A DNA stretch of 24,679 nt from a virus (Duplodnaviria; Caudoviricetes), in the IMG/VR virus record IMGVR_UViG_3300031951_001150, positions 1-24,679 of that record. One strand, written 5' to 3'. This document shows positions 1 through 24,679 of the stretch, one piece after another (positions within the stretch are counted from its first letter, which is position 1; the number at the start of each line of letters is the position of its first letter). Position numbers and translations under genes: made by a program. Under the pieces are notes generated by a model that was not told the DNA's origin, did not search any database, and saw only the letters and a program-made list of their open reading frames with translations.

Positions 1-106
1 CTTGTTCAAGTGCTTTGTCAATATCAAATCCTCTCAATCTCAAATTGATGTCTTTTTTGATTTGTTCAACCAACCACTCTACGCTACTCTGTTTATTGTT
101 GCTCAT
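1..106 (-). CDS. Small phage protein, truncated at the window edge (MSNNKQSSVEWLVEQIKK...)
   Basis: Translated by hand. ATG at 106 overlaps the upstream TGA (ATGA) and GGAGGT lies 5 nt upstream. The 'KQ(T/S)(A/S)VEWL' N-terminus is one I recall from Bacteroidota phage small proteins. Confidence 0.7.
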   Translation of the reverse strand, partial: MSNNKQSSVEWLVEQIKKDINLRLRGFDIDKALEQ

Positions 107-249
107 TTGTTACCTCCTTGTGTATTTAAATAGTCTGCATAGTTCTGAGCCCAATACTCTTGCTGAAATAAACCAATCGGTTTCTTGTCGTAGTACACAC
201 GCCATTGCTGTATACCATTAATCGTAGCCATAACAACTCTAGCCCTCAT
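103..249 (-). CDS. Hypothetical protein, 48 aa (MRARVVMATINGIQQWRVYYDKK...NTQGGNK)
   Basis: Translated by hand (below the ORF-track cutoff). Fills the gap and overlaps both neighbours. Confidence 0.65.
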   Translation of the reverse strand: MRARVVMATINGIQQWRVYYDKKPIGLFQQEYWAQNYADYLNTQGGNK

Positions 250-502
250 TCCATTCTCCATTTTGAATTGACTTAATCAAAGATTTGAATCCATCCCAAG
301 TATAAAACTTAACTGAGTAATTCAAGATCGATCCATACCAAACATCATTTCTGTTGTCATCTGGAGCCAAGTGTAGAACAACACTATTGACAGCCAATTC
401 GAAATAATGATAAACTTTAGTGTCTCCGGTTTCGGAGGTTGTTAGCGTTTTTTTCACGAACTGAAAGTTTTTCTTCAGTTGGATTGCATTTCGTAGAGTC
501 AT
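239..502 (-). CDS. Hypothetical protein, 87 aa
   Basis: ORF track; A-rich leader (AAAAAAATAT-ATG); same strand as the operon. Confidence 0.7.
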   Translation of the reverse strand: MTLRNAIQLKKNFQFVKKTLTTSETGDTKVYHYFELAVNSVVLHLAPDDNRNDVWYGSILNYSVKFYTWDGFKSLIKSIQNGEWNEG

Positions 503-665
503 ATATTTTTTTTATTTGAGTTTGAAGGTTTTGAAAAAATTCATTAAAGGTAACGGTTTCATCTGGAGAGCAGACACTTTGTGCCTTGGGGTTATGCTCA
601 CAGATTTGAAATGGGATTTCTTTTATCTCAATCATAGTTGCTGGTTTTTTAGTGGGACATTTCAT
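417..665 (-). CDS. Hypothetical protein, 82 aa
   Basis: Start is coupled by ATGA to the upstream ORF, but it overlaps the downstream gene by 86 nt. Confidence 0.5.
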   Translation of the reverse strand: MKCPTKKPATMIEIKEIPFQICEHNPKAQSVCSPDETVTFNEFFQNLQTQIKKIYDSTKCNPTEEKLSVREKNANNLRNRRH

Positions 666-808
666 TCTAATAAATTAGGTAAAAGATATTTCTTTTCAAT
701 GGTACACAAGGCATTCACCTCTCGAATACTAGCCACTACGCCATACAAACATACGCAAATGTAGATGACAAACAGCGTGGCGAGTATTCTTTTCTTGAAA
801 CTTTGCAT
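662..808 (-). CDS. Small single-pass membrane protein, 48 aa (MQSFKKRILATLFVIYICVCLYGVVASIRE...)
   Basis: Translated by hand. Basic N-terminus followed by a ~20-residue hydrophobic stretch; ATGA coupling to the next gene. Confidence 0.65.
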   Translation of the reverse strand: MQSFKKRILATLFVIYICVCLYGVVASIREVNALCTIEKKYLLPNLLE

Positions 809-816
809 ACTATATT

Positions 817-1128
817 TTACAATATTATATTATCTTTTTCAAAATTCCAAGTTTTTATGGCAGCCTTCCAATTTTTCATTTTGTTTTTTCCAATCATCCA
901 ATTCTTGGACTCATAGAAGTTCCAAAACTTATCCGCTTGCATAAAGGGATGGCGAACATTCTGTCTCTTGAGCTCCATAGCAACTTCTTGTAGTGCCGGA
1001 GGCTCGAATCGTTTACTCTTGGGTTCTCTGATTTTCCCCAATGTTTCCACTACTGCCTCATTGGTTCTCCATTTCGGTTCTATCTGATTGAGGATGTACT
1101 CGAACATATCAACTATTTCTTTGCTCAT
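817..1128 (-). CDS. Protein resembling the C-terminal domain of phage replication initiators
   Basis: Motif F.PP...EV...A.KF.NFYESKNW.IGKNKMKNWKAA..TW, recalled from C-termini of phage replication proteins. Confidence 0.65.
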   Translation of the reverse strand: MSKEIVDMFEYILNQIEPKWRTNEAVVETLGKIREPKSKRFEPPALQEVAMELKRQNVRHPFMQADKFWNFYESKNWMIGKNKMKNWKAAIKTWNFEKDNIIL

Positions 1129-1444
1129 ATAATTTGATTGCTTGGTTTAGTATGTGTAATTGTAATTCATAATTATCTGGATCGCTTTTCCATTTCTCTA
1201 TGCGATTGACCGACTGAAGGATTGTTGAATGCGTCTTGTAATTTAGCAAAACAAACACGGTCTTCAGGGGCATCTTGACAAGTTCCATCAGCATATAGGC
1301 GTAGATTTGACGTAGCATCACTTCGTGTTCATCTAGCGTGCGAACAGTCTCCCATAGTTCACGAGGTACACCACTGGCTTCCTCGATGCTTTCGAGCACA
1401 TAATTCTTACGAACATTGTGCATTTTTAATTCAATGGTAATCAT
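1109..1444 (-). CDS. Stand-alone DnaA C-terminal (domain IV)-like DNA-binding protein
   Basis: RQIYAYML.EL.KMPL......NYKTHSTILQSV..I matches the DnaA domain IV pattern RQIAMYL.RE.T..SL..IG..F..RDHTTV.HA. Confidence 0.7.
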   Translation of the reverse strand: MITIELKMHNVRKNYVLESIEEASGVPRELWETVRTLDEHEVMLRQIYAYMLMELVKMPLKTVFVLLNYKTHSTILQSVNRIEKWKSDPDNYELQLHILNQAIKLYEQRNS

Positions 1445-1446
1445 AT

Positions 1447-1941
1447 TTATTTCAGATTTTTTAGTTGACGGATATAATTTGGATCAGATGCATATACTCC
1501 ATCTATTTGTTTCAAGTAATGGTCCTGTATGTGGATGTAGCATTTGATGTTGTCTTCATAGGTTTTGTACTTGGCATAAACACCATACTTACCATCGACA
1601 TATTTGCATTTGTGGTAGGTGATACCAAACATATTTTTTGCATTTTTTCCTACATTACTCTTCCCAACATTTGATTCTAATTTGGCTTGAGCCAATGCCA
1701 CATTGGGCAGAACGCATCCGTTCTTGTGCAAACAATTAACAATTGCCTCTTCAGACAATTCAATATCTTTAATTTTATCAGCAGTTGGATTAACTACTTT
1801 GTATACTATTTTGATTGATTCCTGGCGAAACGTCAGCAGGATAATACTAATTACGAGTAGGGCTATCAGACCTATGCTCAAAGGTTTGTATTTGTTCTTA
1901 AAAGGAACAAGCTCAAGGTTACTATTTAGTTTGTAGTTCAT
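1447..1941 (-). CDS. GH73 (FlgJ-like) glucosaminidase/muramidase with an N-terminal membrane anchor
   Basis: ALAQAKLES (catalytic Glu), NMFGI and YASDPNY motifs; hydrophobic LSIGLIALLVISIILLTF. Confidence 0.85.
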   Translation of the reverse strand: MNYKLNSNLELVPFKNKYKPLSIGLIALLVISIILLTFRQESIKIVYKVVNPTADKIKDIELSEEAIVNCLHKNGCVLPNVALAQAKLESNVGKSNVGKNAKNMFGITYHKCKYVDGKYGVYAKYKTYEDNIKCYIHIQDHYLKQIDGVYASDPNYIRQLKNLK

Positions 1942-2608
1942 AAATATTATTATTTAGGATTTTTTGTATTGTACTTGCATGAAATTTTCCATTTTTAGCA
2001 CCCGTAATTCCTTGGGAGTTAAAGTGTTGGGCAATTTGACGTAGTGAGTGACCTTCTGCCTTAAGGGTGGAAACGGTTTGGACCAACTCCAATTGCTTTG
2101 GGTCTTCGACTAAAATACCATTGTCATTCTTATATCCCAATGGAGGGTATGCACAATAGACTTTCTTATTCTTTTTCAGATTGTTCTTGACGGATCGTGT
2201 GTACTCACCGGTAACATCTGATTGGTATTCTGCAAAGACAGCCATAAGGTTACGCATTGCTTTACCCGATGAACCGCTCATCTCCGGTTCTTCAATGGAA
2301 TAGAACTTAATCTTTTTCTTTTCCAATAGGTCCATATGGTTGATAAAGTCCCGAAGGTTACGAGCAAAACGTGTACTGTGCCATACGATGAGAGACGAAA
2401 CTCCACCTTTGTTGATGCGTTTCATCATATCTTGGAAGCCGGGGCGTTTAGTATTTTTTCCACTAAAGCCTGCATCTTCATAAATATTTTCCAGAAAGAG
2501 CCCCTTCTTCTGACAGAAGTCAATAATTCTTTCCACTTGGTTGTCAAGAGATGTACCCTTGTCAGCCTGCATATCGGTTGAAACTCGGATGTAACCAATC
2601 GCATTCAT
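1922..2608 (-). CDS. Serine recombinase (resolvase domain plus short C-terminal recombinase DNA-binding domain), 228 aa
   Basis: YIRVSTDMQ...SL..Q catalytic motif, D.G.SG..T.RPG, RFARN, PPLGY and SLRQIA..N..G. Start moved to MNAIGY at 2608, which gives an ATGA overlap with the upstream stop. Confidence 0.92.
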   Translation of the reverse strand: MNAIGYIRVSTDMQADKGTSLDNQVERIIDFCQKKGLFLENIYEDAGFSGKNTKRPGFQDMMKRINKGGVSSLIVWHSTRFARNLRDFINHMDLLEKKKIKFYSIEEPEMSGSSGKAMRNLMAVFAEYQSDVTGEYTRSVKNNLKKNKKVYCAYPPLGYKNDNGILVEDPKQLELVQTVSTLKAEGHSLRQIAQHFNSQGITGAKNGKFHASTIQKILNNNIYELQTK

Positions 2609-2889
2609 AATCTTGTTCCTTTCATAATTTTTACAATTAATTCTTGTTTGCTGATTCCTTTGATAATACAATACTCATTAATGTAGGGTAACATAAAATC
2701 TCTTATCGGTATGGAAACCATAACGTGTTGAGGATTATTCTCTAAGTCACGAGCCAATAACTTTCTATTTGTTCTGATGCGATTCTCAAGGGATACAGAT
2801 AAATAGTTCATCGCTGTTTTCTGATCATCGTGTTTAGCATAGAACTCTTCGAGCTCAGCCTTGGGTATGTAAATTTCAATCGTCCTCAT
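2605..2889 (-). CDS. Hypothetical protein, possible C-terminal ribbon-helix-helix
   Basis: ORF track. The C-terminus MVSIPI...INEYC..KGISKQELI..IM is weakly RHH-like. Confidence 0.65.
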   Translation of the reverse strand: MRTIEIYIPKAELEEFYAKHDDQKTAMNYLSVSLENRIRTNRKLLARDLENNPQHVMVSIPIRDFMLPYINEYCIIKGISKQELIVKIMKGTRL

Positions 2890-3280
2890 TGTCGTATATA
2901 TAACATTCGTTTGCTATGTCGTAAATCTCTTCAGAAGGGATATCCAAAGCCTCGGCTACATCTACTGCTTCTTGAAATGATTCAAACCATAGATCCATCG
3001 TCACCTCATAGAAACTTTCGGTGGCGTTAACATCTATGTACAATGCTTTCTCAAAGTCATAGTCTACCTCGTATTCCTTTTCGATATCAGGTATGTCAGC
3101 GGTAACTACATCTACTATCTCCTCAAAGGAAACGATATCGATGAGGTCTTCGTGGTAGTACTCGATGGGCACAAGGAAACCAATTTTTCTAATCGTACCA
3201 TCAAAGGCGTTGAAACTTACATTGCCTTTGTTAACAAGTAGTTTGACTACTTCACGGAATTCAATACTATCTCTTTGCAT
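2876..3280 (-). CDS. Highly acidic hypothetical protein
   Basis: ORF track; strongly Asp/Glu-rich; start uncertain. Confidence 0.7.
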   Translation of the reverse strand: MQRDSIEFREVVKLLVNKGNVSFNAFDGTIRKIGFLVPIEYYHEDLIDIVSFEEIVDVVTADIPDIEKEYEVDYDFEKALYIDVNATESFYEVTMDLWFESFQEAVDVAEALDIPSEEIYDIANECYIYDNEDD

Positions 3281-3873
3281 AATTCATAGGGGATTTGTGA
3301 TCGAACATAAGAACCTTTCAGACCTTGGGTGCCGGTCCTGGAGCCACGAGGGGCTGAGATGTGGCAAGACATACCATTCTTACACGCAGGGCGAGGACTC
3401 CAATCGTAGTTGTTTGTCCAAATATCTGTGGGTTTCATTCGGGTATCGCCATACTGACAATAGGTAACGGTCTGACGGATGTGGGGAAGGACATCGAAGG
3501 AATTCATCTTACGCATCATACCACGAGGATTCTCAATGTACCAAATAAGGTGAGGATTCAAGGTGCGGAAGTAATCGATGATTGCAATGGTCTTCTTGAG
3601 GATCTGTAGACCCATCAGAGCATCTTGTGTTTTGGGTCTCCGATTCATATCCCAATGCTTACCTATAGAGGCAACAGAGAATGTAGTACACGGAGGAGAT
3701 GCCCATATCATATCTGGGATGAATGGTACCTTACTTGTATCAAACTGATTGATATCAACTGCATAGTCAATACCATCAAATGGTGTCCAATCAGAGGAGA
3801 ATACCTCGTGACCTAACTCATCGCATATCTTACCGATACTGCGAGAACCTGCGAATAATTCTAATACCTTCAT
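3247..3873 (-). CDS. Minimal DNA cytosine-C5 methyltransferase-like protein
   Basis: Motif I VLELFAGS, motif IV WASPPCT, motif VI IENP, C-terminal RSQIPYELC; no long variable region. Confidence 0.85.
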   Translation of the reverse strand: MKVLELFAGSRSIGKICDELGHEVFSSDWTPFDGIDYAVDINQFDTSKVPFIPDMIWASPPCTTFSVASIGKHWDMNRRPKTQDALMGLQILKKTIAIIDYFRTLNPHLIWYIENPRGMMRKMNSFDVLPHIRQTVTYCQYGDTRMKPTDIWTNNYDWSPRPACKNGMSCHISAPRGSRTGTQGLKGSYVRSQIPYELCKEIVLNSVK

Positions 3874-3875
3874 AA

Positions 3876-4166
3876 TTAAATGTCTTTTACAATTGCTACA
3901 ACACCAGGGTTAACCCATTCTGCATACCATCCGTGGTCTCTAAGGAACTTAACAAGTTCATTGTGAACTCCTAAGTCCCAAAATTCATAGTTCTGAGTCC
4001 AATAGTTGAGCAGATCGTATCCATCCGAGGACATTACATCTGAATCCTCAGCTGATATAGAAAAGATGTTTGGTGATTTGTCAACCCATCCATTACCATC
4101 CTTGAAGATGGTCATCTTGGGGTACTTCTTTTGTAACTTGGTGATTAAACTTGCTTTGGTTGTCAT
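3876..4166 (-). CDS. Hypothetical phage protein, 96 aa
   Basis: ORF track; tightly packed in the operon. Confidence 0.75.
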   Translation of the reverse strand: MTTKASLITKLQKKYPKMTIFKDGNGWVDKSPNIFSISAEDSDVMSSDGYDLLNYWTQNYEFWDLGVHNELVKFLRDHGWYAEWVNPGVVAIVKDI

Positions 4167-4339
4167 AATAAATGTTTGATTTTAATGGTTGGAAATGATT
4201 GTTCTGCTTCATCCAAGGAAGCGAAGTATTGTTTGCCGGGGTGGTGTAAATCTTCTGAGATGTAATCCCATACAGATTCTACAATTGCATCATCTTCGAT
4301 TGTGAAGTAATGCTGACCTTCTTCAAATGGATAACTCAT
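4163..4339 (-). CDS. Hypothetical protein, 58 aa (MSYPFEEGQHYFTIEDD...)
   Basis: Translated by hand; ATGA overlaps at both ends. Confidence 0.75.
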   Translation of the reverse strand: MSYPFEEGQHYFTIEDDAIVESVWDYISEDLHHPGKQYFASLDEAEQSFPTIKIKHLL

Positions 4340-4560
4340 AATACTATTTCTGTTGGTTCGGGAATGTACATTAATTTATATTGTGGTAAAGCAGTACGCA
4401 ATGCCTGGAGGTACTCGCTGTGGTCATACCACTCTTTTCCCCTTCTTTCTGCATACACCATTGGTTCTAAAACTTTCTCAATCTCCTCATAAGGAGCATC
4501 AGAGATTAATAACATATCCTCCTCAGAATAAGCGGTCGTTTTAATTTGATACAATTCCAT
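4336..4560 (-). CDS. Hypothetical protein, 74 aa
   Basis: ORF track; coupled to neighbours. Confidence 0.75.
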   Translation of the reverse strand: MELYQIKTTAYSEEDMLLISDAPYEEIEKVLEPMVYAERRGKEWYDHSEYLQALRTALPQYKLMYIPEPTEIVL

Positions 4561-4561
4561 A

Positions 4562-5257
4562 TTAGTTTAGTTTAAGTTCTTGTAAAACATTTGTAGGTAC
4601 GGGGCAAGATGTATCGTAATCGTAATAGTAACCGGCATCTGCACCTTCACCTAAATGGGTATCAGATATGTCTGTGAGCAATTGACAGATTTCACCTTCT
4701 TCTGATTTTGTAGTAACATCAGACCATTGTGGTGCATCATACTCACTATGCTCTACACATATACCGTTCTCGTACACAAACTCACCACCCCATCCTTGCT
4801 CTTCTTGATAGGCAAGAATGAAATCGGGGAAATCTTGTGCCAGTTTGTTAAGAATCGCAGGTTCAAACAAAGACCAGGCGGTGGCGAAAGTGAGAGTATG
4901 ACCATCGATTTCGTTATCGTAGCATCCCCATTTTGTACCCCAAATGTAATGAGCCCAATCATACCAATTGTCCACACCATACTTTTTGAGTAATGCATCT
5001 TGCATCTTTTCTGTAATAGGCTTGGGTTCATAATAAAAAGGTTGTGATCGATCGATTTTCTCATTCTCCTTCATAATCTTTTTGTATTCGGTCTCAGATA
5101 CAATTCTTGTAGGAGATGTAGTGTTACGAATCTCATCGGGCATAGGGAAATAATACCCACAGATACCATTGTTGGTGTTAGCGATGATTTGCAATTTCTC
5201 TTCTTGCTCTGGAGTCAAGTTATTCATTGCGAGGTGGTAGTAAACATGATTTGGCAT
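4562..5257 (-). CDS. YubB/DUF1281-like ferredoxin-like-fold protein
   Basis: MPN N-terminus, NWYDW....WGTKW signature and F.TAW motif. Confidence 0.8.
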   Translation of the reverse strand: MPNHVYYHLAMNNLTPEQEEKLQIIANTNNGICGYYFPMPDEIRNTTSPTRIVSETEYKKIMKENEKIDRSQPFYYEPKPITEKMQDALLKKYGVDNWYDWAHYIWGTKWGCYDNEIDGHTLTFATAWSLFEPAILNKLAQDFPDFILAYQEEQGWGGEFVYENGICVEHSEYDAPQWSDVTTKSEEGEICQLLTDISDTHLGEGADAGYYYDYDTSCPVPTNVLQELKLN

Positions 5258-5261
5258 AGTC

Positions 5262-5417
5262 TTAGTTTTCTGATTCGTTTATGTCTTCCATTTGTAATAC
5301 TTTGTCCCACGCCCAATTTAAGGCGTGAATAATTTTCTCTGTTGGTTCGTCTTGCTCAAAGGTCATCATCACATTGATTGCATCATCGATACCATTTAAA
5401 ATTTCTTGCTTTGTCAT
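5262..5417 (-). CDS. Hypothetical protein, 51 aa (MTKQEILNGIDDAIN...)
   Basis: Translated by hand; fills the gap with 4-nt spacers. Confidence 0.7.
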   Translation of the reverse strand: MTKQEILNGIDDAINVMMTFEQDEPTEKIIHALNWAWDKVLQMEDINESEN

Positions 5418-5421
5418 AGTT

Positions 5422-5592
5422 TTATTTAAGGATAAGGTTGTTTAAAAGTTCAGCGATTTTTGAAAGTTGTGACAATTGCTCGATATATGCTTGTCTTGAT
5501 TCGGGCTGATGGTTTAGATTCAATTCAAGTTCATCGATGGCTTCGTGCAATGCACCAAGCATTTGGTCTAATTCTTCTGTTGTGTATTTCAT
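5422..5592 (-). CDS. Hypothetical protein, 56 aa (MKYTTEELDQMLGAL...)
   Basis: Translated by hand; fills the gap; A-rich leader. Confidence 0.7.
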   Translation of the reverse strand: MKYTTEELDQMLGALHEAIDELELNLNHQPESRQAYIEQLSQLSKIAELLNNLILK

Positions 5593-5596
5593 TTTT

Positions 5597-5920
5597 TTAT
5601 TTGTTGAGGTAAATGGTTTGTACTTTAGTTCTGCTTAATTGTCCCCACTTGTCGTAGAATTCACCGATGGTAATCTCAAAGATGTAATCATCGATAGATT
5701 CGACATCGTATCTGCCCGATTCCATCTTCTGTAGGGCATTGATAATCTTGCGAGAGTTACGCTCCAAGTTGTAGTAATTACCACCACAACCACATCGGCA
5801 ACAGTTACCTCTACCTTCATACATCTGATCGATCTGACCCAAGGAAAAAGTAATCTCCTTGGGTTCGGGTACTCCCAGTTCGGGAGAGTGCATTGGTGTG
5901 TGTGTTATCTTAAACTCCAT
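5597..5920 (-). CDS. Hypothetical protein with a CCRCGCGG motif (possible metal binding)
   Basis: ORF track; YEGRGNCCRCGCGGNY. Confidence 0.75.
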   Translation of the reverse strand: MEFKITHTPMHSPELGVPEPKEITFSLGQIDQMYEGRGNCCRCGCGGNYYNLERNSRKIINALQKMESGRYDVESIDDYIFEITIGEFYDKWGQLSRTKVQTIYLNK

Positions 5921-6293
5921 AACTATTTTCGATTGTTTTGATTTGTGCTTTGTATGTATCTATTTCTCTTTCCAACTTCTCGATAGATTCGATTAGTTCG
6001 GCTTTCAAATTTTCCATCTTGAGCAAACTCCAAATGGCATCATCAATAGCCTTAACTTGCTGATCCCAATATGGTGATGGAAAGAAGAACTCTGGTGAAT
6101 ACAATTCATCTCCTTGTTTCTCAAGTTCACGAATAACGAACGATGTAATTCCTGGATTGTGAGTAGTAAGGAAGTGGAGATCGATGTCTTCAAGTCCTTG
6201 TGAATAACTAACTGATACCAATGAGCCATCCTCGATGGTTAGGTAAATGTTGCGGTCTGATTCTTCTACATAACTAATAATTGAGTGTATCAT
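5910..6293 (-). CDS. Hypothetical protein with a C-terminal coiled coil
   Basis: ORF track; directly follows a promoter-like element. Confidence 0.75.
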   Translation of the reverse strand: MIHSIISYVEESDRNIYLTIEDGSLVSVSYSQGLEDIDLHFLTTHNPGITSFVIRELEKQGDELYSPEFFFPSPYWDQQVKAIDDAIWSLLKMENLKAELIESIEKLEREIDTYKAQIKTIENSYGV

Positions 6294-6312
6294 ATACGAT
6301 AGGTTTAGTGTA

Positions 6313-6347
6313 CAAATATAGTATTATTTATTAAAATTTATTACAAA
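6313..6347 (-). promoter_or_regulatory. Internal Bacteroidota-type promoter
   Basis: Perfect -7 element TATATTTG (6320-6313). The nearest TTTG is 23 nt upstream, longer than the consensus spacer. Confidence 0.55.
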
Positions 6348-6992
6348 TTCAGAATATTGTTCGGCAATGGCTTTTGCGATGCCCGGAAAAGTAGTGTTAC
6401 GAATCTTTTGTCTTTCGATTGGGTCTTTTGTTTTTTGGAATGCATCGGCATACCATTTGGGTTGTCTTTTGGTTCTACCTGTTTTCTTACAAGTCCATTC
6501 GATAAATTCACCTTTGGAAACGATATCTGTGGGAGTGAGAGATGGCAAATTCTTGAGCCATAGGCAAGTAGATTTTTGGAATGGGTCTCCGAACTGCCAC
6601 GGCTGAATGATTTGGTCAGCCTTACGAAACTGAGAGGACATAATACCGATTGGATTCTCAACTGCGATGTGAGGGATAGGAGCATTATACAACTCCATAA
6701 AGAAGTCAATAGCATCTTGGCGATCTTGCTGACGAGTCGGATACTTTTCTGCGTATTCGGGCTTGAACCAACGGTTGCCTGCAAGGGTCAGATAGGTACA
6801 AGGTGGATGGGCAATTAACAAATCCCACTCATATGCATTGATGACATTGCGAACATCAGACTGATAATGGTATGGTGAATTGTCAATTGATGGGACGATG
6901 TCACAAGAGAATGCATCGTGTCCAAGTTTACGGAATTCGTTACGGATAGCACCGCTGAACTCACAAGCGATTAATACTTTTAGTTTTCTCAT
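6324..6992 (-). CDS. Minimal DNA cytosine-C5 methyltransferase-like protein (second family)
   Basis: VLIACEFSG (variant motif I), AHPPCT (IV), VENP (VI), QPWQFG..K.TCLWL and R..TFPGIA.A.A.Q. Confidence 0.85.
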   Translation of the reverse strand: MRKLKVLIACEFSGAIRNEFRKLGHDAFSCDIVPSIDNSPYHYQSDVRNVINAYEWDLLIAHPPCTYLTLAGNRWFKPEYAEKYPTRQQDRQDAIDFFMELYNAPIPHIAVENPIGIMSSQFRKADQIIQPWQFGDPFQKSTCLWLKNLPSLTPTDIVSKGEFIEWTCKKTGRTKRQPKWYADAFQKTKDPIERQKIRNTTFPGIAKAIAEQYSEFVINFNK

Positions 6993-7201
6993 TTTGTTTT
7001 TTCGATTAGTTTAATAATTTGTTCGGGCGTTTCTCTGACTGCAAATCCTCCATTGTTGTGGGTAGTTACACCAACCATTGTATGCTCTGCGATTGTTCTT
7101 GCTCGCTCTGTTTCTTCGGGAACACGATAGCAATGACCAATGTGATCGGGGTTGATGTAGACAAACTTTTTTCTGTTTGCAAAGGTTAGTTTGATAAGCA
7201 T
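6989..7201 (-). CDS. FlbD/SwrD-like small protein
   Basis: LIKLT.....VYINPDHI...T.V......V.ETPEQI pattern. Confidence 0.65.
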   Translation of the reverse strand: MLIKLTFANRKKFVYINPDHIGHCYRVPEETERARTIAEHTMVGVTTHNNGGFAVRETPEQIIKLIEKTK

Positions 7202-7416
7202 ATTTCTAATTGTTTTTCGATTTGATGTGGTGTTTCTTTTACATAGGTCTCCATAAGAGAGCCATTTGCCCAGCCGATTGCAGTAACATCCATATCAAAG
7301 TTTTCTGCATAGTGTTGACAAAAAACTCTGATGTGCTGAGGATTTACAAAGATGACATTTTCGGTTATCTCGCCATTCAATTTAAGGCTGAGTCTGGTTA
7401 GGTTTAGGAAGTTCAT
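7186..7416 (-). CDS. FlbD/SwrD-like small protein (paralog)
   Basis: FLNLT...IFVNPQHI...T.I......VKETPHQI pattern. Confidence 0.65.
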   Translation of the reverse strand: MNFLNLTRLSLKLNGEITENVIFVNPQHIRVFCQHYAENFDMDVTAIGWANGSLMETYVKETPHQIEKQLEICLSN

Positions 7417-7613
7417 TTGTTGATTTGTTTTAGGATTAAGGTTTGAAATAGTTTAGGCAACTTAGTACAAGGAATAACTATGTCTCCGTGCTGACAATCT
7501 GCTTCTGCTTCTGCTTTGTCACCATAGAGAATGATGTCTCCGTTGGCGAATTGTAGTACATACTGATGCTGACGATTATAGACTACATAGTCTGTTGGTG
7601 ATAATTGTTTCAT
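7413..7613 (-). CDS. Hypothetical protein, 66 aa
   Basis: ORF track; ATGA coupling. Confidence 0.75.
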   Translation of the reverse strand: MKQLSPTDYVVYNRQHQYVLQFANGDIILYGDKAEAEADCQHGDIVIPCTKLPKLFQTLILKQINK

Positions 7614-7792
7614 ATGTTTTCTTGGATCACTTCGTTAATACTGCCAATGGCGAGGTCAATTTCGTGACATTCGGATCCACCATCGTGAATTTCATCTATG
7701 CATAACCAAAAGAACTCAAGGATTTCCATCTTAAGGTTGGGGTGCAAGTTGATTTGTTCTTGCACCCATTGTTTAAAGTCTTGTACGTTCAT
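7610..7792 (-). CDS. Hypothetical protein, 60 aa (MNVQDFKQW...)
   Basis: ORF 7610..7993 with the start moved to 7792, just after the upstream stop. Confidence 0.7.
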   Translation of the reverse strand: MNVQDFKQWVQEQINLHPNLKMEILEFFWLCIDEIHDGGSECHEIDLAIGSINEVIQENI

Positions 7793-7796
7793 ACGA

Positions 7797-8063
7797 TTAA
7801 GGTTTGGTTTTAGTGAGAGAAGGTTTGTCTGCTTTGATTGGGGCGATTTGTACATTGCGATACAACTCTGTATAATCTTCGGGATAGATACTTGGCATAT
7901 TGCCATAGGAAGCAATGATATCGAATGCTTCTTGTCTTTGGGTCTCAGATAAGAAAGATGAGAAGTGAGCAAAATGCGATAGGGCATCACCAATGTTCTG
8001 ATACCATTTGAATGCGATTACTTGGGAGTCCCAAGAGACTTGTGCTTTAGATAGATTAATCAT
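7797..8063 (-). CDS. Hypothetical protein, 88 aa (MINLSKAQ...)
   Basis: ORF 7797..8105 with the start moved to 8063. Confidence 0.65.
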   Translation of the reverse strand: MINLSKAQVSWDSQVIAFKWYQNIGDALSHFAHFSSFLSETQRQEAFDIIASYGNMPSIYPEDYTELYRNVQIAPIKADKPSLTKTKP

Positions 8064-8289
8064 TGTTAAGTTTTTGTTTAAAGTGTGATACAAATTTTTC
8101 AGCATAGTAGTGGGTAGTTACCTCAGATAGGTAGGAATAGAGCTCATCATATCCGTGACAGAAACGCCACACTACAACGGACTTATCTTGGTAGTCAAGA
8201 CATTGAACTTCAAACACACCACGAGGGCGTGTTGATACACGGATTATACCACCTACGGCAGATTCACCAATCTTGATCGACTTAACCAC
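8056..8289 (-). CDS. Hypothetical protein, 77 aa
   Basis: ORF track; 8-nt overlaps with neighbours. Confidence 0.7.
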   Translation of the reverse strand: MVKSIKIGESAVGGIIRVSTRPRGVFEVQCLDYQDKSVVVWRFCHGYDELYSYLSEVTTHYYAEKFVSHFKQKLNND

Positions 8290-8554
8290 GAGTTACCTCC
8301 ATTCCATTAATCTTAACGATGGTCTGACTATTAATCAGACGATATTCTTTTTTGCCCATATCCCATATGGTGAGGTAGCCCATCTCCGCAGGCTTGTATG
8401 CTTGTGGCTTGGCGTTAGGCTTGAGATGTTTTTTCACGCCCGATCGTCCGTAAATGTAGCGTACTGAACCGTCCTTCTTGATGAATTCAGCGGAGAAGAA
8501 TTTTTTACTTTTGATGATGGCGATTGCTTCTTTAGTTACTAATTTATTTTTCAT
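8282..8554 (-). CDS. Phage SH3-fold/WYL-like small protein
   Basis: FFSAEFIKKDGSVR...GVKKHLK...IWDM.KK.YR.IN motif; start moved to MKNKL at 8554. Confidence 0.75.
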   Translation of the reverse strand: MKNKLVTKEAIAIIKSKKFFSAEFIKKDGSVRYIYGRSGVKKHLKPNAKPQAYKPAEMGYLTIWDMGKKEYRLINSQTIVKINGMEVTRG

Positions 8555-8565
8555 ATTTCTTTCTA

Positions 8566-8784
8566 TTAATATTTGTATTGTTTTGTTGTAGTATATTGAT
8601 TGTACCAATCTTTCGTCATTATGGTGGCTTCTTCTTTGCTTACCCATAGTTGGTCAATATCACTAATGAGTAAATCTAATAAATCTTGGTTGTCGCTTCC
8701 GATAACCCACTTGAGTTGTCCCTCGACAAATCTACCAGCATAAAAGCAGTAGAACGGAGTACCTTTAATAGCATAGTTTTTCAT
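8566..8784 (-). CDS. Hypothetical protein, 72 aa
   Basis: ORF track; packed in the operon. Confidence 0.7.
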   Translation of the reverse strand: MKNYAIKGTPFYCFYAGRFVEGQLKWVIGSDNQDLLDLLISDIDQLWVSKEEATIMTKDWYNQYTTTKQYKY

Positions 8785-8787
8785 ATC

Positions 8788-9021
8788 TTATTTAGTGAGG
8801 TCTTTAAGTTCTTTTTTGATTTGACGGGCTACCGGTCCACGCCAAGTGCTGGCGTTACTAAGGAAGTAGGTGATGATTTCTTTAGCGGAATCGTTACGAT
8901 AATAATCGTCCAATGTTTTGAGTCTCGCCATTACTGATAGGTATGGTACTGCACCATAAAAAGGATTTTTCCAATCAGCGTAGATGTCTTCGGCAATTTT
9001 GTAGATAGGTCTTGATGTCAT
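8788..9021 (-). CDS. Conserved phage hypothetical protein
   Basis: RP.Y.IA..I..DW....YGAVPYL..M...YFLSNA..WRG..AR..K.EL, a pattern I recall from phage early regions; function unknown. Confidence 0.8.
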   Translation of the reverse strand: MTSRPIYKIAEDIYADWKNPFYGAVPYLSVMARLKTLDDYYRNDSAKEIITYFLSNASTWRGPVARQIKKELKDLTK

Positions 9022-9033
9022 ATTGTTTATAGT

Positions 9034-9747
9034 TTAGTGTTCTAAGATGATTACTGATTTTGTGCCCTTGCCTTGTGTACCACTACACAAGCCACATTTT
9101 GAGCAGTTAGACTTGAAGCCCATTTCTTCGGACGCAGGGCAAGAAATAAATTGAGCAATTGGCGTAGGTGATGCTACGAAAGACCGATACCCGATGAGAG
9201 AGGCAGTCGCTTCTTCTTCCGTAGTGTGAGTAGATGCCATAAAATAGTGGGCGTAGTTGTGATCGATCTTACGCCATTGGTGTGTGTAACCCGTCCACGA
9301 TTTGGCAACAGATACCATTTGCTTGACTAAGTCAATAGGCAAAAGGGACGGTTCGCCATATGTACCAAAGCGGACATATCGTGTATCGCACATCTTGACG
9401 ATGTCATAGCGATGGGTCTCAGACAATGTAGGGATATCATCAAAGGAGGTAAACTTACCAATAGAGCGTAGCATAGAGAGAAACCCACTATACTGCATCA
9501 TCTTGTGAGTATAGCAAGCGGACAACTTGGCACCATTGGATACTGCAAAGGGGCAGTCCATACATACTGCACCATCGTGGGAAAAGAAATCACGCATAGA
9601 TGTGAGACCTTGTGCTTCGTCAAACTGTCCACGGCTGAAGTGGTAGGTTTGTACGATGGTCTCTTTTGCCGTAGCGATTTTCTTGTTAGATGTTTTACTT
9701 GATGAGATGATGTGCAATACATCGTTGTTTCTAAAAATGATTTTCAT
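9034..9747 (-). CDS. Cys-rich Gp88/radical-SAM-like putative Fe-S protein
   Basis: CxxCP...CY cluster, RFGTYGEP, WTGYTHQW and C-terminal CPA...CxxCGLC. Confidence 0.65.
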   Translation of the reverse strand: MKIIFRNNDVLHIISSSKTSNKKIATAKETIVQTYHFSRGQFDEAQGLTSMRDFFSHDGAVCMDCPFAVSNGAKLSACYTHKMMQYSGFLSMLRSIGKFTSFDDIPTLSETHRYDIVKMCDTRYVRFGTYGEPSLLPIDLVKQMVSVAKSWTGYTHQWRKIDHNYAHYFMASTHTTEEEATASLIGYRSFVASPTPIAQFISCPASEEMGFKSNCSKCGLCSGTQGKGTKSVIILEH

Positions 9748-9748
9748 A

Positions 9749-10033
9749 TTACCAACTATTTAAATTTCTTGTTCTGTTTTCGTTTTGAGCAAATGCTTCT
9801 CTGCATTTTGTTTTGATATCTTCGGACTTAAATGCACCCCAAGGATTGATACCCTTGTATGTGCCATATCGGTCACCATAGGTAGAGATTGCCACCAGGG
9901 ATGACAACTCTTCTACCTCTTGTGGATTGTTACCATCGATGATTCTGAAGATGTCGATGGTTGACATTTGTCCATACTGATCGCAACTACAAGTGCGATA
10001 GTGATTGATTAATTTTTCTTTAATGTTATTCAT
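9749..10033 (-). CDS. Hypothetical protein, 94 aa
   Basis: ORF track. Confidence 0.7.
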   Translation of the reverse strand: MNNIKEKLINHYRTCSCDQYGQMSTIDIFRIIDGNNPQEVEELSSLVAISTYGDRYGTYKGINPWGAFKSEDIKTKCREAFAQNENRTRNLNSW

Positions 10034-10163
10034 AATTGTGATGTCTTTTTAAGTGGTCTATGTACATTACTGCTACTTCGTAGTTCTTGAAACTGCATAT
10101 TTTTTGGGTCTCGGACATTACCCAATAGAGGTTGTCAATTAGATGGATTGTTAGATTACTCAT
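10026..10163 (-). CDS. Hypothetical protein, 45 aa (MSNLTIHLIDNLYW...)
   Basis: Translated by hand; ATGA coupling upstream and 8-nt overlap downstream. Confidence 0.65.
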   Translation of the reverse strand: MSNLTIHLIDNLYWVMSETQKICSFKNYEVAVMYIDHLKRHHNYE

Positions 10164-10420
10164 AGTGTGTAGATTATTTTTTCTTCAGCGGTTTCGGTGT
10201 AGTTTGAAAGGTATAGCATAGCACCCCCATTGTTGCCTTCGTCATCGGCTTGGGGAAACATAAGAGAGCCATCAGTAAATTCAATTACTAAGGGTCGTGA
10301 GTACCACCCAAAGTATTCGCATTCTTCTGTGGTTAGAAATCGTACTCGTTTAATAGTTTTACCTACTAAGAATTCAAATCGTTTATTGTGTTGAAAATCG
10401 GGATTTATTTTGGGGTTCAT
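10160..10420 (-). CDS. Conserved phage hypothetical protein
   Basis: LVGKTI..VR.L...GW...P..I.F.DG.....DDEGN.GGA motif. Confidence 0.8.
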   Translation of the reverse strand: MNPKINPDFQHNKRFEFLVGKTIKRVRFLTTEECEYFGWYSRPLVIEFTDGSLMFPQADDEGNNGGAMLYLSNYTETAEEKIIYTL

Positions 10421-10698
10421 ATATGTTCGTTTATATAGGTTTGACTAAGGCTGATGATAGCAAACAGGTCTCTACTTCGGTAGTAAGTATTGTGGAGCAA
10501 GAGCTCATACTGACCCTTTGAGTCACGAAGAGCATAGATAATTGACCCATCAAAGTCTAAGATAATGACGGCATCATATAGGTGAATATGGTCTGAGTGC
10601 TCAAGGTAGTATGTCTCCAAGGCTTGGTAATGTACTGACAAAGGATTGTCGAACAAATCCAATGGGCGAACGGTCGTAATCTCTAATTTGTAGTTCAT
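10417..10698 (-). CDS. Hypothetical protein, 93 aa
   Basis: ORF track; ATGA coupling. Confidence 0.7.
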   Translation of the reverse strand: MNYKLEITTVRPLDLFDNPLSVHYQALETYYLEHSDHIHLYDAVIILDFDGSIIYALRDSKGQYELLLHNTYYRSRDLFAIISLSQTYINEHI

Positions 10699-10703
10699 AG
10701 GGC

Positions 10704-10934
10704 TTATATTCTTGTGTGGTTATATTCGTAAACTGCTGACTCAAAAGTGGCTAAGTCCATCCATTCACCAAACTCACCCACTACCTCCCGGAACGCTTGA
10801 GGGTAGTGGCGATAACTTTGGCGAATGTGGGAGGCTCCGATGTGCTTGATGTACTCGAAGACATCATCCATAACAAGGAATGGATCTTCACAATGGAAGT
10901 CACAATTTTCAATTTTAAAATCAAAGTAGTTCAT
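10704..10934 (-). CDS. Hypothetical protein, 76 aa
   Basis: ORF track. Confidence 0.7.
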   Translation of the reverse strand: MNYFDFKIENCDFHCEDPFLVMDDVFEYIKHIGASHIRQSYRHYPQAFREVVGEFGEWMDLATFESAVYEYNHTRI

Positions 10935-10938
10935 CGTT

Positions 10939-11271
10939 TTATAGGTTGGTTAAGATTGTTTGAGCAAAGACGCATTGTACTGCATCGTGTAGTGAATTGA
11001 ATACTTCGTTGAGGGTCTCTACATTGTGGTACTCCCTATCAAGGATGACTTGATATGTTCTGTACTCTTCTTTGAATCCGTTGTCCTCGAAGGAATTCGG
11101 TAGAAAGATTAGGTAGGACACGCCATCGATGGTGATATCGATGGACGCACAACGGTCGTTGTGGTAAGTTGAGTCAGAGACCGAATAGTTCTCAGTCTCT
11201 TTGTCACACATTTCTTTGACTTTCTCGATGTGAGCGTCTATGTAGGGCTTGGAAAAGAATAGTTTATTCAT
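10939..11271 (-). CDS. Hypothetical protein, 110 aa
   Basis: ORF track; TAATG coupling. Confidence 0.75.
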   Translation of the reverse strand: MNKLFFSKPYIDAHIEKVKEMCDKETENYSVSDSTYHNDRCASIDITIDGVSYLIFLPNSFEDNGFKEEYRTYQVILDREYHNVETLNEVFNSLHDAVQCVFAQTILTNL

Positions 11272-11495
11272 TAGTCAAGGGGTGAGGTTAGGATGTCAAT
11301 AAACCAAATGATAAGCACGACAAACAAAAGGAAGGACAGACAAATCATTACATCCGACCTCATTATTGGTAGTAGGTTTGACTGCGTGATGATAGCAAAC
11401 AGGGCTGAGAAAATGGCATTTAAGAAAAGCGTGGTAAGGGCTGACATAAAGACAAGACCGACCAGTCGAGCGGATTTTTGGGCTATGGTTTTCAT
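11271..11495 (-). CDS. Two-TM membrane protein, 74 aa
   Basis: Two long hydrophobic segments. Confidence 0.75.
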   Translation of the reverse strand: MKTIAQKSARLVGLVFMSALTTLFLNAIFSALFAIITQSNLLPIMRSDVMICLSFLLFVVLIIWFIDILTSPLD

Positions 11496-11510
11496 ATGTA
11501 GTTAGATTTT

Positions 11511-11556
11511 TGGAAGGCGAGAGGGGAGTCGAACCCCTCTGATTCCTTTTCGCCTT
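11511..11556 (-). ncRNA. tRNA-like minihelix (acceptor stem, T-arm and CCA; no D or anticodon arm)
   Basis: Minus strand reads AAGGCGA-AAAGGAATCA-GAGGGG-TTCGACT-CCCCTC-TCGCCTT-CCA. Confidence 0.65.
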
Positions 11557-11570
11557 GGGTCTCAGATCGA

Positions 11571-11972
11571 TTATTCACCTATGGCTTCTTCCAATAGACG
11601 AGCCTGCACATCCTTGATGATTTCATCGGTGGACATATTACTGCAACGGAGGGCGAACGCTATGATTCGTTCGAGTCGTTGCTCAAACATAGCACGACCT
11701 TTAGGGGTGTTAATTAACTTAAGTTTCGCCTCGGCTTGGATGCTCATCTTTGTATCCCACAGAGTAATCCCATTGGATTCCATACGGATATTGAAAGGCT
11801 CAGTCGCTTTGAAGCACTTAGAACCCACGGCTCGCAGGGTATCATAGTAATCAAAGAAACGATAGACTAAGGCTTTCTGTACCTTAGCGTTGGACTTTTG
11901 GCTTGAAGTTTCAAGATCAAAATTGATGAACGAGCCATTGTTGGCGATGCGGATTGATGTGTTTTTAGTCAT
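11571..11972 (-). CDS. Hypothetical protein, 133 aa; first gene of the leftward operon
   Basis: ORF track; AT-rich leader. Confidence 0.8.
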   Translation of the reverse strand: MTKNTSIRIANNGSFINFDLETSSQKSNAKVQKALVYRFFDYYDTLRAVGSKCFKATEPFNIRMESNGITLWDTKMSIQAEAKLKLINTPKGRAMFEQRLERIIAFALRCSNMSTDEIIKDVQARLLEEAIGE

Positions 11973-11990
11973 ATGTATATATATAAGGGT

Positions 11991-12440
11991 TGGCTATCTA
12001 TGGTCTGACTCGACAGACTGCACCCCATAGGTCAAAGGCTACGGATGGCATAGACAGTTTTGTCGCACCTTATTTTTTAGGTTTCTCACCCTTGTGGGGT
12101 GGTTGAACCAACATAGTGTGATTGGACGGCTTTAGGCTCGCCACTTACACGCCTTCGGATTTCTCCCCAAAGACTTACACACGCCTCGCCTATCTTTAGG
12201 ATAGATTTTTTGACTTGGTCACGAGAGGCTCGCCCACCCTACTATGGTAAGGATGTCACCAAATTGTTCTTCGCCAATCTCAGCGTAAGGGATTCGCACC
12301 CTATAATTTCACGCTGTGTATCTCGCAAGGCAAGGCTTCAAGCGTAAAATGGATTTTACTTTGTTCGATATGTGTGGTTGTTAACTTTCTTTTTCGTGTG
12401 TTTGTGTGGTTGTTAGGTGGATGTTGTTTCGTTGTTGAAC
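11991..12440 (-). ncRNA. Candidate structured 5' leader or ncRNA
   Basis: No ORF between the promoter (12445-12476) and the first ATG (11972); many hand-pairable stems including two T-arm-like modules. Confidence 0.55.
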
Positions 12441-12444
12441 GATG

Positions 12445-12476
12445 CAAAGATGGGGGTAAAATTTGACATATGCAAA
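12445..12476 (-). promoter_or_regulatory. Bacteroidota-type promoter driving the early operon
   Basis: TTTG-N20-CATCTTTG-CA on the minus strand. Confidence 0.75.
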
Positions 12477-12548
12477 TCGCTGAAAATCAATAAGTTAGGT
12501 GTTTTTTGAGAAATGTAAATTGTTGAAAATCAATAAGTTAGTCGAGTT

Positions 12549-12861
12549 ATTTAGAATCATTCTAAGAAAAAAAAATAATTTGTTCGTTGTAACAAATGTG
12601 GCAAAAATTCAATTTGTAAGTGGTTGAAATTCAATAAGTTAAATTGTTTATTTAGAATCATTATAAATTTGTTTCGGAGCGTTTTGAAATCGGCAAAAAG
12701 GAGCGAAATCCCGAAAAAATAAATTTGCATCGTATTGGAAAAAACCGTTGATGCGTGTGTGTGCGTGTGTATGCGAGCGTGTATGCGAGCGTGTGGTGTG
12801 CGTGATAAGGGTTTTCGAGCAGAAAAAAAAATTCTTTGAGTAATTTAGAATCGTTCTAAAT
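12549..12861. promoter_or_regulatory. Three 19-bp ATTTAGAAT-N-ATTCTAAAT palindromes (Fur-box-like)
   Basis: Copies at 12549-12567, 12650-12668 and 12843-12861. Confidence 0.6.
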
Positions 12862-12987
12862 AACAAATGAAATTTTGAAATGCGAGGGAAAAAGCTTATG
12901 CGTGTGCGTGTGTGCGTATGCGTTGGCGTGCGTGCGTGCCCCGGGCGTGCGTATGCGTGTACCCGTTCGGGCGAGCGTGTACACACG
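12751..12987. repeat. Two alternating purine-pyrimidine (GT/GC) tracts
   Basis: 12751-12804 and 12898-12987, built from TGCGTGTG, TATGCG and GCGAGCGTGT units. Confidence 0.85.
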
Positions 12988-13217
12988 AGGGATTTGATTT
13001 CTTTTGTAACTTGTTGACAATCAACGAGTTAGGGTTAAAGATCCGTTTAACTGATTGAATTTCAGCAATTTAGGGGGGGGATATTTTTTTTATGCATCGT
13101 GAGACTTAAAAATGCGTTATTACCTTCACCACTCGTACAAACTCTATTTCTGCACAATAAACCGCCTGGCTTTATTAAGCAAAATCAACTTTAGCAGGGG
13201 GGGTCTTTTTGAAACCC

Positions 13218-13660
13218 TGGTATACCATATGTCGGGGTTATCATACATTAGTATATTTTTTCGCATATAATGTCGGGAATATCCTACATATTATACCCGA
13301 ACGCATATAACTTGTCTTATAGGGAACAATTCTATACCCTTTTGGGTGCTTTAAGGGACATTATTGCACAATAATTGCACATTATAATGGTTAAATGCAC
13401 CGATTTCGGGGTATTTTAACCAATATATTGTGAAAAAATCACAAAAAAGGGGAATAAGGATTTTCAAACAAATGCCACTATTTCTATTTACTGGCAAATG
13501 TGAGTAATCTACGCAAATGCGTATAGTTATGGTGGAAAAAACTAACAAGTTGAATGAGTTTTATGGAAAAATTCAGGCAGTATAATACCGCTCAGTATAA
13601 TACCGCTCGGTATAAAATCAATCTATAAATCCTTAAACTAGAATTATACTCCCTATCGGT
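13218..13660. repeat. Mosaic array of short imperfect palindromes and tandem repeats
   Basis: Examples: TGGTATACCA; ATGTCGGG...TACAT twice; TACGCAAATGCGTA; (CAGTATAATACCGCT) x2.5 at 13578-13615. Confidence 0.7.
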
Positions 13661-13711
13661 AAAAAGAAAAAGCCCCACGAGCAGATCTTACGGTATGCAG
13701 GTGGGGACTTT
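13661..13711 (-). terminator. Intrinsic terminator of the leftward GroES-containing operon
   Basis: Minus strand AAAGTCCCCAC...GTGGGGCTTTTTCTTTTT, 45 nt after the GroES stop, preceded by a second hairpin at 13717-13735. Confidence 0.7.
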
Positions 13712-13755
13712 CGGTCTAAGGATACTATCCCTAGGGGGGTTCTTTTACAAAGATA

Positions 13756-14043
13756 CTATTTCCAGACTACGGAGATATCGGCAGCACGGACAATTATCTT
13801 ATCCTCTCCCTCTATATCTATGTGTTCTGAGTTCCTGAGGAACATAAGGTTGACTGAGACCCGATCCCCAACCTCGATGCCTTCTACTTCTTCACCTATG
13901 GCGAATACTTCTAGCTGGTTCCACTTCTTCATCTGCTCTTCTAGAATTTCCTTTTCCAAGGCAGCGTTTACCTCGATAGCACTTTTCTTAATTTCGGGTG
14001 GAGTAAGCAATACTCTCTGGCCCCTGACGATATATTTTGTCAT
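13756..14043 (-). CDS. groES: GroES/Cpn10-like co-chaperonin
   Basis: G.RVLL......S.I, V.AIGEEV..IEVGDRV and II V...DI..V patterns; 95 aa. Confidence 0.8.
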   Translation of the reverse strand: MTKYIVRGQRVLLTPPEIKKSAIEVNAALEKEILEEQMKKWNQLEVFAIGEEVEGIEVGDRVSVNLMFLRNSEHIDIEGEDKIIVRAADISVVWK

Positions 14044-14049
14044 AATTCT

Positions 14050-14274
14050 TTATTCAAAATTTACTCCATACTTGTTCATAATGCTAAGTAACTCCTCTCT
14101 TGCTTGATAAAGAGCCTCAACTACCTCATTAGGTGTTTCATCAGAGGCATACTTAGTCTTACTACGCAGGTGCTGATCAATGTCCCAAGCCACGCAGTAC
14201 CACTTATTTGCGTTAACTACGAGTTCGAACTCAGCCCTTTCCTCATTTAAATCGAATTCTAATATTGCTTTCAT
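14050..14274 (-). CDS. Conserved phage hypothetical protein (MKAILEFDL)
   Basis: ORF track; N-terminal pattern familiar from phage proteins. Confidence 0.8.
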   Translation of the reverse strand: MKAILEFDLNEERAEFELVVNANKWYCVAWDIDQHLRSKTKYASDETPNEVVEALYQAREELLSIMNKYGVNFE

Positions 14275-14278
14275 TTTG

Positions 14279-14351
14279 AGCCACCTGTCGGATTCGAACC
14301 AACGACCATCTGATTACAAATCAGAAGCTCTACCAACTGAGCTAAAGTGGC
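14279..14351 (-). tRNA. trnT: tRNA-Thr (anticodon UGU); CCA not encoded
   Basis: Full cloverleaf: GCCACTT/AGGTGGC acceptor, GCTCAGTTGGTAGAGC D-arm, TCTGA-TTTGTAA-TCAGA anticodon arm, GTTGG-TTCGAAT-CCGAC T-arm. Confidence 0.95.
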
Positions 14352-14358
14352 GTAGGCA

Positions 14359-14577
14359 TTAAGCCTTTTCCCAAGTACCCTCTGTTTCGATTACGCTTTC
14401 GCCTACGAAAACATAAACCTTGGTGATACCTTCTTCAGTTTCTTTGTTGAAGATGATACCTTGTTTTTCAGAGTACTCGCTTGTGGGACGAGCAGTTGGA
14501 ATTGTAGCACACAATTCAGCCATGTTCTCCAAGGTTACTTCAATAGCACCTGTGGTTTCTTTTTTGGTTTTAGCCAT
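14359..14577 (-). CDS. Hypothetical protein, 72 aa
   Basis: ORF track. Confidence 0.75.
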   Translation of the reverse strand: MAKTKKETTGAIEVTLENMAELCATIPTARPTSEYSEKQGIIFNKETEEGITKVYVFVGESVIETEGTWEKA

Positions 14578-14581
14578 ATTC

Positions 14582-14848
14582 TTAATTGTTATTTGGTTGT
14601 TCTACTTGTTTGTGTTTCATTACTTCCATTATGGCGTATACGTCAGTCATAGAAATATTGGTTGTTCTGAGGCCGTCCCCTGTCTCCACATAATTGATAG
14701 CATCTTCTACCGTATTTGCATCCACAGGATAGTTTTCCATTTGACCTTTTTTGTTTATCTCAAGGAGTTCCTCCATCGGTTTCTTAGAAGCCCAAACAAA
14801 AGTCTTCATATACCGGAGATAACGCTTTTTGTCAATTGTCTGTTTCAT
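14582..14848 (-). CDS. Hypothetical protein, 88 aa
   Basis: ORF track; directly downstream of a promoter. Confidence 0.75.
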   Translation of the reverse strand: MKQTIDKKRYLRYMKTFVWASKKPMEELLEINKKGQMENYPVDANTVEDAINYVETGDGLRTTNISMTDVYAIMEVMKHKQVEQPNNN

Positions 14849-15962
14849 CTATGGTTGCAAATATACGGTAAGCAATTTGAGGAACAATGGCGTTACCATA
14901 GCCCATTATACTTTCTTTTCTCCACTTAGGAAAGGTAAGTCCGTCCAATTCGTTGGGAAGCCCATCATCTCCGCTACAAAGTGGGGATTTAGTTGGGAAC
15001 CAGCCCCAAGCCTCGGATGGTCCACCTTGTTGGGAACAAACATTGTCATCTGTCTTAATGTCATCTGGAGATTTACATTGTTTTCCTTGTGTCTCTGAGA
15101 TCGAGCCAAGTACGTTTCGGGTTTCGTTGCCGTATTCCAATCCTGAGCGTTCGGTGTCGGTAATACTCCCAAGGTCGCTTTTCCACTCAACATGTTCGCT
15201 GTTCCGTCCGATCTCAACTGACCTTTCCAATCCCCGGCTATCGGTGTCGGTAGCATTTCTCTTAATTTTGGATTTCCCAAACTGAAATTTACTCCACCTT
15301 GTGCTTCCCAACTTTTGCTCGTGTTTTTGTCTATGTGGTCCGATGCTTGTGGTGTCGGTATTATTCCCCTCTTGTAAATGAACCCTGTCGCTACCTCCTG
15401 TGCTAAGGTCCCGGAGTTCCCGAACCGCTGCTCCTTCTTCGATAGGTTCTCGCTGTATCCGTCCATCGCTGCTGGTGTCTTTAGCAATAATCCAAACTCT
15501 GTCCCTTCTGTGCGGAGCATTGATGCCGACAGCTGGTAATACAAACGTTTCGACTTCGTAGCCTTCACCTTCCAAATCAGCGTACACCTCTTCGAGAACC
15601 AATCCGTCCGACCAACTAAGGAGTCCACGAACATTCTCCCCCACGACATACCTTGGTCTGATGTCTCGGATTGCTTGGAGCATATAGGGCCATAAATGGC
15701 GTTCATCTTCTTTTCCCATCCTTTTTCCTGCTGTGGAGAAGGGCTGGCAAGGAAATCCACCAGAGAGGACATCGATTTTTCCTCTCCAAATTCTAAAGTC
15801 AGTTGTCTTGATGTTGTCATAACTTTGGGCCTCAGGCCAATAAAAACTACATAATTTTCTACTAAAAGGATTGATGTCGCAATGAAACTTATTCTCCCAA
15901 CCCATCCACTCCGCTGCTAGATCAAATCCTCCAATTCCACTAAATAAACTACCGTGATTCAT
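14832..15962 (-). CDS. DNA cytosine-C5 methyltransferase, alpha-type chain (motifs I-VIII and X), 376 aa
   Basis: SLFSGIGG (I), GGFPCQPFS (IV), ENV (VI), HRRDRVWII (VIII) and GNAIVPQIA (X); no motif IX in this frame. Start at MNHG, 15962. Confidence 0.92.
   Translation of the reverse strand: MNHGSLFSGIGGFDLAAEWMGWENKFHCDINPFSRKLCSFYWPEAQSYDNIKTTDFRIWRGKIDVLSGGFPCQPFSTAGKRMGKEDERHLWPYMLQAIRDIRPRYVVGENVRGLLSWSDGLVLEEVYADLEGEGYEVETFVLPAVGINAPHRRDRVWIIAKDTSSDGRIQREPIEEGAAVRELRDLSTGGSDRVHLQEGNNTDTTSIGPHRQKHEQKLGSTRWSKFQFGKSKIKRNATDTDSRGLERSVEIGRNSEHVEWKSDLGSITDTERSGLEYGNETRNVLGSISETQGKQCKSPDDIKTDDNVCSQQGGPSEAWGWFPTKSPLCSGDDGLPNELDGLTFPKWRKESIMGYGNAIVPQIAYRIFATIDETDN
14858..14887 (-). promoter_or_regulatory. 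Bacteroidota-type promoter embedded in the 3' end of the methyltransferase gene
   Basis: TTG-N19-TATATTTG-CA. Confidence 0.65.
14906..15820 (-). CDS. Overprinted methyltransferase beta-type chain (variable region plus motif IX) in an alternative frame
   Basis: A 304-codon open frame nested in the alpha gene. It ends with LNPHFVAEMMGFPTNWT (motif IX) and has four (P/K)TPxAxD repeats. True start uncertain. Confidence 0.8.
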   Translation of the reverse strand: MTTSRQLTLEFGEEKSMSSLVDFLASPSPQQEKGWEKKMNAIYGPICSKQSETSDQGMSWGRMFVDSLVGRTDWFSKRCTLIWKVKATKSKRLYYQLSASMLRTEGTEFGLLLKTPAAMDGYSENLSKKEQRFGNSGTLAQEVATGFIYKRGIIPTPQASDHIDKNTSKSWEAQGGVNFSLGNPKLREMLPTPIAGDWKGQLRSDGTANMLSGKATLGVLPTPNAQDWNTATKPETYLARSQRHKENNVNLQMTLRQMTMFVPNKVDHPRLGAGSQLNPHFVAEMMGFPTNWTDLPFLSGEKKV

Positions 15963-16233
15963 GATATTCTCTTTTAAGGCGATCAGCAATCTCCAACGCT
16001 CTCGTATGAGTCTTCATCTCCGTCCTCTTCCCAAATTCCCATTTCTGATGACAATCCATACAGTATAGCATCCAATTTTCGGGATGTTGCCTCAAACTCG
16101 GATAACTTCCTTTGGTAATGATATGTGAGATGAATGCTGGACTGAAATGAGGTAGACGTAGTCCACACTCTTCGCATTGATGATTCTGTCGTGTTGACCA
16201 CATAGCCTTGTACCATTGCAGATCGCCTTTCAT
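15949..16233 (-). CDS. HNH/NinG-like Zn-binding nuclease
   Basis: CEECG...SHII.K..YP.LR..PEN...YC..CH. Confidence 0.75.
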   Translation of the reverse strand: MKGDLQWYKAMWSTRQNHQCEECGLRLPHFSPAFISHIITKGSYPSLRQHPENWMLYCMDCHQKWEFGKRTEMKTHTRALEIADRLKREYHESR

Positions 16234-17213
16234 TAACTGATTCTGAAAACTCTGGTTCCGTTCTTATTCGGTCTCCAAGTTACTTTGGCTACTTCGCTAT
16301 TGATAATCGAGGAGTTACCCATATGTGTCTTAATCATATTGGCGTGTTCTCTCTTATCGTCTTCCAAGCCACTAATCTGAGACCCGATGGCCAAATAGTC
16401 CAAAATGTGTTGGTCAATCTCCGAGGTAGAAGCAATTGTCTTGTCTTCAGGGTTGGAGAATCGCTCGTTCAAGTATTCAGCATAAGCCTCTGTACCATCT
16501 GGCGGTGGTGCATACTGATCGTAGTCACCCCCATTGGCGAATGCTTCACGGCCCAAAAGAACACGATTCCAAAACTCCGTGGTGATATTAATGATTGAGC
16601 TAATGATTTCCTCATCGGCATCGTACTCGTGAACCTTGAAGTTTCTTCCATCTTCCAAAACAACCAAGTACCCCTTTGATACACCAAGCCCCATCATATA
16701 AGTCTGAAGTTGCAAGTAGTAGGATGGCGGTATTCCACCCTCCCATTGTTTGCTACTCCAACCGCTGATAGTCTTGATTTCAGCAATCGCATCTACATTC
16801 TCCAAATTGATTGTAGAATTGCGAACACGGATGTCCTTACTTACAATCAATCGGTCAGGAGAAAAGAACAAATGGGGGAACAATGGGTTCACAATATAAC
16901 CTGTAGGTTCATAAAGATGACGAACTTTTACACCTTTACGATAATTTTCAATCATTGTCTTCTCATCCGTTTCCCAATGTTCAAAAATATCAGCAACGGT
17001 TTCCTCAAGGATTGTTCCCATAAACATCGGCATATTTTCCACCTGTTTTTGTGGAATTACACCAATCTTTTGGTAGTACAACTCTGCTGGAGACTTCCAC
17101 GAGTTTACACCCATCAAGGTTCCAATCTCAGAAGCACCCAAACCCCTTTCACGGAAGTTTAACCACTCCTGATATTGCTCGTCTTTACTTATTCTTACTA
17201 TCTCCAGTTTCAT
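16233..17213 (-). CDS. YqaJ/lambda-exonuclease-family viral recombination nuclease
   Basis: WL..R..GLGASEI..LMG..W.SP..LY..K, G..LE, SPD, EIKT and YY.Q.Q.YM. Confidence 0.92.
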   Translation of the reverse strand: MKLEIVRISKDEQYQEWLNFRERGLGASEIGTLMGVNSWKSPAELYYQKIGVIPQKQVENMPMFMGTILEETVADIFEHWETDEKTMIENYRKGVKVRHLYEPTGYIVNPLFPHLFFSPDRLIVSKDIRVRNSTINLENVDAIAEIKTISGWSSKQWEGGIPPSYYLQLQTYMMGLGVSKGYLVVLEDGRNFKVHEYDADEEIISSIINITTEFWNRVLLGREAFANGGDYDQYAPPPDGTEAYAEYLNERFSNPEDKTIASTSEIDQHILDYLAIGSQISGLEDDKREHANMIKTHMGNSSIINSEVAKVTWRPNKNGTRVFRIS

Positions 17214-17451
17214 CTCGTGTTACCCATTTTTCAAACTCCTCGGCCATCTCAAAAGTAAACTTTTTGAAATCGCTAACTGCAAATTCTCCGTTTAATCTTG
17301 GTGCAATAATCTCAACGAAATTAAGTGCCGCCTTTAAACTCGACTGACGAATAATCGAAAGTTGTTCCTGCCCATAGTGTTTCATATGAGCAGGTTCAAC
17401 CCTTTTTCCGATTTTTGCAGCGAGATTAGTATTACTAACTCCTCTTGACAT
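17185..17451 (-). CDS. Hypothetical protein (IIRQSSLKAA motif) in the recombination module
   Basis: ORF track; TAATG coupling with the SSB-like gene. Confidence 0.75.
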   Translation of the reverse strand: MSRGVSNTNLAAKIGKRVEPAHMKHYGQEQLSIIRQSSLKAALNFVEIIAPRLNGEFAVSDFKKFTFEMAEEFEKWVTRDETGDSKNK

Positions 17452-18098
17452 TAGAATGGTAAATCGTCATCGTCAAATGAAGAACTTGAAGCCTCTTCAT
17501 TTGGCTCTGGCATTAACTTCTGCCAATCTTGTTGCTCTACCTCACCGGCCATCATTTTGTTGGCAGCGGCAGCCTCTTGGACACGAGTATTGAATTCGTT
17601 AATCTTATCCATACGGAAAGCCTCAACCTCGCTCCAATCGATTGAAATCAACTCGCCCTTTTTGTTGAACACTTCTTCGGGATCCGGCATACCGTCACCT
17701 TTCTTGAAGGCCCACTTCAAAGTCGAACCATTCTGATTGATGAACAAAGCAGAACGCTTCTTACCATCAATCTCTTTCAAAGATGGAATGAACTCAACTT
17801 TCTTCGATGGATCAATGTTTGGAGAACAATGAGCCAAAGCGATGAAATACGAAGTCTGCTTAGCAGCTTGTCCTGGTTTCTCCTCACCTTTGATTCTAAT
17901 TTGGAATTGGTACAACTTGTCATCCATCAAATCGATGTTCAATACTTGGCCGTACTGCGTATCACGAGTACTCATACCAACAATGTAACCTTCAATTGAA
18001 TCATACAATTCGTACTTCTTCTCACCTAAATACTTGGCAACTTTGCCTTCTCTAATTGTCAGGTACTCACGAGCACCTAGTCCTTTGTTTAAACCCAT
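17451..18098 (-). CDS. Putative single-stranded DNA-binding protein
   Basis: Acidic C-terminal tail DDDDLPF, beta-rich N-terminal half and position next to the YqaJ exonuclease. Confidence 0.7.
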   Translation of the reverse strand: MGLNKGLGAREYLTIREGKVAKYLGEKKYELYDSIEGYIVGMSTRDTQYGQVLNIDLMDDKLYQFQIRIKGEEKPGQAAKQTSYFIALAHCSPNIDPSKKVEFIPSLKEIDGKKRSALFINQNGSTLKWAFKKGDGMPDPEEVFNKKGELISIDWSEVEAFRMDKINEFNTRVQEAAAANKMMAGEVEQQDWQKLMPEPNEEASSSSFDDDDLPF

Positions 18099-18118
18099 AT
18101 TTTTTCTATTATGTGATG

Positions 18119-18166
18119 CGAATATAGTAGAATATTTTGTAATTTCAATGTTTTTTCGTAAAATTG
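18119..18166. promoter_or_regulatory. Overlapping divergent promoters
   Basis: Minus: TTG(18148)-N19-TATATTCG(18126-18119). Plus: TTTG(18136)-N19-TAAAATTG(18159-18166). Confidence 0.65.
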
Positions 18167-18175
18167 TAAGAAATT

Positions 18176-18418
18176 ATGAATAACGAATTAAAAGACCGGG
18201 TGCTTGATTTAAAAGGCAAACTAAAGCGTGGCGATATGGCTCGTATCGTAGACAGAGTTTCTAAGTTTGGTATACAGAAATACGATGTATACAACATTCT
18301 CAATGGAAAAAGTTTAGTCGATCATCAGAAGTTAATTTTAGTGATGAAGGAAGTAAAACGATGTATCGATGAAAATCAAGCCTACCTTCGAGAATTCGAA
18401 ACTAAAATTTCTGAATAA
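18176..18418 (+). CDS. Small HTH (Cro-like) DNA-binding protein
   Basis: LKRGDMARI......I.KYDVYNILNGK; first gene after the divergent promoters. Confidence 0.7.
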   Translation: MNNELKDRVLDLKGKLKRGDMARIVDRVSKFGIQKYDVYNILNGKSLVDHQKLILVMKEVKRCIDENQAYLREFETKISE

Positions 18419-18831
18419 TGACTTTTGATGACCTCGAAAGAAAAATCATTGAGATTCGCAAAAGAGGTTTAAACATTGTAGTTCAGACAGAACTCATCGG
18501 TAACATCAGAGGTGAGTATTATGACAAACTTATCGCAAAGAAACAAAATGCGATAAATGACTTATTCAAAAAGAATATAAACTACCTTGCTTCTTTACAC
18601 AAGCAGAAAGTGACATCGAATCTGATTCAGGAAACTATGGGTATACAACCAGACTTGAATCTAAACAAAGTTATTTATGGGAGTTACACCATCAATAGCA
18701 TCAAAACTGCAATAGCGGTAGCCGAATTTTATGGCTTGCCGGTTGATTTATTGTTATTTAACGATCTAGAAGCAAATGCCAAAACACTTAAAGAACTCTA
18801 TCCTTCTATTTTCAGACAGGGTAGAAATTAA
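18418..18831 (+). CDS. XRE-family HTH-like regulator
   Basis: FKKNINYL...AIAVAEFYGLPVDLLLFNDL matches XRE domain ends. Confidence 0.7.
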   Translation: MTFDDLERKIIEIRKRGLNIVVQTELIGNIRGEYYDKLIAKKQNAINDLFKKNINYLASLHKQKVTSNLIQETMGIQPDLNLNKVIYGSYTINSIKTAIAVAEFYGLPVDLLLFNDLEANAKTLKELYPSIFRQGRN

Positions 18832-19183
18832 ACCACTTTCCGTCAATGAATGTTGGCAAGGGAAACGATTCAAAACAAAAACTTATCAAGCCTACGAAAA
18901 AGAGATGCTACTCAGATTAGCACCTTTTGATTTCAAACAATCCAAAGAGCCTTTGGAGTTATCTCTGATTGTAGGCGTAAGTAACATCGCCTCAGATGCA
19001 GACAATGTCGTAAAGCCATTTGTAGACATCCTTCAAAAAAAATATAACTTCAACGACAAATACATCTTTCGCCTTGTAATTGAGAAAGTTATGGTTGTCA
19101 AGGGAGCGGAATTTATCGAGTTCTACATAAAAAATTGCACTCCTAGACTTTTTCAATTTGATAATTCAAAAAAAGAGGTTTAA
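18776..19183 (+). CDS. rusA: RusA-like Holliday junction resolvase
   Basis: KPLSVN..W, D.DN..KP..D.L and FND..I motifs. Confidence 0.85.
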   Translation: MPKHLKNSILLFSDRVEIKPLSVNECWQGKRFKTKTYQAYEKEMLLRLAPFDFKQSKEPLELSLIVGVSNIASDADNVVKPFVDILQKKYNFNDKYIFRLVIEKVMVVKGAEFIEFYIKNCTPRLFQFDNSKKEV

Positions 19184-19188
19184 TATTG
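19157..19188 (+). promoter_or_regulatory. Bacteroidota-type promoter
   Basis: TTTG-N20-TAATATTG-CA. Confidence 0.6.
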
Positions 19189-19387
19189 CAGCACGGTAGA
19201 ATTTGTAATGGGGGTATTGTTCCAAGCCGTCTGGTGAGTAAAGCAAGTCGCTTGCAGAATCAACCAGCCACTCTTAACCAATTTTCAAAAAAGCACACGC
19301 TTTTTAGGAAAGGGGGGAAAGGGGGGTATGGTTTATTGCTGGTTCCGTAAGCAAATGTATTGTAGTACTCGGATAACTTATTATCTA

Positions 19388-19432
19388 AAATGCCCTAACT
19401 ATGCTCTTTTGATAAAAGGGCATTTCTTTTTT
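19388..19432 (+). terminator. Possible terminator hairpin upstream of the portal gene
   Basis: AAATGCCCT...AGGGCATTT followed by CTTTTTT; the 20-nt loop is unusually large. Confidence 0.45.
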
Positions 19433-19460
19433 ATAACCTTTTTGCATAAATTTGTAATCA

Positions 19461-21674
19461 ATGGCGTTTACTATAACTAATCAACCAAAGCAGTTTTTGT
19501 CAGAAAGTGAGAAAACTAAAATTTGGTACAAGGAGAATCTTCAGTTCATAATGAGTCATTTCAACAAAAGAAATGATCGTATTTCTAGAGTTCGTCAATC
19601 AGTCGATTTGGAAAATCCTATTGATGAAATTGTTCGTATGTACACATACTACCTTGGCAGACAATCAAACAAAGATTACTACTACACAACTCAAGACCAA
19701 AACAACTGCGACCTTCCAACAGTATGGATTAATGGACAAAAGGTGACCTCTTTGGTTGACTTTATGGTTGGTAACGCCATCAAGATGATTGAGAATATCG
19801 AACCATCTGTAAAGGCTCAAAGTAAAGCGGCAATGAACAAGAAAACTGAAATCTTGGAGAAAGCATTGTTGATGTTTGACGCTCCAGAGATTTTTGAAAC
19901 ATTGGCTGATTACGGAGTTGAATACGCCCCTTTGGGTAACGATACTGAAAAAATGGAAAGTCCTGAAGATGTGTATCGTTATATGGAGTATGACTACAGG
20001 CAGTACACCGAAGTAATCGGTATGCGTATGGCAGAAGATATTCTTCTTCGTAATGACTATCGCAATAAACTCAAGCAAGCATTTTTGTATACCTTACTCG
20101 GAGGTAGAGTAGGTATTGAAAACAGAGTTGAAAATGCAAAGCAATACTTTGATGTCATACTCCCCCATAACTTGATTGTAGATATGGCGAAGGATGATGA
20201 CTTTAATTCTGATGCCCGATTTGTTGGGAAAGTAGATTGGTTGAATACTACGGATGTAATCGAAAGATATCAGCAATGGCTTACTACAGAGGAGATTACA
20301 GAAATCAAAGAAATCACAATGAACAACCTGTATCAGCTTTTGGATTTGACTACACATCCATATGCAACGAACTGGGCGTTTAACTTTAACAACCTTCCAA
20401 CTTTGGCCTGTGTAACCGGCTATTGGATTGGTATGAAAGATTTGGGTTACGAAGAGTCAAAAGATAAATTTGGCAACACCCATATTTCTAAAATCAGAAA
20501 CGGACGCAAGAGTAAGTTTTGGACCAAGACGGTTTACAAAGGTACTCTCATCGGAAACAAATATGTTGTAGATTGGGAAGAGGTTACCAACCAAGTTCGT
20601 AAACACGACAATCCCGGAGATGTAGAATTGCCATTGAAAGTGTTTATCCCGAATATGGTAATGGGAGAAAATCGTTCTGTAGTTGCTCGCTTGCACCAAC
20701 ACCAGGACCGCATCGATTACATCACAAACGAAATAACCAAAATGATGAACCGTGCTAAAGGCAAGGTGTATATCATCAACCGACAAAAACTCGGTACTTC
20801 AACTGCCAAAGATGTTATCTCTGATTTTGAACGCTTGGGTATCCACGTTACTGATGGCTCTGCTACTGGTGAAGACTTTGTGGCAGGTCAAGATGCTCGT
20901 ATGGTGGAAGTAGTCGATATGACACTCGATCCTAACGTAAACCAATTGATAAATCTTCGTAGAGAAGAAGAGCGTTTGATGGAAGAGATTGTGAACATTC
21001 CAAAAGTTGCTCTTGGTCAACAAAGTGGTTATGTCGGAGCCAAAACTCAGGCAGGTACAATTGCTCAATCTAACTTGGGTACATCTTACCTATACCAAGG
21101 CTTTATTGAGTTCTTCCAAAAGAATCTTGCCTTCAGTTTGAATCAGTATAAAGTATCATTGATTTCTGAGTCCGAAGATGAAATTCCTGTAGTTGGTACT
21201 CGTGGAAAACAATGGTTGAAGATCACCAAAGATTTCCAAATGGAAGAACTTGGCGTTTACATCAAAGTAAAAGACTTTATCGATGACGCATCTCGTGAGC
21301 GTTTGTTGTCTTTGGCACAGGCGGCTATGCAGAACCAACAGATTGATATGTTTGATTATCTTACTATCGAACAGGCGAGAAGTTATACTGAGTTGTTGGC
21401 TGACCTCAAATATGCTATGAATAAGAAAAAGCGTGAGGCCCAACAGCAACAGGCAATGATGCAAATGATGCAGCAGGCTCAACAAGAACAGCAAATGGCT
21501 GCACAACAGCAAGTTGCTGGAATGAAAGAGGAAGGTGCAAACTATCGTGCTGAAGTTGGGGCTCAGTCTCAATTAGCAAAAGAGGCGATGAAATCAGGTA
21601 TGTCGCAAGAGCCGACCGCTGAAGACGGAGCAGTTGCTGAAGAAGAAATGATGGCTCAAATGATGGGCCAATAG
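19461..21674 (+). CDS. Portal protein (crAss-like/podoviral type), 737 aa
   Basis: Size, first position in the head module, K...W.K.N N-terminus, LGQ...QS motif and Gln/Met-rich C-terminal tail. TAAATTTG (-7 element) at 19447-19454. Confidence 0.88.
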   Translation: MAFTITNQPKQFLSESEKTKIWYKENLQFIMSHFNKRNDRISRVRQSVDLENPIDEIVRMYTYYLGRQSNKDYYYTTQDQNNCDLPTVWINGQKVTSLVDFMVGNAIKMIENIEPSVKAQSKAAMNKKTEILEKALLMFDAPEIFETLADYGVEYAPLGNDTEKMESPEDVYRYMEYDYRQYTEVIGMRMAEDILLRNDYRNKLKQAFLYTLLGGRVGIENRVENAKQYFDVILPHNLIVDMAKDDDFNSDARFVGKVDWLNTTDVIERYQQWLTTEEITEIKEITMNNLYQLLDLTTHPYATNWAFNFNNLPTLACVTGYWIGMKDLGYEESKDKFGNTHISKIRNGRKSKFWTKTVYKGTLIGNKYVVDWEEVTNQVRKHDNPGDVELPLKVFIPNMVMGENRSVVARLHQHQDRIDYITNEITKMMNRAKGKVYIINRQKLGTSTAKDVISDFERLGIHVTDGSATGEDFVAGQDARMVEVVDMTLDPNVNQLINLRREEERLMEEIVNIPKVALGQQSGYVGAKTQAGTIAQSNLGTSYLYQGFIEFFQKNLAFSLNQYKVSLISESEDEIPVVGTRGKQWLKITKDFQMEELGVYIKVKDFIDDASRERLLSLAQAAMQNQQIDMFDYLTIEQARSYTELLADLKYAMNKKKREAQQQQAMMQMMQQAQQEQQMAAQQQVAGMKEEGANYRAEVGAQSQLAKEAMKSGMSQEPTAEDGAVAEEEMMAQMMGQ

Positions 21675-21680
21675 AAAATA

Positions 21681-21712
21681 TTTGTAAATTTGTATATATT
21701 ATACTAAATTTG
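21681..21712 (+). promoter_or_regulatory. Bacteroidota-type promoter for the scaffold and capsid genes
   Basis: Perfect TTTG-N20-TAAATTTG. Confidence 0.75.
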
Positions 21713-21720
21713 AAAAATAT

Positions 21721-22677
21721 ATGAGTGAAAACTTTTTATCGGATATTGCTGATCAATTGAGAAATCAGACTCCCCCTGTGGCTCCTACAGCAGTAGAGCC
21801 AACACCAGCAGAGCCTACGCCTGCTCCTGTAGCAGCAGAACCCACACCTGCTGAGCCTGTTGTTGCTGCTCCGGTTAATCCTCAGATTACCGATAGCGTA
21901 ACCGCAGTTGCTAAAGAATGGTGGGAAAGCGATGAACCAGCTCCTGCTGATCCAAAGCCAACAGATAAAAACGAACCTCAGCAACCACAAGCCCAAACCG
22001 ATTTGGATGAAGACTTGAAGTTGTTGATGGAGTATAAGAAATCTGGCAAAACTCTAAAGGACTTTGTCAACGACTATAAAGTTGATGACATTAGTACTTG
22101 GAGTGAAGAACAGGTTGTAAAAAATGGAATCAAAGAATTTATGGGCTTGGAGGGTGAAGAACTCGAACAAGCAATCTATGAATACGATAACGCTTCCATT
22201 TTCCAAAAGAAACAATGGGCTGAATCTTTTAAGCAGCAGTACAATCAGAAGAACCAAGATAAACTGAAACAGTTGACTAGTTCTAATGATAAATTTGCTG
22301 AACAAGAACAAGCCGTTGCTCAAAAATACAATGCTGAATTAGAATCATTTTCTCAGCAAGTGGTAGGTCAAGAGTTGTATGGCATGAAAATCACAGACGA
22401 AATGTCCAAGGATTTGAAGAGCTTTATTGACAAAGAGTTTACCCTTCAGAGAGCCGATGGTTCGTTTGACGTTGAAAAGATGTATTCCATTGGCCTATGG
22501 CTAAAGTATGGAAAGGATCTTATGAGGGCCAACATCACCAAAGCCAAAAATGAAGGAAGGGATCAGATAATCAAAGAGGTTACTAATCCTTCTAAAAATA
22601 TGACTGGTGGAGGAAGAGTTGTTGGTTCTGGACTTGAGGCCGCACAAGAGGCTTTTGTAGCTATGTTCCCTGGCTAA
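21721..22677 (+). CDS. Putative capsid scaffolding protein
   Basis: Between portal and major capsid; Pro/Ala/Glu-rich N-terminus with (A/V)EPTP repeats; acidic helical body. Confidence 0.75.
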   Translation: MSENFLSDIADQLRNQTPPVAPTAVEPTPAEPTPAPVAAEPTPAEPVVAAPVNPQITDSVTAVAKEWWESDEPAPADPKPTDKNEPQQPQAQTDLDEDLKLLMEYKKSGKTLKDFVNDYKVDDISTWSEEQVVKNGIKEFMGLEGEELEQAIYEYDNASIFQKKQWAESFKQQYNQKNQDKLKQLTSSNDKFAEQEQAVAQKYNAELESFSQQVVGQELYGMKITDEMSKDLKSFIDKEFTLQRADGSFDVEKMYSIGLWLKYGKDLMRANITKAKNEGRDQIIKEVTNPSKNMTGGGRVVGSGLEAAQEAFVAMFPG

Positions 22678-22707
22678 ACAAAAAGGGACACTAAAAAAAT
22701 AACATAA

Positions 22708-24057
22708 ATGGCAACTATTTCAAACCTTCCATTAAGTCAATCTTTATTGCTTAAAGGACTTTCATTGCCTAACAAAATGGCAATGGTTTATAGCCAAGAC
22801 TTCGGCTATAACGTCTTGACCCAGTTGACTTCTAAATTGGCGAGTTCTATCTCTAGCCCACAGGCAAAAGTAGAAATCTCTTCTTTGGGAAACTTGGGTG
22901 TTTACTCTAAAATTACTGCCAACGGTGCAATTGTTACTGGTACATCTTTGATGTCTGTACCTGTACAAGATGCAAGCAAATTCCGTATTGGTGATATCGT
23001 TGCTGATGGTAACTTGGTTCAAGCGTTGGTTACTGATGTGGATTTTTCTGGTAACAAAATTTTTGTTGCTCCTCACACAACTGCAACTTTGACTGCTGGT
23101 ACCCACTTTGTGGCTAACACTCAGGCTAAGCGTTTCTTTGATGCTTCTGCTAACCGTAGCTCAACTGGTAAAACCACTTTGAACTACACACCTGATACCG
23201 ACTTTGCTTTGACTGCGGTAACTCGTGAAAGTTCACACCAATCTCGTAGAGATCGTATCGCTTCTTTCGTGAAGTGGAATGGCGATTTCTGGTGGAGGTC
23301 TTATGACGATTTGACTTTGAAGGCTTTCGCTAAACAGTTGGAGTATAAATATGCTTTCTCTGAGCGTGCTATCAAAACTGGACCTAATGGTGAATACTTC
23401 ACTACTGGTGGTTTGCGTTGGTCAATCATCAACAACGGTGGTTCTTATATGTCTTTGACTTCTGAGTTGACTCAGTCTGTATTCAACGACTTCTTGGAGC
23501 AAATGGTTCGTGTATCTGCTGAAGGTGGACGTAAATTGGTTGCTTTGATGGGATCTGCTGCTATGGCTCGTTTGCAAACTATCTTGGGTGACTACATTAA
23601 GTTCGCTGGTACTGCTAACACCTTGGGTGGAACTTCAGTAACTGGTTTGAACGTAATGAAGTATGCTTACGCTGGTTTGGAAATCGAATTCGTTCGTTGG
23701 TCTTTGTTGGATGACGAGATGTTCCGTGGTGAATTGTCTGCCGTTAACGGTAAGCCTCGTATGAGTAACTCTATTTACTTCATCGACTTGACTCCTATCC
23801 CTGCTGCTGATGGTTCTGGAACTATTGCTGCTCTTCAGAAATACCACTTCAACCAAGATGAGTTGCTTGCCAACTACGTTCCTGGTATGATTGGTTTGGA
23901 GTCTAGCGATCCTTCAACCATTAAGGCTGCTTTGAGCGGTGGTCAGTCTGTATCTTTGGGTACTTCTGATGTTGACGGAGTTGACTTCCACATTCTTTCT
24001 GACTGTGGTTTGTATTGTGTTGCAGACAAAATGGGTCTGATTGAATTTGCAATCTAA
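22708..24057 (+). CDS. Major capsid protein, 449 aa
   Basis: Position; strong high-expression codon bias (GCT/ACT/GGT/TTG); TGGLR..I and LT...FNDFL motifs like SU10/DUF5309-type capsids. Confidence 0.88.
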   Translation: MATISNLPLSQSLLLKGLSLPNKMAMVYSQDFGYNVLTQLTSKLASSISSPQAKVEISSLGNLGVYSKITANGAIVTGTSLMSVPVQDASKFRIGDIVADGNLVQALVTDVDFSGNKIFVAPHTTATLTAGTHFVANTQAKRFFDASANRSSTGKTTLNYTPDTDFALTAVTRESSHQSRRDRIASFVKWNGDFWWRSYDDLTLKAFAKQLEYKYAFSERAIKTGPNGEYFTTGGLRWSIINNGGSYMSLTSELTQSVFNDFLEQMVRVSAEGGRKLVALMGSAAMARLQTILGDYIKFAGTANTLGGTSVTGLNVMKYAYAGLEIEFVRWSLLDDEMFRGELSAVNGKPRMSNSIYFIDLTPIPAADGSGTIAALQKYHFNQDELLANYVPGMIGLESSDPSTIKAALSGGQSVSLGTSDVDGVDFHILSDCGLYCVADKMGLIEFAI

Positions 24058-24073
24058 TTAATTATTTACTAAG

Positions 24074-24679
24074 ATGTCAATTGCTGTTAAACAATTCGTA
24101 ATAGGTCCTGCCGCCAGTGCTACTGCTGCCGGTGATGTGGCCGCTTCTGCTGGTGTAATGCGTTTCGATTTGGCTGATACAAACGTAACAGGTGTTGTGC
24201 CTGTGAATTTGAGAAGCTATCCTCTCGTATTGGCTAGTGTTTCTGGTGGTATGTATCAGGCAGGTGCTGCTGAAGTTTTGCGTGTAATTACTATTACACC
24301 AACTGCTGCAAACTCTACTGATTATCGTGTCGTATTGAGTGCTGAGAAAGGTCAAACTTTCAACAACAACTTGCCTCAGGAAGTGCAGAATGTGTTTTAC
24401 CACACTACTCCTGTTTCAGGTGGAACTGCTACCACTATTTGTGATGCGTTCCGTGCTGCTATCAACGCACATCCTTACTGGAACACTCGTGTTGTTGCTT
24501 CTGGTACCACTACTTTGATCATCACCGCTAAAGCTGGTTTCCCTATCTTTAGTGCCGCTGGTGGTCCTTTGTTGGCTACTGTGGTTACTACTGCTGGTTC
24601 TCCTTCAGTTGGTATTGGTGCTACTTTGCTTGCAACTGGTACTTTCCCAACTGTTGATGACGGAAATGGTCTTCCTGTA
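24074..24679 (+). CDS. Auxiliary capsid/decoration structural protein, truncated at the window edge (MSIAVKQFVIGPAASATAAG...)
   Basis: Translated by hand and open to the window end; Ala/Thr/Gly-rich with the same codon bias as the capsid gene. Absent from the ORF track because it has no stop in the window. Confidence 0.8.
   Translation, partial: MSIAVKQFVIGPAASATAAGDVAASAGVMRFDLADTNVTGVVPVNLRSYPLVLASVSGGMYQAGAAEVLRVITITPTAANSTDYRVVLSAEKGQTFNNNLPQEVQNVFYHTTPVSGGTATTICDAFRAAINAHPYWNTRVVASGTTTLIITAKAGFPIFSAAGGPLLATVVTTAGSPSVGIGATLLATGTFPTVDDGNGLPV

Follow-up and report, generated by a model that had tools for sequence, protein, structure and literature searches.

Candidate target-recognition modules move among phage C5-methyltransferase genes split over two nested reading frames

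Why would a phage methyltransferase gene carry, in a frame other than that of its catalytic core, a tandem series of short units that share only their opening peptide motif? The locus lies in a 24,679-nt stretch of freshwater tailed-phage DNA (the window), which also contains a portal protein gene (phrog_6547). The original prediction held that the units are swappable target-recognition domains of a multispecific methyltransferase, recombined at a shared junction, with the outer frame serving as a tolerant linker. Our sequence comparisons suggest that the gene probably encodes a shuffled multispecific anti-restriction methylase split over two nested frames, with the modules as alternative target-recognition units.

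Both frames are read from the minus strand, and the names of the motifs in the outer (alpha) chain follow standard C5 numbering, which we take to apply:

14832..15962, minus strand: alpha chain, encoded by the outer ORF; counted from the ATG at 15962 it has 376 aa, and a TTG at 15989 lies in frame further upstream
15927-15944, minus strand: alpha motif I
15744-15758, minus strand: alpha motif IV (PCQ)
15630-15638, minus strand: alpha motif VI (ENV)
15498-15515, minus strand: alpha motif VIII
14993..15487, minus strand: alpha linker, where the outer frame runs through the module array; its sequence is variable and hydrophilic and has no stops
14883-14897, minus strand: alpha motif X
14906..15820, minus strand: nested ORF (beta chain), 304 aa in the +1 frame, made up of a leader, four modules and a motif IX-like segment
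15488..15820, minus strand: leader of beta, 111 aa, sharing its DNA with the catalytic core of alpha
14930..14992, minus strand: beta motif IX-like segment (LNP..F..EMMGFP..W), with invariant alignment columns

Alpha matches PF00145 (E 4.9e-38), phrog_363 (E 6.1e-66) and M.HhaI (E 4e-16); it has C5-cytosine motifs I to VIII, then the linker, then motif X, and is without motif IX. The PF00145 motifs I, IV (PC), VI (ENV) and VIII occur in order and are invariant across 87 aligned alpha chains. Beta matches phrog_1008, "DNA methyltransferase" (E 1.5e-26), and in single-chain relatives the counterpart of its IX-like segment is the motif-IX region (alignment probability 96%, E 4.4e-9). Motifs IX and X are both present, X in alpha and the IX-like segment in beta.

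The two frames are both open and separately constrained as coding sequence. Over the modules, the third frame has 14 stops; the outer frame was open over the window's modules in 0 of 5000 null recodings. All 97 complete distinct viral relatives have beta in the +1 frame, which is open for at least 100 codons over the catalytic core in 96 of them, versus 2.7% expected. The hydrophobic share is 0.25 in the alpha linker versus 0.42 in the alpha core. Third-position entropy at conserved alpha codons, based on small counts (4 to 22 codons per region), drops from 1.37 bits before the overlap to 0.91 at codons 96-162 and to a nearly frozen 0.36 under motif IX, and is 1.64 after the beta stop. The viral set comprised 157 loci plus the window, with a parsable catalytic motif in 153: both frames reach motifs IX and X in 143 of these, in 8 no motif IX could be parsed (6 of these stop at the edge of their contig), and in 2 the outer frame is broken. 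Among 82 genome and phage loci, 7 were incomplete and 72 of the 75 parsed have the same nested layout; of the remaining three, two yielded no motif X in the catalytic frame, and the third is frameshifted. Three loci (L234, L042 and L144) are frameshifted or broken outer-frame copies that have likely decayed.

This layout resembles that of M.EcoHK31I, an Escherichia coli enzyme (YGGCCR) whose beta lies wholly inside alpha in another frame, with motifs I-VIII and X in alpha and motif IX in beta; the available text of PMC2836561 and PMC3404938 places its recognition domain in alpha and describes one specificity. The likeness is one of layout: a second ORF inside the first in another frame, motif IX inner and motif X outer. 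The phage gene differs in that beta bears the variable array and selection favors beta, and no E. coli match was found among 22 plasmid records at E 1e-20. By analogy, the two phage chains likely assemble into one enzyme.

The modules of beta, and the DNA repeats at their starts, are as follows (module lengths run from start to start, and the last module includes the linker to motif IX):

15365..15487, minus strand: type 1 module of 41 aa, beginning LLKTP; it leads the array in 59 of the 60 viral arrays that contain type 1
15257..15364, minus strand: module of type 9, 36 aa, starts IIPTP
15167..15256, minus strand: module of type 10, 30 aa, starts MLPTP
14993..15166, minus strand: module of type 0, beginning VLPTP; 58 aa together with the linker that leads to motif IX
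15474..15479, plus strand: partial junction core between the leader and the first module, with KTP in place of PTP
15351..15360, plus strand: junction core between types 1 and 9
15243..15252, plus strand: junction core between types 9 and 10
15153..15162, plus strand: junction core between types 10 and 0, GGTGTCGGTA, which is the LPTP codons of the minus strand

The four starts reported in the inner frame (LLKTPAAMD, IIPTPQASD, MLPTPIAGD and VLPTPNAQD) are present as described, and so are the three copies of GGTGTCGGTA at 15153, 15243 and 15351; there is no other copy on either strand of the 24,679 bases. The partial copy reported at 15474, GGTGTC, is also there, with one further copy at 3782. 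When the inner ORF was shuffled 5000 times with dinucleotides preserved, just 8 shuffles contained any 10-mer three times. Spacings of 90, 108 and 123 were likewise confirmed; they are multiples of 3 because the repeat is a peptide motif. The segments between junctions had been called unrelated; so they are to one another within this gene, but other phages carry close relatives of every one of them. Type 1 is present in 24 of 66 phage clades and sits internally in one array (P0171); type 0 is last in 24 viral arrays, internal in 8 and alone in 4.

Number and order vary, as the original prediction anticipated, and the number is not fixed across homologs. The 25 closest distinct relatives (alpha-core identity of at least 84%) show 11 arrangements, which include 1-0, 1-9-0, 1-9-10-0 (that of the window), 1-12-10-0, 11-12-9-0 and 1-13-9-10-0. 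Viral arrays (n = 160) have 1 to 6 modules (7, 67, 57, 21, 6 and 2 arrays, respectively), and the pairs 0/3, 3/10, 9/13 and 3/12 are found in both orders; 63 of these arrays were added by module-directed searches (160 new loci, with 67 duplicates and 30 incomplete), which were seeded with parts of the window gene, and the counts are no census. Together, 170 viral, genome and phage arrays (including the non-nested array of Jarcob) hold 436 modules of 144 types, defined by single linkage at 55%, with a median length of 41 aa; some modules have just 19-30 aa. The best 120 of 1932 beta-like proteins have 1 to 7 modules. In 163 of 164 arrays there is at least one module, as the way the set was assembled dictates; among the 75 parsed genome loci, a single one has none. 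Modules are net basic (K+R 13.6% versus D+E 9.5%).

Arrays avoid repetition: none of 93 has a repeated type, versus 9.1 in shuffles (minimum 1 in 2000 shuffles), and the larger sets contain two exceptions, L159 and L275, the former being 1 of 164 arrays. Position is partly fixed, with 19 of 36 types of at least three members keeping one position class; types 0, 3, 5, 7 and 21 occur in both last and internal positions. An oversized module of 145 aa lies inside some arrays (L347:8235-8669, L386:7196-7630, L387 and P0162); its HTH_3 match, at E 0.011-0.023, is weak and falls short of the cut-off.

Exchange at the shared junction had been proposed, and the breakpoints do fall inside the xLPTP codons; as a DNA sequence, however, TACCGACACC is no fixed site, since it is exact in 23 of 247 junctions and recurs because LPTP codons repeat. 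We compared 150 internal junctions codon by codon. Where the previous module is the same, agreement at codons -8 to -2 is 0.61-0.86 per codon versus 0.25-0.47, and identity tracks the previous module up to codon -1; where the next module is the same, agreement begins at codon +5 (0.82 versus 0.36). At codons 0-4 (xLPTP), all pair classes are equal. Ancestry therefore switches across the xLPTP codons, and the predicted breakpoint is correct. At silent positions, two junctions from the same gene resemble each other no more than two from different genes do (2.03 versus 1.98 of 5; 924 of 2000 permutations). The junction is a degenerate stretch of LPTP codons, ∼15 nt long, in which a protein motif doubles as short homology.

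Cuts in the xLPTP codons give an outer-frame stop in 0-0.09% of cases at 15 of 16 positions and in 1.5% at one, versus up to 5.7% outside these codons; the rate is zero by construction at every third position. A fixed site of the shufflon or invertase type, kept at synonymous positions, was rejected: third positions vary, and few of the copies are exact. No copy-number variants of the array were seen in four contig sets, where four modules are kept and where contigs drop rare variants. One piece of depth 3.3 in the set X6 skips the 108-nt module 9; it comes from a roughly 87% identical relative, not the window phage.

Selection acts on the modules mainly through the inner frame. Within module types, amino acid difference is 12.3% in the inner frame versus 39.5% in the outer frame (741 non-independent pairs), and 11,560 of 17,716 base differences in these related pairs, again non-independent, are at inner third positions. 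The outer frame, different in 39.5% of its residues and yet stop-free, behaves like the tolerant linker that had been predicted. In this frame the conservation of first and internal modules equals that of last ones, with differences of 2-8% for types 1, 2, 10 and 11. Type 1 is about 90% identical across distant backbones, and its third positions agree in about half.

Modules move between distant enzyme backbones. On a tree built on 157 alpha cores, type 9 requires 8 changes for 8 carriers (shuffled mean, 7.8) and type 10 requires 18 for 19 carriers (shuffled mean, 18.1); types 1 and 0 are partly inherited (24 versus 47.6 and 13 versus 32.8 in shuffles). A single clade of type 10 carriers was rejected (p-AU 1.4e-38; 19 carriers, 25 sampled others, quick tree). 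Loss alone would be insufficient to account for the arrays, because none exceeds seven of over 140 types.

Such movement is reminiscent of domain movement (DoMo) of recognition domains in Type I and IIG specificity genes of Helicobacter pylori and other species, where, according to the available text of PMC3077401, domains move and are lost or gained via flanking repeats. Here, too, the same module occurs in different positions and on different backbones, the number varies, breakpoints lie in shared flanks, and modules change gene and are gained or lost at those flanks. DoMo systems, however, involve another enzyme class, larger domains, bacterial chromosomes, two or three positions and defined DNA repeats, whereas the window's family is a phage C5 enzyme with between 1 and 7 positions; its junction consists of 15 nt of degenerate codons, and a second frame has to remain open.

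What the modules do is best indicated by their place in single-chain relatives. A search entered with mycobacteriophage Jarcob yielded 5975 related proteins. Sequence patterns applied to the best 120 placed every motif on one chain in 62, missed the N-terminal one in 17 and left 41 unparsed. In the 62 single-chain proteins, which are of mycobacterial-phage type, most of the variable region that separates motif VIII from motif IX is taken up by LPTP modules, 1 to 5 in number. The module profile from the window's family matches 61 of the 62 and 0 of their shuffles, and the nested and single-chain families align at a probability of 96%. The predicted model of one single-chain protein has the M.HhaI fold (Z 22.4, rmsd 3.4, 252 aligned). 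C5 enzymes have their recognition domain in the region between motifs VIII and IX, according to the available text of PMC2790894 and PMC3404938; the position of the modules in single-chain relatives is thus the best support for modules as recognition domains. Annotated "DNA methylase" genes of mycobacteriophages (ShiLan gp70, Akhila, Madiba and Ramsey types) share the LPTP modules and a related motif IX but differ in having modules and motifs IX and X in the catalytic frame; they are known by annotation, and we found no specificity test of these enzymes in the literature searched. Although ShiLan gp70 (L241:768-1226) has all its motifs in one chain, its core is still overlapped in +1 by an ORF that comprises a beta-like leader and an LLPTP module; this suggests a frameshift as the link between single-chain and nested genes. 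Relative to ShiLan, Jarcob (L158:1495-2481) has an extra frameshift between motifs VI and VIII.

Several results count against that role, the first being the lack of a sequence match to known recognition domains. In Bacillus phage C5 enzymes, tandem recognition domains confer several targets, and these multispecific enzymes are described as protecting against many restriction systems (available text of PMC8936443 and PMC12707154). The likeness to them drawn in the original prediction stands for architecture but not for homology: modules against the SPbeta MtbP recognition domains gave an hhalign probability of 0.1 and profile E values of 0.095 and 0.16 on one sequence, with short, diverse units leaving such a comparison little power. 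M.SPR, M.phi3T, M.H2I and SPbeta MtbP resemble the window gene as phage orphan C5 enzymes with tandem ∼40-aa units in a variable region; they are, however, single polypeptides of proven multispecificity, whereas the window gene has two frames and a predicted multispecificity, and the module pool of its family exceeds 140 types. Sequence searches of the PDB with beta and with the last module found nothing, and those of the ESM Atlas returned unnamed viral clusters only. Fold searches gave whole-protein matches only and did not place LPTP on the TL dipeptide of M.HhaI described in the available part of PMC2790894. AlphaFold of beta alone was uninformative (mean pLDDT 48). Modules are mostly at pLDDT <50 in both models, that of beta and that of a single-chain protein (P0025); the latter has a confident core, and its modules exceed 50 at residues 191-200, the first LLPTP (mean, 76).

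Nor did the flanking phage DNA tie modules to motifs: 0 of 598 clade-level tests survived (best p 0.003; 162 genomes, 66 clades), in a design that would detect little should modules be exchanged more quickly than the composition of genomes shifts. Locus-level module-motif signals tracked phage clade and were gone at clade level. Module number did not correlate with site avoidance (rho -0.09, p 0.37). Carriers of type 2 (L063 and L280-L301) nearly lack CCGG in their flanks in 3 of 4 clades, which was nonsignificant after correction; one of the clades was found after the idea arose (5 seen versus 37 expected), and about a quarter of clades without type 2 likewise lack CCGG.

The window itself is without GCGC (0 versus 28 expected), CGCG (0 versus 25) and CGNCG, and CATG (6 versus 112), AGCT (20 versus 73), ACGT (18 versus 65) and CTAG (16 versus 59) are rare; the sets of avoided words differ between phage clades. 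Palindrome avoidance of such strength is the pattern of strong restriction pressure. It fits an anti-restriction role, without a tie to the nested methyltransferase gene in particular; the window has two other C5-like genes. Features of the surrounding window are as follows:

1922-2671: serine recombinase gene
3247-3873, minus strand: short C5-methyltransferase-like gene without a long variable region (phrog_757, E 9.5e-31; 208 aa)
6324-6992, minus strand: second such gene (phrog_757, E 1.2e-60; 222 aa)
14278-14351, minus strand: tRNA-Thr(tgt) gene, with the methyltransferase 480 bases upstream of it
15949-17213, minus strand: HNH gene, overlapping the methyltransferase start and preceded by a YqaJ-type exonuclease gene
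22708-24057, plus strand: probable major capsid protein (weak Crassvirus capsid match, E 0.0064; no PHROG match)

The HNH and YqaJ-type genes beside the methyltransferase possibly provide a recombination context. No partner restriction gene was recognized adjoining the nested gene, a promoter scan gave 0 sites, and two terminator-like hairpins (plus strand) are at chance level. At least 94% of the methyltransferase gene's words are present in 14 of the 24 sequencing runs listed (11 with lake or freshwater labels, 3 with fungus metagenome labels); RNA runs hold only small shares of them. The host is likely a member of the Bacteroidota, because the majority of 80 genome loci with related genes bear Bacteroidota titles.

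In the multispecific enzyme that we favor, both chains would be made and bind each other, as in M.EcoHK31I, and one module at a time would dock by its LPTP beside the active site and read DNA with a variable loop and helix. Co-infecting phages would exchange modules by recombining over the roughly 15 nt that shared codons provide, perhaps through YqaJ-type recombination genes of the phage itself, and the benefit would be protection of phage DNA from several host restriction enzymes. An unlikely alternative use of the same array is that modules contact DNA jointly or loosely to give one relaxed pattern, or that only the module adjacent to motif IX is used and the others are reserve. The preferred places of many types (19 of 36; type 1 first in 59 of 60) would suit this, as would the shortness of modules for a whole recognition domain, the lack of a module-motif link and, by analogy, the relaxed specificity of other prophage C5 enzymes (available text of PMC3925955). 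First and internal modules are nevertheless conserved like last ones, which is unexpected of a silent reserve, and types 0, 3, 5, 7 and 21 serve in both last and internal positions in arrays that avoid repeated types. We consider it quite improbable that the modules are protein-binding or regulatory peptides carried on beta (for phage replication proteins or as host-defense decoys), with specificity elsewhere, for example in alpha. Here the placement of the M.EcoHK31I recognition domain in alpha (available text of PMC2836561 and PMC3404938), the lack of homology to known recognition domains and the low model confidence have to be set against an alpha segment between motifs VIII and X that is a poor recognition candidate, because it is the least constrained reading and varies in length between relatives. 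Moreover, modules fill most of the single-chain variable region, just 1 of 75 genome loci is without one, and they are net basic, with the weak, sub-cut-off HTH_3 match (E 0.011-0.023) in one oversized module.

A functionless array, either tolerated or selfish, at an in-frame insertion hot spot formed by the LPTP codons is barely credible: free movement over the tree and the near absence of outer-frame stops from xLPTP cuts agree with it, but purifying selection, visible as strong amino acid conservation with synonymous divergence, largely refutes it, and arrays are without repeated types and modules without terminal repeats or a mobility gene. For the exchange step only, a site-specific recombinase that acts on a fixed TACCGACACC site in programmed switching within one lineage is highly improbable; the three exact copies in the window gene and the serine recombinase gene at 1922-2671 would favor it, but the exact 10-mer is limited to 23 of 247 junctions, within-gene junctions are no more alike than others (924 of 2000 permutations), and in four runs the main contigs retain all four modules.

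Each of the three ingredients has a precedent: nested alpha/beta enzymes, tandem recognition domains, and domain movement bounded by repeats. We found neither the three combined nor this module family in the literature searched, to which REBASE, subscription papers and supplements did not belong, and the available text of PMC5537653, PMC6536676, PMC3925955, PMC2884959 and PMC6070908 does not describe the nested module layout. If each module reads its own site, the family would be a far larger and faster-shuffling version of the few Bacillus phage multispecific methylases, combined with the rare two-chain nested arrangement for which a single E. coli enzyme is the known case; it would reveal the way in which many environmental phages keep up with the restriction systems of their hosts, and its 144 types in 436 modules would be a natural library of small swappable specificity units. 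The way C5 methylase specificity is encoded would then be directly testable with short synthetic cassettes. A broader proposal, which we hold tentatively as possible, is that phages of Bacteroidota and Actinobacteria may share a plug-in methylation code, in which hundreds of 30-45-aa modules unlike known domains would each specify one 5mC motif and be swapped across unrelated phages via a stop-proof five-codon junction, retuning anti-restriction cover for each host; reading such a code would lead to a modular set of programmable C5 methylases. Even without multispecificity, a recombining domain array with two open frames is a clear case of overlapping-gene evolvability.

The nested chain is also a matter of annotation, being absent from some records and unnamed in most. 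PHROG 1008 (beta) and PHROG 363 (alpha) are both labelled DNA methyltransferase, and the labels are silent on nesting and modules. The best 120 beta relatives, of 1932 beta-like proteins, are unnamed or "hypothetical protein", and in Bacteroides phage BS-TP4 (PQ571277; L159) the annotation covers the outer frame only, so that the nested chain with its modules and motif IX is absent from the record.
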